A stretch of 64,000 bases of DNA, from NCBI GenBank assembly GCA_965216565.1, contig OZ244170.1:5088001-5152000 (forward strand), in the 5' to 3' direction. The translations under genes were made by a program, and so were the position numbers. Below the pieces are notes generated by a model, which worked only from the letters and a program-made list of their open reading frames with translations, ran no database searches and had not been told where the DNA came from. The number at the start of each line of letters is the position of its first letter. The first letter of the stretch is position 1. Source of the DNA: Bythopirellula sp. Lineage in GTDB: Bacteria; Planctomycetota; Planctomycetia; Pirellulales; Lacipirellulaceae. Positions 1 to 64,000 of the stretch are shown here, piece by piece.

Positions 1-264
1 GCCGCGGCTCGCGGACGTTTTTATATCCGAATCAATGTCGACGACCACCCGGGAGTGCTCTCGCAGATCACTTCCGCCCTGGGCGACGAAAAGATCTCCA
101 TTGCATCGGTCCTACAGCACGAGATATCGGATAATGGTTCCGATGTGCCGCTGGTGATCATGACCCACGAGACCACCGAAGGCGCCGCTGCGGCTGCTTG
201 CAAGAAGATCAACGCCCTAGATTGCGTCCGCGGCGATGCAGTACGCATGTGGGTGAGGGACTAG
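1..264 (+). CDS. hom: Homoserine dehydrogenase, C-terminal ACT domain (5'-truncated by window)
   Basis: Frame open from base 1: RFYIRINVDDHPGVLSQITSALGDEKISIASVLQ...LVIMTH, the Hom C-terminal ACT pattern; lies upstream of aspartate kinase. Confidence 0.85.
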   Translation, partial: AAARGRFYIRINVDDHPGVLSQITSALGDEKISIASVLQHEISDNGSDVPLVIMTHETTEGAAAAACKKINALDCVRGDAVRMWVRD

Positions 265-297
265 GAATAAAGGGAAAAGCGGAGGGGGTTTTATTAA

Positions 298-756
298 AAC
301 CACGAAGGCACGAAGGACACAAAGACTTTAAAAATGAGTCATCCCCCAATTCCTGATGAGACTGAGAGGGTAGCTCATGAAGTGATACAAGCTGCGTTCC
401 GGGTGCATAAAGCCCTTGGGCCTGGCCTGCTTGAGTCTGCGTACGAGAAGTGTTTGTGTCACGAATTGAACAAAGGTGGGTTGTCGTTTCAAAGCCAGTT
501 GGAAGTTCCGTTGATCTACGACGGAATGAAAATTGAATCTGGGTTCAGGATCGATATTCTCGTCGAGGAAATATTGATTGTGGAATTGAAAGCTGTCGAA
601 AAAGTACTCCCGATAGATAAGGCTCAAGTAATTACGTATCTGAAGCTATCCAAGTTGAGGCTAGCACTGTTACTGAATTTTAATGAAGCACTATTAAAGG
701 ATGGCCTACAAAGAATCGTAATTTAGCTTCTTTGTGCTCTTAGTGTCTTTGTGGTT
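298..756 (+). mobile_element. Putative GxxExxY cassette bounded by 28-nt imperfect inverted arms (298-325 / 729-756)
   Basis: AACCACGAAGGCACGAAGGACACAAAGA vs reverse complement of right arm AACCACAAAGACACTAAGAGCACAAAGA (23/28); interrupts hom-apgM; visibly more AT-rich than flanks. Confidence 0.55.
334..726 (+). CDS. GxxExxY protein (PD-(D/E)XK nuclease superfamily)
   Basis: LGPGLLESAYEKCL motif, RIDILVE...VELKAV catalytic-type motif, QVITYLK..LALLLNF tail; 130 aa. Confidence 0.93.
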   Translation: MSHPPIPDETERVAHEVIQAAFRVHKALGPGLLESAYEKCLCHELNKGGLSFQSQLEVPLIYDGMKIESGFRIDILVEEILIVELKAVEKVLPIDKAQVITYLKLSKLRLALLLNFNEALLKDGLQRIVI

Positions 757-785
757 AATAAAAGACCTGCAACTCGCAATTTACT

Positions 786-1985
786 ATGAAATACGCAATC
801 ATCATTCCCGACGGTGCCGCCGACGAGCCGCAAGAGGCTCTCGGGGGTAAGACTCCACTAGAAGCTGCCCACACTCCCGCGATGGATGCCTTGGCAGCAA
901 GTGGCGTTGTCGCCCGGGCCTGCCATACGCCGCAACAACTGCCGGCCGGTTCCGAAGTGGGCAACATGAGCCTATTGGGTTACGACCCGCTGGCCAACTT
1001 CACCGGCCGAGCACCCATCGAAGCGGCAGCGCAGGGGATTGAACTAGCCCCTGAAGATTGGGCAATCCGCTGCAATCTGGTCACCATTGAAGATCAGAAG
1101 ATGCGCGACTTCACGGCAGATCACATATCAACGGAAGATGCCACGGAGCTATTGGCCACGGCCCAGGAGGAACTGGGAGGAGATGGCCTAGAATTTGTTC
1201 CCGGCGTGAGCTACCGCAACTTGCTTCTTTGGCGAGGAGCGGAGCGCCCTGCACCGTTCAGTATGGAAATGCGTGCTACCCCGCCCCATGATCTCACCGA
1301 CAAGTCCGTACTGGACGACTATCCCCGGGGCCCCGGGAGTGATGTGCTCACCGAAATGATGGCCGCCACTGGCCGTCTGTTTGACGATCATCCAGTGAAC
1401 AAGCGCCGTATCGCCGCTGGTCAGTTACCCGCCACGAACGTTTGGCTATGGGGCATTGGTAAGGCTCCCAAGCTCAAGCCATTCAAGGAGGTTCATGGCG
1501 TGCAAGGAGCGATGATCACTGCCGTCGACTTGTTGCGTGGCCTGGCGTCGCTAGTGGGTTGGCAGCGAATCGAAGTTCCCGGTGCCACCGGCTATACCGA
1601 CACCGACTACGCTGCAAAGGGCCAATACGCCATTGATGCGCTGAAGGAGGTAGATTTGATTTGTGTCCATGTCGAAGCCCCCGACGAAGCTTCGCACGAA
1701 GGCGACTGCGCGGCTAAAGTGAAGGCCATCGAAGAAATCGATCGGCACGTTGTCGCACCACTTGTCGCTGAAATTCAGAAACATGATGCGTGGCGGGTCA
1801 TGATCTCCCCCGACCATCCAACGTTCTTAAGCACAAAGACACACACTCATGGAGATGTGCCAGTGGTAGTCGCGGGCACCGGCATCGAAGCAGACGAATT
1901 TACCTCCTACGGCGATGGCAACGCCGCTGAATCGGCTCTGGCTTTTGATAAAGGTCACGAGGCGATGAAGTACTTTATTGGCTGA
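786..1985 (+). CDS. apgM: ApgM-family (cofactor-independent phosphoglycerate mutase-like) protein; proposed homoserine kinase subfamily
   Basis: IPDGAADEP..GKTPLE, GSEVGNMS, HVEAPDEASH, PDHPT..THT metal motifs; located between hom and lysC. Confidence 0.85.
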   Translation: MKYAIIIPDGAADEPQEALGGKTPLEAAHTPAMDALAASGVVARACHTPQQLPAGSEVGNMSLLGYDPLANFTGRAPIEAAAQGIELAPEDWAIRCNLVTIEDQKMRDFTADHISTEDATELLATAQEELGGDGLEFVPGVSYRNLLLWRGAERPAPFSMEMRATPPHDLTDKSVLDDYPRGPGSDVLTEMMAATGRLFDDHPVNKRRIAAGQLPATNVWLWGIGKAPKLKPFKEVHGVQGAMITAVDLLRGLASLVGWQRIEVPGATGYTDTDYAAKGQYAIDALKEVDLICVHVEAPDEASHEGDCAAKVKAIEEIDRHVVAPLVAEIQKHDAWRVMISPDHPTFLSTKTHTHGDVPVVVAGTGIEADEFTSYGDGNAAESALAFDKGHEAMKYFIG

Positions 1986-2068
1986 TAACCTTGGGGACAT
2001 CAATGGTGTCTTTATCCCACGGCTATTGATGGTTTCCTATTTCCGAAATCCGCATTCTTAAATCCGAC

Positions 2069-3850
2069 ATGTCACTACTCGTTCAAAAATTTGGCGGCAC
2101 GAGCGTTGCCGATGCTGACAAAATCAAAGCCGCGGCCCGCAAGGCCATCCGTGCCCAGCAAAACGGCAATCAGGTTGTCATGGTAGTTTCTGCCATGGGC
2201 AAGCAGACTGATGCGCTGGTGACGTTGGCCGGTGAGATCTCCGAAGAACCAGCCGCGCGGGAAATGGATATGCTCCTCTCCACGGGGGAGCAGGTGAGCG
2301 TTGCCCTCATGGCGATGGCCATTCACGTGCTTGGTGGCGAGGCAGTGAGCCTGACCGGCGGGCAGATTGGCATCAAAACCGACAGCTCCCATGGAAAAGC
2401 ACGGATTCAGTCAATTACTACCGAACGCATGAAGCGGCACCTTGATGCCGGGAAAATTGTCATTGCGGCGGGCTTTCAGGGTATCGACGACGACTTGAAC
2501 ATCACCACGCTTGGTCGTGGAGGAAGCGATACCACCGCAGTTGCGCTTGCTGCCGTGCTAGGAGCAGACGCGTGCGAAATCTATACCGACGTCGATGGCG
2601 TGTTCACCACCGATCCTCGGTTGGTCCCTAGCGCTCGCAAGATGAATCGGGTGAGCCATGACGAAATGCTGGAACTCGCCAGCCTGGGAGCTGGTGTGAT
2701 GCATAGCCGCTCGATCGAATTCGGGAAAAAATTCAACGTTCCGATTCACGTGTGCAACAGCGCGAGCTTCAGCGATGAACCGGGTACCGTCATTGCTGAT
2801 AAGCCAGAAGATGCCAATCGCGCTGTCAGCGGCGCGGCTCTCACTAAGAACGAAGCACGCATCTCGATCCTCGATGTCCCCGACGTGCCCGGCACCATGC
2901 AAACCCTGTTTGCCAAACTTGCCGAAGCACAAGTGGCGGTGGATATGATCGTCCAGAATATTGGTGCTGGCGGAAAGGCGGAGATCTCATTCACCGTTCT
3001 CGAAGCCGACTTGCCCACCGCCTTGGCAGCAGTTTACGACAGCACATCCGACTGGGAGGGTGCTCGCGTAACGCATGACGCCAACGTCTCGAAAGTATCC
3101 ATCGTCGGTCTAGGAATGGCAACGCAGTCAGGCGTGGCGGACCGGATGTTCCGCGCACTGGCCGACGCGGAAATCAACATCCAAGCCATCACCACTAGCC
3201 AAATCAAGGTGTCGGCGCTCGTCGAACGCGATCAGGCATTGGAATCGTTGCGAGAAGTCCACCGCGAGTTTGAGTTAGAAAAACCACCTAGCCAACGTGC
3301 TTCGTTCGGCGGTGAAAAACAGTCTGGCGATCATGGAAATCCTGTCGACATCGTCGCCCGCCTCCAAAGGATGGAAGACTTGGCAATCGACTCTGTGGAG
3401 ATAGACAATTCGCAAGCTCGAATCACGATGACCGAAGTCCCCGATCATCCTGGGATATCAGCCGACGTCTTCGAAGCAGTCGCCGCAAAGGAAATTCTGG
3501 TCGACATGATCTTTCAAAGTACCGGGGATAACGGAAAGGCAAATCTTAGTTTTACCGTACCTCAAGAGGATATCGACAAGGCGTTGGAGGTGGCAAAGAA
3601 AATCGGCACCGAACTAGGATGCGAGCAGGTTTCGCACGAGCCGAAAATCGCCATCCTCTCCGTACTGGGGATCGGCATCCGCACGCACACCGGCGTGGGG
3701 CTAAGGATGTTCCAATCGCTTTCCCAAGCTGGAATTAATGTCGATATGATCAACACCAGCGAGATGCGCGTCAATGTGGTGGTCGACCCCGAGAAGGGCG
3801 AAGCAGGGCTCGCTGCACTCAAAGAAGCTTTTGCGGACGTCATCGGATAG
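2069..3850 (+). CDS. lysC: Aspartate kinase with four ACT domains
   Basis: VQKFGGTSV, TTLGRGGSDTTA, YTDVDGVFTTDPR; duplicated ACT pair; 593 aa. Confidence 0.95.
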   Translation: MSLLVQKFGGTSVADADKIKAAARKAIRAQQNGNQVVMVVSAMGKQTDALVTLAGEISEEPAAREMDMLLSTGEQVSVALMAMAIHVLGGEAVSLTGGQIGIKTDSSHGKARIQSITTERMKRHLDAGKIVIAAGFQGIDDDLNITTLGRGGSDTTAVALAAVLGADACEIYTDVDGVFTTDPRLVPSARKMNRVSHDEMLELASLGAGVMHSRSIEFGKKFNVPIHVCNSASFSDEPGTVIADKPEDANRAVSGAALTKNEARISILDVPDVPGTMQTLFAKLAEAQVAVDMIVQNIGAGGKAEISFTVLEADLPTALAAVYDSTSDWEGARVTHDANVSKVSIVGLGMATQSGVADRMFRALADAEINIQAITTSQIKVSALVERDQALESLREVHREFELEKPPSQRASFGGEKQSGDHGNPVDIVARLQRMEDLAIDSVEIDNSQARITMTEVPDHPGISADVFEAVAAKEILVDMIFQSTGDNGKANLSFTVPQEDIDKALEVAKKIGTELGCEQVSHEPKIAILSVLGIGIRTHTGVGLRMFQSLSQAGINVDMINTSEMRVNVVVDPEKGEAGLAALKEAFADVIG

Positions 3851-3851
3851 G

Positions 3852-3933
3852 GAATGGTGAAGTGAGATTGTTGAAGTAGCTGAAACTCAGGCTGCGAGCA
3901 AGTCAAACTTCAACTTTTATACTTCGCACTTCC
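3852..3933. repeat. Imperfect inverted repeat between convergent lysC and DUF151 genes (possible bidirectional terminator or empty cassette)
   Basis: GGAATGGTGAAGTGAGATTGTTGAAGT vs reverse complement of right arm GGAAGTGCGAAGTATAAAAGTTGAAGT. Confidence 0.45.
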
Positions 3934-4346
3934 TACAGTTCGTCGCCACCCATCACATCGTGCAGCACGTCTTCAGAGACGTAGATCGGCAACTGCGGTT
4001 CGCATGATACCGCCACCGCGATGGCATCGCTGGGACGCGAATCGATTTCGAAGAGTTCACCTTCGAATCGTACTCGTAGCAGTGCAAAGTAAGTGTGGTC
4101 TTTGAGTTCGCTAATCACCACATCCTGAAACTCGCCACCCAAAGTTTCGACACTGTTCACCAGGAGATCGTGCGTCAGGGGGCGTGGTGGTTCGTGTCCC
4201 TTCACACGACGGTCGATGCTTGTGGCTTCAAAGATGCCTATCAGTATCGGAAACGTCCGTTCGCCGTCAATCTCTTTGAGATAAATCACCTGCTCGCTGT
4301 TAATCTCGCTGATGATAATCCGCGCTAGTTCCATCGCGACAGGCAT
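3933..4346 (-). CDS. Bifunctional nuclease family protein (DUF151)
   Basis: FPILIGIFEATSI, PPRPLTHDLL, IDSRPSDAIAVA; start placed at ATG 4346. Confidence 0.92.
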   Translation of the reverse strand: MPVAMELARIIISEINSEQVIYLKEIDGERTFPILIGIFEATSIDRRVKGHEPPRPLTHDLLVNSVETLGGEFQDVVISELKDHTYFALLRVRFEGELFEIDSRPSDAIAVAVSCEPQLPIYVSEDVLHDVMGGDEL

Positions 4347-4380
4347 GACAGTTTCTCTGGAGTTGCACCTAGTGTTGAAT

Positions 4381-4514
4381 AACCACAAAGATACGAAGAA
4401 AACTTAGAAAAGAGCGATAGAAAAATCTGCTCCTTGGACTAATAGCTCAGTTTAATTCAGCTAATCGTAAAATCCTGTCTAGTTGTTCTTCGGGATCTTT
4501 GTGTCGTTGTGGTT
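4381..4514. repeat. Empty inverted-arm element with the same arm family as the GxxExxY cassette
   Basis: AACCACAAAGATACGAAGA (4381-4399) pairs with TCTTTGTGTCGTTGTGGTT (4496-4514), 16/19; AT-rich spacer. Confidence 0.65.
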
Positions 4515-4526
4515 CATTGTAAACCG

Positions 4527-7500
4527 CTACCCCAACTTGGCCAGGGCTGCTTCGACGGCGGCTAGCTGGCTTTCGACTTCGGCCAACTTATCCCGCTCTG
4601 CTTGTACGACCTCGGCAGGGGCCCGGCCGACGAAATTCTCGTTGCTCAGCTTCCCGGAGATGCTTTTCGTGAACTTCGTCAGTTGCTGATGCTCTTTTTC
4701 TAGCCGTGCCCGTTCCGCGTCCACGTCGAAGAACGCACTGATGTCGACGTGGACTTCCATACCCGCGAGAGATTTGCTGGCCGACCGTTCTTGAGGCGTG
4801 GCCTCCGGGCCAAACTCCGTGCCGGTGGCGCCGGCCATCGACTCGAAGTAAGCCTTCATCGGTTCGAGCAGTGCGGCAGTCGCCGCTTCGCAGCGTACGG
4901 TAAAACTGACGGGCTCCTTAGGCGAGATGCTCTGTGACTGGCGAACCTCACGCACAGCACCGAGAACAGCTTGGAAGTTGGCAAACTGAGCTTCGATAGA
5001 TTGATCAATCTGCGTCTGATCCGCCTGCGGCCAGGCAGCGACACAAACACTCTCCACCGCCGCTTGTGGCTTCGCGATACCCCTAGTTGGTGCCACCTCA
5101 CCCAACAACTGCCAAACCTCTTCGGTCACAAAGGGCGTCATGGGATGCAGTAACCTGAGCAAGGAATCCAGGGCATGAGCGATTACGCGCTGAGCCGTAG
5201 GTCGTTGCTCGTCGTTGGCAAAGCGTGACTTGGCGATCTCGACATAAAAGCTGCAGAACTCGTCCCAGGCAAAGCCGTAAAGGGCTCGCGCGGCATCTGC
5301 ATACCGGTATGTTTCCAATGCCGCAGTGACTTCGCCGGTGACGGTGTTGAGCCGGGAGAGCAGCCAGCGGTCTTCCAAAAGGAGGCCAGCGTCGGCAACT
5401 TCGCCAGGTTCGTAACCTTCCAAGTTCATCAGCACAAACCGCGACGCATTCCACAGCTTGTTGCAGAAATTGCGGCCTAGCTCAAATTTCTCATTGATCA
5501 CCGCACCGCGCGGCAAGGCTTTGTCTTCGTCCGTCTCGGCCCACTGCGTACTAAACGGCTCGCCGCACTTTTCGCACTCGATTCGCGGCAAGCGGCGGTT
5601 CTTCTTGGTTTGTTTGAACTGTGCCTGACAATGCGGGCATTCAAAGTCCACCGGCAGTTTGACGTCCTGCGTGTCGGTCGTCATGTAAGCAATGCCAAAC
5701 CGCAGTGCGTCGGCGCCAAACTTTTCGATCACATCCAGCGGATCGACACCATTGCCCTTCGATTTGGACATCGTTTCGCCATAGCCGTCCAGGATTTTAG
5801 GCGTAATGTAGACCTCATCAAAAGGAATGTTGTTCATGTTGTACTCGCCCATCAGCACCATCCGTGCGACCCACAGCGTGATGATGTCCCGCGAGGTAAT
5901 GAGCGTGCTGGTGGGGTAGAACTTTTTCAGCTCCGGCGTCTCCTCTGGCCAGCCCAGTGTCGACATTGGCCACAACGCTGAGGAGAACCAAGTGTCGAGC
6001 ACATCCTCTTCACGGACGTAACCGGCCTTCTCTAGGGCTTCGATAACTTCGCGGTCATTCTCATCTCGAACACAGTGATAGAAATCGGAGTACGAAACAT
6101 TACTGACCGAGCCATCGCTAGATTCTGGGTCGGCATGTCCCCCGGGATGCAGCCGACCATCTCTTAGCCATTCCTTCAGTTTCTCTTCTGATATATCTAA
6201 ATCGCGCTGCTCGTCCCACTTCCCCTCTGCAGGTCCCCACACCGGAATCCGATGCCCCCACCAGAGTTGCCGGCCCACGGGCCAGTCGCGTTTTTCGCCA
6301 AGCCAGTCGAGATAGCTCTTGGCGTAACGCTCGGGCACAATTTTCACGTGGCCTTCGGTCACGGCGTCCATGGCGGTTTGGGCGAGTTCGTCCATCTTCA
6401 CAAACCATTGGTCCGCCAAGTATGGTTCGATCGGCGTCTTGCTACGGTCGCTATGGGCGAGATCGATTTCGCGATCTTCGCGGTCAGATTCAGGATCGTG
6501 AAAGTTCAGTTCGGTAAGGTCTTCCACCACAGCCGTGCGGGCCTTTTTCATCGTCAGCCCGCGGTACTTCTCCGGCACGCTGTCGTTAAGTGTGCCGTCG
6601 GGATTGAGAATGTTGATTGCACCGATCTCTTTATTTCTCTGCCAGACTTCGTAGTCGTTCTCGTCGTGGGCGGGAGTGATTTTCACGCAACCCGAGCCGA
6701 GTTCCGGCTTCGCCCAAACGTCGACGATCAGCGGGATCTTGCGACCGGTGAGGGGTAGCTCCAGCATTCGTCCAGCTAAGGCCATGTCGCGCAGCTTCAG
6801 CAACTTGGGGAGATGAGTCTGGCGACGTTCCACCACTGCGTCGATTTGTGCTTGAATGTCGTCTTTCTCTTTCGCAGGTGCCGCGGCGAGTTTCTCCTCA
6901 AGTTCCGCCTGCGTCTTCGCCAGCGCCTTCTCCGGATCGGGATGCACTGCCACTGCCGTATCGCCGAGCATTGTCTCGGGTCGCGTGGTCGCAATGGTGA
7001 CAAACTCCGGCTCGCCTGGAAGCGGCCCATTCTTCGAAGCGAGGACAACCGGATACTTGAAATGCCAAAAGTGGCCTTTCACGGGCTCGTGGAAAACTTC
7101 GTCGTCGCTCACCGCGGTCTGCAGATAGGTATCCCAATTCACAAGCCGTTTGCCCCGATAGATCTTGCCATCGGCAAACAACTTGAAGAACGTCTCGCGG
7201 ACGGCCCGTGCGCACTGCTCATCGAGCGTAAAGCGGGTCCGCTCCCAATCGCAGCTACAGCCGAGCTGTTCGAGTTGACCTAGAATGCGTTTCTCGTATT
7301 GGTCTTTCCACTCCCAGATGCGATCGACGAGTCCCTCACGCCCCAGATCGTGCCGCGAAATGCCTTCGTCCTCCAGCAACCGCCGCTCGACAACCGCTTG
7401 CGTGGCAATGCCCGCATGGTCCGTCCCCGGCATCCACAGCACGTTGAAGTTTTGCATGCGTTTCATGCGACACAAGATATCTTGCAGCGTGTTATTGAGT

Positions 7501-7691
7501 GCATGGCCCAGGTGCAAAGCACCGGTAACATTCGGCGGCGGGATGACAATCGTGAACGGCTCACGCGGATCGTCGGCTTCAGCGTGGAAGTAACCTCGGT
7601 CTTTCCACACGGAGTACCACTTCGACTGAGCGGCCGCGTGGTCGTATTGCGAAGGTAGATCTTTGAGATTGGACATCGTGTCGGGAGACAT
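4527..7691 (-). CDS. valS: Valine--tRNA ligase
   Basis: PPPNVTGALHLGH, PGTDHAGIATQ, TMSKSKGN, DVLDTWFSS, C-terminal coiled coil; start ATG 7691 or 7676. Confidence 0.97.
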   Translation of the reverse strand: MSPDTMSNLKDLPSQYDHAAAQSKWYSVWKDRGYFHAEADDPREPFTIVIPPPNVTGALHLGHALNNTLQDILCRMKRMQNFNVLWMPGTDHAGIATQAVVERRLLEDEGISRHDLGREGLVDRIWEWKDQYEKRILGQLEQLGCSCDWERTRFTLDEQCARAVRETFFKLFADGKIYRGKRLVNWDTYLQTAVSDDEVFHEPVKGHFWHFKYPVVLASKNGPLPGEPEFVTIATTRPETMLGDTAVAVHPDPEKALAKTQAELEEKLAAAPAKEKDDIQAQIDAVVERRQTHLPKLLKLRDMALAGRMLELPLTGRKIPLIVDVWAKPELGSGCVKITPAHDENDYEVWQRNKEIGAINILNPDGTLNDSVPEKYRGLTMKKARTAVVEDLTELNFHDPESDREDREIDLAHSDRSKTPIEPYLADQWFVKMDELAQTAMDAVTEGHVKIVPERYAKSYLDWLGEKRDWPVGRQLWWGHRIPVWGPAEGKWDEQRDLDISEEKLKEWLRDGRLHPGGHADPESSDGSVSNVSYSDFYHCVRDENDREVIEALEKAGYVREEDVLDTWFSSALWPMSTLGWPEETPELKKFYPTSTLITSRDIITLWVARMVLMGEYNMNNIPFDEVYITPKILDGYGETMSKSKGNGVDPLDVIEKFGADALRFGIAYMTTDTQDVKLPVDFECPHCQAQFKQTKKNRRLPRIECEKCGEPFSTQWAETDEDKALPRGAVINEKFELGRNFCNKLWNASRFVLMNLEGYEPGEVADAGLLLEDRWLLSRLNTVTGEVTAALETYRYADAARALYGFAWDEFCSFYVEIAKSRFANDEQRPTAQRVIAHALDSLLRLLHPMTPFVTEEVWQLLGEVAPTRGIAKPQAAVESVCVAAWPQADQTQIDQSIEAQFANFQAVLGAVREVRQSQSISPKEPVSFTVRCEAATAALLEPMKAYFESMAGATGTEFGPEATPQERSASKSLAGMEVHVDISAFFDVDAERARLEKEHQQLTKFTKSISGKLSNENFVGRAPAEVVQAERDKLAEVESQLAAVEAALAKLG

Positions 7692-7699
7692 TGTTTTAT

Positions 7700-7872
7700 T
7701 CTCTCGCAAAGGCGCAGAGACGCTAAGAATTCTTTGAGGTAAGTTCTGAAATGGACGGACTACTGCAATATTTCGTAAAGTACTTCGTTTTTGCTTGATG
7801 ATATCAAACAGATCGAGTTCATAAGAGGCTGCGGATTCTTTTAACTTTGCGGCTCTGCGCCTTAGCGAGAGA
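7700..7872. repeat. Empty inverted-arm element between cimA and valS
   Basis: TCTCTCGCAAAGGCGCAGAGACGCTAAG (7700-7727) vs reverse complement of 7845-7872 TCTCTCGCTAAGGCGCAGAGCCGCAAAG, 25/28; AT-rich spacer of about 117 nt. Confidence 0.75.
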
Positions 7873-7890
7873 CACTTCCTTTCTGAATCC

Positions 7891-9447
7891 CTATCCCGAA
7901 TCCTTACACAATTTATACTCGATACTATCGACCAACGCCTGCCAACTAGCTTCGATGACGTTTTCGTGGACGCCAACGGTGCCCCAAGTATCGGTGTCGT
8001 CCTTGCTTTCGATGACGACGCGTACGCTGGCTGCGGTGGCGGCATCGGAGTTGATCACTCGCACTTTGTAGTCGACCAGGTGCATCTCGTTCAAGCTGGG
8101 GAAGTGCCCGTTGAGGGCTTTTCGCAGCGCGGCATCCAGTGCGTTGACCGGCCCGTCGCCTTCGGCGACTTCGTGCCGAACTTGCTCGTCGATGAGTAAT
8201 TTGACCGTGGCCTCGGTCACCGGCTCGCCCCCTCGACTCACGACGCTCGTTTGATACTGCACCAATTCGAAGTGCGGAACAAAGGTGCCAGCTGCGCGTT
8301 GGATCAGCAAATCGAACGAACCCTCTGCGGCCTCGAACTGATAGCCACGATTTTCCAGATCGACCACCTGTGCCAGGATCTGGTTCATTAGCTTCTTGTC
8401 TTCCTGGAGGTTTCGCTTCGTCGCCAGGGCAATGATATTCGAGCGTCCGGAAAGCTCACTCACCAGCACACGGCGTGCATTGCCGACGGCGGCGGGATCG
8501 ATATGCTCGTAGCTAGAGGCCGCCTTCGCCACAGCGTGCACGTGCATTCCACCCTTGTGAGCAAAAGCACTAGGGCCGACAAAGGGCTGGTTCACTCGGA
8601 AATGCATGTTGGCGATTTCATACACATAACGGGAAAGTTCCGTGAGGTGTTCCACGCCTTTGCCGTCGAATAGTTCGAAGCCCTCTCGCTTCAATGTGAG
8701 ATTTGCCGCGACGGAAACTAAATCCGCGTTGCCGCACCGTTCGCCGATGCCGTTGATGGTCCCCTGCACATGCGTGGCACCCGCGTCGATGGAAGCCAGC
8801 GTGTTGGCTACCGCCAAATCGCAATCGTTGTGCGTGTGGATGCCGAGCGGCTTGTCGACCTTGGTGGCGGCATCCTTGGTGATTGCGGCGATCTCTTCGG
8901 GAAGCGTGCCGCCATTAGTATCGCACATCACAATGGTCGAGCAGCCCGCCTCGGCCGCGGCCTGAATTGTTTGGGCAGCGTACTCTGGATTGGCTTTCCA
9001 GCCGTCGAAGAAGTGCTCTGCATCGTAAATGACTTCACGACCTTCGCCCACAAGGTAAGCGACCGTATCGCGGATCATCGCCAGGTTTTCTTCTAGCGAA
9101 ACGCCCAGTACTTTCTCAGCATGGAAGTCGGAAGTCTTCCCAACAATCGTGATCACACCGGCTTGGGCTTTGAGGAGTGCTTGCATTCCAGGATCGTCGG
9201 CTGGAGCTGTTCCCTTACGACGCGTCATGCCAAACGCACAGACGCGGCTGTTTTTTAGCGGTTTCTCAGCGAGACGTTGAAAGAACTCGGCATCTTTGGG
9301 GTTTGAAAGCGGATAGCCCCCCTCCACAAAGTCGAAACCGATTTCGTCCAACCGACGCGCGATTAGCAACTTGTCTTCCAGCGAGAAGTTGACACCTTCG
9401 CCCTGGGCTCCGTCGCGGAGCGTCGTGTCGTAGATTTGAATATGCAT
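7891..9447 (-). CDS. cimA: Citramalate synthase
   Basis: YDTTLRDGAQGEG, YDAEHFFDG, GIHTHND, GERCGNADL, FAHKGGMH, LVDYKVR, WGTVGV; start ATG 9447. Confidence 0.93.
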   Translation of the reverse strand: MHIQIYDTTLRDGAQGEGVNFSLEDKLLIARRLDEIGFDFVEGGYPLSNPKDAEFFQRLAEKPLKNSRVCAFGMTRRKGTAPADDPGMQALLKAQAGVITIVGKTSDFHAEKVLGVSLEENLAMIRDTVAYLVGEGREVIYDAEHFFDGWKANPEYAAQTIQAAAEAGCSTIVMCDTNGGTLPEEIAAITKDAATKVDKPLGIHTHNDCDLAVANTLASIDAGATHVQGTINGIGERCGNADLVSVAANLTLKREGFELFDGKGVEHLTELSRYVYEIANMHFRVNQPFVGPSAFAHKGGMHVHAVAKAASSYEHIDPAAVGNARRVLVSELSGRSNIIALATKRNLQEDKKLMNQILAQVVDLENRGYQFEAAEGSFDLLIQRAAGTFVPHFELVQYQTSVVSRGGEPVTEATVKLLIDEQVRHEVAEGDGPVNALDAALRKALNGHFPSLNEMHLVDYKVRVINSDAATAASVRVVIESKDDTDTWGTVGVHENVIEASWQALVDSIEYKLCKDSG

Positions 9448-9550
9448 GGGTGGTGGGTAGGGGTTAGAAATAAGCGGCTTGAGGCTAGCAACCGGAAGGC
9501 CTATTAGAAATCTGGATAAGACACCCAAGCCCCTGGATCCTAGTCTCTAC

Positions 9551-9585
9551 AAAAAAACCCTGAAGCCTCAGTTGGCCTCAGGGTT
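9551..9585 (-). terminator. Attenuator terminator upstream of cimA
   Basis: Minus strand AACCCTGAGGCC-AACTGA-GGCTTCAGGGTT followed by a T run. Confidence 0.85.
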
Positions 9586-9617
9586 GTGGTGAATTTCGGT
9601 TGTCTGCCGAACCAACC

Positions 9618-9698
9618 CTAAGGCCGTCTTCCAATAACGATCGCAATAATATCGACGCAAATGGCGTCGGGTATCAATGGGCGAATCGTGGAAACCAT
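9618..9698 (-). CDS. Ile/Val-rich leader peptide of the cimA attenuator (MVSTIRPLIPDAICVDIIAIVIGRRP)
   Basis: 26 codons, 7 Ile + 3 Val; the end of the leader can pair with the 5' arm of the terminator. Confidence 0.85.
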   Translation of the reverse strand: MVSTIRPLIPDAICVDIIAIVIGRRP

Positions 9699-10008
9699 GG
9701 GTGGCTCGGGGTTGTACGGGATCGGATTGTATTGGTTGCAGCAATATTGCTCGAAAAGACCCTAGTTTAGCTTGCCTAACGCAGTCGGGCAACATGCCCT
9801 CGTGGACCTGGATTCGGCTCGATTCCCGGCAAGATTTAGCCCATCCTGGCGAATAACCTCTAGGAATCGAGCGAATCATTAGCCCGTAGGTCCCGCCACA
9901 TCTGCGTGAGCTACGTTGTAGAAGGTTATTCTGCGCCAAAGGTTCGCAACCGTCCCGGCAATTTGCAATCAGCCGCGGACTTCAAACGTATATCTGGGGA
10001 GGTAAATC

Positions 10009-11595
10009 ATGTCGATGTTTATGGTACTAGCAGGGGTCGTATTGGCGGTGTTGATAATGGGCGCCGCCATGAAGGTGCGCTCGGGGACCGTGAGGATTGC
10101 GGCAGCCGTTGTATCGCTATGTGTCGTCGTGTTTTTCTTTACCCTAGCGTCGTTCCGCTATGTGGGAGAAGACGCCATTGGAGTCGTTTCCAAAAATATT
10201 GGCTTCAAATCATTGCCGGCTGGTCAGATTATTGCCACTGACGGTGAGAAGGGCCCCCAGGCCGAGATCCTGCCTCCAGGCTGGCACCCCGGCTACTGGC
10301 CATTCATCTACGATATCGACATGGAACCCGTCATCGAAATCGAACAAGGCACCGTCGGCATGCTCACCGCCGCCGATGGTCAGCCGCTGCCACCCAATGC
10401 TACCTATGCACCCGTTTGGGAGCCTGGTACCGAGAAACAAATGCAGAGCGCTCAGTATTTTCTGACGGATGGCAACGGATACAAGGGCCCGCAAGCTTCT
10501 GTCTTGAAGCCTGGTAAGTATCGTTTCAATCCCAAGCTATTTCGAAAAGAAGATGCTCCATTGCTAACAATTCGCAAAGCAGAAGTGGGCGTTGTGAAGT
10601 CCAACGTGGGCGAGACACCCAAGGCCGGTGATGTGAGTATGGAGATGGGAGCAGACAAACTTGTTGATCGCGGAGAGCTGGGAATCTGGCGAACACCATT
10701 GATGCCGGGGCAGTACTACGAGTTTAGCCATTCCAAAGCTTACGAAGTGACAACCATTTCCACTAGGAAGCAGGTGGTCCACTATACGGCAGGTCAACTC
10801 AAACGCTCAGGTCAGCAAGAAGAGAGCGAGATCATGGTGCGAACGTCTGATGGATATACGTTCCCCGTCGACGTACGAATTGAATATGAAATCCAACCGA
10901 AGAACGCACCTCTTTTAGTGGCTAGCGTGGGTGACGACCAAGTAGGACTGCGAAGTGTTCTCGACTCAGCTGTGAGAGAAATCTTCCGCAACAATGCCGA
11001 AGGCGTGAAGGCACTCGACTACGTCCAGCAGCGTTCACTCCAGGGCGAGCAGTCCACCAAGTTGCTCCAGTCGGAAATGGAAAAGATTGGCGTGAGTGTG
11101 ATTGCAGTACGGATTGGAGATATCGGTGACAAAGAGTCGTTAGGTGAATTGCTTAAGACACAAACGGATCGTGAAATCGCTTTGCAGGAGCAGGCTACTT
11201 TCCAAGAGCAACAGCGTGCCGCCGAGCAGAAGAAGCAGCTCACGAAGACTGAGCAAGAGGCCGAAGAAGAGAAACGCCTCGCCACAGCAGCTTATGCTGT
11301 TCAGATTGCCCAACGCGACAAGGAAAAAGTCGTGATCGCCGCCGAAGCGGAAGCCGAAGCGGTGAAGATCAAGGCCGAAGCCCAGGCTAATGCCTACAAG
11401 CTGATTGCAGAACAAATCGGCAGCGGCAACGCGGCCTTGGTTGAACTGCTCAAGATTGTTGGCGAGCGACGTATTGAGATTACGCCCCGCGTAATGGTGA
11501 CAGGGCAGGGCGGGGCAGGAGCCCAAAACGGCGAGACTACCGCGCTGATCGGCACGATGCTCGACTCGATGGTGCAGCAATCGGCCAAGAACTGA
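10009..11595 (+). CDS. SPFH/Band 7 (flotillin-like) membrane protein
   Basis: Two N-terminal TM helices, VRTSDGYTFPVDVRI SPFH core, C-terminal AEAEAEA coiled coil. Confidence 0.85.
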   Translation: MSMFMVLAGVVLAVLIMGAAMKVRSGTVRIAAAVVSLCVVVFFFTLASFRYVGEDAIGVVSKNIGFKSLPAGQIIATDGEKGPQAEILPPGWHPGYWPFIYDIDMEPVIEIEQGTVGMLTAADGQPLPPNATYAPVWEPGTEKQMQSAQYFLTDGNGYKGPQASVLKPGKYRFNPKLFRKEDAPLLTIRKAEVGVVKSNVGETPKAGDVSMEMGADKLVDRGELGIWRTPLMPGQYYEFSHSKAYEVTTISTRKQVVHYTAGQLKRSGQQEESEIMVRTSDGYTFPVDVRIEYEIQPKNAPLLVASVGDDQVGLRSVLDSAVREIFRNNAEGVKALDYVQQRSLQGEQSTKLLQSEMEKIGVSVIAVRIGDIGDKESLGELLKTQTDREIALQEQATFQEQQRAAEQKKQLTKTEQEAEEEKRLATAAYAVQIAQRDKEKVVIAAEAEAEAVKIKAEAQANAYKLIAEQIGSGNAALVELLKIVGERRIEITPRVMVTGQGGAGAQNGETTALIGTMLDSMVQQSAKN

Positions 11596-11615
11596 CCTGT
11601 CTGATCATATTCGAC

Positions 11616-11647
11616 AAAAACCCCGGCCAATTGGTCGGGGTTTTTTT
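11616..11647 (+). terminator. Intrinsic terminator (bidirectional form)
   Basis: A5-CCCCGGCCA-AT-TGGTCGGGG-T7. Confidence 0.85.
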
Positions 11648-11683
11648 ATAAGATAAAGTCTTTCAACAGATGCCGAGCATTTC

Positions 11684-12493
11684 ATGGACCTGAGCCACAA
11701 ATCGCTGCCCAGCTCAGCCTACTGGCTCATTGGTGCCAATCTATTTCCGTTGCTCGGTGTGCTGTTTCTCGGCTGGAGCACGTTTTCTATCGTCTTCATT
11801 TACTGGTGCGAAAACGTCATTCTGGGCGCAATCAATTTGCTCAAGATGCTCAGCTGTGCGCCCGACACGGAGGCATTGGCCAGAGAACAGCTAGGGAGTG
11901 AACAGCTAGGGAGTGAACAGCTAGGGCCCGAGGAACTGGGGTCCCAGACTGAGGAGCTACTGGAGAAATTCCAAGGTAATAGTCGGACTCTCTCTGGAGC
12001 ACACCATCTAGCGAAATTGTTTTTCATGCCGTTTTTTGCAGTTCACTACGGCATGTTTTGCTTTGTGCATGGCGTGTTTGTATTCGTGCTCCTTAGTGGC
12101 GATGGGCCGTTTGCGAGCGGAGCAGGGGGCGGAGGAATCACCGAGCCGTTCGACGTGATACGCTCTTCCCTGTCAACACTCACCCAGCAGCACTTGTGGT
12201 GGGCCGTGTTGGCACTTGCTGGGAGTCACTTGTATTCGTTCTTCACAAATTACCTCGGCAAGGGAGAATACCGGAAAACTGTCTTGCCAAAACTGATGAG
12301 CCAGCCTTATGGACGAGTCGTGATTTTGCACGTCGCGTTGCTGTTCGGTGCGTTCTTGCTGATGATGATCGGCAGTCCAATCCTGTTGTTGTTGATTCTG
12401 ATTGTCGGAAAGACGGCACTCGACTTGAAACTGCATCTGCGCGAACACCAGCAGGAAGCGCAGCCTCAGCCAACTTCCGGCGGCGTGGCGTGA
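11684..12493 (+). CDS. DUF6498-like integral membrane protein
   Basis: LIGANLFPLLGVLFLGW..YWCEN, FFAVHYGMFCFVHG, PYGRVVILH. Confidence 0.8.
   Translation: MDLSHKSLPSSAYWLIGANLFPLLGVLFLGWSTFSIVFIYWCENVILGAINLLKMLSCAPDTEALAREQLGSEQLGSEQLGPEELGSQTEELLEKFQGNSRTLSGAHHLAKLFFMPFFAVHYGMFCFVHGVFVFVLLSGDGPFASGAGGGGITEPFDVIRSSLSTLTQQHLWWAVLALAGSHLYSFFTNYLGKGEYRKTVLPKLMSQPYGRVVILHVALLFGAFLLMMIGSPILLLLILIVGKTALDLKLHLREHQQEAQPQPTSGGVA
11885..11944 (+). repeat. 15-bp in-frame tandem repeat (EQLGS-type, 4 units)
   Basis: GAACAGCTAGGGAGT x2, GAACAGCTAGGGCCC, GAGGAACTGGGGTCC. Confidence 0.85.
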
Positions 12494-12505
12494 GGGTTGG
12501 GGGCG

Positions 12506-13102
12506 TCACACGAATAGAGAGACAACGATCAATGCGACAATGATGGTGGCAAGTATCGATTTGATGCCAACACCCAGCAGTCTGCCCCAAAACGCGGCAC
12601 GGCCTACCTTGAGCGATTGTGAACCGGTTTCACCCAACGTCTGCTCGGCTAGCGCTGCCCCTAGGAGGGCACCGACCGCCCCGCCGAGAATGGCTCCGAT
12701 GGGAGTCCCGATCAGTGGTATCGGTAACCCCAGCATCCCTCCCACAATCGCACCTACCAGTGAGCCAAGCAATGCGTAGATGGCCGCCTTGCGGCTCCCG
12801 CCCGCCCGACGGGCTCCCCACATGCCGGCAACATTCTCGGCAATCTCACCGATGACGCACAAACCGGCGATTGTGCCGATCGTTGCCCATGAGATATTCA
12901 TCACTCCCACTTCGGGTCCCAGCCAGAGATAGCCTAAGGCAGCCAGCAGCATCAACCAGTTTCCCGGCAGGCCAAATAGCGTCAGCATCCAGCAAACGCA
13001 CACCGTCAACGCGAGCAGCACGGCAAGCAGATAGGGGGAGACCGAGGCCAGCCAACTCCATAGGGGGTCGAGGTCCAGAGCTAAACCAATTAAGTAGTCC
13101 AT
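12506..13102 (-). CDS. DUF456 family membrane protein
   Basis: LPGNWL, GARRAGGS, Gly-rich TM helices; start ATG 13102. Confidence 0.8.
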   Translation of the reverse strand: MDYLIGLALDLDPLWSWLASVSPYLLAVLLALTVCVCWMLTLFGLPGNWLMLLAALGYLWLGPEVGVMNISWATIGTIAGLCVIGEIAENVAGMWGARRAGGSRKAAIYALLGSLVGAIVGGMLGLPIPLIGTPIGAILGGAVGALLGAALAEQTLGETGSQSLKVGRAAFWGRLLGVGIKSILATIIVALIVVSLFV

Positions 13103-13273
13103 CAGGTAATAATCGCCGCTGGCCACCTGAAAGGAAAGTGCCGGGCCGCGAGTTTGCTGAAAAAGGGCCCGTTTTGCTTGATACCTCCTTGGGCTACAAT
13201 CGTGGGTTTGTGCCCCCTGGCTTGTGGGCAAAGGGTTTCAGTCGATCGTTTATTTGGGTGACGGGAGAGCGAA

Positions 13274-14569
13274 GTGCCGGGAACATGTATCATCGGATTG
13301 CAGTGGGGCGACGAAGCCAAAGGCAAGATTGTCGACCTGTTGACTGCCGATCATGACGTGGTCGTCCGCTACCAGGGTGGGGCCAATGCCGGGCACACGG
13401 TGGTTGTCGGCGACGAGGTCTACAAGCTTTCGCTGCTCCCCAGCGGCGTGCTCACGGCAGGCGTTACCTGTGTGATTGCCGGCGGGGTGGTCTTCAACCC
13501 TGCCAAGGCGATCGAAGAACTCAACGAACTGCAGTCTCGCAATGTCGACGACTGCGACAATCTCAAGATCAGCGATCGGTGCCACGCGATTTTCCCTTGG
13601 CACTTTGCCGAGGATAAATCGCTCGACAAGAGCACGTCCGACGGCGAGAACATTGGCACCACCGGTCGGGGCATTGGACCCTGTTATCGAGACAAGGTCG
13701 GCAGATCGTTTGCTATTCGCCTCGGCGATATGTATCGATCGGGTTTCCAAGAACAGATCCAACACATTGTTCAAGCAAAGAATACTATTCTGAAAGCGAT
13801 GTACGGCTCTGCCGACTTTGAACCGCTAGTTGCCGAGGATATCTTCAAAGAGTACTCGGCCTATGCCGAGCGAATCAAACCTTACGTCGCGGATACCACA
13901 GAGTACTTGCTCTCAGCGGCCGAATCAGGGAAGCGAATTCTCTTCGAAGGGGCTCAAGGAGCGCTGCTGGATGTCGATCATGGTACCTACCCGTTTGTAA
14001 CTAGCAGCAATAGCTCGGGCGTTGGCATTTCCAACGGATCGGGAGTACCCGGGTGTTATATCGATCGAGTGATCGGAATCGTCAAAGCCTATTCGACTCG
14101 AGTGGGTGGCGGGCCGTTCCCTACTGAACTCGATAACGAAATCGGCCAGAAAATTCGCGACCAAGGCAACGAGTACGGCACGGTCACCAAGCGTCCCCGG
14201 CGTTGCGGCTGGCTCGATGCGGTAGCCGTTCGCTACACGACCAGGCTTAGTGGGGTGAACTCGATATGCGTTATGCTGCTGGATGTGCTGAGTGGGCTGG
14301 ACGAATTGAAGATCTGCACGGCCTACGAGCTTGATGGCGAGAAAACGGACCGCTTCCCTAGCCATGTTGACGATATCCGTCGGGTCCGACCTGTCTATGA
14401 AACCCTACCAGGTTGGCAGGAAGATCTTACCAAGATGCGTACGCTCGCCGAGTTGCCTGAAAACGCCAAGGCCTATCTCAACCGTGTTAGCGAATTAGTC
14501 GGCGTCCCCGTCGAGATGACATCGGTGGGACCTGCCCGCGATCAAACTATTCCTGTCGCCACTGGGTAA
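13274..14569 (+). CDS. purA: Adenylosuccinate synthetase
   Basis: GLQWGDEAKGK, RYQGGANAGHT, EGAQG, RPRRCGWLD. Confidence 0.97.
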   Translation: MPGTCIIGLQWGDEAKGKIVDLLTADHDVVVRYQGGANAGHTVVVGDEVYKLSLLPSGVLTAGVTCVIAGGVVFNPAKAIEELNELQSRNVDDCDNLKISDRCHAIFPWHFAEDKSLDKSTSDGENIGTTGRGIGPCYRDKVGRSFAIRLGDMYRSGFQEQIQHIVQAKNTILKAMYGSADFEPLVAEDIFKEYSAYAERIKPYVADTTEYLLSAAESGKRILFEGAQGALLDVDHGTYPFVTSSNSSGVGISNGSGVPGCYIDRVIGIVKAYSTRVGGGPFPTELDNEIGQKIRDQGNEYGTVTKRPRRCGWLDAVAVRYTTRLSGVNSICVMLLDVLSGLDELKICTAYELDGEKTDRFPSHVDDIRRVRPVYETLPGWQEDLTKMRTLAELPENAKAYLNRVSELVGVPVEMTSVGPARDQTIPVATG

Positions 14570-14572
14570 TTC

Positions 14573-15322
14573 ATGTCCACAGACGCCATGCCCGCATTGC
14601 TTGCCGAGGTGCCGCGTGAGAAGTGGCCGCGCCACATTGCAATCATCATGGATGGCAACGGACGCTGGGCCCAACGACAGAATCTGCCTCGCATCGACGG
14701 ACATCGGCGGGGGGTTGATTCTGTACGTGCGACGACCGAAGAGTGCGCACGCCTCAAGCTTGAGCAGCTGACTCTCTATTGCTTATCCAGTGAGAACTGG
14801 AAACGTCCGCAACAGGAAATCGATTTTCTGATGCACTTGCTCGAACAATACATGATCGAAGAGCGCACTACGACTATGGAAAACAATGTGCGGGTGCGAA
14901 TGATCGGTCGACGCACGAATATCCCCCAACAGGTGCTGAGCGAACTCGACCAAACGGTCGCTATGAGCCAGGATAACGATGGCATGTGGATGAATCTGGC
15001 AATCAATTACGGTGCTCGGTCCGAGATCGTCGATGCCGTGCGCACCATTGGCGACCAGATCGCTCAAAAGAATCTCTCTCCTGCAGAGATTGACGAACAG
15101 ACCATCTCGCAGCACCTCTATACAGCTGGCCTAGATGATCCTGACTTGCTAATTCGCACCGCAGGTGAGATGCGGATTAGCAATTTCCTCCTCTGGCAGA
15201 TTAGCTATGCTGAGATTTGGGTGACCGAAAAATGTTGGCCCGAGTTCGACGTGGCTACGCTGCACGAGGCAATCGTCAATTTCGCAGGCCGGAACCGTAA
15301 ATACGGCGGGCTCAATACCTAG
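14573..15322 (+). CDS. uppS: Isoprenyl transferase (undecaprenyl diphosphate synthase)
   Basis: HIAIIMDGNGRWA, SSENWKRP, PDLLIRTAGEMRISNFLLWQ. Confidence 0.97.
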   Translation: MSTDAMPALLAEVPREKWPRHIAIIMDGNGRWAQRQNLPRIDGHRRGVDSVRATTEECARLKLEQLTLYCLSSENWKRPQQEIDFLMHLLEQYMIEERTTTMENNVRVRMIGRRTNIPQQVLSELDQTVAMSQDNDGMWMNLAINYGARSEIVDAVRTIGDQIAQKNLSPAEIDEQTISQHLYTAGLDDPDLLIRTAGEMRISNFLLWQISYAEIWVTEKCWPEFDVATLHEAIVNFAGRNRKYGGLNT

Positions 15323-15391
15323 TGCGTCAATCGCTGGTGCTTTCCTTGACTCAACCACGACAATATTCCTCCCGCTAGGAAAGAGAATCTA

Positions 15392-16294
15392 TTGCTGCGA
15401 CTGCGACTGATATCTGGTGTTGTTGTGGTTTCGTTGCTGGTCGCGCTTTGCTGGCTCGATGCATCCGCCGATCGGCCGGGGATCTATCTGGCACCACTTG
15501 CGTTGTTAGCCTGCGGCTTGGCGACAACCGAGTTCATGGCAATGCTCCGTGCGAGTGGGAGCCATCCAATCCGTTGGACGACATTTCTCAGTGCACTTTT
15601 GCCAGTTGCCGCGAGTTGCGTGCCGCTAGTGTGGAAAGAGTATCCCGAGGATTGTCCTGTAGGTAGGTTAGGCTGGGTCGCCTGTGGATTGACCGCCGGT
15701 TTGGTATTGTCATTGCTAAGCGAGTTTATCCGCCGCCGCGATCCAGGCGCTCCACTTGGTTCGGTGATATTGAATCTTGCCGGCTCCACATTCGCCGTGC
15801 TGTATCTGGGGGGGCTCGTCTCTTTTCTTGTGCAGTTACGGATGACGCCCTTCGCGGAAGATCGAACTACCAGCATGTTGCCCTTTGTGTCGACGGTCTT
15901 GATCGTCAAGTTCAGCGACACCTGCCAGTATTTCATTGGTCGGCTTTTTGGTCGGCATAAGCTCGCACCGACGGTCAGCCCGGGAAAAACTTGGGAAGGT
16001 GCCATTGGTGGAATTGGATTGTGTGTGCTTATAACGGCGAGCGGTTTGGTGGCTTACGCCGACTTTCTTACGGGAACAGAGGGTTGGTTGCGTGTGGCTC
16101 TCTACTGCACCCTCTTGTGTGTGGCGGGCATAGTGGGCGACTTGTTGGAATCGATGCTGAAAAGAGATTCAGGAATCAAAGATTCCAGCACCTGGCTGCC
16201 AGGTTTGGGCGGTGTGATGGACATGATCGATTCGCTGCTTCTCGCCGCCCCGGTTTCCTATGCATGTTGGCTATCTGGTTTGCTCACGCCCTAG
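15392..16294 (+). CDS. cdsA: Phosphatidate cytidylyltransferase
   Basis: SDT..YFIG, SPGKTWEG, GDLLESMLKR..IKDS..LPGLGGVMD. Confidence 0.93.
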   Translation: MLRLRLISGVVVVSLLVALCWLDASADRPGIYLAPLALLACGLATTEFMAMLRASGSHPIRWTTFLSALLPVAASCVPLVWKEYPEDCPVGRLGWVACGLTAGLVLSLLSEFIRRRDPGAPLGSVILNLAGSTFAVLYLGGLVSFLVQLRMTPFAEDRTTSMLPFVSTVLIVKFSDTCQYFIGRLFGRHKLAPTVSPGKTWEGAIGGIGLCVLITASGLVAYADFLTGTEGWLRVALYCTLLCVAGIVGDLLESMLKRDSGIKDSSTWLPGLGGVMDMIDSLLLAAPVSYACWLSGLLTP

Positions 16295-16576
16295 GGCTCA
16301 CGCTGACTGTCTTTTTAGGTCATAACCCCTAGAAACGGCACAAGCCGTGCCTCTATAACCATTTAGGGCCTATCCGTTGCTCTCCGCTAGTCTCTGACCG
16401 GTACGATTAGGTATAGTTGGGGAGAGTTTGACTAGCGATTTGGCTCGATAAAATCGCTACCAAGCGGCTGCTGTTTTCCAGAGAAGAGAGTTCGGAACCA
16501 CTGCACGTTTGGCATTCCACTGCAACGAAGTAAGCAGGAGTTTTTTGCGAGTGCCAGTGAGTACTCGTCTGACTGC

Positions 16577-17521
16577 ATGATAGAAGCAACCATCTCGGTC
16601 GGGGACGCCAATAGCCTAGTCCTCCTGTTGGGCACCAAAGACCAGCATCTTAAGCAGATTCGCGAGACAATTCCCGCGAAAATCTCAGCCCGTGAAGGCA
16701 AGATCCTCGTTCAAGGCGAAGAAGATGCCGTGATGCAGGCTACAGCCGTGCTAGAGGAACTCCGCACCCGCGTTGGCAAGGACGATCCTGTCGACTCGGA
16801 TCAGGTTTCACAAATCATCCGTCGAGTGACGAGTGGCGAGAAATCTCCATCTTCCAATCCAATCGGGGTTCGCGGGGGTCGATCGATTAGCCCACGAACC
16901 GAAGGTCAGGCCAAGTACGTCGAGGCGATCCGTAACAATTCGCTGGTGTTCTGCACAGGGCCTGCCGGTACCGGCAAAACCTACCTGGCTGTGGCCACGG
17001 CCGTCGAAGCCCTGATGGCTCAGCAGATTCGCAAGATTGTGTTGGTCCGACCTGCTGTCGAGGCGGGCGAGAGCCTCGGCTATTTGCCTGGTGATTTGCA
17101 AGCCAAGATTAACCCTTACCTTCGTCCGCTATTAGACGCACTGCGGGAAATGATGGACTACGAAAAAGTCCAGCGTTACATGAACGAGGATGTGATTGAA
17201 GTCGTTCCTCTGGCTTATATGCGGGGGCGGACACTCAATCGGGCGTTTATCATTCTGGACGAAGCACAAAACACTACGGTTTCACAAATGAAAATGTTCC
17301 TTACTCGTATGGGTGAGGAATCGCAGGTCGTCGTATCCGGCGATACATCACAAATTGATCTGCCTCCTCACACGAAGAGTGGTTTGATCGACGCCATGGC
17401 GCGGCTTCGCGATATCGATGGCTTCGCCAAGGTGCAACTCTCTGGTTCCGACATTGTCCGTCACCGTCTGGTGCAGGATATCGTGCGGGCCTACGATGAA
17501 GGATCCAAGAAAAAGAGATGA
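16577..17521 (+). CDS. phoH: PhoH family ATPase
   Basis: GPAGTGKTYLA, RPAVEAGE, MRGRTL, DEAQN. Confidence 0.95.
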   Translation: MIEATISVGDANSLVLLLGTKDQHLKQIRETIPAKISAREGKILVQGEEDAVMQATAVLEELRTRVGKDDPVDSDQVSQIIRRVTSGEKSPSSNPIGVRGGRSISPRTEGQAKYVEAIRNNSLVFCTGPAGTGKTYLAVATAVEALMAQQIRKIVLVRPAVEAGESLGYLPGDLQAKINPYLRPLLDALREMMDYEKVQRYMNEDVIEVVPLAYMRGRTLNRAFIILDEAQNTTVSQMKMFLTRMGEESQVVVSGDTSQIDLPPHTKSGLIDAMARLRDIDGFAKVQLSGSDIVRHRLVQDIVRAYDEGSKKKR

Positions 17522-17573
17522 CCCTCTCACTAATGCTGATAACCGAGTAAACCAAAAAGTTTCTTAGCGATCC

Positions 17574-19856
17574 ATGTCTAACGGCACTCCACAAAAACGA
17601 ACGCGACAGCAACGAGTCGCCACCGTCGAGTTACCTCCGGGTACTTGGGGCCGGCTCGTCGCGCAGCTGCGCCGTGGAAGTGTTCTGCTGCGGCTGGCAT
17701 TGTGTGCTCTGGCAGCCCTGGTGCTTTGGTCGTTCACCAAGAGTTGGGATCCTCCCTTTACCTATTCTCTAGGCGAAATTCCCAAGCGAGACATCATCGC
17801 CCGCGTTGATTTTGTACAGCCCGACGAAGCCGCGACCGAAAAGCTCCGTCAAAAAGAACGGGAATTGGCACTTGCCGTTTACGACCAAGATCCTGAACCG
17901 TTAATCCAGCTTCGCGCACAGCTACGCAACGAAATCACGAATTTGCTGGCCGCTGAGTCGTTGGAGGAAGTCGACGTTCAACTCTGGAGCGAATTCCAAC
18001 CTGAGCTTGCCGCAGGCACTCCCGATCCTACCGAGGAGCAGCGGCAGGAACAGTTCCAGCGTTTCCGAGAAGCTTTTGCCGAAGAGAACGCTGTCGAGCA
18101 GTTTAGCGAAAGAATGGCTGAAGTCATGGCTCCTCTGGAGCAGTGGGGTTTGTTGGAAACCTTGCCCGAGGAACATGAAGAAGTAAATTCCGAGAGCATT
18201 TATGTGCGGCGGTTAGAAGGCGAGAATTTTTCCGCTGAAGCGAAGACAAGTATTACGGAGGTGTTGATCGAAAACGCGTCCGCAAGGCTGCAGCAGAATC
18301 TTATCGAAAAACTCTCATCGGCTGAATTGGCGCAACGTGTCTACGCTTGGCTGAAGCCTCGGCTGACGACGTCACTGACTCTCGATTTGACTGCAACACG
18401 CGAAGCTCAAGAACTGGCCGCAGAGGCAGTAGAGCAGCAATATAAAGAATTTCGAGCTGGCCAAGATCAACTCGCGAGTTCCGGCGAGCCACTTAATGCC
18501 GAGTCACTCGATCTGTTGCTCCGCGAACACCAACAGATTGTTGCCCAGCGCGATCTTGGTAGTCGAATTCGACGGTCCCTCGCCATTTGGGGCATGTTTA
18601 TCGCACTCTACACTTTGTGTGGGTTCTACATTTATGTACGTGAACCAGCGGTCATCTCCGATTTAGTACGGTTTGTTTGCCTGCTATCGTTGGTTGTGGT
18701 TTCCGTGATGTTGGCTCACGTTGCAAATCAATATTTGTGGGACACCGTTACGGTCATCCCGCTTCTACTATTTGCCATGACAGTGGTGATCGCCTATCAG
18801 CAAGAAATGGCTTTACTGCTCTCGGCGAGCGTGACTTTAATCATTGTGATGGTCATTGGACTAGAGCTCTCGCAGGCACTTGTGTTTATGGCAACTATTG
18901 CCGGTACGATACTTGTGCTGAAGCAGGTCCGCACGCGCGGGAAACTGCTCTCGGTGGGGCTCGTCGCTGCGGCAGTGGCATTGCTGACCACCCTCGGTGT
19001 AGGAACTTTGGAAGGCGATAGTTGGGGACCGCTGATCCAGACCGGTCTTATTCTGGCCTTGTGGTCGATTATCGCCGGTTCGTTGATGACGGTACTGCTT
19101 CCCGCGGTGGAAAAAGTTTTTGGTGTGCAAACTGATTTGAGTTTGATTGAGCTAGGCGACCCAGCTCATCCGTTATTACAGGAACTCATACGTCGGGCTC
19201 CAGGAACCTATAACCATTCCATTACGGTTGCCTCGCTGGCCGAAGCTGCAGCTGAGTCGATCGGAGCGCGTGGGCTTTTGGTAAGAGTCGGTGCCTACTT
19301 CCACGACATCGGCAAGATGCTTAAGCCAGGCTATTTCATCGAGAATCAAAGTCGCGGCGACAACCGCCACGACTCTCTCGTACCCGCCATGAGCACGTTA
19401 GTGATTATTGCTCACGTCAAAGACGGGGCCGACTTGGCGCGACAGAACAAATTGCCCGAGCCGATCATCGACTTTATACAACAACATCATGGGACCACCT
19501 TGGTTGAGTATTTCTACAGACAAGCCAATGAAAAGAAAAAAGGGGAAGACCCCGAAGGTGGTGAGGTCGACGAAAGCTCGTTCCGCTATCCAGGTCCCAA
19601 GCCTCAGAGCAAAGAGGCTGGGGTGCTGATGCTTTCCGATGCCGTAGAAAGTGCTACCAGGGCACTCAAGGAACCCACACCGGCACGAATTGAAAACATT
19701 GTCGAAGAATTGTCGATGAAGCGATTACTGGACGGACAATTCGACGAGTGCGGTTTGACCCTGCAAGAATTGCAGCGTGTTGGAGAAAGTTTGGTAAAAT
19801 CGCTCACTGCCGTATATCATGGACGTGTAAAATACCCCGGACAAGAGACCGCCTAG
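17574..19856 (+). CDS. 7TM-HD (HDIG) phosphohydrolase, PgpH-like
   Basis: Large extracellular domain, 7 TM, APGTYNHS, YFHDIGK, QHHGT, FRYPGPKP. Confidence 0.9.
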   Translation: MSNGTPQKRTRQQRVATVELPPGTWGRLVAQLRRGSVLLRLALCALAALVLWSFTKSWDPPFTYSLGEIPKRDIIARVDFVQPDEAATEKLRQKERELALAVYDQDPEPLIQLRAQLRNEITNLLAAESLEEVDVQLWSEFQPELAAGTPDPTEEQRQEQFQRFREAFAEENAVEQFSERMAEVMAPLEQWGLLETLPEEHEEVNSESIYVRRLEGENFSAEAKTSITEVLIENASARLQQNLIEKLSSAELAQRVYAWLKPRLTTSLTLDLTATREAQELAAEAVEQQYKEFRAGQDQLASSGEPLNAESLDLLLREHQQIVAQRDLGSRIRRSLAIWGMFIALYTLCGFYIYVREPAVISDLVRFVCLLSLVVVSVMLAHVANQYLWDTVTVIPLLLFAMTVVIAYQQEMALLLSASVTLIIVMVIGLELSQALVFMATIAGTILVLKQVRTRGKLLSVGLVAAAVALLTTLGVGTLEGDSWGPLIQTGLILALWSIIAGSLMTVLLPAVEKVFGVQTDLSLIELGDPAHPLLQELIRRAPGTYNHSITVASLAEAAAESIGARGLLVRVGAYFHDIGKMLKPGYFIENQSRGDNRHDSLVPAMSTLVIIAHVKDGADLARQNKLPEPIIDFIQQHHGTTLVEYFYRQANEKKKGEDPEGGEVDESSFRYPGPKPQSKEAGVLMLSDAVESATRALKEPTPARIENIVEELSMKRLLDGQFDECGLTLQELQRVGESLVKSLTAVYHGRVKYPGQETA

Positions 19857-19899
19857 AGATCCTAGCTGGGTGTTTGTCCAACTTCGAACCAAGTAGAAA

Positions 19900-20421
19900 A
19901 TGGAACTTAGAGAACAGCGTGAATCCAGTGGCGATGACGGGGAACCTCCCGAATGCCCCTATCAAATTCAGTTAGCCAATGAGCAGTCGTCTCTGCACTT
20001 GGACGAGCCAAGGCTTATCGAGGCTATTCGTTCTGTCTTAGAAGATTCCGACTTTCAGTCGGCCTCGGTTAGTCTCGCGATGGTGGACGACCCCACTATG
20101 CACGAGCTCAATCGACAGTACCTTGAACACGATTACCCGACAGACGTCCTCAGCTTTGTGCTCGAAGACGACGGCTTGCAACTGCAAGGGCAGCTAATTG
20201 TTAGCGTCGACACGGCAATCGAAAACGCCGCACAGTATGGCTGGTCGCCCGCTGAAGAAATGTTGCTCTACGTTGTGCACGGGGCTTTGCATCTGATTGG
20301 CTACGATGATCAGCTGCCCGAGCAGCGAGAAGCCATGCGGATTGCTGAGTCAACGCACCTTCAAAAACTTGGCATTCATGTCTCCGATTCGCATCGTACC
20401 GCCAGGGAGGATCGGGCATGA
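19900..20421 (+). CDS. ybeY: rRNA maturation endoribonuclease YbeY
   Basis: PTDVLSF, HGALHLIGYD(D); the third His of HxxxHxxGxDH is Asp here. Confidence 0.9.
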   Translation: MELREQRESSGDDGEPPECPYQIQLANEQSSLHLDEPRLIEAIRSVLEDSDFQSASVSLAMVDDPTMHELNRQYLEHDYPTDVLSFVLEDDGLQLQGQLIVSVDTAIENAAQYGWSPAEEMLLYVVHGALHLIGYDDQLPEQREAMRIAESTHLQKLGIHVSDSHRTAREDRA

Positions 20422-21719
20422 TCGATGCGACCCAACTGATGTGGGTGTTTCTCGCGGGATTAATCGTCACGGTCGTGGCGAGTCTTGGTATACGTTCGCT
20501 GAGATCATTTTCGCGACACGATCTGGAAGAACTCTGCCGCAAGAATGGCAAGCCAGACCGCTTTGGCGAGATGCTGCGTTTGCACGAGACCGTAGCACTG
20601 GGAATCGAAATGTTGTTGGTTCTCGTTGGTACAGTCACGCTCGTCACTGGGTTTCTCTGGGTATCAGAGCGGTGGGATCTGGAGGCTTTCGAGTCTTGGC
20701 AGCCGATGTTACTCGTGTGTCTAGGCGTAGGCTTGGTGATGACCATTGCCACCAGTTGGTTGGCTTGGGCATTGGCTCGGTTGTTTTCTGAGGAATTCTT
20801 GTACGTCTCCTGGCCGCTATGGAAGGCTGTCGCGGTGTTGTCCTCGCCACTCGTCTGGGGCGCCAGGTTGCTGGACATTGTTCTCCACCGTATCTCGGGC
20901 AGAACCGAAGAGATCGTCGACGAGGAGACGATCGAAGAAGAAATCCGTACGATCGTCACCGAGGGGCATCGAGAAGGATTGCTGGAAGAAGAAGCCCGGG
21001 AAATGATCGAAGGGGTGATCGAACTGGGAGACGCGGACGTCTCGGAGATCATGACCCCGCGAACAGACATGCATATGTTGCAAGTCGAACTACCTTGGCT
21101 CCAAATTATTGACGAAGCCATTGCCCTAGGGCACACACGAATTCCAGTCTACGACAAGAACCGCGACGACATTGTCGGCGTGCTCTATACCAAGGACCTG
21201 ATCCCCGAGCTTGCCACCAGCGATTCAGATTCGCGGACCCCGCTGCGAGAATTGCTCCGCAAACCGGTATTTGTCCCCGAAACGAAGCCGGTCGACAATT
21301 TGCTGCAAATGTTTCAGCAGATGCGGACTCATATCGCGATTGTGCTCGACGAGTATGGCGGAGTCTCTGGGCTGGTTACGATTGAAGATGTTCTGGAAGA
21401 AATCGTGGGCGAGATAGTCGACGAGTACGACGAAGAGTTGGTCGAGGGAATCGAACGGCTCGACCAAGATACCTGCCTCGCTCTAGGACGCACCCACGTC
21501 GATGAAATCAACGAAGCCATGAAACTTGATCTCCCTGACGATGGTGATTTCGATACCATCGGCGGCTTTGTCTTTACCGAGTTGGGGAGAGTTCCTCTTC
21601 CAGGTGAATCGCTAGTGTGGCAGGAGCAAGTTCAGATTCAGGTGCTCGAAGTCACCAAGCGCCGAATCGATCGAGTGCGAATCGAGCGACTCTCATCGGA
21701 TCAACTCGAGAGTGCGTAA
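20418..21719 (+). CDS. HlyC/CorC family CNNM-CBS transporter
   Basis: N-terminal TM (DUF21), IMTPR, HTRIPVY, DEYGG..GLVTIEDVLEEIVGEI, DTIGG. Confidence 0.92.
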   Translation: MIDATQLMWVFLAGLIVTVVASLGIRSLRSFSRHDLEELCRKNGKPDRFGEMLRLHETVALGIEMLLVLVGTVTLVTGFLWVSERWDLEAFESWQPMLLVCLGVGLVMTIATSWLAWALARLFSEEFLYVSWPLWKAVAVLSSPLVWGARLLDIVLHRISGRTEEIVDEETIEEEIRTIVTEGHREGLLEEEAREMIEGVIELGDADVSEIMTPRTDMHMLQVELPWLQIIDEAIALGHTRIPVYDKNRDDIVGVLYTKDLIPELATSDSDSRTPLRELLRKPVFVPETKPVDNLLQMFQQMRTHIAIVLDEYGGVSGLVTIEDVLEEIVGEIVDEYDEELVEGIERLDQDTCLALGRTHVDEINEAMKLDLPDDGDFDTIGGFVFTELGRVPLPGESLVWQEQVQIQVLEVTKRRIDRVRIERLSSDQLESA

Positions 21720-21924
21720 GCACTATCGCCGGGCCAATTGATAGGAATCCGGGTAGCTAGCACCACAGGCATCAAATTCTCTCTAGCCAGCGTCAATGCT
21801 AGCGGCCTGCATGACTTGATCTTGACCACAAGGGCCTGGCTTTCCTACTGTTCGCCGCCCCGGGCCTCTCCTGCGCGCTCGTTCCGCGCGGTGGCAGTCC
21901 CATTCAATCGCTTTTCTAATAGCT

Positions 21925-23313
21925 ATGACAAAACTCTGCGCAAAACACATTTTGGTTGGCCTAGTGGTTAGTACACCTGGCATGGTGGGCTGTGCTTCAA
22001 TGAACTTAAGCCCGACCAATTGGCAGATGCCTTCGTTTGCCAGCGAACAACACGATCCCGGTACGCCCGAATGGTGGGATGACCACCAGGACGACGCCGA
22101 GTTTGTCGTAGGCGAAGGTTGGCGAGTCCCCGGCACGGAGGGATTCTTCGACGACCAAGGACGGCCCATTCGCGCCCGTGTCGCGAAAGTTGTGAAGAGT
22201 GGCCCCAAACAGGCGACCCTATTGGACGACATCCAAGTAGCCGATTCAGTGAAAGACTTCAAAGAAAAGCTAGGGATGGGACCCGACCAAAGTGCCGCCG
22301 AGCAACTCTATGCAGAGGGCGAGGCATTGTTTCGATCGCAAGACTATAAAAATGCTGTAAAGAAATTCAAATCTGCCGCCGGCCGTTGGCCCGGTTCCAG
22401 GGTCGAACAAGATGCGCTGTTCTACAAAGCAGAAAGCGAATTCTTCGGCGAACAATATCCCGAGGCCGTCGATACTTACACGATGCTGCTGGACAAATAT
22501 CCGAATTCTCAGCACCTTGATAAAGTCGTGCGTCGACAGTTCGATATTGCCCACTATTGGGAGCAACATCACCAGCACGAACCCCATTGGGCGACGACCC
22601 CCAATGTGCTCGATGATACCAGGCCCCTGTTCGATACATTGGGGCGAGCCCTCAAAACTTACGAGAACATTCGTCTCAACGATCCCACGGGTCCGTTGGC
22701 AGACGATTCGATCATGGCCTCCGGCAATTCGTACTTTCTCCGAGGTCGCTACTCCGACGCCGACTATCATTATCAACTCTTGCGGAGCGAATATCCGCAA
22801 AGCGAACATCAGTTTGAAGCACACATCTTAGGCCTGCAGTGCAAGTTGCGGATTTATCAGGGCGAAGACTACGATGCCACGCCACTGACCGAGGCGAAAA
22901 AGATTGTCAAACAGCTGAAAATCCAGTTCGCCGGCGAATTGAATGCAGAGGAGCGCGAACGACTGGCGGAGATACAGGCCCAACTCAATGAGAAATTGGC
23001 CGAACGTGAACTCAAAATGGCAAAGTACTACGATGACGGTGAGCACTATGGGAGCGCGAAGTTTTATTACGCGCAAATCGTGAAGAACTTTCCCGATACC
23101 CCGATCGCGGAACAAGCCCGCTCGCGCTATGTCGAGCTAGGTGGCGAACCAGATCACCCGTCGTCCAATATGGAATGGTTTGTGAATTTGTTCCCTGAGA
23201 ATGCTGAGCGACAATCAATCAAACAAGTGCCAATGCTCGAATCTACCGATACCACACGCATCGCTACCGAACCCCAAGACAATCTTTCTAATGGCGACTC
23301 AATCTATCGATAA
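21925..23313 (+). CDS. BamD-like TPR lipoprotein
   Basis: Lipobox MVGC, multiple TPR-like helices, LAERELKMAKYY; adjacent to lptE. Confidence 0.75.
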   Translation: MTKLCAKHILVGLVVSTPGMVGCASMNLSPTNWQMPSFASEQHDPGTPEWWDDHQDDAEFVVGEGWRVPGTEGFFDDQGRPIRARVAKVVKSGPKQATLLDDIQVADSVKDFKEKLGMGPDQSAAEQLYAEGEALFRSQDYKNAVKKFKSAAGRWPGSRVEQDALFYKAESEFFGEQYPEAVDTYTMLLDKYPNSQHLDKVVRRQFDIAHYWEQHHQHEPHWATTPNVLDDTRPLFDTLGRALKTYENIRLNDPTGPLADDSIMASGNSYFLRGRYSDADYHYQLLRSEYPQSEHQFEAHILGLQCKLRIYQGEDYDATPLTEAKKIVKQLKIQFAGELNAEERERLAEIQAQLNEKLAERELKMAKYYDDGEHYGSAKFYYAQIVKNFPDTPIAEQARSRYVELGGEPDHPSSNMEWFVNLFPENAERQSIKQVPMLESTDTTRIATEPQDNLSNGDSIYR

Positions 23314-23869
23314 TTTGTTCGACGGATTAGCTCCATGCCGTGGTTTCGGGGCAATCGTGCTGGGGCCCCTCTTGCTGGGACTTGTGTGCTCGCTCGGTTG
23401 TGCTTCTTATCAGGTCGGCGCGCGGACGCTCTACGCCCCAGATGTCGACACGGTTTATGTGCCGATGATTGAGTCGGACAGCTTTCGTCGAGATTTAGGC
23501 GAGCGGCTCACCGAAGCGGTAATCAAAGAAATTGAATTGCGCACGCCATTCAAGGTGGTGGGCAATCCCGATGCAGATAGTATTCTGTCGGCCCGACTTG
23601 TTTCAGATACAAAGCGAATTACGCTTGAGAACCAAAACGACGATCCTCGCGTTCTTGAAATGGGCATGGTGGTAGAGGTCACTTGGCTTAATCGTCGCCG
23701 CCAACCGCTACGATTGCCGGCGTCAATTGCTTTGCCTCCCGAGTTAGTCACGATGTCGCAGGTTTCGAATCTTGTTCCCGAGGCGGGACAGTCGACGGTC
23801 ACCGCCCAGCAGCAGGCTATTGGGCGGTTGGCCCAGCAGATTGTCTCGGCAATGGAAGAGCCTTGGTAG
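23291..23869 (+). CDS. lptE: LptE-like LPS assembly lipoprotein
   Basis: Lipobox LGC, TVYVP, LTEAVIKEI, LAQQIV..MEEPW. Confidence 0.75.
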   Translation: MATQSIDNLFDGLAPCRGFGAIVLGPLLLGLVCSLGCASYQVGARTLYAPDVDTVYVPMIESDSFRRDLGERLTEAVIKEIELRTPFKVVGNPDADSILSARLVSDTKRITLENQNDDPRVLEMGMVVEVTWLNRRRQPLRLPASIALPPELVTMSQVSNLVPEAGQSTVTAQQQAIGRLAQQIVSAMEEPW

Positions 23870-23915
23870 TCTCAGGGACTTTTGTCAGCCCATGGGCCTT
23901 GCTAGGCTCTACTGT

Positions 23916-24818
23916 ATGACTTCCGAATCTCTCGCCGAACGCTTTCAGAATCGTGCTACCTCCTGGCAACTGCGCACGAGAAGGCTGGAATTTGGCACTT
24001 GTCCTCTGTTGATGGGGATTGTCAATGTCACGCCCGATAGTTTCTCCGATGGCGGAAGGTTTCTAGGCGCCGAACAAGCGATCGAGCACGCCTTGCAATT
24101 GGTCGCTGATGGAGCCGACATCCTCGACGTCGGTGGCGAAAGCACACGCCCCTATTCAGAGGCAGTTTCCGAAGCAGAGGAGCTGCGCCGCGTTCTGCCC
24201 GTCATTGAGTCTCTAGCAAAGCAGGTTGACGTACCAATTTCGATCGATACGAGCAAAAGCAAAGTTGCTCAAGCTGCTCTCGAGTTGGGTGCCGAGATCG
24301 TCAACGACGTGACGGGGCTTCAGGGCGATCCTCAGATGTGCCAGGTAGTCTCTGAGCTTCAATCTGGCGTTTGTGTGATGCACATGCAGGGTACGCCGCA
24401 AACAATGCAAGACAACCCGCAGTATACGAATGTCGTCAACGAAGTGGCCGACTATCTCGCCGAGCGAAGAGACCAGCTCCTTGTCGCAGGAGTCGAGCCT
24501 GCACGCATCTGCCTCGATCCAGGAATCGGCTTTGGCAAGTCGCACCAACATAATCTGACGTTGATGGCTAGCTGCGGAAGTTTCCATGAACTCGGCTGCC
24601 CCCTACTCGTGGGGCATTCGCGAAAGGGATTCCTTGGGAAGATCCTAGGTAACAAGGAGCTCGATCGAACAGCAGCCACTGTGGGGTCTGCCTTGGCTCT
24701 GGCGGCTCAGGGAGTGCAGATCATCCGCGTTCACGATATTCGGCCCCTCCGGGAGGCGTTGCTGGCCTTTGCGGCAGTCGGAGGAGTCGATGGCAGAGCC
24801 GACCAGCTAGCAGATTAA
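23916..24818 (+). CDS. folP: Dihydropteroate synthase
   Basis: MGIVNVTPDSFSDGG, GGESTRP, DPGIGFGK, GHSRK, RVHD; start approximate. Confidence 0.96.
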   Translation: MTSESLAERFQNRATSWQLRTRRLEFGTCPLLMGIVNVTPDSFSDGGRFLGAEQAIEHALQLVADGADILDVGGESTRPYSEAVSEAEELRRVLPVIESLAKQVDVPISIDTSKSKVAQAALELGAEIVNDVTGLQGDPQMCQVVSELQSGVCVMHMQGTPQTMQDNPQYTNVVNEVADYLAERRDQLLVAGVEPARICLDPGIGFGKSHQHNLTLMASCGSFHELGCPLLVGHSRKGFLGKILGNKELDRTAATVGSALALAAQGVQIIRVHDIRPLREALLAFAAVGGVDGRADQLAD

Positions 24819-24992
24819 TATCGTTTCATAGACGCCGTATTCGCTTGTCTTGTAATGATTCTGCCCAGCACAGCGACATTGACCCGAAATCGCCCTTCCA
24901 CGATACTTACAGGGTTGCGGTGCGCTATGCCTCACCGCCTGGGAGACACTGAGTTTCTCACTGCCGATTCCGACGAGAACGTAGTTAAAAAT

Positions 24993-26282
24993 ATGGCCAC
25001 TGTTACTCAAAAATCAGCTTCGATAGACGATCTTTCTCGATATTGCACGGAAGTCGCCCAGCGTGCCAGCAAAGCCGCTACGCAGTTGGCCTTGGTGAGT
25101 GGTGCGACAAAGATTGCCTGGCTGTGCCGCTCGGCGGAGCTTCTCCAAGCGAACGTTGACAGCTTGCAAAGCACCAATGAAAAGGATCTCAAGGCAGCCC
25201 CCGACTATGGACTAACCGATGCTCAAATCGATCGATTGCGTCTCACGCCCGATCGTATCGCGGGCATTGCCACTGCCTTGCTCGATATCGCTCAACTCCG
25301 TGACCCGTTGGGACAAGTCATCGATTCAACGGTCCGGCCCAACGGGCTTACCATCAACAAGATTCGCGTTCCCTTGGGTGTAGTTTTCTTCATCTACGAA
25401 TCGCGTCCCAACGTCACGGCAGATGCGGCAGCCATTTGTGTCAAAGCAGGCAATGCCGTCATCCTGCGCGGTGGCAAAGAAGCCATCCATTCCAGTCAAG
25501 CGATTGTGGATCTATTGCATCAAGCGGCCGACGAAGTTGGCTTGCCTCGCGATGCGGTACAGCTTGTCGAAACCACTGATCGCGAAGCTGTCGGGCACTT
25601 TTTGAAAATGCCTGACCTGATCGACTTGGCGATTCCTCGCGGCGGCGAAGGTCTCATTCGCCGTGTCAGTGACGAGGCACAGATGCCTGTCATCAAACAC
25701 TTTGACGGAAATTGCCACGTGTACGTCGATTCCGCAGCCGACTTGGAGATGGCCCAATCGATTGTTGTGAATTCTAAGTGCCACCGAATGGGTGTATGCA
25801 ATGCAGCCGAATCGCTGCTGGTACACGCTGATGTAGCCGGCGAGTATTTGCCCGCCCTAGCCGAGGCATTGCAGGAGTTCGAAGTCGAAATTCGCGGCGA
25901 CGAACGAACTTGCGAGTTGGTCGAATCCGCCAAACCCGCTACAGACGACGACTACTTGGCAGAATTCTTGGCGCCCATTATCTCGGCGAAGGTTGTCGGT
26001 TCGCTGGACGAAGCCATTGATCACATCAACCAATACGGTTCGAAACATACCGACGCGATCGTAACGAACGACCTCGGGGCCTCCCAGAAGTTTTCTCGTT
26101 GCGTAGATAGTTCTGCGGTCATGATCAACGCTAGTACTCGCTTCAACGACGGCGGCGAGTTTGGTCTCGGAGCAGAAATCGGCATCAGCACCGACAAATT
26201 CCACGCTCGCGGACCGTGTGGCATCGAAGAACTAACAAGTTACAAATACATCGTTCAAGGAACAGGACAGATTCGGTCTTGA
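24993..26282 (+). CDS. proA: Glutamate-5-semialdehyde dehydrogenase
   Basis: [39 protein letters not shown]. Confidence 0.96.
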
Positions 26283-26321
26283 ATTTAGAACCTGAAAGTC
26301 TGAATTTCAGATTCTAAATTC
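26281..26321. repeat. AT-rich inverted repeat between proA and fliM
   Basis: GAATTTAGAACCTGAAA ... TTTCAGATTCTAAATTC (16/17 complementary). Confidence 0.7.
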
Positions 26322-26329
26322 CCCTCGCA

Positions 26330-27400
26330 ATGGAGTGCGAAATGGTCGACAACGTATTAGATCAGTCAGAAGTGGAAAGTCTGCTGGGTTCGATGGATCC
26401 TGAGGGGTCTGACGAAGATCAGGCGGGGCCCATCGTCGAGCCTAGCCCGTTTCCGCAAGTGCCACGCGAGAAAGTCTCTGTCTACGATTTCAAACGTCCC
26501 GAGCGTGTCGGCAAAGAGCAGATGCGCGCCTTGCAAACCATGTATGAGGGTTTCGGGCGAAACTTCGGAGCGGCCCTCTCGGCCATGCTCCGCACCATTG
26601 TCGAGGCGAAGCTCACCAGCGTCGATCAACTCACGTATAGTGAATTTGTCTTTAGCTTAGAGAATCCGACTTGCTTCAACTTGATTAGCGCTCAGCCATT
26701 AGATGGCCAGCTCATTTTGGACATCAATCCGTCGATCTTGTTTCCTGTGATCGATCGGCTGCTCGGAGGCTCGGCAAATGGTACTACGTCTCCGAGACGG
26801 CCACTCACTGAGATCGAGTTGCGGTTAGTCTCGCGAATCACAGATCTGTTTCTCAAAGAAATGAAAGTCGCTTGGGAGAATGTCGTTGAGTTGGAACTTT
26901 CAGTCGATCGAGTTGAAAGCAACCCCCAACTTGTGCAAATTATTCCAGCTAACGAGGTAGTTGTTCTCGTAAGTTTTGAATTGATCGTGGGCGAGACGCG
27001 TGGCATGGTCAATCTATGTATCCCCTTCAATTCTTTGGAGCCCATTGGCAATAAACTTACATCCAACTCCTGGGCCAGTTACAGCAAACGTGCGCCAACA
27101 AAAGATTCGATAAATACCATCACGGGTCACATCTCGAGCGCGCCGGTCGAAGTGGTTGTTGAGCTTGCACAAACGAGCATCACAACCCGCGATTTAATCG
27201 AACTGCGAGTCGGCGATATCATTGCCAGCGAGAAGGACATCAAGCAACCGCTCGATGTGTCGGTTGAGGGTAGGCCTAAGTTTCAAGCTAAGCCGGGCAA
27301 GTTTAAGGGACGCAAGGCGATTGAGATTCTTCGTAATGTCGAACCGACAAAACTTCTAGACGAATTACCCAAGGATGACAAGAAAAAACGAAATCAATAG
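26330..27400 (+). CDS. fliM: Flagellar motor switch protein FliM
   Basis: N-terminal VLDQSEVESLL (CheY-binding), YDFKRPER, RPLTEIE, ESNPQ, SpoA C-terminal domain. Confidence 0.93.
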   Translation: MECEMVDNVLDQSEVESLLGSMDPEGSDEDQAGPIVEPSPFPQVPREKVSVYDFKRPERVGKEQMRALQTMYEGFGRNFGAALSAMLRTIVEAKLTSVDQLTYSEFVFSLENPTCFNLISAQPLDGQLILDINPSILFPVIDRLLGGSANGTTSPRRPLTEIELRLVSRITDLFLKEMKVAWENVVELELSVDRVESNPQLVQIIPANEVVVLVSFELIVGETRGMVNLCIPFNSLEPIGNKLTSNSWASYSKRAPTKDSINTITGHISSAPVEVVVELAQTSITTRDLIELRVGDIIASEKDIKQPLDVSVEGRPKFQAKPGKFKGRKAIEILRNVEPTKLLDELPKDDKKKRNQ

Positions 27401-27777
27401 GTTCTAGGAAACGTAGAGAATTGCATTGCGCGGGTAGCTCCTTGGATTGACATTTAGGTGCGATCTGCGAGAATTAGTTTATGTGAAGCTTTCGGTCCAT
27501 TGCTTGTTCACCCTGATCTTATCTCAGACCGGAAGCGACTGCTGCTTTTCAATAAACCGCCACTCATTTACGGGCTGAGCCGTACGTCTAAGTCTGTTAG
27601 GGTCGGGCTACTTGGTCCGGTCATTGTGGCACGATTTCGGTACCGGATACGGAATAAACTCTGCATTCTCGTCAGAGGATGAATTGGGTTGGGGATAGAG
27701 GCCTATACTGCTTGGGTTTCGTCTGTCGAGACTCTTGCTCGCGATCATCAGGCACCAGTTTGATGAGGAGTTAGGTC

Positions 27778-28143
27778 ATGGGAATTTCGGTGACGTGTCC
27801 TCATGGGCACGAATTCAAGGTCAAGGATAAGTATGCGGGCAAGAAAGGTCTCTGTCCGTTCTGCAAAGACCAAGTAGCTGTCCGCGTCCCAGATGCGGTG
27901 TCGTCGGAGAGCCTGCAGAGAGCCGCCCGACGTGTCGCCGCCGAGCAGCACGGAGCGAAACCGTCTGCCTCCGATTCCTCAGCGTCCGTTTTTGACGATC
28001 AGGTTGCTCAAGACGCAGGGGCCAGCGGTAGCTTGATTGGCTCTTCTGTTATTCAACATAACGTCAAGTGCAAGTGTGGCGAACGCGTTCCGATGTGGTT
28101 TGCCCGGTGTCCGAAGTGCGGCGTTTATATGCCGCAGCGGTAG
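27778..28143 (+). CDS. Hypothetical protein with two Zn-ribbon motifs
   Basis: RBS GAGGAG; CPHGH...CPFC at the N-terminus and CKCG...CPKC at the C-terminus. Confidence 0.75.
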   Translation: MGISVTCPHGHEFKVKDKYAGKKGLCPFCKDQVAVRVPDAVSSESLQRAARRVAAEQHGAKPSASDSSASVFDDQVAQDAGASGSLIGSSVIQHNVKCKCGERVPMWFARCPKCGVYMPQR

Positions 28144-28154
28144 TAAACTTCTTG

Positions 28155-30089
28155 TCAGCTAACGCTCGAGTGCCTGCTGCTGCGACTGGGTAGTGGGGGC
28201 AACATTTCTTCTAACACCCCTTTGGCCCGGGGCCAAGCGATGATGGCTTCGATTACCATCCACACTTGCAGCAGCATCGTTGCGGCTCCGATCGAAAACA
28301 GCAAGTAGTTCTCCGTTTTCCACCAGCCATTGTCAGGGTTAAATAACTGCCAGCCCAAAGCCCAAATTGGCATTACAATCATGGCCAACATGGGGATCAA
28401 CGCAAACCAAATGGGCTTATTGCGTCGGTACAGATAAAACACAGTAACTAGTAATGCCAGTCCAGCCAGCAACTGGTTCGTAGCACCGAACAACGGCCAC
28501 AAATAGAGTCCCCCCGTTCCATGCGGAGGGAGCGAACCATCAGGACGTGCCGGGCCCCGCATCATAGCCAGTACCATGGCCAGAGCGACGGCAAACAACG
28601 TGGCAACGTATTTGTTTTCAAGCGGCTTTAATCGTAGAGATACCGCAAGCTCCTGCACCACATAACGCTGTAGCCGGGTGGCGGTATCCAAAGTGGTCGC
28701 CGCAAAACAGGCCACAAGGACTGCGATAATCCCGATTGAAAGTTTCAATGGCAGCCCCAGCGACGCGACAAAATTCGCCCCGCCATCAATGAAGGCTCCC
28801 ACCTTTTTTCCCAGACCGAATCCCCCCCAGCCCAATTCCATATCGTATTTGGTTTTCCAGGCATCCAGCCCTGTGATCGAGTCGCCCGTCGCCGAGGTGC
28901 GTTCTACATAGTCGTACGGCCGTATCCAACTATCGGCATCCACAACCGCAGACGTCGATCGATCAAACAACCCCATCCCCACTCCCGCGCAGCAGGCTAA
29001 TATGACTAACACCGCAAGCGCCCCCTCCAGCAACATGGAGCCATAGCCCACATATTGTGCATCGCACTCATTGGCAACTTGTTTGCTTGAAGTGCCACTC
29101 GATACCAGACAATGAAATCCACTGACCGCACCACATGCGATTGTGATGAACAAAAATGGCCAAATGGGTGGTGCGTCGCTTGGTCTCTCGGCTGCGGGGA
29201 CGATTGCAGGGGCACTGGTTCGCAGATCTGCCTGCCCCGAGAGACTGGCTACCGCAATCCCTGCAACCAACAGCAATAGGGCGACAAACAACTGTTGGCT
29301 ATTGATGTAATCACGAGGCTGCAGCAATACCCACACCGGCAGGACCGACGCGAGAAAACAGTAGGCAAACAGCAGTACCGACCAAATGACTACTGGCGTC
29401 CCCCAAGCGGTTCCAAGGCCAATAGTTTCTGCGGCCGATTGGCACCAAGCCGTCGGCAATGACACAGGCATGTATTCAACGCCGACCCATATTGCCACGT
29501 AGAGTGCGACAAGCGCAACCAGCGACGGCAACAATAATCCCCCGCCTCGATGCATCCAAAATCCAACGGCCACGGCCAACGGCATTGCCAGCCACACACT
29601 CAGGACCGACTCAGGATACAAGCTGAATATCGAAGCAATGACGAGCCCAAAGATGGCCAGCACCACCGTCAACGCAAAGAATAATACGAGCAGAAAGAGC
29701 ACTCTTGCGCGAGGTGCAATCATTCTTCCTGCAATTTCGCCCACGGTTTGCCCTCGGTTCCGCAGGCTCACGATGAGGGCTCCAAAATCGTGGACCGCAC
29801 CAATGAAAATGGAACCAAAAATTACCCACAATAATGCCGGCAGCCAGCCCCAGAACACAGCGATTGCCGGGCCAACAATGGGTCCTGTCCCTGCAATACT
29901 AGTAAAGTGATGCCCAAAAATGACTTCTTTGCGAGTTGGCACAAAGTCGACATCGTCCCGAAGCTGTTCGCTGGGAACTTCGGCAGCGGAATCGAGCGCA
30001 AAGATCTTTTTTGCCAACCAGCGGCCATAAGTATGATAGGCCACAATAAAGCCAGCAAAGGAGCCTAGGGCGACAAGTAACGTGGACAT
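28155..30089 (-). CDS. cstA: Carbon starvation protein A family transporter
   Basis: GHHFTSIAGTGPIVGP, LLQPRDY, FITIACGAVSGFH, TTLDTATRLQRY, WPLFGATNQLLA. Confidence 0.95.
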   Translation of the reverse strand: MSTLLVALGSFAGFIVAYHTYGRWLAKKIFALDSAAEVPSEQLRDDVDFVPTRKEVIFGHHFTSIAGTGPIVGPAIAVFWGWLPALLWVIFGSIFIGAVHDFGALIVSLRNRGQTVGEIAGRMIAPRARVLFLLVLFFALTVVLAIFGLVIASIFSLYPESVLSVWLAMPLAVAVGFWMHRGGGLLLPSLVALVALYVAIWVGVEYMPVSLPTAWCQSAAETIGLGTAWGTPVVIWSVLLFAYCFLASVLPVWVLLQPRDYINSQQLFVALLLLVAGIAVASLSGQADLRTSAPAIVPAAERPSDAPPIWPFLFITIACGAVSGFHCLVSSGTSSKQVANECDAQYVGYGSMLLEGALAVLVILACCAGVGMGLFDRSTSAVVDADSWIRPYDYVERTSATGDSITGLDAWKTKYDMELGWGGFGLGKKVGAFIDGGANFVASLGLPLKLSIGIIAVLVACFAATTLDTATRLQRYVVQELAVSLRLKPLENKYVATLFAVALAMVLAMMRGPARPDGSLPPHGTGGLYLWPLFGATNQLLAGLALLVTVFYLYRRNKPIWFALIPMLAMIVMPIWALGWQLFNPDNGWWKTENYLLFSIGAATMLLQVWMVIEAIIAWPRAKGVLEEMLPPLPSRSSRHSSVS

Positions 30090-30344
30090 AGTTGTATTGA
30101 AGCGGTGGATGAGAGGTGAAAAGCCGGAAGGGTTCCCGGCTCAGATTAATGGGAACCTGCCAGAATCCATGATATCAGGAGCAGTCAGCCTGGGGAATCT
30201 GACCAACATCCACCGAGCCATCGGGGAATCTGCGTCTTGGTTTACGCCGGGTCTCGTCAGTCCTATAATTCCACCTTCGCGACCGCAATGCGGTGGCGCA
30301 GCTTACAGAGCTTAGAGAATCTCGCTTCGAAAGGACTTGGCGCC

Positions 30345-31391
30345 GTGGCAGAACATGTTGTGATTATTGGAAGTGGACCCGCCGGTTGGACAGCAGCCAT
30401 CTATGCCGCTCGTGCTCAGCTAAATCCAATCGTCTTCGAAGGAGCCATCACCGAAGAAAATCGTCAGCAGGGAACCTTACCCTTAGGTCAATTGGCGCTG
30501 ACAACCGAGGTTGAAAACTACCCCGGCTTTCCCGCTGGTGATTTAACGGCATATCTCAAGTCGTCTCTCGACGAAGAGCATAATTGGCTAGCTGACATGC
30601 ATCAAAAAGAAGGCTGCTCGGGGCCCGAACTCATGCACCTGATGCGACAGCAGGCAGCCAATTTTGGAACGAAGATCATCACCGATGATATTGTCGAAGT
30701 CGATTTCGATAATCGCCCTTTCAAAATTCGCTCGAAGGAGGGGCAAGAGGTTGAAGCCCACAGCGTGATTATCTCAACTGGTGCTCGGGCGAACTATCTG
30801 GGCTTGGAGTCGGAAGACAAATACAAGAACAAGGGTGTCAGCGCCTGTGCTGTATGCGATGGTGCCTTGCCCCGATTCCGCGATAAGCCTCTCGTGGTCG
30901 TGGGCGGCGGCGATTCTGCAGTGGAAGAGGCCGATTATCTGTCGAAATATGCCGACAAGGTTTATTTGGTCCATCGACGCGATGAGCTACGTGCCTCGCG
31001 AATCATGGCGGAACGTGCCAAGAACAATGCGAAGATCGATATCCTTTGGAACACCGTGGTCGATGAGATTCTCGGCAACGACGAAGATGGTGTAACGGGT
31101 GTTCGACTCTCCTCGACTGTCGGAGAAGGAACGCGCGAGGTCGAAGCCACCGGCGCCTTTATGGCCATCGGGCATACGCCCAATACGAGATTTCTTGAAG
31201 GCAAGCTTGAGATGACTGACAAGAAGTATCTCAAGTGGACCGTGCCGTTCCGCACGAATACCAGCGTTGAAGGAGTGTTTGCCGCTGGCGACGTGGCCGA
31301 CGACAACTATCGACAAGCGGTAACAGCAGCGGGGACCGGTTGCATGGCTGCCCTGGATGCCGAACGTTGGCTGGCAACTCAGGATATCTAG
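30345..31391 (+). CDS. trxB: Thioredoxin reductase
   Basis: [42 protein letters not shown] start after AAGGA. Confidence 0.95.
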
Positions 31392-31459
31392 AATTGCAGG
31401 GTCTCTAGAACTTTAGAAGAGCCGCGATTCGACGAATCGCCGGTGGCGAAGGAGTTGCC

Positions 31460-32854
31460 ATGAACAAACTATCGGTCGAACAAGCGCGGAATGCCGAACT
31501 TGTGGGAAACCAGGCCACTCTCCAGGGTTGGATCCGCACGCGGCGCGATAGCAAAGGCGGATTTAGTTTTCTTGAGATCAATGACGGATCCTGCCTCGCG
31601 AACTTGCAAATAGTTGCCGATGGTGACTTGTCGAATTACGAGTCTGAAATCAAACGCCTCTCTGCCGGTTGTAGCGTGACGGTCCATGGCGAATTGAAAT
31701 CCTCCGGCGGCAAGGGCCAATCGACCGAATTGCAGGCCTCCGAAATCATCGTGCATGGGTGGGCCGATCCAGAAAAGTACCCCTTGCAAAAAAAGCGGCA
31801 CTCATTCGAAAAACTTCGCGAATGGGCCCACCTCCGGCCCCGCACCAATACATTCGGCGCGGTCATGCGAGTGCGGAATCAAATCTGTCGCTCGATTCAC
31901 GACTTCTTCCAAGAACAAGATTTCCTTTACGTCCATACTCCCATTATCACAGCTAGTGACTGCGAGGGTGCCGGGGAGATGTTTCGCGTCACCGCGCTCG
32001 ATCCAGAAAATCCTCCCCAGACCGATAACGGGACTGTTGACTACAGCAAAGATTTTTTCGAGCGGCCCGCTTATCTCACCGTCTCGGGGCAACTTGAGGG
32101 AGAAATCTACGCAACGGCACTGAGGAGGATATATACTTTTGGGCCAACGTTTCGAGCAGAAAACTCCAACACGTCTCGTCATCTGGCAGAGTTTTGGATG
32201 GTCGAGCCCGAGGCAGCTTTTTTCGACCTCGACGACAACATGGAATTGGCTGAGCAGTTTCTGAAACGTATTGTTCGCGACGTTATGGCCAATTGCGAAG
32301 AGGATGTTGATTTTTTTCAGCAAAGAATTGATAACACCGTGCACGATAGTCTGCAGCGTGTTGCCGATAAGCCTTTTGAAAAGGTTAGCTACACCGAGGC
32401 TGTGGAACTGTTGGAGAAAGCGGACGAAAAATTCGAGTACGCGGTCGAATGGGGAACCAATTTACAGGCAGAGCATGAGAGGTATCTCTGCGAGAAACTC
32501 TACGAATCTCCGGTAATCGTCTACGACTACCCAGCGTCGATCAAACCTTTCTACATGAAAGTCAGCGACGATCAGCGCACGGTGCGTGCGATGGATGTAC
32601 TGGTACCACGGGTTGGTGAAATCATCGGCGGCAGCCAACGCGAGGAACGGTTAGATGTACTGCAGGCTCGAATGGTAGAGCAGGGGCTCGACGAAAGCGA
32701 GTATTGGTGGTATCTCGATCTCCGCCGATTCGGTACGGTTCCGCATTCTGGTTTCGGGCTAGGGCTGGAACGGATGGTGCAGTTTGTGACCGGCATGACG
32801 AACATTCGCGACGTGATTCCCTTTCCCCGCACGCCAGGCAATGCCGAGTTCTAA
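31460..32854 (+). CDS. asnS: Asparagine--tRNA ligase
   Basis: [44 protein letters not shown]. Confidence 0.96.
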
Positions 32855-32855
32855 A

Positions 32856-33206
32856 TCAAATAGCCCTCAACACCATTACCAGTAAGGGCGCGACCGAAAG
32901 GCACATGCCAAAGACCACAAGCCCTCTGGGTGGCGGCGTTTGTCGGAATCGATACACGGCTGGTAGGAGCAGAATCGAAAGAGTGCCCACAATTGCTGCG
33001 GCAAAAAGCATCATCTCTCTCAGCAGCAGCATTTTCTTGGCATCGGGCACCAGTTTCACGTAGCCATGAGCGCCCAGGGTTGCCAGCAGACAAAAAGTCA
33101 GCGTAGTGACGGTAACGGTCCATGCAATCGTAATCGCATCCGCCGCACGAGTCTCTGCCGGGATTCTGGCGTTAGATCTCGAGTGTCGTTTCTTGTGCTT
33201 TGCCAT
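32856..33206 (-). CDS. Small hypothetical membrane protein (3 TM)
   Basis: Basic N-terminus followed by three hydrophobic segments. Confidence 0.7.
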   Translation of the reverse strand: MAKHKKRHSRSNARIPAETRAADAITIAWTVTVTTLTFCLLATLGAHGYVKLVPDAKKMLLLREMMLFAAAIVGTLSILLLPAVYRFRQTPPPRGLVVFGMCLSVAPLLVMVLRAI

Positions 33207-33234
33207 TGTGTTGTCGATTGTTCTAAAGAGACGA

Positions 33235-33264
33235 ATTAGATGTTGCCAAAATGCAACATCTAAT
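33235..33264. promoter_or_regulatory. Perfect 12-bp inverted repeat (candidate operator or hairpin)
   Basis: ATTAGATGTTGC-N6-GCAACATCTAAT in a divergent intergenic region. Confidence 0.5.
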
Positions 33265-33498
33265 AGACCTTGTTGCGATTGCGAAAGCTAGGGCCGTAAT
33301 AATCTAGCTCAAGCCAAAGTTCTTGTTTGCCTCTTGATGTTTGGTGAGCTACCTTTTGGTGGCGGGAGTGCGCGAGCGCTGCTGCCTACCTTTTCCCACC
33401 ATCGAGCACTGTTCGTCTCACCGAGTTGCTCGACAAATACACTCCGTTAGACACTTTTCTACTTGTAGTATTCTCCTAGTTCCATACCAGGAGAATCC

Positions 33499-34236
33499 AT
33501 GACCGTTAGGATACGCCCTATGGCTACAGCAACTTCCGAAACTGTCGACTCCTTGCAGGCAACACTAGAGCCCCTGGGCGAACTCCACGAGGATCATTCG
33601 CAATTGGAAGCCTGGGTACATGATTCGTTCGCAGCACTAGAAAAATTGCATAGCGAATTAACTGAATGGCAATCAGAGCTTGCCCGAAAACAAACAGAGC
33701 TTGATCTCCGCGAAGATGCCATCCGTAGCAGCGAAGAACAAATCATCGATGGCGATTCTGCTGAGCAAATCGAACATTGGAAGCGCGAGCTGGAAGAGTC
33801 TCGCAACGATACAAAGATTCTGGAAGAAGAGAATGCCGAGCAATTGCAAGAGCTAGAGAGCATGGAACTGACACTCGTGCAAATGGAAAAACAACTCCAA
33901 ACATCGGAGAAGAGATCGGCTGATCTTACCAACCTGTTGGAAGTCGAACGAGCTCGTTCCGATCAGGAGCAACACCAGTGGCAAGGCGAGTTCAAAGAAA
34001 TGCGGCGGCTCTTGGACAAGCAATGTTCGCTACTGGAAGGCCGGATTCGGGATTCGCGCGATACGGGAGATGACGAAGAATCAGGGAACGCAAGTGGCTC
34101 TGGCGATGGCTCATCTTCCGATTCAATTTCCCGTACAGCAGAACTACGCCGTAGAGCTAAGATGCGGAGGGAAGCTCGTCTCCAACGACACCAAGATGGT
34201 GGGACTAAGGATGGCGAGGACTCAGACAACTCATGA
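33499..34236 (+). CDS. Hypothetical coiled-coil protein
   Basis: RBS AGGAGA; E/L/Q-rich heptad pattern. Confidence 0.75.
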   Translation: MTVRIRPMATATSETVDSLQATLEPLGELHEDHSQLEAWVHDSFAALEKLHSELTEWQSELARKQTELDLREDAIRSSEEQIIDGDSAEQIEHWKRELEESRNDTKILEEENAEQLQELESMELTLVQMEKQLQTSEKRSADLTNLLEVERARSDQEQHQWQGEFKEMRRLLDKQCSLLEGRIRDSRDTGDDEESGNASGSGDGSSSDSISRTAELRRRAKMRREARLQRHQDGGTKDGEDSDNS

Positions 34237-34604
34237 GCAACCCGAACCATCGTCCCCATGCCGCGCATAAGAAAAAGCAAGGCAGCCCCAGCGCTGGAGA
34301 TCTGTTCCCAGGACAGCTTCCATCCTACCTGTTGAATCCAGGAACGGACGAGGTCCGCGAGTTGCTGGAAGAGTTGGACGATGCCATCTTCGGCGCAATT
34401 GGCGGTAGCGAGAAGTCTCTGAAGCATGCCCAGAAGCTATGGCCCCAAGCCATGGGTGAGATCGATAGCGAACTGCTTGAGGAATCGAGAGAACAGTATC
34501 TCCTGTTTGCCTTGGAAGCCGTCGAGCGACTCGAGAGCCCAACGCGAACACCAGAGAATGTGCTGTTTGCCCTCGATATTGTTGTGATGCTTTCCAACGA
34601 ATAG
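34233..34604 (+). CDS. Hypothetical protein
   Basis: ATGA overlap with the upstream gene; helical and acidic (LDDAIF.AI.G, EESREQY). Confidence 0.7.
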   Translation: MSNPNHRPHAAHKKKQGSPSAGDLFPGQLPSYLLNPGTDEVRELLEELDDAIFGAIGGSEKSLKHAQKLWPQAMGEIDSELLEESREQYLLFALEAVERLESPTRTPENVLFALDIVVMLSNE

Positions 34605-34608
34605 CGTA

Positions 34609-35082
34609 ATGCAGAGGATGAAACCGATGTGTACACGTCAGTTTTGCGGCTACATCCTATTCTGCGTCCTGCTCATGGGTTGGACGGTGCAGGTTGAGTA
34701 CCGCAACGACAGTTTCCCGCTCATCAGCGACGTGGTTCACGAAACCGAGGGCAGCCGTAGTCAGGTTCAGTACCGGATCAGCAATCCTCGAAGGGAGAGA
34801 ACACGCGTTGCCACCCATGTCCGGTTGCAATCACCCCACGCTAGTCCCTCTCATCCAGAACTCTTTTCTAGCCCAGTCACCATCACGAAATTCGATCTGG
34901 AGCCACGCTCCACTCTTGATATCGATCTCTCCGTGGAGAACGCCGGAGCATGGTCGGAAGCCGATGTGCAACTCTACGTACTTGACGATTCCCTAGGAGT
35001 CGACGATGCACAACTCGATTGGTTGGGGCGACTATCCAGCGACCGTGTTACCTTCGAAGGACTGCAAAAACTGTTCGAATAG
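34609..35082 (+). CDS. Hypothetical protein with N-terminal TM/signal and possible Ig-like domain
   Basis: Follows the operon closely; 3' end overlaps the carA 3' end by 51 bp. Confidence 0.45.
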   Translation: MQRMKPMCTRQFCGYILFCVLLMGWTVQVEYRNDSFPLISDVVHETEGSRSQVQYRISNPRRERTRVATHVRLQSPHASPSHPELFSSPVTITKFDLEPRSTLDIDLSVENAGAWSEADVQLYVLDDSLGVDDAQLDWLGRLSSDRVTFEGLQKLFE

Positions 35083-36174
35083 GTAGTGGCTGTCGTGCGG
35101 CCCTGCGGATGCCTCGGGATGGTACTGCACGCTGAATGCCGCTGCTTCTTTGTGACGAACTCCTTCAATCGTGTCGTCATTCAAGCTGCGATGGGTTACC
35201 TCCAAGCAGTCGGGAAGCGAATCTTCTTCGACGGCAAAGCCATGATTCTGCGAGGTAATCTCTACTACACCATCATCAAGCCGCTGCACGGGCTGATTGG
35301 CTCCGCGATGTCCAAACTTCATTTTGTAAGTTTTTGCACCGCAGGCCAGCGACAAGAGCTGATGACCAAGGCAAATACCGAAGATTGGTTTCTTGCCTAG
35401 AAGCTCGCGGATTGTGCCGATCGCGTAGTCCAGAGGTTCTGGATCGCCGGGGCCATTGGAGAGGAATATTCCGTTGGGTTCCTGTGCCAAGACCTCTTCA
35501 GCAGTTGCGGTCCCCGGCAAGACTGTTACCTGGCAACCACGATCGAACAAATGACGAGGAATATTCCACTTCATGCCAAAGTCCAGGGCTACTACGTGGG
35601 GCCGTTCCGAAGAGTCTCCAATTCCCCCACTTCCATTCAGATGCGTCCACTCGCTGACGGTTTCTTCCCAATGGCAAGCTTGCTCGGGCATGACTTCCCG
35701 CACCAAGTCGCGCCCGACGAGCCCTGGGCTGGCCTTAGCTTTGGCTACGAGACTGGCGTCGTCCAAATCGGTGGTAGATAACACTCCCCGCATGGCCCCC
35801 ACGGATCGGATTCTTCGCACGAGTGCCCGGGTATCGATCGATTCGATAGCTACGACGCCCCATTCTTCCAGGTATTTGCTCAAGGAATTCTCGGAGCGGA
35901 AATTGCTAGGAATGCGGCTATGCTCTCGGACTACAAAACCGGCCAGGTGTGGCCGAGCGCTTTCCAGGTCTTCCTCATTCACCCCGTAATTGCCAATTTG
36001 GGGATACGTCATCGTCACAATCTGCCCACAGTAGCTGGGGTCAGTTAAGATTTCTTGATAGCCGGTCATCGAGGTATTGAAACAAACTTCTCCATCGACT
36101 TCACCAGCTGCGCCGATCGAAATGCCGGTATATACGGTGCCATCTTCCAGGGCTAACTTTGCGGTTTGTTCCAT
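35032..36174 (-). CDS. carA: Carbamoyl-phosphate synthase small subunit
   Basis: FNTSMTGYQE, SNGPGDP, GICLGHQ, SVQYHPEA. Confidence 0.97.
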   Translation of the reverse strand: MEQTAKLALEDGTVYTGISIGAAGEVDGEVCFNTSMTGYQEILTDPSYCGQIVTMTYPQIGNYGVNEEDLESARPHLAGFVVREHSRIPSNFRSENSLSKYLEEWGVVAIESIDTRALVRRIRSVGAMRGVLSTTDLDDASLVAKAKASPGLVGRDLVREVMPEQACHWEETVSEWTHLNGSGGIGDSSERPHVVALDFGMKWNIPRHLFDRGCQVTVLPGTATAEEVLAQEPNGIFLSNGPGDPEPLDYAIGTIRELLGKKPIFGICLGHQLLSLACGAKTYKMKFGHRGANQPVQRLDDGVVEITSQNHGFAVEEDSLPDCLEVTHRSLNDDTIEGVRHKEAAAFSVQYHPEASAGPHDSHYLFEQFLQSFEGNTVAG

Positions 36175-36328
36175 CTCGGCTGCCTATGTCGTGTGAAACG
36201 TTCGTTGATAAAGAAAGTTCTAAGACTCGTTGTGGCAAGCTGGAGCTTACTCGTCGTGGGAGACGATAGCCTGTTGTAGGCTGTGGGTCTCCTACTGCAA
36301 GCATGCAGCAGGTCAGCCTAAACTAACG

Positions 36329-36368
36329 AGAGGGTCCTTGTTCCGGCGAGCAAGGACCCTCTTTTTTT
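36329..36368 (+). terminator. Intrinsic terminator facing the + strand between two minus-strand genes
   Basis: AGAGGGTCCTTGTTC-CGGC-GAGCAAGGACCCTC-T7. Confidence 0.75.
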
Positions 36369-36477
36369 GTCCCCGTCGCACGGTCAAGCTTCGATTATAT
36401 CGAGGTTGAATGACCAGCTAAAGGGGCCGAACGGAGGCGTTCCGTCGGCTTGTGGATAGCGGCTAAGTTTTGCCTGC

Positions 36478-38094
36478 CTACTTCTCGGAAATGTGGATTT
36501 CCTCCACGGAATCCAGGTGTCCCGAATCGTACGATGCTCCGGCGACAGCCAGCAGATGGCCATTGCGTCCAGGCAGCAATTGGTGGAAGAATCGTGGTGT
36601 CGCGAATTTGGCGACTTCTGTCCATTTCGCTAGATCTTGCTCAAGTCGGTACACGACTCCACCCATTCCACCTGCGAAGAGCCTTCCATCGACATTTCTC
36701 GCAGCGATGCCGAAACCATGAAACGGTTCGCCCGGCAATGGCGGGCCGGCCTTCCACTGGTTCGATTCGAGGTCGAATAGGGAGACCTCACACGTGGGTT
36801 GCGCATCGTTGTTCATCCCACAAATCGCGACAAGCTGCCCATTCGCATGGCCGAGAGCGAGAGCACGGCGGCGAAACGGTGGTTCGGGAAGTGTGCGCCA
36901 GCCGGCTTCAATATCTGACAAATCAAGAGCCATAGCCCCCGTCTGCCATTCGCCTTGGTCGTCGCCGTGTAGTTTCCAGCCCCCGACTACGTAGATGATA
37001 TTGTCCGCTACGACCGCATCATGCGACGACCGCCCGTTTGGCAAGGGTGGCAGGTCCTGCCAGTGGTTCGCCTCAGGGTCGAAGCAGGCGAAACTGCTAA
37101 CGGAGTGAAGCGATTCCTCCTCGCCCGAGGCATTCCGGGCATCGAGTCCCCCAATTCTGTAGAGCTTTCCTTCGTGTGCCACCAAAGCCAACCCCTGCAA
37201 TGGAGGTCCCATCGGCAGCTCCTGCCAGTCGCTAGTTCCATCGAGCTTAGTCCGCAAGAACGATTTCGATAGGTTGTCGCGTGAATGCTCGTGGACTCCT
37301 CCCTTGTGGCCGCTGTAAACGTAGAGCCAGCCATCAGAGACCGCAGCACCAAAGCTAGCCACCGGTTCGGGTAGAGGCGGGATGGAGTCGGTTTCGATGC
37401 TGGGTTCGTTTCGAAATGTCATCGTCAGATAGTGCGAGGCAGACTCATACTGTTTGCCATCGATTTCGCCGGTTTGGTTTTCTTCTAAGTGGCTAATCAG
37501 CAATGCGTCGAAGCTAGACTCGATCGCCTCACGAGAAAATGTTGCATAGCCCTTGTCGTCGGTAAACGCTTCCGCCTCTTTTTGATCCTCTTCGCAGTAA
37601 AGTTGAACGCTAGCCTTGGCTAGCGGTTGATTGTCCCAAAAAACGCCTACTCGTAGGCCATCTTCGGATGTGCGCCGGACACGAGCATACAGCCTAGGCG
37701 GTTGTTTGCCAAACTCGGTCGTGGGTGATTCATCAAGAGACGAGGCGTGTTGGGCGTAGTAAGTAAGATTCGTCCCATGATACACACCGTAGGGAATTGT
37801 TGCTTGGAGCATGGCACGTTGATCTACGGGTTTTTTCGATCGCTTGCCAATGAACGCTTCCGACTCGATATCGGCGAGAACGCACTCCCGCGGCATTTCA
37901 CTCTGGGTGTGCAGCAAGACTGTAGCGCTACCTACTGCCTCTGGGAGATGGTAAGTGCGTTCGTCTGGATCTTCTCCGAAAAACAACAACGCATGGCCAT
38001 CGGAGTCGCAAGCAAGCCAGGGGAAGTGTGCCGAAACTTTACCTGACGCTAGGAAGAAAGTCAGGAGAGTTAAGTATGTAGTCAAATGTTTCAT
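36478..38094 (-). CDS. Secreted protein: N-terminal His-initiated (DUF4198-like) domain plus kelch beta-propeller
   Basis: Signal peptide ending VSA-HFPWL; kelch repeats LYVYSG, LYRIGG, IYVVGG, LFAGG. Confidence 0.8.
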   Translation of the reverse strand: MKHLTTYLTLLTFFLASGKVSAHFPWLACDSDGHALLFFGEDPDERTYHLPEAVGSATVLLHTQSEMPRECVLADIESEAFIGKRSKKPVDQRAMLQATIPYGVYHGTNLTYYAQHASSLDESPTTEFGKQPPRLYARVRRTSEDGLRVGVFWDNQPLAKASVQLYCEEDQKEAEAFTDDKGYATFSREAIESSFDALLISHLEENQTGEIDGKQYESASHYLTMTFRNEPSIETDSIPPLPEPVASFGAAVSDGWLYVYSGHKGGVHEHSRDNLSKSFLRTKLDGTSDWQELPMGPPLQGLALVAHEGKLYRIGGLDARNASGEEESLHSVSSFACFDPEANHWQDLPPLPNGRSSHDAVVADNIIYVVGGWKLHGDDQGEWQTGAMALDLSDIEAGWRTLPEPPFRRRALALGHANGQLVAICGMNNDAQPTCEVSLFDLESNQWKAGPPLPGEPFHGFGIAARNVDGRLFAGGMGGVVYRLEQDLAKWTEVAKFATPRFFHQLLPGRNGHLLAVAGASYDSGHLDSVEEIHISEK

Positions 38095-38214
38095 TTCAAA
38101 AGTTCCTTGTGAACAATGTGCGGACCAGTGGAATCGGTCTGATGCTGTGTTATTGAAAAAATCTGTGTGGAGGAAACGTGGCGTGATATTTGTGTCGAAG
38201 TTTTTTCTTGAACA

Positions 38215-39063
38215 TCATTTCAGCTCGGGTTGAATCTCTTCGCCGGCGCGCGTGACCAATGCATCGAGAGCTTGGTCTTCGATGTCGTCTCTCACAAAGT
38301 GCACTGAGCCATCAAGCATCACGAAGTGGGCTCCAGAGGGGTGATCGCTACGAAAAGCGGTGTTGTATTTGCCCTCGAGGCTAAAATTGTTGGGGGGCGG
38401 AGGATTCGATGGGTTGAATGGTCCGTATGTAGAACCAAACGAGAACATCACGTATCCGCCTGCCCATTTGGGCCCTTCGTGTGTCTGTCCTCCAAAATAG
38501 TCCTTCTCGCCGAAAGCGAAGGTATTGGAGAGCCCGTCGGTGATGTCCCTAAGTCGCAGGGTGTGTTCGGTGTTCGGCACGATCGCGCCGTCGTATAGTT
38601 TGAATAGCCAAGGTGAATGGGTCCCTGTAGAAGAGCTATAGCTACTTGGCCCTAATTGGCCCTCTGCGTGCTCGTAGGCCATTGAGGGACACAAATACGT
38701 GGGGATCGTTGTTTCTGCAACGCCCGCGTTATCGGGATGGTCGATGCTCTTTAGCGGATCAAAGACGACGTACTTACCGGCTTCCTCGACATAAGGGAGC
38801 AAATAGAGCAAGCATCCGGCTTCGTCGAAAGTATCGCCGACATTCTTCACAATGGCAGCGGGTGGCAGGTGTCCGCGTGCGTTGTGATACATTTGCGTGG
38901 CTAGTCCGATTTGCTTGAGATTGTTCTGGCAGGTCATCCGTCGTGCCGCTTCGCGACCAGCCTGTACCGCAGGCAACAGCAGCGCAACAAGTACGCCGAT
39001 CACAGCAATTACCACGAGCAACTCGACTAAGGTAAATCCACTCCTCGAGCGATGGTCTAACAT
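38215..39063 (-). CDS. DUF1559 (prepilin-type N-terminus / H-X9-DG) protein
   Basis: GFTLVELLVVIAVIGVLVALLLPAVQAGREAARR..CQNNLKQ, ITDGLSNT, FRSDHPSGAHFVMLDGSV. Confidence 0.95.
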   Translation of the reverse strand: MLDHRSRSGFTLVELLVVIAVIGVLVALLLPAVQAGREAARRMTCQNNLKQIGLATQMYHNARGHLPPAAIVKNVGDTFDEAGCLLYLLPYVEEAGKYVVFDPLKSIDHPDNAGVAETTIPTYLCPSMAYEHAEGQLGPSSYSSSTGTHSPWLFKLYDGAIVPNTEHTLRLRDITDGLSNTFAFGEKDYFGGQTHEGPKWAGGYVMFSFGSTYGPFNPSNPPPPNNFSLEGKYNTAFRSDHPSGAHFVMLDGSVHFVRDDIEDQALDALVTRAGEEIQPELK

Positions 39064-40112
39064 GGCAAGTCCTCCGGGTGTCTCCGCGCGATAGTCCTAC
39101 AGCTCGTAGTGATTACTAATCCAGCTACTAACAGCGTTAGTGAATACGGCTCTGGGACCGCATGCAGAGACTGAGTGTGTGGCGGGGTACTTCCATATTG
39201 AGCTTCCCAGGCCAATAGCTCAGATCCGTGGGAGTTCGAATCAACCTGCCAGGTAAGAAAATCGAGGCCATCAACGGACATGTCGCCGTTGAAATCGGCG
39301 TTAATCCCTGCGCTTACGATTAAGGTGTCGATGCGAAGATGCTGAAAGCTCGAGTGCACGATCGAATCAGTCTGGAATCGAAAGTCACCGGTGAAGCCTG
39401 GCAACCAAAATTCAGCAATAAATTCTTGTTGCTGCACCAAGCCAAAGGGGCCGTCCACAAGGAGGTTGGGGTCGGAAACTTCCGAGATATAGAGTGAGTC
39501 TGAAATCTCTCCGCCTTCGAGGGGCCTGCCGTCCAGTTGAACTAGTTCCAGGGAATCGGGGAAAACACTTGCTGGTCCGCCATCGTTGGGGTCCTCGTTC
39601 AATGTGGCGGCAACTTGGACGATGACGCGGGTACCATCAGTTGGCGCGTAAGACTGTCCCGAACCGGCTGAGCCACCGTGGTTCAAGATGTCAGCATACA
39701 CACGATAGTTCCCATTGAATGCGTAGTAACCTCCGGAGCTCCCTACGAACCCTGGCGAGTTGACACCCAAGTTGGGATCTGCCGAGAGAGCTGGGTTCAT
39801 GTTGCTTGAACTGGGTGCTGTGCTTCGTGTGGAGAACATAAACACGTCGGGATCACCGAGAAAGTCGATCGGATCGGAGTTCCATTCTTGAAAAGTGCTA
39901 TCCGGATCTCCGACGGACCAATCGTTGGGGTCCTGGAAGTTGACGGCAGAGCCTTCAGCGTTGTGCACGCCCGAGTAAAGCAACAATGCTGTGGCCGCTA
40001 GGAGCCGTAAAGTCTTGCGAGGCAGGGCATGATGTGCGTCCGAGCGTGTGCCTGACGTTGCGAAAGCTCGGCTGGTCATGACTTCCCGTTCAGCTGCAAC
40101 TTGAAGTTTCAT
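39057..40112 (-). CDS. PEP-CTERM protein with dockerin-like Ca-binding tail
   Basis: ADFNGDMSVDGLDFLTWQ then AVPEP + TM + basic residues. Confidence 0.85.
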   Translation of the reverse strand: MKLQVAAEREVMTSRAFATSGTRSDAHHALPRKTLRLLAATALLLYSGVHNAEGSAVNFQDPNDWSVGDPDSTFQEWNSDPIDFLGDPDVFMFSTRSTAPSSSNMNPALSADPNLGVNSPGFVGSSGGYYAFNGNYRVYADILNHGGSAGSGQSYAPTDGTRVIVQVAATLNEDPNDGGPASVFPDSLELVQLDGRPLEGGEISDSLYISEVSDPNLLVDGPFGLVQQQEFIAEFWLPGFTGDFRFQTDSIVHSSFQHLRIDTLIVSAGINADFNGDMSVDGLDFLTWQVDSNSHGSELLAWEAQYGSTPPHTQSLHAVPEPYSLTLLVAGLVITTSCRTIARRHPEDLPC

Positions 40113-40128
40113 GATTTGTAGTCCTTTG

Positions 40129-40168
40129 AAAAAGATCCAGTCGGCCCTGTTCCGGACGGCCGACTGGA
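40129..40168 (-). terminator. Internal terminator or stabilising hairpin after the first PEP-CTERM gene
   Basis: Minus strand TCCAGTCGGCC...GGCCGACTGGA-TCTTTTT. Confidence 0.65.
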
Positions 40169-40183
40169 CCGGACTCTGGTGGT

Positions 40184-40876
40184 TTACCTACGACGCCTGG
40201 TCACGACACCAATAAAAGCTAATCCCGCCAAGCACAGCGCTGCAGGTTCTGGAGTAGCAATCGAGATATTGTCGATATCGAAGGTGAATTGTGCTGGGTT
40301 GCCTGCCAATCCTGCGGGAATATCAACACCGAATTGCAAATGGCCAATGTTGGAGAACACGTCGTTCCAACTAGATCCTTCGGTAGAAACAATCTGAGGA
40401 CCATGGGGATTGAGGTTAAAGCTGACTTCCGTCCACGTGTTGGGAGCTACTGGTGTAAAGTCGACGGCAACGGCGCCTGGAAAGTTGGCTGGGCCGCTTC
40501 CTCTCATGAAATAGTTCACCACGCTGGGAGCATTGTGTTTGACTTGAGCGGTTACTATTCGTATGCCATCGGCAACCCAATTGCCTTCAAAGGCGCCGCC
40601 ACTTGACCCAAATTCATCTTGCCCCCGGTAGAGCACCACAGAGTCTCCACCACTGTTAGGATCAGAGAATGCGAATGTGGTCCTGGCAAAACCGCTTCCG
40701 TCTGGACCTCCGGAGGAAACGTAAGTTAAGGGACCACTACTGTTATCTCCCCAGAATGCCGTATCGGAAGCAAACTCTTCGGTAAAGGGGGGCGCTGTTG
40801 CGGGTGCTGTACTTGCGACAATCACTAATACAGAAAACCAAGAAGCAATCACTAAGCTGCGATTGAATAAACTCAT
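40184..40876 (-). CDS. PEP-CTERM secreted protein
   Basis: Signal peptide; C-terminal TPEPAALCLAGLAFIGVVTRRRR; start approximate. Confidence 0.88.
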   Translation of the reverse strand: MSLFNRSLVIASWFSVLVIVASTAPATAPPFTEEFASDTAFWGDNSSGPLTYVSSGGPDGSGFARTTFAFSDPNSGGDSVVLYRGQDEFGSSGGAFEGNWVADGIRIVTAQVKHNAPSVVNYFMRGSGPANFPGAVAVDFTPVAPNTWTEVSFNLNPHGPQIVSTEGSSWNDVFSNIGHLQFGVDIPAGLAGNPAQFTFDIDNISIATPEPAALCLAGLAFIGVVTRRRR

Positions 40877-41203
40877 GGTACGAATCATCTCCAATATGAA
40901 ATCGTTGATCGCGATATTGCGACACCGATTGAACTGCATGGGCTGAAAACTGAGCTGCTAAGCTCGAGGAAAACTCACTGAGAAAGCTCAGGACTCGAGA
41001 GCTTTTCAACAAGCGATGCCTGTGCTTAGCAAACCACGGATGGCGAAAATAAAACTCGCCTCTGAAGAAACTCCTTTCGACTCGATTGCTGGGCAACGGA
41101 TGACGGCCCTAGGGGCACACTCGTCCACGTTGGCTGGCAATCGGCCGGAGTTGGCCGTGGCTGGCTAGATGTGGGAAACTCGATTCACAACCATGGATCT
41201 GTT

Positions 41204-41222
41204 GCAAATGAGTCTCAGTAGC
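41204..41222. promoter_or_regulatory. Fur-box-like operator
   Basis: GCAAATGAGTCTCAGTAGC: 12/19 to GATAATGATAATCATTATC, 7/9 self-palindromic, upstream of hemP. Confidence 0.65.
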
Positions 41223-41295
41223 GATATGATAACGGCTGTTTCACGTCATTCAAAGGGCGAAAAGTCGCCTTTATCAGAAAAGACAGCTTTGAATT

Positions 41296-41511
41296 ATGGC
41301 ATTCCCAGCGCCGAGCGATTCACCCAAGAATGAGCAAATCCGGCGGTCCATTGGCTCGAAACCATCATGCTCACCCCAGGGGATTACTCCCCCCAAGGTG
41401 ATCCCATCCGAGGCACTGTTCGAGGGTTCCAGGCTGGTAGTTATCGACCATGCCGGTGATCCCTATCGATTGATGATCACCAAGAACGGCAAGTTGATTT
41501 TGCAGAAGTAG
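41296..41511 (+). CDS. hemP: Hemin uptake protein HemP family
   Basis: SEALFEGSRLVVIDHAGDPYRLMITKNGKLILQK, the HemP/HmuP signature. Confidence 0.9.
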   Translation: MAFPAPSDSPKNEQIRRSIGSKPSCSPQGITPPKVIPSEALFEGSRLVVIDHAGDPYRLMITKNGKLILQK

Positions 41512-41562
41512 ATGCCTCAGAACTGAGCCGATGGCGGTCTCTGAGAGTGTGCCAGGACCACG

Positions 41563-42159
41563 TTATTTCTTGCCGCTCGCCGACTTCACATTGGGGACCA
41601 ACGGCCCGTCCAGAGGCAAGGTGTAAGTGAGCGCACCAATAGCTTGCCCTTTGGGAACGTCTTCGTAGTGGCCGTGGCACATGACGCACTTTTCCATCAC
41701 CACGGGTATCGCTGTGGCAACGCGAAGATGCTTTGTTCCCTGCCGTGTTTCGACTTCCTCAACCCAAGATTCGCCGGCCACGAGTTGCTTCATGGCCGAT
41801 TGTTCGAATTTGTCTTCCGGAGTATTCTCTTCGTTGATCGGTTCCCCTGTTGCGTCGACTAGCCGGACCTTGTGCCAACCGTTCTTCTCTGCCGCGGCAA
41901 AGATCATCTTGAAGGCGGTTCCGGCGGGGATCATTTCTTCGTCATTCACATAATGAGTAGTGATGGCGACAATACCGTTTTTGTAGATGTCGTCCAACAT
42001 CCTCACCTCTCGTTGGGCACGTTTCAGCTCGGGATCGCTATTCGCGGTATCTGTCTTCTTGATATCCTCGGCAGAACTCTCGCCTCCAGACATTCCATAG
42101 GCTAAACAGAGCAGGAGAATGCTCGCCAGTGCTAGAGTTACCTTCTTGGAAAGGGTCAT
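41563..42159 (-). CDS. DUF3365/Tll0287-like periplasmic c-type heme protein
   Basis: RBS AGGAG, signal peptide, N.P.D.FE, AIPVVMEKCVMCH, IGALTY. Confidence 0.85.
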   Translation of the reverse strand: MTLSKKVTLALASILLLCLAYGMSGGESSAEDIKKTDTANSDPELKRAQREVRMLDDIYKNGIVAITTHYVNDEEMIPAGTAFKMIFAAAEKNGWHKVRLVDATGEPINEENTPEDKFEQSAMKQLVAGESWVEEVETRQGTKHLRVATAIPVVMEKCVMCHGHYEDVPKGQAIGALTYTLPLDGPLVPNVKSASGKK

Positions 42160-42226
42160 TGCAATACTCCTTACACATAGGGTCAATGGGCAATGGTGGG
42201 ACCAGCGAGAATCGTTACAATAGATA

Positions 42227-42299
42227 ATCGACCTGTTTGTCCGATTTTCAGCAAAATTCAAAGTTAACTGCAGCTATTATCGATGTCAATGTCCGATTT
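42227..42299. promoter_or_regulatory. Tandem candidate Rrf2 operators
   Basis: ATCGA-N7-GTCCGATTT at 42227 and 42279. Confidence 0.5.
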
Positions 42300-42365
42300 A
42301 GACGGTTCGGCAGATTTTATGGATGTCAAACATCTAGATATCTCTTGCTTTGGGGGCTGGGCGTA

Positions 42366-42809
42366 ATGTTTTCGCAAACACAAGAGTACGCATTACGGGC
42401 AACTATCTGGCTTGCCAACCATCTGGATGAAGGAGCATTCGGATGCAATCAGATCGCGGAAGACACCGCCGTCCCGCCCAGCTATTTGGCCAAGGTTCTG
42501 CAGGAACTCGCGCGGTCGGGCATCCTCACGTCTCGGCGTGGAGTGGGAGGAGGATTTCAGCTTGATCGCGATCCCGATTCGCTCACCGTACTAGAGGTTA
42601 TCAATGCCGTGGACCCGGTGAAGAGAATCGCCACCTGTCCATTAGGTTTGAAGACGCACGGAAAGCATCTCTGTCCGATGCACTCGCGGCTGGATAGTGC
42701 GATGGAAATGGTGGAAGAGGCGTTAGGGAATTCTACTATTCGCGAAGTGATGTCTGAGCCTGGCAGACCATTGCCGATGGTAGAAACGCCTCGAGCGAAA
42801 AAGAAGTAG
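42366..42809 (+). CDS. Rrf2 family transcriptional regulator
   Basis: MFSQTQEYALRA, YLAKVLQEL, SRRGVGGGF, CPLG...LCPMH. Confidence 0.92.
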   Translation: MFSQTQEYALRATIWLANHLDEGAFGCNQIAEDTAVPPSYLAKVLQELARSGILTSRRGVGGGFQLDRDPDSLTVLEVINAVDPVKRIATCPLGLKTHGKHLCPMHSRLDSAMEMVEEALGNSTIREVMSEPGRPLPMVETPRAKKK

Positions 42810-42868
42810 GCGGCCGTGCGACACGTGGTGTCGCGGCTGAGTGATGTGTAGGGAAATGCACTACCGCT

Positions 42869-44134
42869 CTAAGTCGAGGTGCTCTGTTCCAACCTAGATG
42901 GATCCGCGAACTCTGCCTCGGCTTCAGTGAGGCAGCGTTTGATTTGCCGCACCGCCTGCTGCAGACGTTGCTCGTTCTCCACCATCGACATGCGCAGATA
43001 ACCCTCGCCGGCTGGCCCAAAGCCGCTGCCAGGACTGACGGCCACGTTGCCTTTTTCCAGGAGCATCATGGCAAAGTCCATTGTGCTCATTCGCGATTGC
43101 CAAAGTTCAGGGATTTTCTGCCAGACGAACATGCCTGCCTTAGGCGGTTCGACGTCCCACCCGATGCGCGTGAGCGCATCGCAGAGTGTATCGCGACGAC
43201 TTTGGTAGATGCGAGACTGTTTTTCGACCGCGGCATCGGTATCTCTCAAGGCAACAATCGCCGCGATCTGGATCGCTTGGAACATGCCGTAGTCGTAGTA
43301 CCCCTTGATTGTTGCTAGCGCCGAGATCATCTCAGGGTTGCCGGAACAGAAGCCGACTCGCCAGCCGGCCATATTGTAGCCTTTGCTCATGGTGGTGAAC
43401 TCAACGCCCACCTCGGCGGCTCCGCGCGAAGCCAAGAAACTTGGCGGCTGATAACCATCAAAGGCCACGTCGGCATAGGCGAAGTCGCTGATCACCATGA
43501 AGCCATACTTTTTGGCGAGCCGCACGACTTCGTCGTAGAAGCTTTGTTCCACCACTACGCTCGAGGGATTGTGAGGGTAGTTGAGAATGAGAAGCTTTGG
43601 GCTGGGGTAGAGTTTCTCGCAAGTGTAGGCGATGTCAGCCAGAAACTTTTCGCTATTGGTCACTTCGAGTGTGATCACATTGCCCGAGGCTAAGGCGACC
43701 GAATAAACGTGGATTGGAAAATAGGGAGCAGGCACCATTGCCGTATCGCCAGGACCCATCATGGCCAGGCACATGTGGCTAAAGCCCTCCTTCGATCCCA
43801 GGCAGACGATCACTTCGCTATCAGGATCTAGGCGTACACCGTACTTCTTATGGTACTTGGCGGCCACTTCGCGACGAAGATTCGCGATGCCATTGGACTT
43901 GCTATAACCGTGATTGCGCTCGTCGGCAGCGGCCTCGGCCAGCTTATCGATCACCAGATTTTCGGGGGGATCGCTAGGGTTGCCCATGCCCAAATCGATC
44001 ACATCGTCGCCCGCCCGCCGTTTGTTGTACAGCATCGTATTGATGCGGCCAAACAAATACGGTGGCAGGCGCGTAACACGCTGGGCGATCTGTACCTGGA
44101 AAGGATCGGAAGACGAATCGGATGGGGACGACAT
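42869..44134 (-). CDS. Class I/II PLP aminotransferase (AlaC/LL-DAP aminotransferase-like)
   Basis: [42 protein letters not shown]. Confidence 0.9.
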
Positions 44135-44223
44135 AGGTAATCTCAAAGTGGGCAGTATCTTGTTCCTAGGACCAAGTATACCCGCGCCAGGCTAGTCGCC
44201 CAATGGAGAGTCGAACCTTCCTT

Positions 44224-46131
44224 TTATCGAGTTCCAGCAACAGGTCGTACGGCTGTGTCTTGCCGGACCTCTGCTTGCCCCTTGGGAGCTGTACTTGTCC
44301 CAGCCAGGTAGTTGTCGATGCGAGATTGGCTGCGAATTCTTTCGAATGTCTCGGTCATCGCCATTCGCAGTTTTTTCTCGTTAATGTCACGATAAAGAAT
44401 GTCACGGACTTCGGCCAAATTGACATCAATCTGCTCAGTACGGCCCTCACAGCGGAGGATTATGAATTTTTCTCCGACCTGAACGATTCCGGATAGCTGA
44501 CCCGGTTCGAGGGCAAAAGCAACTTCCTCAAGTTGTGGTTGACCGCCAAACTTTTGCAGCGGTGGAACCTCGCCCCGGAGTGCTTTGCTGGTAGGCTCGA
44601 CCGAGTACTGCTCGGCCAAATCGCCGAAGTAAACAAGCGTGGGGTTTCGTCGGGCCTTGTCCCATACTTCTTGGGCGCGTCGCATGTTGCCCAGCACAAT
44701 TGCTCGGCAGCGAACTCGCTCGCCATAGTTGGCTTCAAATCCTTTTTGCAAATCTTCCTCGTCGACAGAGACGTCACTTGCCGCAAGTTTCTTGAGTGCC
44801 GCCGAGGGCCACAAAGCATTGCGGTAATAGTCGTCTTCCGAGATGCCTTGTTGCTCGGTCACAATCTGCATCCACTTGCCAAGGTCTGGGTTGCCCTGGT
44901 CGTCGACAACGCCGGCAAGCTCGGCCGCGTGGTGCATCTCGGCATTAGTATCTTCTTGAGTGAGGGTCAGGCCAGATTTCTTCATCGCTTGGGATAGTAA
45001 TAGTTGCGAAATCTGAGTTTCCAGCACTTCTTCACCATGGCGAGTCAGGCATTCCTTTCCAAGCTCATTGAAAGTAATGCGGTCGCCGTTGACGGTAGCA
45101 ACAACTCCCGGCAAGGTTTCCCGGAGCTGAGGGGTGTTGTACACATTCTGGATGGTGGCAGTTGACTGCAACTTGGCAAAAAGATTTTGCGCGACGCCGC
45201 GGAGTTTTTCGTCTTTGATTTTCTCAACGATCTCGGCCTCCACCGCAGCAGCTTGTACCTGACGTGGCGGGATGCGACCCTCGCACTTGAGAATGACAAA
45301 CTGGCCGGCTACTTCCAGAACGGGAGAAATTTGTCCTGGCTGTAAGCCAAAGGCGGTTTGCTCGATTGCGGAATCGCCCACGTGTCGGCTAATTGGCTGA
45401 ATCAAACCCCCAATGCTGGCACTGTTGACGTCGACAGAGTGTTCGATAGCCAGTCGGGCAAAGTTCTCGGGGTCGGCAACTAGTTCCGCATGAATCTTGT
45501 CTGCCTTTTCACGCGTGCTGATGGCGATGAGTCGGGCTTGGATTTTCTCGCCAAATTGCTTTTCCATCGCGATCTGAACTTCTGCGGCCGTTGGTTCGAC
45601 TTCGCTGGCTGCGAGTTTACGCAAGGCCAGGGTGGGCCAAACGATGTCGCGAGCATACTCCTCGGGGGTGATATCTCGCTCTTGTTGGAGCAGATCGAAC
45701 CACTGCTCGCGGCCTAGCTTAAAGCGTGCCGCCATGCGATCGATTTCGGCTTCAATATCTGCCGGGGTTATTTTGATACTTCGCTTTTCGCAATGCGAGA
45801 GGATCAATCGTTTGTTGACCAGGCTCTCGAGAACCTCTTTTCCAAACTGCTGCATGCAGGCATCGGTGAGCGCCTGGCGACTGATGTCCTGACCATTGAC
45901 GATGGCCATGACATCGTGCTGAATGGGGTTGGTCTGCTCCGGGGCAGAAGCATTTTCGCCACCGGAGCGTGGAGCCTGAGCCTGCGCGGTGCGATCGCCT
46001 TCGATGCTGCGGAATTGCACGGCGACGGTCACAACAATTACTGCGATGACAATCCAACCAACCTGAGAGGTAAGTAGTCGATTCGAAAAGCGCGCGAGCT
46101 GCGCGCCAAAGTCTGCGTCCTTGCGAGACAT
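44224..46131 (-). CDS. PpiC/parvulin-type peptidyl-prolyl isomerase with two rotamase domains
   Basis: FARLAIEHSVD..SASIGG and FGDLAEQYSVE..SKALRG; N-terminal TM. Confidence 0.88.
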   Translation of the reverse strand: MSRKDADFGAQLARFSNRLLTSQVGWIVIAVIVVTVAVQFRSIEGDRTAQAQAPRSGGENASAPEQTNPIQHDVMAIVNGQDISRQALTDACMQQFGKEVLESLVNKRLILSHCEKRSIKITPADIEAEIDRMAARFKLGREQWFDLLQQERDITPEEYARDIVWPTLALRKLAASEVEPTAAEVQIAMEKQFGEKIQARLIAISTREKADKIHAELVADPENFARLAIEHSVDVNSASIGGLIQPISRHVGDSAIEQTAFGLQPGQISPVLEVAGQFVILKCEGRIPPRQVQAAAVEAEIVEKIKDEKLRGVAQNLFAKLQSTATIQNVYNTPQLRETLPGVVATVNGDRITFNELGKECLTRHGEEVLETQISQLLLSQAMKKSGLTLTQEDTNAEMHHAAELAGVVDDQGNPDLGKWMQIVTEQQGISEDDYYRNALWPSAALKKLAASDVSVDEEDLQKGFEANYGERVRCRAIVLGNMRRAQEVWDKARRNPTLVYFGDLAEQYSVEPTSKALRGEVPPLQKFGGQPQLEEVAFALEPGQLSGIVQVGEKFIILRCEGRTEQIDVNLAEVRDILYRDINEKKLRMAMTETFERIRSQSRIDNYLAGTSTAPKGQAEVRQDTAVRPVAGTR

Positions 46132-46405
46132 GGCGGTTTCTCCATAAACCGAGTGTAACTAGATTGGGTCGCACGCTATTCGGGAGCGCGCGAGAGTACG
46201 GGGGTAGGCGGAGAGTATACGGGGCGACGATGAAACGCAGCAATAGCGATGAACGCGGGTGCTAGCTTGGGATTGCCTAGAATGCTTTGGCCATGAATAG
46301 ATCTATCCGAGGGCTGCTAGAATTGTGCTAGCGAGACGATCGTTTGATCGTGAGTACAAGCAATCCTCAGCCAAGCCAGGGGCAGGACAGTAATCCAAAA
46401 TAGTC

Positions 46406-46966
46406 CTACTCGTCCATCACCTCAGCTTCTTTGTCCTTAGCCAGTGCCGTGGCTTGGTCTTCGTACTTTTTGGTGAGGTCCTGAATTTCTTTCTTCAAGT
46501 CGTCGCGGTCGTCCTCGGTGAGTTCTTTGTCTTTCTCACCCTGATCGGCATGTTTGTTTCCATCGCGGCGGACGTTGCGGATCGAGACCTTGGTTTCCTC
46601 GGCCAGTTCCTTGGTCCTAGCGACCATCGAGCGGCGGACCTCGGTAGAAAGGGCAGGGATATTGAGTCGAATGACTTTGCCGTCGTTCTGCGGTGCGAGG
46701 CCCAAGTCGCTGGCGATGATGCCTTTTTCGATGTCTTTGATCGTCGAGGGATCGAAGGGGCGGATTACCAACTGAGTGGGTTCGGGAGCACTGACCGAAG
46801 CGATTTGCTTGATCGGCGTCGGTGAGCCGTAGGCATCGACGCGCACCGAATCGACGAGGCCCGGATTGGCTCGACCGGTGCGGATACCAGTGAGATCGTC
46901 CTTTAACTTGGCGATCGCCTTTTCCATGCGTTCTTCGGTATCGAGAAGTATTTCATCTACGTTCAT
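46406..46966 (-). CDS. frr: Ribosome recycling factor
   Basis: IRTGRANP, YGSPTP, VSIRNVRRD. Confidence 0.97.
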   Translation of the reverse strand: MNVDEILLDTEERMEKAIAKLKDDLTGIRTGRANPGLVDSVRVDAYGSPTPIKQIASVSAPEPTQLVIRPFDPSTIKDIEKGIIASDLGLAPQNDGKVIRLNIPALSTEVRRSMVARTKELAEETKVSIRNVRRDGNKHADQGEKDKELTEDDRDDLKKEIQDLTKKYEDQATALAKDKEAEVMDE

Positions 46967-47008
46967 AGTGTTGCCTAGCGGACTTAAGTGAATGGCTCTA
47001 TTTCTTTG

Positions 47009-47092
47009 GACGGGATAACGGGATAAGCAGGATTTACAGGACAAGTAACCAGATAAGCATCCTGTAAATCCTGCTTATCCGGTCATCCTGTC
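47009..47092. repeat. 33-nt periodic inverted-arm element between pyrH and frr
   Basis: GACGGGATAACGGGATAAGCAGGATTTACAGGA vs reverse complement of 47060-47092 GACAGGATGACCGGATAAGCAGGATTTACAGGA, 30/33. Confidence 0.85.
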
Positions 47093-47098
47093 GTTCGT

Positions 47099-47863
47099 TT
47101 AGCTCCTACTAACCTTCACCTTGCTACTAACAGTTGTGCCTAGTTTTTCGCCGCGGACGGCGCGTTCGATGTTGCCATCTACTCCGTAGTTGAACACCAA
47201 AATGGGCAGGTCGTGTTCCATGCATTGGGCGATGGCTGTGGGATCCATGACCCGTAGGTTCTGATCGCGAACCTCTTGGAATGAGAGCTCATCGAACAGT
47301 ACCGCATGAGGGTTCTTTTCTGGGTCGTCACTGTACACGCCCTGCACTCGTGTGGCCTTCATCAAAATATCGGCTTCCAGCTCTAAGGCTTTCTGGGCGG
47401 CTGCCGTGTCGGTCGTCACAAAAGGGGCACCTGTGCCGCCGGCTAGAATGACCGTGCGACCCTTTTCCAAGTGACGTTTGGCACGTCGACGAATAAAAGG
47501 TTCGGCCACGCCGTCCATCTTGACCGCGCTCATTAGTCGTGTTTCGCAACCGAGCGATTCCAACGCGTCTTGCAGCGCCAGACCGTTAATGACCGTGGCG
47601 AGCATGCCCATGTAATGGGCTGTGGCTTCTTGGATGCTAGAGTTGCCGGCGGTGAATTGAGCACCGCGGAGGATATTGCCGCCGCCGATGACGATGGCGA
47701 TCTCGACACCTTGCTGTTTTGCCTTATAGGTTTGGCTGGCAATATGCACGACCTCTTGCATACTGATGCCACGTTCGCCCGAAGGAGCAAAGCTCTCGCC
47801 GGAAAGTTTTAAGACGACACGTCGGTAAGGACCGGGGCTTGGTTCGTTGCTCGCGGTAGACAT
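47099..47863 (-). CDS. pyrH: UMP kinase
   Basis: [35 protein letters not shown]. Confidence 0.97.
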
Positions 47864-47960
47864 GGTGGTAGGCGGTCCTCAATTCCCAAATTTCAAGTGA
47901 TGCGCTTGATATCTCCCGAGATATCAGGAGCCAATTCCTGGACTGCCCGGATGGTATCAC

Positions 47961-47991
47961 AAAAAAGCCCCGAGCAAAATTGCCCGGGGCT
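47961..47991 (-). terminator. Intrinsic terminator after tsf
   Basis: Minus strand GCCCCGGGCA-ATTT-TGCTCGGGGC-T6. Confidence 0.85.
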
Positions 47992-48027
47992 GAGATTACT
48001 TCAGGTTTGGGGGAGTTGGGAGGCCAG

Positions 48028-48885
48028 TCAGGCCGCTTCACCCGATCCTTCGTCAGAAGAGGTCTCGCCCAGAGTCCAGCGTAGGAAGCGTTTAATCTTC
48101 ATGTCGCCGCTCTTAGCAATATCGCCCACAGATTGCTTATCGTCTTTGACGAAAGGCTGCTCGCTGAGGACATGCTCCGAGTAAAAGTTTTTCATCCGTC
48201 CTTCGATCATCTTCTCGACGATATTATCTGGCTTGCCTTCTTTTTTAGCTGCTTCGGCCAGTGTGGTACGCTCGGCCTCGACGATCGCCGGGTCAAGGTC
48301 TTCCTTGTTCGCTGCCTTGGGATTCATGGCAGCGATATGCAGTGCCACTTCCTTGGCCAGCTCGTCGTTGCCGCCTTCCACTTCCAGAAGCACGCCAATC
48401 TTAGCCATGTGAACGAACGCACCGCAGGGGGCATCGATCCGTTCCTGACGAGCGAGGCGAAAAACTTCGCGAATTTTGTTCTGAAGTTCGTCGCGTTGGT
48501 CCTCTAGCGTCATGCCATCGCGAGAAGGAGATGGTTGCGACCATAGCTCCTCAGCCGTGGCGGCACCCGGACCAGTGGCGAGTTGTCTCGCCAAATCGCT
48601 GGCAAGTTGCACAAATTCGTCGTTCGACGCGACCGGTGCCGACTCGCATTGTAGCTCGATAATGGTACCAACCTTGTCGGCGACGCTGGCATAAACGCCA
48701 ATCCGACCTTCATCAGTCGATCGATCTTGCCGCTTGCCCATGAATTTTTTGCCACTCTCACGCAACGCTTGCTTGGCCGCTTCCATGTCGCCGCCGGCGT
48801 CGTTGAGGGCCTTCTTGCATTCCATCATGGGGAGCTGCGTATCGTCGCGCAGTTGTTTCACCATTGCTGCGGTGATTTCTGCCAT
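48028..48885 (-). CDS. tsf: Elongation factor Ts
   Basis: ITAAMVKQLR..MMECKKAL, LHIAAMNP, GKPDNIVEKMIEGR. Confidence 0.97.
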   Translation of the reverse strand: MAEITAAMVKQLRDDTQLPMMECKKALNDAGGDMEAAKQALRESGKKFMGKRQDRSTDEGRIGVYASVADKVGTIIELQCESAPVASNDEFVQLASDLARQLATGPGAATAEELWSQPSPSRDGMTLEDQRDELQNKIREVFRLARQERIDAPCGAFVHMAKIGVLLEVEGGNDELAKEVALHIAAMNPKAANKEDLDPAIVEAERTTLAEAAKKEGKPDNIVEKMIEGRMKNFYSEHVLSEQPFVKDDKQSVGDIAKSGDMKIKRFLRWTLGETSSDEGSGEAA

Positions 48886-48974
48886 GTTAGTGATACTCCT
48901 ATGTAAACGATTCGTATCGAATTGCGAGCCGAGCAGATTCTCGAGACTCGCTTGAACTAGTTAGCGATATAAAA

Positions 48975-49724
48975 TTAAGAAGCCGTTGCAGCGATCGGGG
49001 CGGCGTCGGAGCCTTCTGATTTCTCAGCCTGCTCGGCCGCCTTCTTGGCTTTTCCTTCGGCCACGGCATCGGCCAGAATGTTGACGATCAGGTCGATCGA
49101 ACGCATGCTGTCGTCGTTGCCGGGGATCGGCAGGTCGACCAAGTCCGGATCGCAATCAGTATCGATCAGCGATACCGTGGCGATGCCCATCTTGCTCGCC
49201 TCTTTGACGGCATTCTTCTCTTTTTTGGGATCGACAATCACCATGCACTCGGGCAGGCGATTCATTGTTCGCATGCCATTGAGGTTGCGATACATTTTGC
49301 GGTATTCGCGGTTGAGCGAAGATTGCATTTTCTTCGAGTAGCTGTTGATTTCTTCCCCTTCACGGATCGCCTCCAATTCTTCCAATCGAGCCAGCCGGCT
49401 ACGAATGGTGCGGAAATTGGTGAGCGTGCCACCCAGCCAACGGTCGTTGACATAGGGCATGCCGCAACGGTCGGCTGCCAATTGGATGGTGTCGCCCGCT
49501 TGCCGCTTAGTGCCGACAAACAGAATCAGGCTGCCGTGGGAGGCGACGTCGGCCAGATACTTCTTGGCCCGCAGAAGTCCGCGAATCGTTTCGCGAACGT
49601 CGATGATGTGGATTTGATTGCGACGGGCGTAAATATACGGCCGCATCTTGGGGTTCCAGCGACTGGAACGATGTCCGAAATGGACGCCTGACTCGACTAA
49701 CTTCTCAACTAGGGTAGAAGACAC
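48975..49724 (-). CDS. rpsB: 30S ribosomal protein S2
   Basis: [34 protein letters not shown] start after GAGGAG. Confidence 0.97.
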
Positions 49725-49734
49725 AAGAAACTCC

Positions 49735-49870
49735 TCACAGTGGCACACCGGCTAAGTCCCCTGGGTCGCGACAATTGAGGCGACGGCACCGCATCTGGGT
49801 GCCAGGCGTCCGGCGTTGGAAATCTATCGGCCAGGAAGCAACATAGGCTAGGTGCGGGCCGAACACACCA
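49735..49870 (-). promoter_or_regulatory. Probable rpsB 5' leader (S2 autoregulatory RNA)
   Basis: Long GC-rich untranslated region with GGCAC/GTGCC pairing potential directly upstream of rpsB; mainly positional inference. Confidence 0.35.
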
Positions 49871-49915
49871 ATTTAGCCCTGCAGTTTAGCTGGTAGGGTG
49901 AAAATGGTCAATCGG

Positions 49916-50016
49916 GCCAGCCGGAAGCGTTAGCGCCTGGATTCCTTGGAACGCCCGTCCCGTCGCTGACGCTCCAGGCTGGCGAATGGATCCCGTTGCT
50001 GACACTTGGGGTTGGC
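49916..50016. repeat. REP-like inverted pair plus a degenerate third copy
   Basis: GCCAGCCGGAAGCGTTAGCG (49916-49935) vs CGCTGACGCTCCAGGCTGGC (49964-49983), 17/20; third copy 49991-50016. Confidence 0.65.
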
Positions 50017-50030
50017 TTGGCCCGATAACG

Positions 50031-50063
50031 AAAAAAGCGGGGTTGAGCTCAGCTCAACCCCGC
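50031..50063 (-). terminator. Intrinsic terminator after PEP-CTERM gene
   Basis: Minus strand GCGGGGTTGAGC-TGA-GCTCAACCCCGC-T6. Confidence 0.88.
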
Positions 50064-50112
50064 GATCGGTTCTTCTTCCAATTCGTCTTGTTGCACGCGT
50101 TCAGTAATTGAA

Positions 50113-50757
50113 TTACTTGCGACGACGGCTTACCAGTGCCAAACCGGCGACGCTAAGCAGTGCGAACGAGGTAGGCTCGGGGATCACGGAGTCTACTGTG
50201 ATCGAGACGTTGTCATACCACATATTCGTGGGGTTTCCTGGGCCGTTAGTAGCACCAAGTTGCAGAGTGATGCCGCCGCTCGAGTCCGGACCAACAACGG
50301 TCGCGAAATTGAAGGTGGTCCAGACATTTGGATCGGGGTTAATCGCCAAAGGTGCGCCGCCCAGGATCTCGGCCGAGGAAGTACCACCGCCTGAGAGTTC
50401 AGTGAAGAATTCTGCGAAAGCAACGCCACCTGGGACTGCATACGAACCACGTGCATCAAACTGGATGCTGACGGCTTGGCCTGCTGTGAGTTGACCAGCA
50501 GCAAGATTGGCCTGCTTGATAAGTGAATTGCTGAAATTGACATCGTTAGATATCGAGCCAGCAAATGTACCTGAGGAGGGATTCACATTGGTAACCGTTT
50601 GCTGTCCAGGGCCGGTTGGGAATTGCTCCCATCCTGTGAAATCACCGGTCTCAAAATCGCCATTGATCGCCAGATCGACGGCCGATGCGTTCAAGCTTAG
50701 GCCAACGGCAACCAGCGTACCCAAAACAACACGACTCAAGATTCTTGAAAGCTTCAT
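50113..50757 (-). CDS. PEP-CTERM protein with CBM4/9-like carbohydrate-binding fold
   Basis: Signal peptide, INGDFETGDFTGW, WYDNVSI, IPEPTSFALLSVAGLALVSRRRK. Confidence 0.88.
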   Translation of the reverse strand: MKLSRILSRVVLGTLVAVGLSLNASAVDLAINGDFETGDFTGWEQFPTGPGQQTVTNVNPSSGTFAGSISNDVNFSNSLIKQANLAAGQLTAGQAVSIQFDARGSYAVPGGVAFAEFFTELSGGGTSSAEILGGAPLAINPDPNVWTTFNFATVVGPDSSGGITLQLGATNGPGNPTNMWYDNVSITVDSVIPEPTSFALLSVAGLALVSRRRK

Positions 50758-50843
50758 TAATCTCTCTCCTGGGCGGTAGCACCCAATTCAGTGACCTAGA
50801 AAGCCGGCTGCTACGTCACCGCCGATCAGTCTAGATTCGAAAA

Positions 50844-50935
50844 GAAAACGGTTACAGGAACAGTTTCGCAAGACTGCCTTGCGAAACCACGGCCGCCTAA
50901 TCCGAGCCTGTATCAGTTACTGTAACAGTTTCGCA
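50844..50935. promoter_or_regulatory. Duplicated LacI-type operator candidates
   Basis: 20-bp direct repeat GTTACAGGAACAGTTTCGCA (50851) / GTTACTGTAACAGTTTCGCA (50916); GAAAACGGTTACA at 50844. Confidence 0.5.
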
Positions 50936-51003
50936 TTTTGTTTCAACTGTTTATCGAAAGAAACTAACGAATTTTCAGAGTGACTTGCAGAATTGTCGGA
51001 AGT

Positions 51004-52002
51004 CTATGCCCCGACCAGTTTTAGCCCAGTTAGGGCAGCATCGTGAAGGTGCCCGTTAGTGGCAATCACACCACGATTCGTTGCGAGTGTGCGGCCGTGG
51101 GAGAAATCCAGCGGTTTGCCGTCAAGGTCGGTGATCCGTCCACCGGCTTCTTCCACCACAATCGATCCGGCTGCCTGGTCCCAAATCTTTTCCCGGTAGT
51201 CCGGACGCGAGGGAGAGATCAAACGCAAGTTCACATCCCCATGTCCCGAGGCCAAGACCGCATACTTGGCTTGGCTATCCATTGGCACGGGGTCGGCCGT
51301 GATGTTCAGAGTGCTTACCAACTCGCCAATGCTCCCGGTATTGGTATGTGCTTTTTCGACGGAGCGGAGCAGCCGTGCATCGGTAATGTTCGCCGAATCG
51401 GAAACCTTGAGTTTCTGCCAGTCGGCCTGTTCATCGTCGAGTGAGCGAACAAAAGTGCCATCCCCTCGTCGTGCGACGAGCAGCGAGCCTGCGCCGCCTT
51501 TGTCGGGGCGATATCCTTCAGCCAGTTCGGGACAGCCGAGTGCGCCGACGCGGACTTTTCCGTCTCGTAGAAAGGCCAGGGCTACTGCGTATTGGTCGCC
51601 CCGCAGAAAGCCTTTCGTGCCATCCACTGGGTCGAGCGTCCAAAATTCAGTCGTGGGCTCGCCGGCTCCCCGATCGATCCAGCGGCAGACATCGTCGGAA
51701 TTCGCCCCTGTGATCGCTTGACTCACAAAGTGTGTGATTTGCTTCAGCGTCTCGGCACCCTCCGCAGTCTGCAGCGATTCAGAGCTTTCCTCGCCAACGA
51801 ATCCCATTTCAGGGAACGTCTCTTCTAGTCGCTTGCCGATGAGTGCTTGTGCGGCAAAGTCGGCCACGGTGACGGGAGATTTGTCGTCTTTGGAAATCGC
51901 ATCGCCCACCATTTCTTTCTGAACCCGGCGAACGAGCTGGGCCGCCTCGCGGACGGCGTCGATAGCGAAGCGGACTTTGGAACAATCGATCGGAGAAGGC
52001 AT
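51004..52002 (-). CDS. 3'(2'),5'-bisphosphate nucleotidase, HAL2/SAL1-like
   Basis: KDDKSPVTVADF, WTLDPVDGTKGFLRG, MDSQAKY, YREKIWDQAAG. Confidence 0.9.
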   Translation of the reverse strand: MPSPIDCSKVRFAIDAVREAAQLVRRVQKEMVGDAISKDDKSPVTVADFAAQALIGKRLEETFPEMGFVGEESSESLQTAEGAETLKQITHFVSQAITGANSDDVCRWIDRGAGEPTTEFWTLDPVDGTKGFLRGDQYAVALAFLRDGKVRVGALGCPELAEGYRPDKGGAGSLLVARRGDGTFVRSLDDEQADWQKLKVSDSANITDARLLRSVEKAHTNTGSIGELVSTLNITADPVPMDSQAKYAVLASGHGDVNLRLISPSRPDYREKIWDQAAGSIVVEEAGGRITDLDGKPLDFSHGRTLATNRGVIATNGHLHDAALTGLKLVGA

Positions 52003-52116
52003 GAGAGAAGAGAGGGGACAGGGGGTCAGGGATTGATGCGAGGAGCGATGCGCATCATAAGAATTTACGCCCCTCCACTCTAGGCTCTAAGCTCTTGGCT
52101 CATAGCTCAACAAAAA

Positions 52117-52188
52117 CTACCCCGCCAGGACTTGAACCTGGAATGAGGGAATCAAAATCCCTAGTGTTACCAATTACACCACGGGGTA
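52117..52188 (-). tRNA. tRNA-Gln (TTG)
   Basis: TACCCCG acceptor stem, TGGTGTAATTGGTAACAC D arm, AGGGA-TTTTGAT-TCCCT anticodon arm, GGTTCAAGTCC T loop; CCA not encoded. Confidence 0.96.
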
Positions 52189-52256
52189 AGGCAGTTTCGT
52201 TTGCCGACGTGTTACTTTACGTGATTGAGGCCCTGGCGGCTATAGTTATCGCGGGT

Positions 52257-52931
52257 CTAGTCGGTTTGATCCTTCGCACGATTGGCTACCTCAAAGGTGA
52301 CCTGCTCCAGCTCACGTGCCAAATCGACTCCCACCTTGCTGACACCGGCCGGCACCGTAAGGGTCACAGGGGCGAAATTCAAGATACCGCTGACGCCTGC
52401 AGCCACAAGCTTATCAGCGACAACCTGGGCGTGTGGGGCAGGGACTGCCACGAGACCCAACTCAATTTTCTCCTGCGATACCAGTTCGGCTAACCGGTCT
52501 AAATGATGGACATTCACACCATCGATTGAATTTCCCACTTCGCCAGGGTCTACGTCAAACGCTGCGATGATGCGGAAGCCTTGTTTTTCGAATCCTCGAT
52601 AGCCTAGCAAGGCTCGTCCCAGGTTACCGACACCAACGAGCGCGACCCTCCATTGGCGGTCGGTCCCCAGAATCCGCCGGATTTCCTGCACTAATTCCTG
52701 ACACCGATAGCCAATTCCGGGGTGACCGAAATGGCCGAAATGGGCCAAATCCTTCCGAACTTGGGCATCGGTAAAGCCCAGCAGTTTGCCCAGTTGGCTG
52801 CTGCTGATGGTTTCGTTGCCGTCGCCCAGCAAGTGCTGCAACTCCCTCAAATACAGACTCAACCGGTTCACCACCGCATTGGGGATGGAATCGGGGTCGG
52901 GTCGATCTGGGTTGGGCTTAGGGGAAGTCAT
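52257..52931 (-). CDS. rex: Redox-sensing transcriptional repressor Rex
   Basis: RLSLYLR, QVRKDL..FG.FG..GIGY, GVGNLGRAL, GILNFAP. Confidence 0.95.
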   Translation of the reverse strand: MTSPKPNPDRPDPDSIPNAVVNRLSLYLRELQHLLGDGNETISSSQLGKLLGFTDAQVRKDLAHFGHFGHPGIGYRCQELVQEIRRILGTDRQWRVALVGVGNLGRALLGYRGFEKQGFRIIAAFDVDPGEVGNSIDGVNVHHLDRLAELVSQEKIELGLVAVPAPHAQVVADKLVAAGVSGILNFAPVTLTVPAGVSKVGVDLARELEQVTFEVANRAKDQTD

Positions 52932-53364
52932 TCGAGTGGGATCAGGGGAGACACGGAGAGTCATTTCACCCGCGAAAAACCCCAGCAACATTCAGTTCCT
53001 GGGGTGGCTGCCACTGTAAAGCAATGAGATTTAGCCAGCAACCCAAAGCTCATAAGTGCCAATGCCTCGCATAACGACCAAATCGCATTCTGCCATGCGT
53101 TTCGCGGCACGGGCGTAACCCCACTAATCCTTACCTTCGTCAGTTCAGCTATGGACCCAACCGAGGCTGAGGGTCCGGCAAAACGCAACGTTTGGATCGT
53201 AGCGATTGAGAATAGCAGAGAATCAAGCTGGACTCTTATTTTTAGGAGTTCTAGCTAAGGGAGGGAGTTTAGTTAGGCCGAAAAACTGAGTGGATGGACA
53301 TTTTCCCATCTTGACCAAGTTGTGTATTCCCCCACCCAGAAGTGTTACGAAGGAGATCCTCACC

Positions 53365-54882
53365 ATGAGAACCAAGTCTTGTGTGTTGGCTCTGGCTGTC
53401 GTAGCCGTCGCGTTGCTGCAATCCTCAGCATCGGCCGGCTACTGCGGAGCTGCACGCTACAACGGATGTTGTCAGCCAAAGTGCTGCCACGTTGTAATGA
53501 AAACCAAACGTTGTGTGACTTACGAGAAGCAGTGCTGCACTCGTTATCGCACAGTTTACGACCGCGTATGTTACGACAAGGTGATCAACTGTACTCGTTA
53601 CGTACCCGAAACCCGCACCAAGCAGGTCTGCTACACCGTTTGCAAGCCAGTTTGGGAAACAAAAACCCGCAACTACACGGTTTGCAAGCCTTGCTGGGAA
53701 ACGAAAACTCGTCAGGTCTGCTATACCGTCTGCAAGCCAGTTTGGGAAACCAAAACCCGCAGCTACACGGTCTGCAAGCCCTGCTGGGAAACCAAGACTC
53801 GCGACGTTTGCTATACGGTTTGCAAGCCAGTTTGGGAAACCAAGACTCGGTGCTACACCGTCTGCAAGCCAGTTTGGGAAACCAAGACCCGTTGCTACAC
53901 CGTGAACAAGCCTGTCTGGGAAACCAAGACCCGCCAAGTTTGCTACACAGTCTGCAAGCCAGTCTGGGAGACTCGTACTCGCAACTACACGGTTTGCAAG
54001 CCAGTTTGGGAAACTAAGTCCCGCACTGAAACGTACTACGTCCGCAAGGCTGTTCCCTACACGAAGACCATCAACATCAACACAGGTCACTGGGAGCGAG
54101 AGAGCTACCAGGTTCCAGGTCGGACTTACACCAAGCGTGTACGTCAGCCCGGTTCGTGGAAGTGGGATGCTTGCCGATGCAAGTGCGTTTACTGCCCAGG
54201 TCCTTGCTGCACGGTGAAGTGCCAAGGTCCTCCGCGAACTTGCTGCAAGCGAGTTTGGGTGCCTGAATGCCGCACTAAGGAAATCTGCTGCTGCAAGTAC
54301 GTGTGCGAGCCACGCACCCGCACCTGCTGCTACAAGGTGTGCCACATGGTTCCTGAAACCAAGACTTGCTGCTACAAGGTTTGCCGCATGGTGCCTGAGC
54401 AGCGAACCAAGACTTGCTGCTACAAGGTGTGCCACATGGTCCCTGAGACCAAGACCTGCTGCTACAAGGTTTGCCGCATGGTACCTGAGACCAAGACCTG
54501 CTGCTACAAGGTTTGCCGCATGGTACCTCAGCAGTGCAAGAAGACCGTTTGCTACAAGGTCTGCCGGATGATTCCGGAAACGAAGACTTGTTGCTACAAG
54601 GTTTGCCGCATGGTGCCTGAGCAGCGAACCAAGACTTGCTGCTACAAGGTCTGCCACATGGTCCCCGAGACCAAGACTTGCTGCTACAAGGTCTGCCGCA
54701 TGGTTCCAGAACAGCGAACGAAGACCGTTTGCTACACCGTGTGCAAGCCAGTATGCGAGCAGCGGACAATCAAGTGTTACAAGTGTGTGCCACGTAAGGT
54801 TCCTTACACCGTCACACGATGCGTACCACGTGTCACTTGCACTAAGGTGCCAGTGTGTGTCTGCTGCCCTTGCTGCAACTAG
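53365..54882 (+). CDS. Secreted cysteine-rich YTV-repeat protein (505 aa)
   Basis: RBS AAGGAG, signal peptide ending ASA, 9 YTVCKPVWETKTR-type and 9 YKVCRMVPETKTCC-type repeats, strong codon bias. Confidence 0.92.
   Translation: MRTKSCVLALAVVAVALLQSSASAGYCGAARYNGCCQPKCCHVVMKTKRCVTYEKQCCTRYRTVYDRVCYDKVINCTRYVPETRTKQVCYTVCKPVWETKTRNYTVCKPCWETKTRQVCYTVCKPVWETKTRSYTVCKPCWETKTRDVCYTVCKPVWETKTRCYTVCKPVWETKTRCYTVNKPVWETKTRQVCYTVCKPVWETRTRNYTVCKPVWETKSRTETYYVRKAVPYTKTININTGHWERESYQVPGRTYTKRVRQPGSWKWDACRCKCVYCPGPCCTVKCQGPPRTCCKRVWVPECRTKEICCCKYVCEPRTRTCCYKVCHMVPETKTCCYKVCRMVPEQRTKTCCYKVCHMVPETKTCCYKVCRMVPETKTCCYKVCRMVPQQCKKTVCYKVCRMIPETKTCCYKVCRMVPEQRTKTCCYKVCHMVPETKTCCYKVCRMVPEQRTKTVCYTVCKPVCEQRTIKCYKCVPRKVPYTVTRCVPRVTCTKVPVCVCCPCCN
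53632..54033 (+). repeat. Tandem 42/48-bp coding repeat array A (YTV units)
   Basis: 9 units of 14,16,14,16,14,14,16,14,16 aa. Confidence 0.9.
54331..54732 (+). repeat. Tandem 42/48-bp coding repeat array B (YKV units)
   Basis: 9 units of 14,16,14,14,16,14,16,14,16 aa. Confidence 0.9.
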
Positions 54883-54950
54883 TTTGTCGCAAGAGCTGAG
54901 AGAAGTGATGCTTCCTTCATAAGGGGAAGCGAACTTGGTCAGAAAACGAT

Positions 54951-54993
54951 CGGCGGCCCGATTCACTAAGGTGAGTCGGGTCGTCGTTTTTTT
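54951..54993 (+). terminator. Intrinsic terminator of the YTV gene
   Basis: CGGCGGCCCGATTCAC-TAAG-GTGAGTCGGGTCGTCG-T7. Confidence 0.88.
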
Positions 54994-55063
54994 ATGCGCT
55001 AATTGTTATGCAGCACACACTCGCGATTCTTATGAGTATCGCGGTTCAGTACAATGACGTCTA

Positions 55064-55732
55064 ATGAAACCGAAATTCAACCACCCCTGGGAAGTTTCGA
55101 CCCGCGAGGCACGCGACATCCAGGAGAGACTGCGTGCAAGTGTCGTCCGGCGTGGCAAACCGCGACGCATTCGCCGGGTGGCTGGCATTGATATCAGCAT
55201 CCGCCATAACCGCGCCATTGCTGCGATAGTCGTGCTCGACTTTCCCAGCCTGGAAATTGTTGAGCTTGCGCTAGCCGAGCAGCCGGTGCCGTTTCCTTAC
55301 ATACCGGGGCTCCTGTCGTTTCGAGAAATCCCATCGATCCTCGCTGCCGCTGAGAAGCTCCAGAGCTCGGTGGATGTGATGCTGATCGACGGGCAAGGGA
55401 TCGCACATCCCCGCCGATTTGGTCTCGCTTCGCATTTAGGGGTTTTGTTCGACCTGCCCACGATCGGATGTGCCAAGACTCGCTTCATCGGCACGCACGA
55501 CGAACCTGCCGAACAAGCGGGTTGCTACACCGACTTGTGGCACAAGGAAGAACTAATCGGGGCGGTTCTTCGGACCCGCGATCACGTGAAGCCCTTATAT
55601 ATTTCCACCGGTCACAAGATCGAACTGCCAATGGCGCTCGATCTTGTTCTCGATTGCTGCGTAGGACTTCGCTTGCCGGAGCCGACGCGATTAGCTCATC
55701 AGGCGGCGGGCGGTAACCTTCGTTGGCCTTAG
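55064..55732 (+). CDS. nfi: Endonuclease V
   Basis: VAGIDIS, FPYIPGLLSFRE, DGQGIAHPRRFGLASH, RLPEPTRLAH. Confidence 0.95.
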   Translation: MKPKFNHPWEVSTREARDIQERLRASVVRRGKPRRIRRVAGIDISIRHNRAIAAIVVLDFPSLEIVELALAEQPVPFPYIPGLLSFREIPSILAAAEKLQSSVDVMLIDGQGIAHPRRFGLASHLGVLFDLPTIGCAKTRFIGTHDEPAEQAGCYTDLWHKEELIGAVLRTRDHVKPLYISTGHKIELPMALDLVLDCCVGLRLPEPTRLAHQAAGGNLRWP

Positions 55733-56307
55733 CTGTCGATGAGACTAGCTTCGACGTTACGTCGTATTAAGAGGATCACCACAAAGTCATAAACGGCGTG
55801 CGCAACGATCGGACCGACGAGGTCGTCATAAGCCTCTGTCATCCAGCCAAGGAATAGGCCCAGCAACGTCGCCGCCACAAAGTAGGTCGTCGACAGGGCA
55901 TGTACGGCACCGAACAGTACCGACGCAATCACGATACCGACCAGCGGCCAACTGTACATGGCAATCCACGGTTGAAGGACTCCGCGAAATAGCAATTCTT
56001 CACCAATTCCAGCCGCTGCAGAGATCACTGCCAACTCGGGCCAGGAACTCGTGGCAAAGATTTCCTGGATGAGTCGATCCATTTGGCGACCCAAATCGGC
56101 CACGGGTTTCCAGGAGATTCTCCGAGAGATCAAGTAGACGACGATCATCAACGAGCAGGCAGCCAGGCCACGTGCAAAACTGGCCCCCTCGATCCGAAGC
56201 TGCGAACGAATCGGAATCTCAGCCCCCCACGAAAGCAAAACGGCCAAGATTCCCAGGGCGGATTCCCCGGCGACAAACAGGGCAAAGATGCGTGGATTTC
56301 CTGGCAT
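55729..56307 (-). CDS. CPBP (Abi/CAAX) intramembrane metalloprotease
   Basis: GEELLFRG, FGAVH, HAVYD. Confidence 0.9.
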   Translation of the reverse strand: MPGNPRIFALFVAGESALGILAVLLSWGAEIPIRSQLRIEGASFARGLAACSLMIVVYLISRRISWKPVADLGRQMDRLIQEIFATSSWPELAVISAAAGIGEELLFRGVLQPWIAMYSWPLVGIVIASVLFGAVHALSTTYFVAATLLGLFLGWMTEAYDDLVGPIVAHAVYDFVVILLIRRNVEASLIDS

Positions 56308-56752
56308 TGATTACCCAATCATTTGGACCCAGCGACGAGACTTTCGTTCAATTGCATATTTAACACTAGCCCGCTAGGCTCATCCGGCCCGCATCTTGAC
56401 GATCCCAAGTGCCCAATTTACACTGTCTGGCTTTCCTCACCTCTTGATGCGCCAGCGATAGACTCCAAAGGCAAGAGAACCACGGTTCCGTAATCCGCCA
56501 GGCGGAGGCATTTCCGGGGACCCTATCGGTGCACCGCCTTGACCCGATTGTGTTTGCAATCAAGGTCTTGCATCGCAGCATCAATATTGAATTACGCATT
56601 AAGCGGTAGTGTTTAGGCAATCAACAAACCTGCCACGCTGGATCGATATCGCACCCAACGATATCGGTATAACGTGTGGCAAGTGTGAGTATAACGTAAC
56701 CCGTAGAATATTTTGCACAGCAAGCGCTTCCTAAAAAAGGATCAACTTACCG

Positions 56753-59425
56753 ATGGCTAAGAAAGCTTCCAAAAGCTCGAAAATGACTTACTACTTCGGC
56801 AAAACCAAAACCGAAGGAGACAGCAAAAAGAAAACACTCCTCGGCGGCAAGGGTGCCAATCTCGCGGAGATGACTAGCATCGGATTGCCCGTGCCTCCCG
56901 GATTTACGATCACCACCGAAGTGTGCGATCTGTACTACAAGAACAAGCGGAAGCTGCCTTCTGGTTTGCTCGACGCAGTTCGCAAGAACGTCAAGATGTT
57001 GGAAAAAGAGCTGGGCAAAAAGTTCGGCGACACCAAAATGCCGCTGCTTGTGTCGGTTCGCTCCGGTGCGGCTGTTTCTATGCCGGGCATGATGAATACT
57101 ATTCTCAACCTGGGCCTCAATGACGAATCCGTTGTAGGTCTCGCCAATGCCACAGGCAACGAGCGGTTTGCTTATGACGCCTACCGTCGGCTCATCAACA
57201 TGTACGGCGACGTTGTCTGCGGCGTCGACCACGAGCACTTTGAGCAAGCATTCGACAAGATCAAGAAGCGGTACAAGGTGACCGAGGACAACGACGTCCC
57301 GTTGGAAGGCATGATCGAACTTTGTGAATCCTACAAGCGAGTTTTCAAAAAGCACTTTGGCAAGCCGTTCCCACAAGATCCTGTCAAGCAGCTTGAGCTA
57401 GCTGTGGAGGCGGTATTCAAGAGTTGGATGCAGTCGCGTGCCGTTCGGTATCGCCAGGTGGAGAACATCACCGGGCTACTTGGAACAGCTGTGAATGTGC
57501 AGTCCATGGTATTCGGCAACATGGGCGACGATTCGGGTACGGGCGTGGCATTCACACGTGACCCATCCACCGGCAACAACAAATTCTACGGCGAATTCCT
57601 GATCAACGCCCAGGGCGAAGACGTTGTGGCTGGTATTCGTACCCCGCAGCCTGTGGAGAAGATGGCTAAGTGGAACAAGAAGGTTTACGACCAGCTACTC
57701 AAGATCAAGACGAAGCTAGAGAAGCACTATCGCGACGTCCAGGATATCGAGTTCACGATTGAAAAAGGCAAGCTCTACATGCTGCAAACGCGGAACGGTA
57801 AACGCACCGGTGCCGCGGCCGTGAAAATCGCTTGCGATATGGTCAAAGAAAAGCTCATCACCGAGAAAGAAGCAGTGATGAGAATTCCTGCTGCTGACCT
57901 GATCCAACTTTTGCTGCCTAGCTTCACTCCCGCCGCGAAGTCCAAAGCGAAAAAGGAAGGCAAGCTGCTGACAGTCGGACTTCCCGCTTCGCCGGGTGCC
58001 GCGTTTGGCAAACTCGCCTTTACCGCCAACGAAGCGGTTGAACGCACTCAAGCCGGCGAGAAAGTTCTACTCGTGCGAAAAGAGACCAATCCGGAAGACA
58101 TCGACGGCATGCACTCGGCGGCCGGTATTCTAACCAGCACCGGCGGAATGACTAGTCACGCCGCAGTGGTAGCTCGTGGTTGGGGACGATGCTGTGTTGC
58201 TGGTGCGGGAGAGATCTCCATCGATGAGAAAGGCCGGAAGATCACGGTCAAAGGCAAGACTTACTCGCACAAAGATACGCTTTCCATCGACGGATCAACG
58301 GGTGAGGTGATGGCTGGCGATATCGCCACGCAAACACCAAAGCTTTCTGGCGATTTCAGTAAGGTGATGGGTTGGACGGACAAGTACGGCAAGATGCTGG
58401 TTCGCACCAATGCCGATACCCCTGCCGACGCCAAGCGAGCTCGTGAATTCGGTGCCCAAGGCATTGGCCTCTGTCGTACCGAACACATGTTCTTCGAAGG
58501 CGAACGTATCATGGCGATGCGGGAAATGATTCTGGCCGAAACCGAAGAGGATCGTAAAGCTGCACTCAAAAAGTTGTTGCCGCTCCAGCGAAAAGACTTC
58601 GTCGGAATCTTCACTGCAATGAAGGGATTGCCAGTGACGATTCGGTTGCTCGATCCCCCGCTGCACGAATTCCTACCGCACGACGACAAGAGCCAGGCCG
58701 AAATGGCTAGCCGATTGGGCGTCAAGCGCGGGGCCGTCCGCACACGGGTTCAGTCGCTGCACGAAGCCAATCCGATGCTCGGTCACCGTGGCTGCCGACT
58801 AGCAGTTACGTATCCCGAAATTCTCGACATGCAGGTCACTGCGATCACTGAAGCTGTGATTGCTTGCAAGAAGAAAAAGGTCGATGCCCAGGCAGAGATC
58901 ATGATTCCTCTGGTCGGCACAGCTGCAGAGCTACAATTGCTCGGCGATCGTGTTCGCAAAGTGATTGACGAGGTCAAGCAAGCCAAAAAGTATACCGGTA
59001 AGCTGAATATCTTGGTCGGAACGATGATCGAGATTCCTCGAGCCGCTTTGACTGCGGATCAGGTAGGTGAATCGGCCGACTTCTTTAGCTTCGGCACAAA
59101 TGACCTCACACAGATGACGTTTGGCTATAGCCGCGACGACATCAACACGTTCTTGCCAGACTATCTCAACGAAGAGATTCTGCCCCGCGACCCATTCCAG
59201 TCGCTAGACACCACGGGTGTTGGACAACTGGTGCGAATGGGTGTGGAGAAAGGCCGCTCGGCAAAGAAGAAGCTGAAGTGCGGCATTTGTGGCGAGCACG
59301 GTGGCGATCCCGACTCGATTCAATTCTGCCACGAAGTGGGTCTCGACTACGTGTCGTGTAGCCCCTTCCGCGTGCCGATTGCTCGCTTGGCTTCGGCTCA
59401 GGCCGCACTAAGCAACGGTCGCTAA
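56753..59425 (+). CDS. ppdK: Pyruvate, phosphate dikinase
   Basis: LLGGKGANLAEM, GGMTSHAAVVARG, GLCRTEHMF, SFGTNDLTQ, GICGEHGG. Confidence 0.97.
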   Translation: MAKKASKSSKMTYYFGKTKTEGDSKKKTLLGGKGANLAEMTSIGLPVPPGFTITTEVCDLYYKNKRKLPSGLLDAVRKNVKMLEKELGKKFGDTKMPLLVSVRSGAAVSMPGMMNTILNLGLNDESVVGLANATGNERFAYDAYRRLINMYGDVVCGVDHEHFEQAFDKIKKRYKVTEDNDVPLEGMIELCESYKRVFKKHFGKPFPQDPVKQLELAVEAVFKSWMQSRAVRYRQVENITGLLGTAVNVQSMVFGNMGDDSGTGVAFTRDPSTGNNKFYGEFLINAQGEDVVAGIRTPQPVEKMAKWNKKVYDQLLKIKTKLEKHYRDVQDIEFTIEKGKLYMLQTRNGKRTGAAAVKIACDMVKEKLITEKEAVMRIPAADLIQLLLPSFTPAAKSKAKKEGKLLTVGLPASPGAAFGKLAFTANEAVERTQAGEKVLLVRKETNPEDIDGMHSAAGILTSTGGMTSHAAVVARGWGRCCVAGAGEISIDEKGRKITVKGKTYSHKDTLSIDGSTGEVMAGDIATQTPKLSGDFSKVMGWTDKYGKMLVRTNADTPADAKRAREFGAQGIGLCRTEHMFFEGERIMAMREMILAETEEDRKAALKKLLPLQRKDFVGIFTAMKGLPVTIRLLDPPLHEFLPHDDKSQAEMASRLGVKRGAVRTRVQSLHEANPMLGHRGCRLAVTYPEILDMQVTAITEAVIACKKKKVDAQAEIMIPLVGTAAELQLLGDRVRKVIDEVKQAKKYTGKLNILVGTMIEIPRAALTADQVGESADFFSFGTNDLTQMTFGYSRDDINTFLPDYLNEEILPRDPFQSLDTTGVGQLVRMGVEKGRSAKKKLKCGICGEHGGDPDSIQFCHEVGLDYVSCSPFRVPIARLASAQAALSNGR

Positions 59426-59463
59426 GACATAATCCGACGCGTCAAGACCTAGGGATCGGAACA

Positions 59464-59542
59464 TAGCATCCCCCGGCTCCGCCGGGGGATGCGAATTGCA
59501 CATGTGGACAGTTTCCCTATCCCCCGGCGGAGCCGGGGGCTA
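59464..59542. repeat. REP/REPIN-like doublet between convergent ppdK and lpxA
   Basis: ATCCCCCGGCTCCGCCGGGGGAT (59468-59490) and inverted copy ATCCCCCGGCGGAGCCGGGGGCTA (59519-59542). Confidence 0.8.
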
Positions 59543-59556
59543 GCCAGTGGCACGCG

Positions 59557-60435
59557 CTAAGCTGCGCTGGGCGATTGACGCTGCTGGTCCGAATCGGGTA
59601 CGGCGTCGTCCACGGCATCGTCGACAGCCGGGTGGACTCGCAGTGCCACGCGAGGGGGACTGCGCCGTTCCTGCACAAAGCCGCGTTGGCCAGTTTCGAA
59701 AAAGCGGGCGAATTCGGATGCAATGCCCTCGGGAAAACCTGCTTGTAGCCCTTCGACCATGGCGTCGAAAGTAAGCCCCTGGCGATAGATCAAGCGATAC
59801 GCCGCCTTCAGCTGCATAATCTCGTCTCGGCTCAGCCCAGCACGTTTCAGTCCGACGCGATTGAGGCCCACGATCAGCGAACCGGGGCCATCGGTCAGTA
59901 CGAAGGGGGGGACGTCTTGCACCACCTTGGTGCAACCGCCAACCATTGCCAGACGTCCGACGCGGCAGAACTGGTGGACCGCGGCGTTTCCGCCCAAGCA
60001 AGCTCGATCGCCAACCTCTACGTGGCCGCCGAGCATCACTCCGTTGGTCAGAATCACATCGTTGCCCACTTGGCAATCGTGCGCGATATGCGAGCCAACC
60101 ATCAGCAGACAGTCGTTGCCAATGACGGTCTCCGAACCAGTGTGCATAGCACGGTGAATCGTAACGTGCTCGCGGAACACATTGCGATCGCCGACTGCTA
60201 GTGTTCCCGGTTGAGGAGCGTCGCCCTTATATTGTCCTAGTCCACCCAACACGGTGCCCTCGCCGACTTCATTTTCGGCTCCGAGCTTTGTTCCAGTTTT
60301 AATAGATACGTGCGAGTGAAGCTGACAGCGGTCGCCCACGATGGTTCCAGATTCGACAATGCAGAAAGGGCCTATTTCTACACCGGTACCGATCTTGGCT
60401 TCGGGACTGATCACGGCCGTAGGATGAATATTCAC
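59557..60435 (-). CDS. lpxA: Acyl-ACP--UDP-N-acetylglucosamine O-acyltransferase
   Basis: IHPTAVI hexapeptide repeats, REHVTIHR, SHIAHDC, VHQFCRVG, QDVPPF, GLNRVGLKR; start GTG 60435 (or TTG 60462). Confidence 0.93.
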   Translation of the reverse strand: MNIHPTAVISPEAKIGTGVEIGPFCIVESGTIVGDRCQLHSHVSIKTGTKLGAENEVGEGTVLGGLGQYKGDAPQPGTLAVGDRNVFREHVTIHRAMHTGSETVIGNDCLLMVGSHIAHDCQVGNDVILTNGVMLGGHVEVGDRACLGGNAAVHQFCRVGRLAMVGGCTKVVQDVPPFVLTDGPGSLIVGLNRVGLKRAGLSRDEIMQLKAAYRLIYRQGLTFDAMVEGLQAGFPEGIASEFARFFETGQRGFVQERRSPPRVALRVHPAVDDAVDDAVPDSDQQRQSPSAA

Positions 60436-60833
60436 GTGGGTCTCTTTCAATTCGGCGGGCAATTGCTGGCGTCAACTTTTTATCGCGGAGTACGCCTTTC
60501 CGCTAAGTGAGTTATCGGATTTTCGGTTTGTGCAGGCTTAGATATCGAGTCGCCAATCGCGCCAGATACCCAGGCTTGCCAGAACGATCTCCGACAGCAA
60601 TCACTGCTAGCAAAGCGAACCGTGGTGCGGTTCACTTCTGCCGAGCAATTGGTGCCACTTAGCGGACTTTCTCGCTAATGCAAAATGCCCATCGCAAATG
60701 CCAAATACGCTATATAAAAGCGTTCTGCTCGTTCAGCACTATGTTTACGGGTTCATCGTGCGAAGAGCAGCGAGATTTTTAGCAGATTGTTAGCAGCAGG
60801 GGGAGAACAATCTGGAGGGATCTTCAGCGACCG

Positions 60834-61352
60834 TCAGCTGAGGCGGTCCCATTGCAAAATGCCCACCAGCGATTTGGCGTCTTCAATTTCCCCACGCACC
60901 GCCATGGCGACCGCTTCGCTCCATGGGACTACGAGATTCTCGATTTCTTCGCCAGCTTCGCGCGCGGTTTTGCCAGCGGTTAGACCTGTGGCTACGAACA
61001 GATGCATTCGTTCGTTGAGGATTCCCGGAGACATATAAAAACCAGGAAGTTCCTGCCAGGTCTCCGCGACGTAACCCGTTTCTTCCTGCAACTCGCGTTT
61101 GGCTGTTTCCAAGGGAGGTTCCCCCGGCTCCAGCGTCCCGGCAGGGAGTTCGACCAAAGTTTTTCCCACAGCCACACGAAAGTTGCGAATCAAACAGACT
61201 CGATCTGCGTCTAACAAGGGAATAATTGCCACGGCTCCCGGGTGCAGCACCACCTGACGGCGGATTTCCGTCGACTCGTCGGTGCTGTGGAGCGTGTGTT
61301 CAACCACTTGGAAACGGGACGTCGTCAGTAGAGTTTTCGGGCTATCTGGCAT
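60834..61352 (-). CDS. NUDIX hydrolase (ADP-ribose pyrophosphatase-like)
   Basis: HPGAV, ELPAG..EPGE...AKRELQEETGY, SPG, IEDAK. Confidence 0.92.
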   Translation of the reverse strand: MPDSPKTLLTTSRFQVVEHTLHSTDESTEIRRQVVLHPGAVAIIPLLDADRVCLIRNFRVAVGKTLVELPAGTLEPGEPPLETAKRELQEETGYVAETWQELPGFYMSPGILNERMHLFVATGLTAGKTAREAGEEIENLVVPWSEAVAMAVRGEIEDAKSLVGILQWDRLS

Positions 61353-61682
61353 ATGGGGTTCTTTCCAGAGGACATTCTAGGTAGATATTTGTTTTGTCTG
61401 CTTTTTGTGCCAGCAGGGTTGTAAAAATAGACAATTCCTGGTCGTACCGGGCGTGGAAATCGACCGGAGATGGTTTGCCGTTTTTCAGGCACGTTGGTAG
61501 GATAACGATAGTGGAAACTGTATTTCAAGAAGTAGTTCTAGAACGTTGCAATCCGCCAGAAAACTGATTGAAAAAGCGCCGTTTTTCTAGTCTTAGTGTT
61601 CGCTGAGGAAAGTTACTTTCACCGGGCAATTTTAGCCTACGGGCAATCTTGGTGCCTTTATCAGGACAGGCGATCTTACAGC

Positions 61683-62780
61683 ATGGCAAGCAACACAACC
61701 GACTATTGGAGCTTGTGCATAGGTCGCTGGCGCGGGGTCGAGGTGCGGTTGCACATCTTGCTCCCTCTACTTGCGTTGGTGGGACTGCTATTAGTTGTGC
61801 AAGACAAACTCCAATCGCCAAAGGTGCTGGCGAGTGGCTTGTTGGTCTTAATAGCCAGCGTCGCCGCGGCTGAACTTGTGCGATGGCTGACGGCCCTTCG
61901 TTTTGGCGGCCAAAGTGAATCGCTAGTCCTCGGACCAGTTGGTGGATTCACCAAGCTTACACTTCCGAGCGATCCTCCGGCGCATATCGCAACTGCCCTC
62001 GCGGTACCAACAACTTTTCTCGTGCTAATGGTCGCGGCAGCTTGTTCTTTGGCTGTGGCCGGGGACGACAATGTCCTCCGCCTACTGAATCCAATTAATC
62101 CGCAGCTCAGTCAATTCAACCCTGAACTGAATCGACTGCCGGCTCAACCTCTTGATGTTGTGACAGGTTCCAGCACGATCTTGCCAATCGTTGGTGAGCT
62201 ATTCGTATGGGTGAATTTCTGTTTGTTCTTGGTCAGCCTACTTCCGATCGAACCTTGCGCCGGTGGCGAATTGCTGTGCGGTGTGTTATGGCCAATTGTA
62301 GGGCTCACAACTGCCCGCTCGCTAACTTCGCTGGTGGCAATCGGAGCAGGGGTGATGGCTGTTCTGTTGGCCCTGGTGATGGCTAGCGAAACCTCTGGCC
62401 CCTTGCTGCCAGCCTGGTTCCCCCTGGCCACTGCAGCACTATTCCTGTTTTACGGCGGAATGCGTCCCAGTCCCCAGCGCCGAGTCGATCTTGGTTTAGC
62501 AATCGATGAGTTTGATTCAGACGACGAACTGTGGATCACAAGCCACTGGGAGGACGACGATTACGAAGCCGTGCTCGTCGAACACTTGCAAGACAAGCAG
62601 CAAGAAGCGATCGATCGCAAACGCCGCGAGCGTGAGGCCAGCGAAGACGCCCGCGTCGATGCTATCTTGGCTCAGCTAAACAGTTTGCGGTTCGACGAGT
62701 TGCCCGAGGAAGATCGGGCCATTTTGAAACGCGCTAGCCGTCGCTATCGCCGTCGCCGACTAGCCGAGGATGAGTCGTAG
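61683..62780 (+). CDS. Site-2 protease (M50)-like membrane protein, degenerate active site, with DUF6576-like tail
   Basis: IGRWRGVEVRLH, LGPVGG, WVNFCLFLVSLLPIEPCAGG; tail VDAILAQL..L..EDRAILKRAS. Confidence 0.75.
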   Translation: MASNTTDYWSLCIGRWRGVEVRLHILLPLLALVGLLLVVQDKLQSPKVLASGLLVLIASVAAAELVRWLTALRFGGQSESLVLGPVGGFTKLTLPSDPPAHIATALAVPTTFLVLMVAAACSLAVAGDDNVLRLLNPINPQLSQFNPELNRLPAQPLDVVTGSSTILPIVGELFVWVNFCLFLVSLLPIEPCAGGELLCGVLWPIVGLTTARSLTSLVAIGAGVMAVLLALVMASETSGPLLPAWFPLATAALFLFYGGMRPSPQRRVDLGLAIDEFDSDDELWITSHWEDDDYEAVLVEHLQDKQQEAIDRKRREREASEDARVDAILAQLNSLRFDELPEEDRAILKRASRRYRRRRLAEDES

Positions 62781-62837
62781 CAGCAGTGCGATACGCGGTA
62801 TCACGACGATTCCTGCGGCCCATTCTGTAGGTCCCAG

Positions 62838-64000
62838 CTAGTCCCACCACCAGACGATTTCTTCGGATTTCGGGGCGGGGGCATCCTTCAGAATCGAATT
62901 CTCTGATGTCACATTCTTCGCGGCAACGATTGGCGCTGACTTCGCCGCATCGAGCCACACTCCACCACTGATGCCGGCAATGATATGCCGCCGATTGATC
63001 ACTCGGTGATTGACCACCGTCTCCACCTCGGTGGGAACCGAAAGCTTGGGTAACCGCAAAGCATCGTCTGAAGAAAACAGCTCCGCGCCCCAGCCGATGC
63101 GTTCCATGAGCCCCTCGCGACGCACAATCGAAAGTGCCAGCTCGAGGTCAAACACATTTCTCAACTCGCCATACAGTGGATAAGCCTGCGAGAGTGTACT
63201 GAAGTGTTTGGTAAACGAATTGGCGAACTGTAAATTCAGATCATCCGATTTACCGGTATGAACGCGGCGACCTTGGGCGGCCAGCAACTCATTTTCGCTG
63301 AGCACCTTCACACCTTGGCCCTGGAGTCGATATGTGGTTCGCTCGACATTCACTTGCACAGGCTCGTAGTTCATGGCAAACCACCACCGTAGAACAGACA
63401 TTGGGGGGGCGGAACCATCAGGCATGAGTTGGACGGTACTGAGATAGCTTTCCACGCCATCAACACCTTCGGCGATTCCCATCCCGACGAGCTTCATGTG
63501 ATAGTCGGCCATCAACAGGACGCGAGCAACATGGCTTTCTGCCTCTATTCCGAAGAAAACAACGTCCTGTTGACCGAGAGTTTTTTGCAAACCCTCCAGC
63601 CACTTGCCACGGTCGGAGGGTTCGAGGGGCTCTTGGCTGGACCGATCGAGATAGCTCTGAGTGGCTGCCAACGCCTGCTGACGCGGAATAATCGAACAGC
63701 CAAAAGACTCGGCTCGTTGTTGTTGAGGACGCCTCCATAGAGTGAGCAAATCATCGAGCCGGACCACGGGCAGCCCCGTTTGGACGCTAACGATGCGACC
63801 GTTTTCTTGAATCTGCCAATCACCTGCCGGCCCTGCGAGGATCAGGTCGCCGGAGTCGGGTGCGACGAGCACATGCTCAATCCGCTCGAGACCTGCCAGC
63901 GTCAGCATTTCAGAGGATAGCGGTTGATGCTCAAGTTGCCGTTGCCAAATGGCCTGTTCCAGCTTGGGGAGGGAGACAAATCGTAGCTTGGACGATTGAC
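62838..64000 (-). CDS. DUF1598 family protein (5'-truncated by window)
   Basis: Frame open to the window end (SKLRFVSLPKLE); LAGLERI, ADYHMKLVGMG, RWWF, YGELRNVFDL, ISGGV. Confidence 0.85.
   Translation of the reverse strand, partial: QSSKLRFVSLPKLEQAIWQRQLEHQPLSSEMLTLAGLERIEHVLVAPDSGDLILAGPAGDWQIQENGRIVSVQTGLPVVRLDDLLTLWRRPQQQRAESFGCSIIPRQQALAATQSYLDRSSQEPLEPSDRGKWLEGLQKTLGQQDVVFFGIEAESHVARVLLMADYHMKLVGMGIAEGVDGVESYLSTVQLMPDGSAPPMSVLRWWFAMNYEPVQVNVERTTYRLQGQGVKVLSENELLAAQGRRVHTGKSDDLNLQFANSFTKHFSTLSQAYPLYGELRNVFDLELALSIVRREGLMERIGWGAELFSSDDALRLPKLSVPTEVETVVNHRVINRRHIIAGISGGVWLDAAKSAPIVAAKNVTSENSILKDAPAPKSEEIVWWWD

Follow-up and report, generated by a model that had tools for sequence, protein, structure and literature searches.

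Mirror-ordered repeat arms in a cysteine-rich YTV protein of Bythopirellula sp. and their probable pairing in one long hairpin

How do two repeat arrays of different sequence within one protein come to carry the same irregular series of unit lengths in opposite order? The question is raised by a gene of Bythopirellula sp., here termed YTV-1, which lies in the 64,000-nucleotide stretch of genomic DNA analyzed in this work (the window). It bears on another, four decades old, which concerns the protein fraction of the planctomycete wall, both its composition and its construction.

YTV proteins (PF07639) are confined to the Planctomycetia (PMC12673574). They are major constituents of the SDS-boiled walls of G. 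obscuriglobus (PMC5287468) and are among the top matches in wall preparations of T. immobilis (PMC8567305). In P. limnophila, the family member Plim_0937 is essential and its cysteines have been suggested to regulate wall rigidity (PMC10632474); it is mentioned here as a relative of YTV-1, whichever paralog it may correspond to. Planctomycete sacculi also contain lysozyme-sensitive peptidoglycan (PMC4432640), so a YTV mesh would be at most one part of the wall. A contact-based YTV model from a 2021 repeat-modelling study has a modest score and no structural match (PMC8078820). Our literature searches, whose coverage was without Mahajan et al. 2020 (Genome Biol Evol) and Hieu et al. 2008, either of which possibly holds structural remarks, found no published hairpin model of a YTV protein.

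The YTV-1 gene and its surroundings

YTV-1 (Table 1) starts at an ATG with AAGGAG upstream at 53350-53355 and matches PF07639 at 284.5 bits against a cut-off of 21, while NCBIfam is without any family covering the protein. A first-pass annotation of the window had described the composition as rich in T, V, K, C and Y, and the counts agree (C 15.8, T 13.7, V 13.7, K 11.3, R 8.3, Y 6.9 and P 6.9%). Cysteines make up 80 of the 505 residues, and the encoded protein is strongly basic, with a net charge of +70. Judged by eye, a Sec-like N-terminus appears to be kept in the orthologs. Two long open frames on the opposite strand (53425-54966 and 54275-54769, minus) are likely shadows of the codon use of the repeats.

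Table 1. Positions, within the window, of YTV-1, its parts and neighboring features
Feature	Position	Strand	Basis or remark
Redox-sensing repressor Rex, divergent neighbor	52257..52991	-	NCBIfam above cut-off
Conserved upstream element	53254..53319	+	Promoter-like motif, short inverted repeat and conserved 3' motif; putative function
YTV-1 gene	53365..54882	+	505 aa, monocistronic; Pfam PF07639 E 1.6e-86, 13 stretches
Likely Sec signal peptide, aa 1-24	53365..53436	+	By eye: basic start, hydrophobic run, A-x-A
N-terminal Cys cluster, aa 35-41	53467..53487	+	C41 opposite C500, possible single terminal staple
Non-repeat N-terminal strand block, aa 45-83	53497..53613	+	Ungapped in orthologs; partner is the C-terminal block (covariation peak, sum 541)
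Repeat array A, 9 units of 14/16 aa, aa 90-223	53632..54033	+	Y-anchored unit lengths
Conserved neck and tip, aa 224-322	54034..54330	+	W243/W298 pair, two symmetric Pro-Gly bulges, degenerate unit 307-322; pLDDT ~77-91 over most
Predicted hairpin turn D268-K273, symmetry center 270.5	54166..54183	+	DSSP loop aa 269-272 in model; D-P-x-x consensus in orthologs
Repeat array B, 9 units of 14/16 aa, aa 323-456	54331..54732	+	Mirror of array A; holds most Cys
Non-repeat C-terminal strand block, aa 457-497	54733..54855	+	Ungapped in orthologs; covariation
C-terminal Cys cluster, aa 498-505	54856..54879	+	Sequence
Intrinsic-terminator-like hairpin, 16 pairs, with T run	54951..54996	+	Sequence scan

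The gene is flanked by divergent rex on one side and, on the other, by the terminator-like hairpin and then endonuclease V. Rex adjoins YTV-1 in 46 of 92 loci, including all 23 from the organism's own family, 9 of 16 from family f14, all 13 unclassified MAG loci and none of 23 from family f30. Comparison by eye with the known motif revealed no canonical Rex operator near YTV-1, and a promoter scan returned no sigma-70 promoter for the gene. Among the public runs listed, no RNA data set carries it, which has no bearing on whether it is expressed. Both motifs of the upstream element occur in 19 of 23 own-family loci, and the element is present as a single copy in its own genome. The two arms of its inverted repeat change together and the spacer varies, which resembles a 5' RNA hairpin more closely than a site for protein binding.

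Mirrored order and coupled arm lengths

Counted from tyrosine anchors, the unit lengths of array A are 14, 16, 14, 16, 14, 14, 16, 14 and 16, and those of array B are 14, 16, 14, 14, 16, 14, 16, 14 and 16. These values, the two totals of 134 aa and the single 14-14 doublet reproduce what the first-pass annotation had claimed. Ten consecutive proline pairs share one sum of positions (81 + 462 through 213 + 330), and the nine Pro-to-Pro intervals run through arm B in the opposite order to arm A, not as a direct copy, an arrangement expected by chance for 1 ordering in 84. At the center, W243/W298, P251/P290, P262/G279, G263/P278 and W265/Y276 all sum to 541, as do C41/C500 and C40/C501 at the termini, which places the symmetry axis at 270.5. 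The symmetry earlier proposed for the center (about residue 270) and for the terminal Cys clusters thus holds, and the mirror symmetry of YTV-1 is confirmed. An assembly artefact was considered as its source and ruled out. Contigs from a public run tile the gene with zero differing letters, gaps or joints; no single piece spans the gene, and the run may be the source sample. Since the repeat units also differ from one another at synonymous sites, and the same length pattern recurs in 13 further loci of the own family and in one unclassified MAG locus, the pattern is old and inherited.

Arm lengths in orthologs were measured between an ungapped 56-residue center and ungapped end blocks of 39 and 41 residues, which were located by profile, and the residues in between were counted on each side. 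The center profile matched 250 of 401 genomes of class Planctomycetia, the named relatives Bythopirellula and Adhaeretor among them, which put the organism within the Lacipirellulaceae, and a YTV match was found in none of 14 control genomes. Family f29 stands apart from this class-wide figure, with the center found at E 1e-20 in 0 of its 40 genomes. A near-complete set of 56 proteins was formed from all center matches in genomes of at most 10 contigs, five more (own genome included) and one named complete genome; seven genomes of family f31 were kept out of it and scored separately, and one of 18 loci in one batch gave no match.

In 55 of these 56 orthologs the arms are equal to the residue, over 12 distinct lengths from 121 to 301 aa; shuffled arm lengths matched in 12 cases on average, with a maximum of 23 over 50,000 shuffles. 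One of the 55 (L104) is interrupted near its end by a frameshift of one base, across which its residues were counted for scoring. The lone exception (L099) comes from a single-contig genome and has arms of 145 and 205. Arm length is steady within lineages, at 159 in most of the own family and 121 in 21 of 23 f30 members. On a tree built from the non-repeat blocks only, parsimony requires 15 changes for the left arm, 16 for the right and 16 for the pair. Because the pair needs just 16, all 15 left-arm changes are matched in the right arm and one change is right-only. The Gemmata-like f31 proteins differ in outer architecture; with other anchors the same offset was found in 7 of 7, and one of them has lost 32 aa from both arms.

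The order of units was compared with anchors found independently in each arm. Mirrored irregular series are present in unrelated families, namely in L117 (15 shared intervals, chance 1 in 1365) and L104 (14 intervals, chance 1 in 2002), and mirrored irregular 14/16 patterns also occur in L048, L021, L055 and L113. A reversed order in another array, of different sequence, cannot arise by duplication within a single array, and we infer that selection on arm pairing is the simplest cause of the mirrored order. The proposal that both arrays grow and shrink in register is borne out by the equal arms, the 15 matched changes and the mirrored patterns, and uncoupled repeat numbers, named beforehand as what would speak against it, were absent from 55 of the 56 near-complete genomes.

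Assemblies of more than 10 contigs differ from the complete set (Fisher p 4e-7), with equal arms in 14 of 27 and unequal arms in 13; two frameshifted rows and one duplicate had been dropped. The differences between unequal arms are sums of 14 and 16. In one near-identical pair, the protein from an assembly of 370 contigs (L024, genome G016) is without one 30-aa block, in arm A only, and its counterpart from a complete genome (L026, G018) is symmetric. In L099 (G303) arm B is 60 aa longer than arm A and the 90-bp blocks are letter-identical; this locus is either a recent slippage, and then a possible evolutionary intermediate, or an assembly error. Taken together, the near-identical pair, the identical blocks and the 14/16 sums point to repeat collapse or very recent slippage, and collapse seems the likely one from the sequences. 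Thirteen of 120 database homologs could be scored with all four anchors (the rest being mostly partial or frameshifted), of which 9 have equal and 4 unequal arms. Very short arms of 41 aa, equal on both sides, occur in three database proteins. A TPR domain is annotated, from precomputed Pfam or the source name, in some homologs (P0021, P0033, P0049, P0082 and P0113) and is C-terminal in the sequences inspected.

The own genome holds two further, unlinked YTV paralogs (G000:C1:4314169-4315650, plus strand, and 3625473-3626933, minus strand), and both are arm-symmetric. Paralog 2 has equal arms of 147-261 aa in 28 of 29 proteins and a Gly/Cys tip loop that varies between 29 and 93 aa; anchors were weak in the one exception, and a partial frame (L177) and a YTV-1 match (L173) were excluded. 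Paralog 3 has equal arms in 21 of 26 proteins automatically and in 25 of 26 after four hand re-anchorings, the exception (L182) being without an in-frame C block, and it is weaker evidence because its length is mostly constant. Paralog lengths within one genome are uncorrelated (rho 0.19, p 0.36, 25 genomes). Paralog 2 is near neutral whereas YTV-1 is strongly basic, a hint of possible co-assembly. Unlike in the own genome, YTV-1 and YTV-2 lie about 6 kb apart on contig C6 of genome G391 (L119 and L174).

Antiparallel register, predicted fold and placement of cysteines

Covariation was calculated as mutual information with background correction in 79 sequences (effective number 49.5), using non-repeat columns only. 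At the center it peaks at i + j = 541 (combined Z 11.2). Between the N and C blocks, which are about 400 residues apart, the same sum stands out as the peak (combined Z 10.6), and its neighbors 539 and 543 reach 6.3 and 9.3, respectively. Sums other than these three, from 525 to 557, reach a Z of at most 2.5 (at most 2.1 for the N and C blocks), and 17 of the 30 top covarying pairs lie at sums 539-543 against a background of 2.7%. In the arrays, shuffling of rungs within proteins (401 rungs, 50 proteins) left excess covariation at three sums, with the maximum at 541 and lower values at 539 and 543. A twisted antiparallel ribbon yields such a peak, accompanied on each side by a flank at a distance of two residues. 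Among other candidate registers, 543 places proline opposite proline and has the best direct charge pairing, yet covariation centers on 541 and 543 is just its diagonal neighbor; the Cys-rich registers 533, 537 and 549 have no covariation at those sums.

AlphaFold2, run on YTV-1 with a 51-row alignment, predicted a single hairpin with strands at 9-218 and 259-468 of the model. These strands, two symmetric bulges and a four-residue turn all sum to 541 in protein numbering. Confidence (pLDDT) is 77-91 at the tip and end blocks, with 77-84 across aa 43-82 of the N-terminal block, and about 40 in the arrays; the pTM is 0.22. A model of an f30 ortholog has the same single-hairpin plan with symmetric strand ends (pTM 0.20). 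The arm prolines fall on one parity in 1480 of 1480 cases (64 proteins), and in 487 of 487 in 21 paralog-2 proteins. This is the parity of the W243/W298 pair, itself conserved in 57 of 64 proteins. In hairpin geometry it is the non-hydrogen-bonded parity, at which a proline is harmless inside the hairpin and removes an edge hydrogen bond.

The single antiparallel hairpin of the first-pass annotation, with about 235 residues per arm and a length of about 78 nm, is supported by covariation and AlphaFold with slightly smaller dimensions. With 3.3 A per residue, about 230 residue pairs correspond to a maximum of about 76 nm, which twist or coiling would shorten, and the arms of orthologs span about 52-122 nm. 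Structure prediction and coevolution, which had been proposed as the check, yield two hairpin models and one antiparallel register (i + j = 541) from tip to ends. We consider it very probable that YTV-1 is a single long hairpin with coupled arms. Fold searches returned as look-alikes only the long hairpins of barrel stems and phage tail tubes, at TM 0.04-0.12 and Z of at most 3.3; matches this weak do not make the YTV-1 fold new. With PF07639 clusters set aside, the ESM Atlas gave just nameless clusters at 0.77-0.82, which are leads only.

The ribbon had further been called disulfide-stapled, and here the evidence points the other way. At sum 541, cysteine faces cysteine in none of 8010 pairs of the arrays, where column frequencies predict about 108; the neck has 0 such cases among 1408 pairs (17 expected) and the end blocks 1 among 2752 (26 expected). 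Given that repeats and kin lack independence, these expectations make the depletion look more significant than it is. No such depletion was found in the tip (40 against 33 expected), and Cys pairs are almost as scarce in other registers (0.001 at sum 531). YTV-1 itself has facing Cys pairs only at its open end (C41/C500 and C40/C501), and the first of them is Cys-Cys in 20 of 64 orthologs. In 14 of 64 orthologs the whole of arm A contains 0-2 cysteines and arm B 15-44. Each repeat unit is amphipathic by face. Since facing cysteines are avoided and arm A is nearly Cys-free in those 14 orthologs, the ribbon appears not to be stapled along its length, which would leave its cysteines free for other molecules. 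An intramolecular disulfide ladder along the arms is unlikely, and cross-linking of molecules by the surplus cysteines is a likely use that fits the sequences better.

Competing readings and meaning for the planctomycete wall

Our preferred account, which we judge as a whole to be reasonably probable, is that hairpin rods are joined by intermolecular disulfides in a wall mesh. After its likely export, YTV-1 would fold back at residue 270 into a two-stranded antiparallel beta-ribbon of about 230 residue pairs and at most about 76 nm. The arms would be held together by backbone hydrogen bonds and by cross-strand aromatic and charge pairs, and their lengths would be coupled because the gain of a unit in either arm calls for a matching gain in its partner, failing which the extra unit loops out. 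The prolines would sit where the missing NH points outwards, sparing the hairpin and hindering growth into wide sheets. The 80 cysteines, mostly in arm B and on one face, could bond other molecules, such as YTV-1 itself, the two paralogs and other wall proteins, and these cross-links may give rise to the SDS-resistant protein layer reported for planctomycete walls. The location, oxidation state and partners assumed for YTV-1 are taken from its relatives.

Arm A of one chain could instead pair with arm B of another in the same register, producing domain-swapped dimers or endless polymers. Length coupling and covariation are blind to the difference between pairing within one chain and between two, alveolins are predicted to form ribbons between partners (PMC12465100), and the long variable Gly/Cys tip of paralog 2 is a possible hinge. 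We nevertheless find such a swap unlikely, given that the YTV-1 tip is fixed in length, that covariation reaches the four-residue turn and that the monomer models close the hairpin with a pLDDT of 86-91 at the tip. The same hairpins might be laid edge to edge in a beta-barrel tube or fibre (a stalk, fimbria or pore-associated filament) with no wall mesh, as the barrel-stem and tail-tube look-alikes and the amphipathic units could suggest. The weakness of those matches, the placement of all arm prolines at a parity that, by hairpin geometry, would remove edge hydrogen bonds, and the recovery of relatives from wall preparations (PMC5287468, PMC8567305) make this improbable. A ribbon stapled lengthwise by intramolecular disulfides, possibly in a shifted register, would draw on sums 533, 537 and 549, which are richest in Cys-Cys (17 at 533 in YTV-1; 0.03-0.04 of pairs pooled). 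It is highly unlikely, as neither end blocks, center nor arrays covary at those sums and arm A has 0-2 cysteines in 14 of 64 orthologs.

Pfam defines YTV as a 43-residue repeat, and the contact-based model of PMC8078820 was attempted on such repeats, which would fit a solenoid or a string of independent domains with equal arrays left by gene history. That reading gives no account of the reverse-ordered irregular patterns, the 15 matched changes or the covariation between N and C blocks; we regard it as extremely improbable and already close to refuted. The rod could also act as a ruler for periplasm width, mesh size or fibre length, a role compatible with the preferred account and in keeping with the steadiness of arm length within lineages. 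It is doubtful in view of the range of arm spans, the 15 length changes on the tree and the uncorrelated paralog lengths, and pairing by itself accounts for the coupling of A and B.

Like the YTV wall proteins of R. baltica, G. obscuriglobus and T. immobilis and Plim_0937, YTV-1 is a Cys-rich PF07639 member with a likely signal peptide. Composition, location and essentiality are described for these relatives; the mirror-ordered arms, the predicted hairpin and the Cys placement come from the present analysis. The best works-like comparison, as an analogy only, is with the alveolins and epiplastins, which share with YTV-1 Val-rich, Pro-punctuated repeats and long predicted strands and which form detergent-resistant meshes (PMC12465100; PMC6212826). 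AlphaFold predicts twisted beta-ribbons for alveolins, either intra- or intermolecular (PMC12465100). YTV-1 differs from them in being likely exported, basic and very Cys-rich and in its exact arm mirroring, and a Pfam scan to E 0.1 found no alveolin (IMCp) domain in it, only YTV and a sub-cut-off Polo box match. Pore-forming toxin stems and the phi29 and P68 tail tubes have the long antiparallel hairpin geometry predicted for YTV-1, but their hairpins hang from globular domains and exist inside barrels; the matches cover at most about 100 aligned residues at an identity of at most about 15% and imply no homology. In Chlamydia, OmcA and OmcB are disulfide-cross-linked envelope proteins. They are likened to YTV-1 by proposed role only, as a Cys-rich layer that would stiffen a PVC-superphylum envelope.

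YTV-1 is an ordinary member of a known family, and its mirror-arm architecture is apparently unpublished. The arms offer a clean example of length change imposed jointly on two distinct repeat arrays, and programmable protein rods might be modelled on the hairpin. In a genetically tractable species, the few class-specific genes that are essential include one for a YTV protein, and the residue-level model (register 541, paired units and free cysteines on one arm) would make the build of the wall testable by paired deletions. Tentatively, and with the odds against it, the Planctomycetia may possess an essential envelope skeleton of single-chain hairpin rods of 50-120 nm woven together by intermolecular disulfides, in which rod length would set the dimensions of the mesh or periplasm and Rex would tie cross-linking to redox state. 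If so, such rods would far exceed any hairpin matched in our fold searches.
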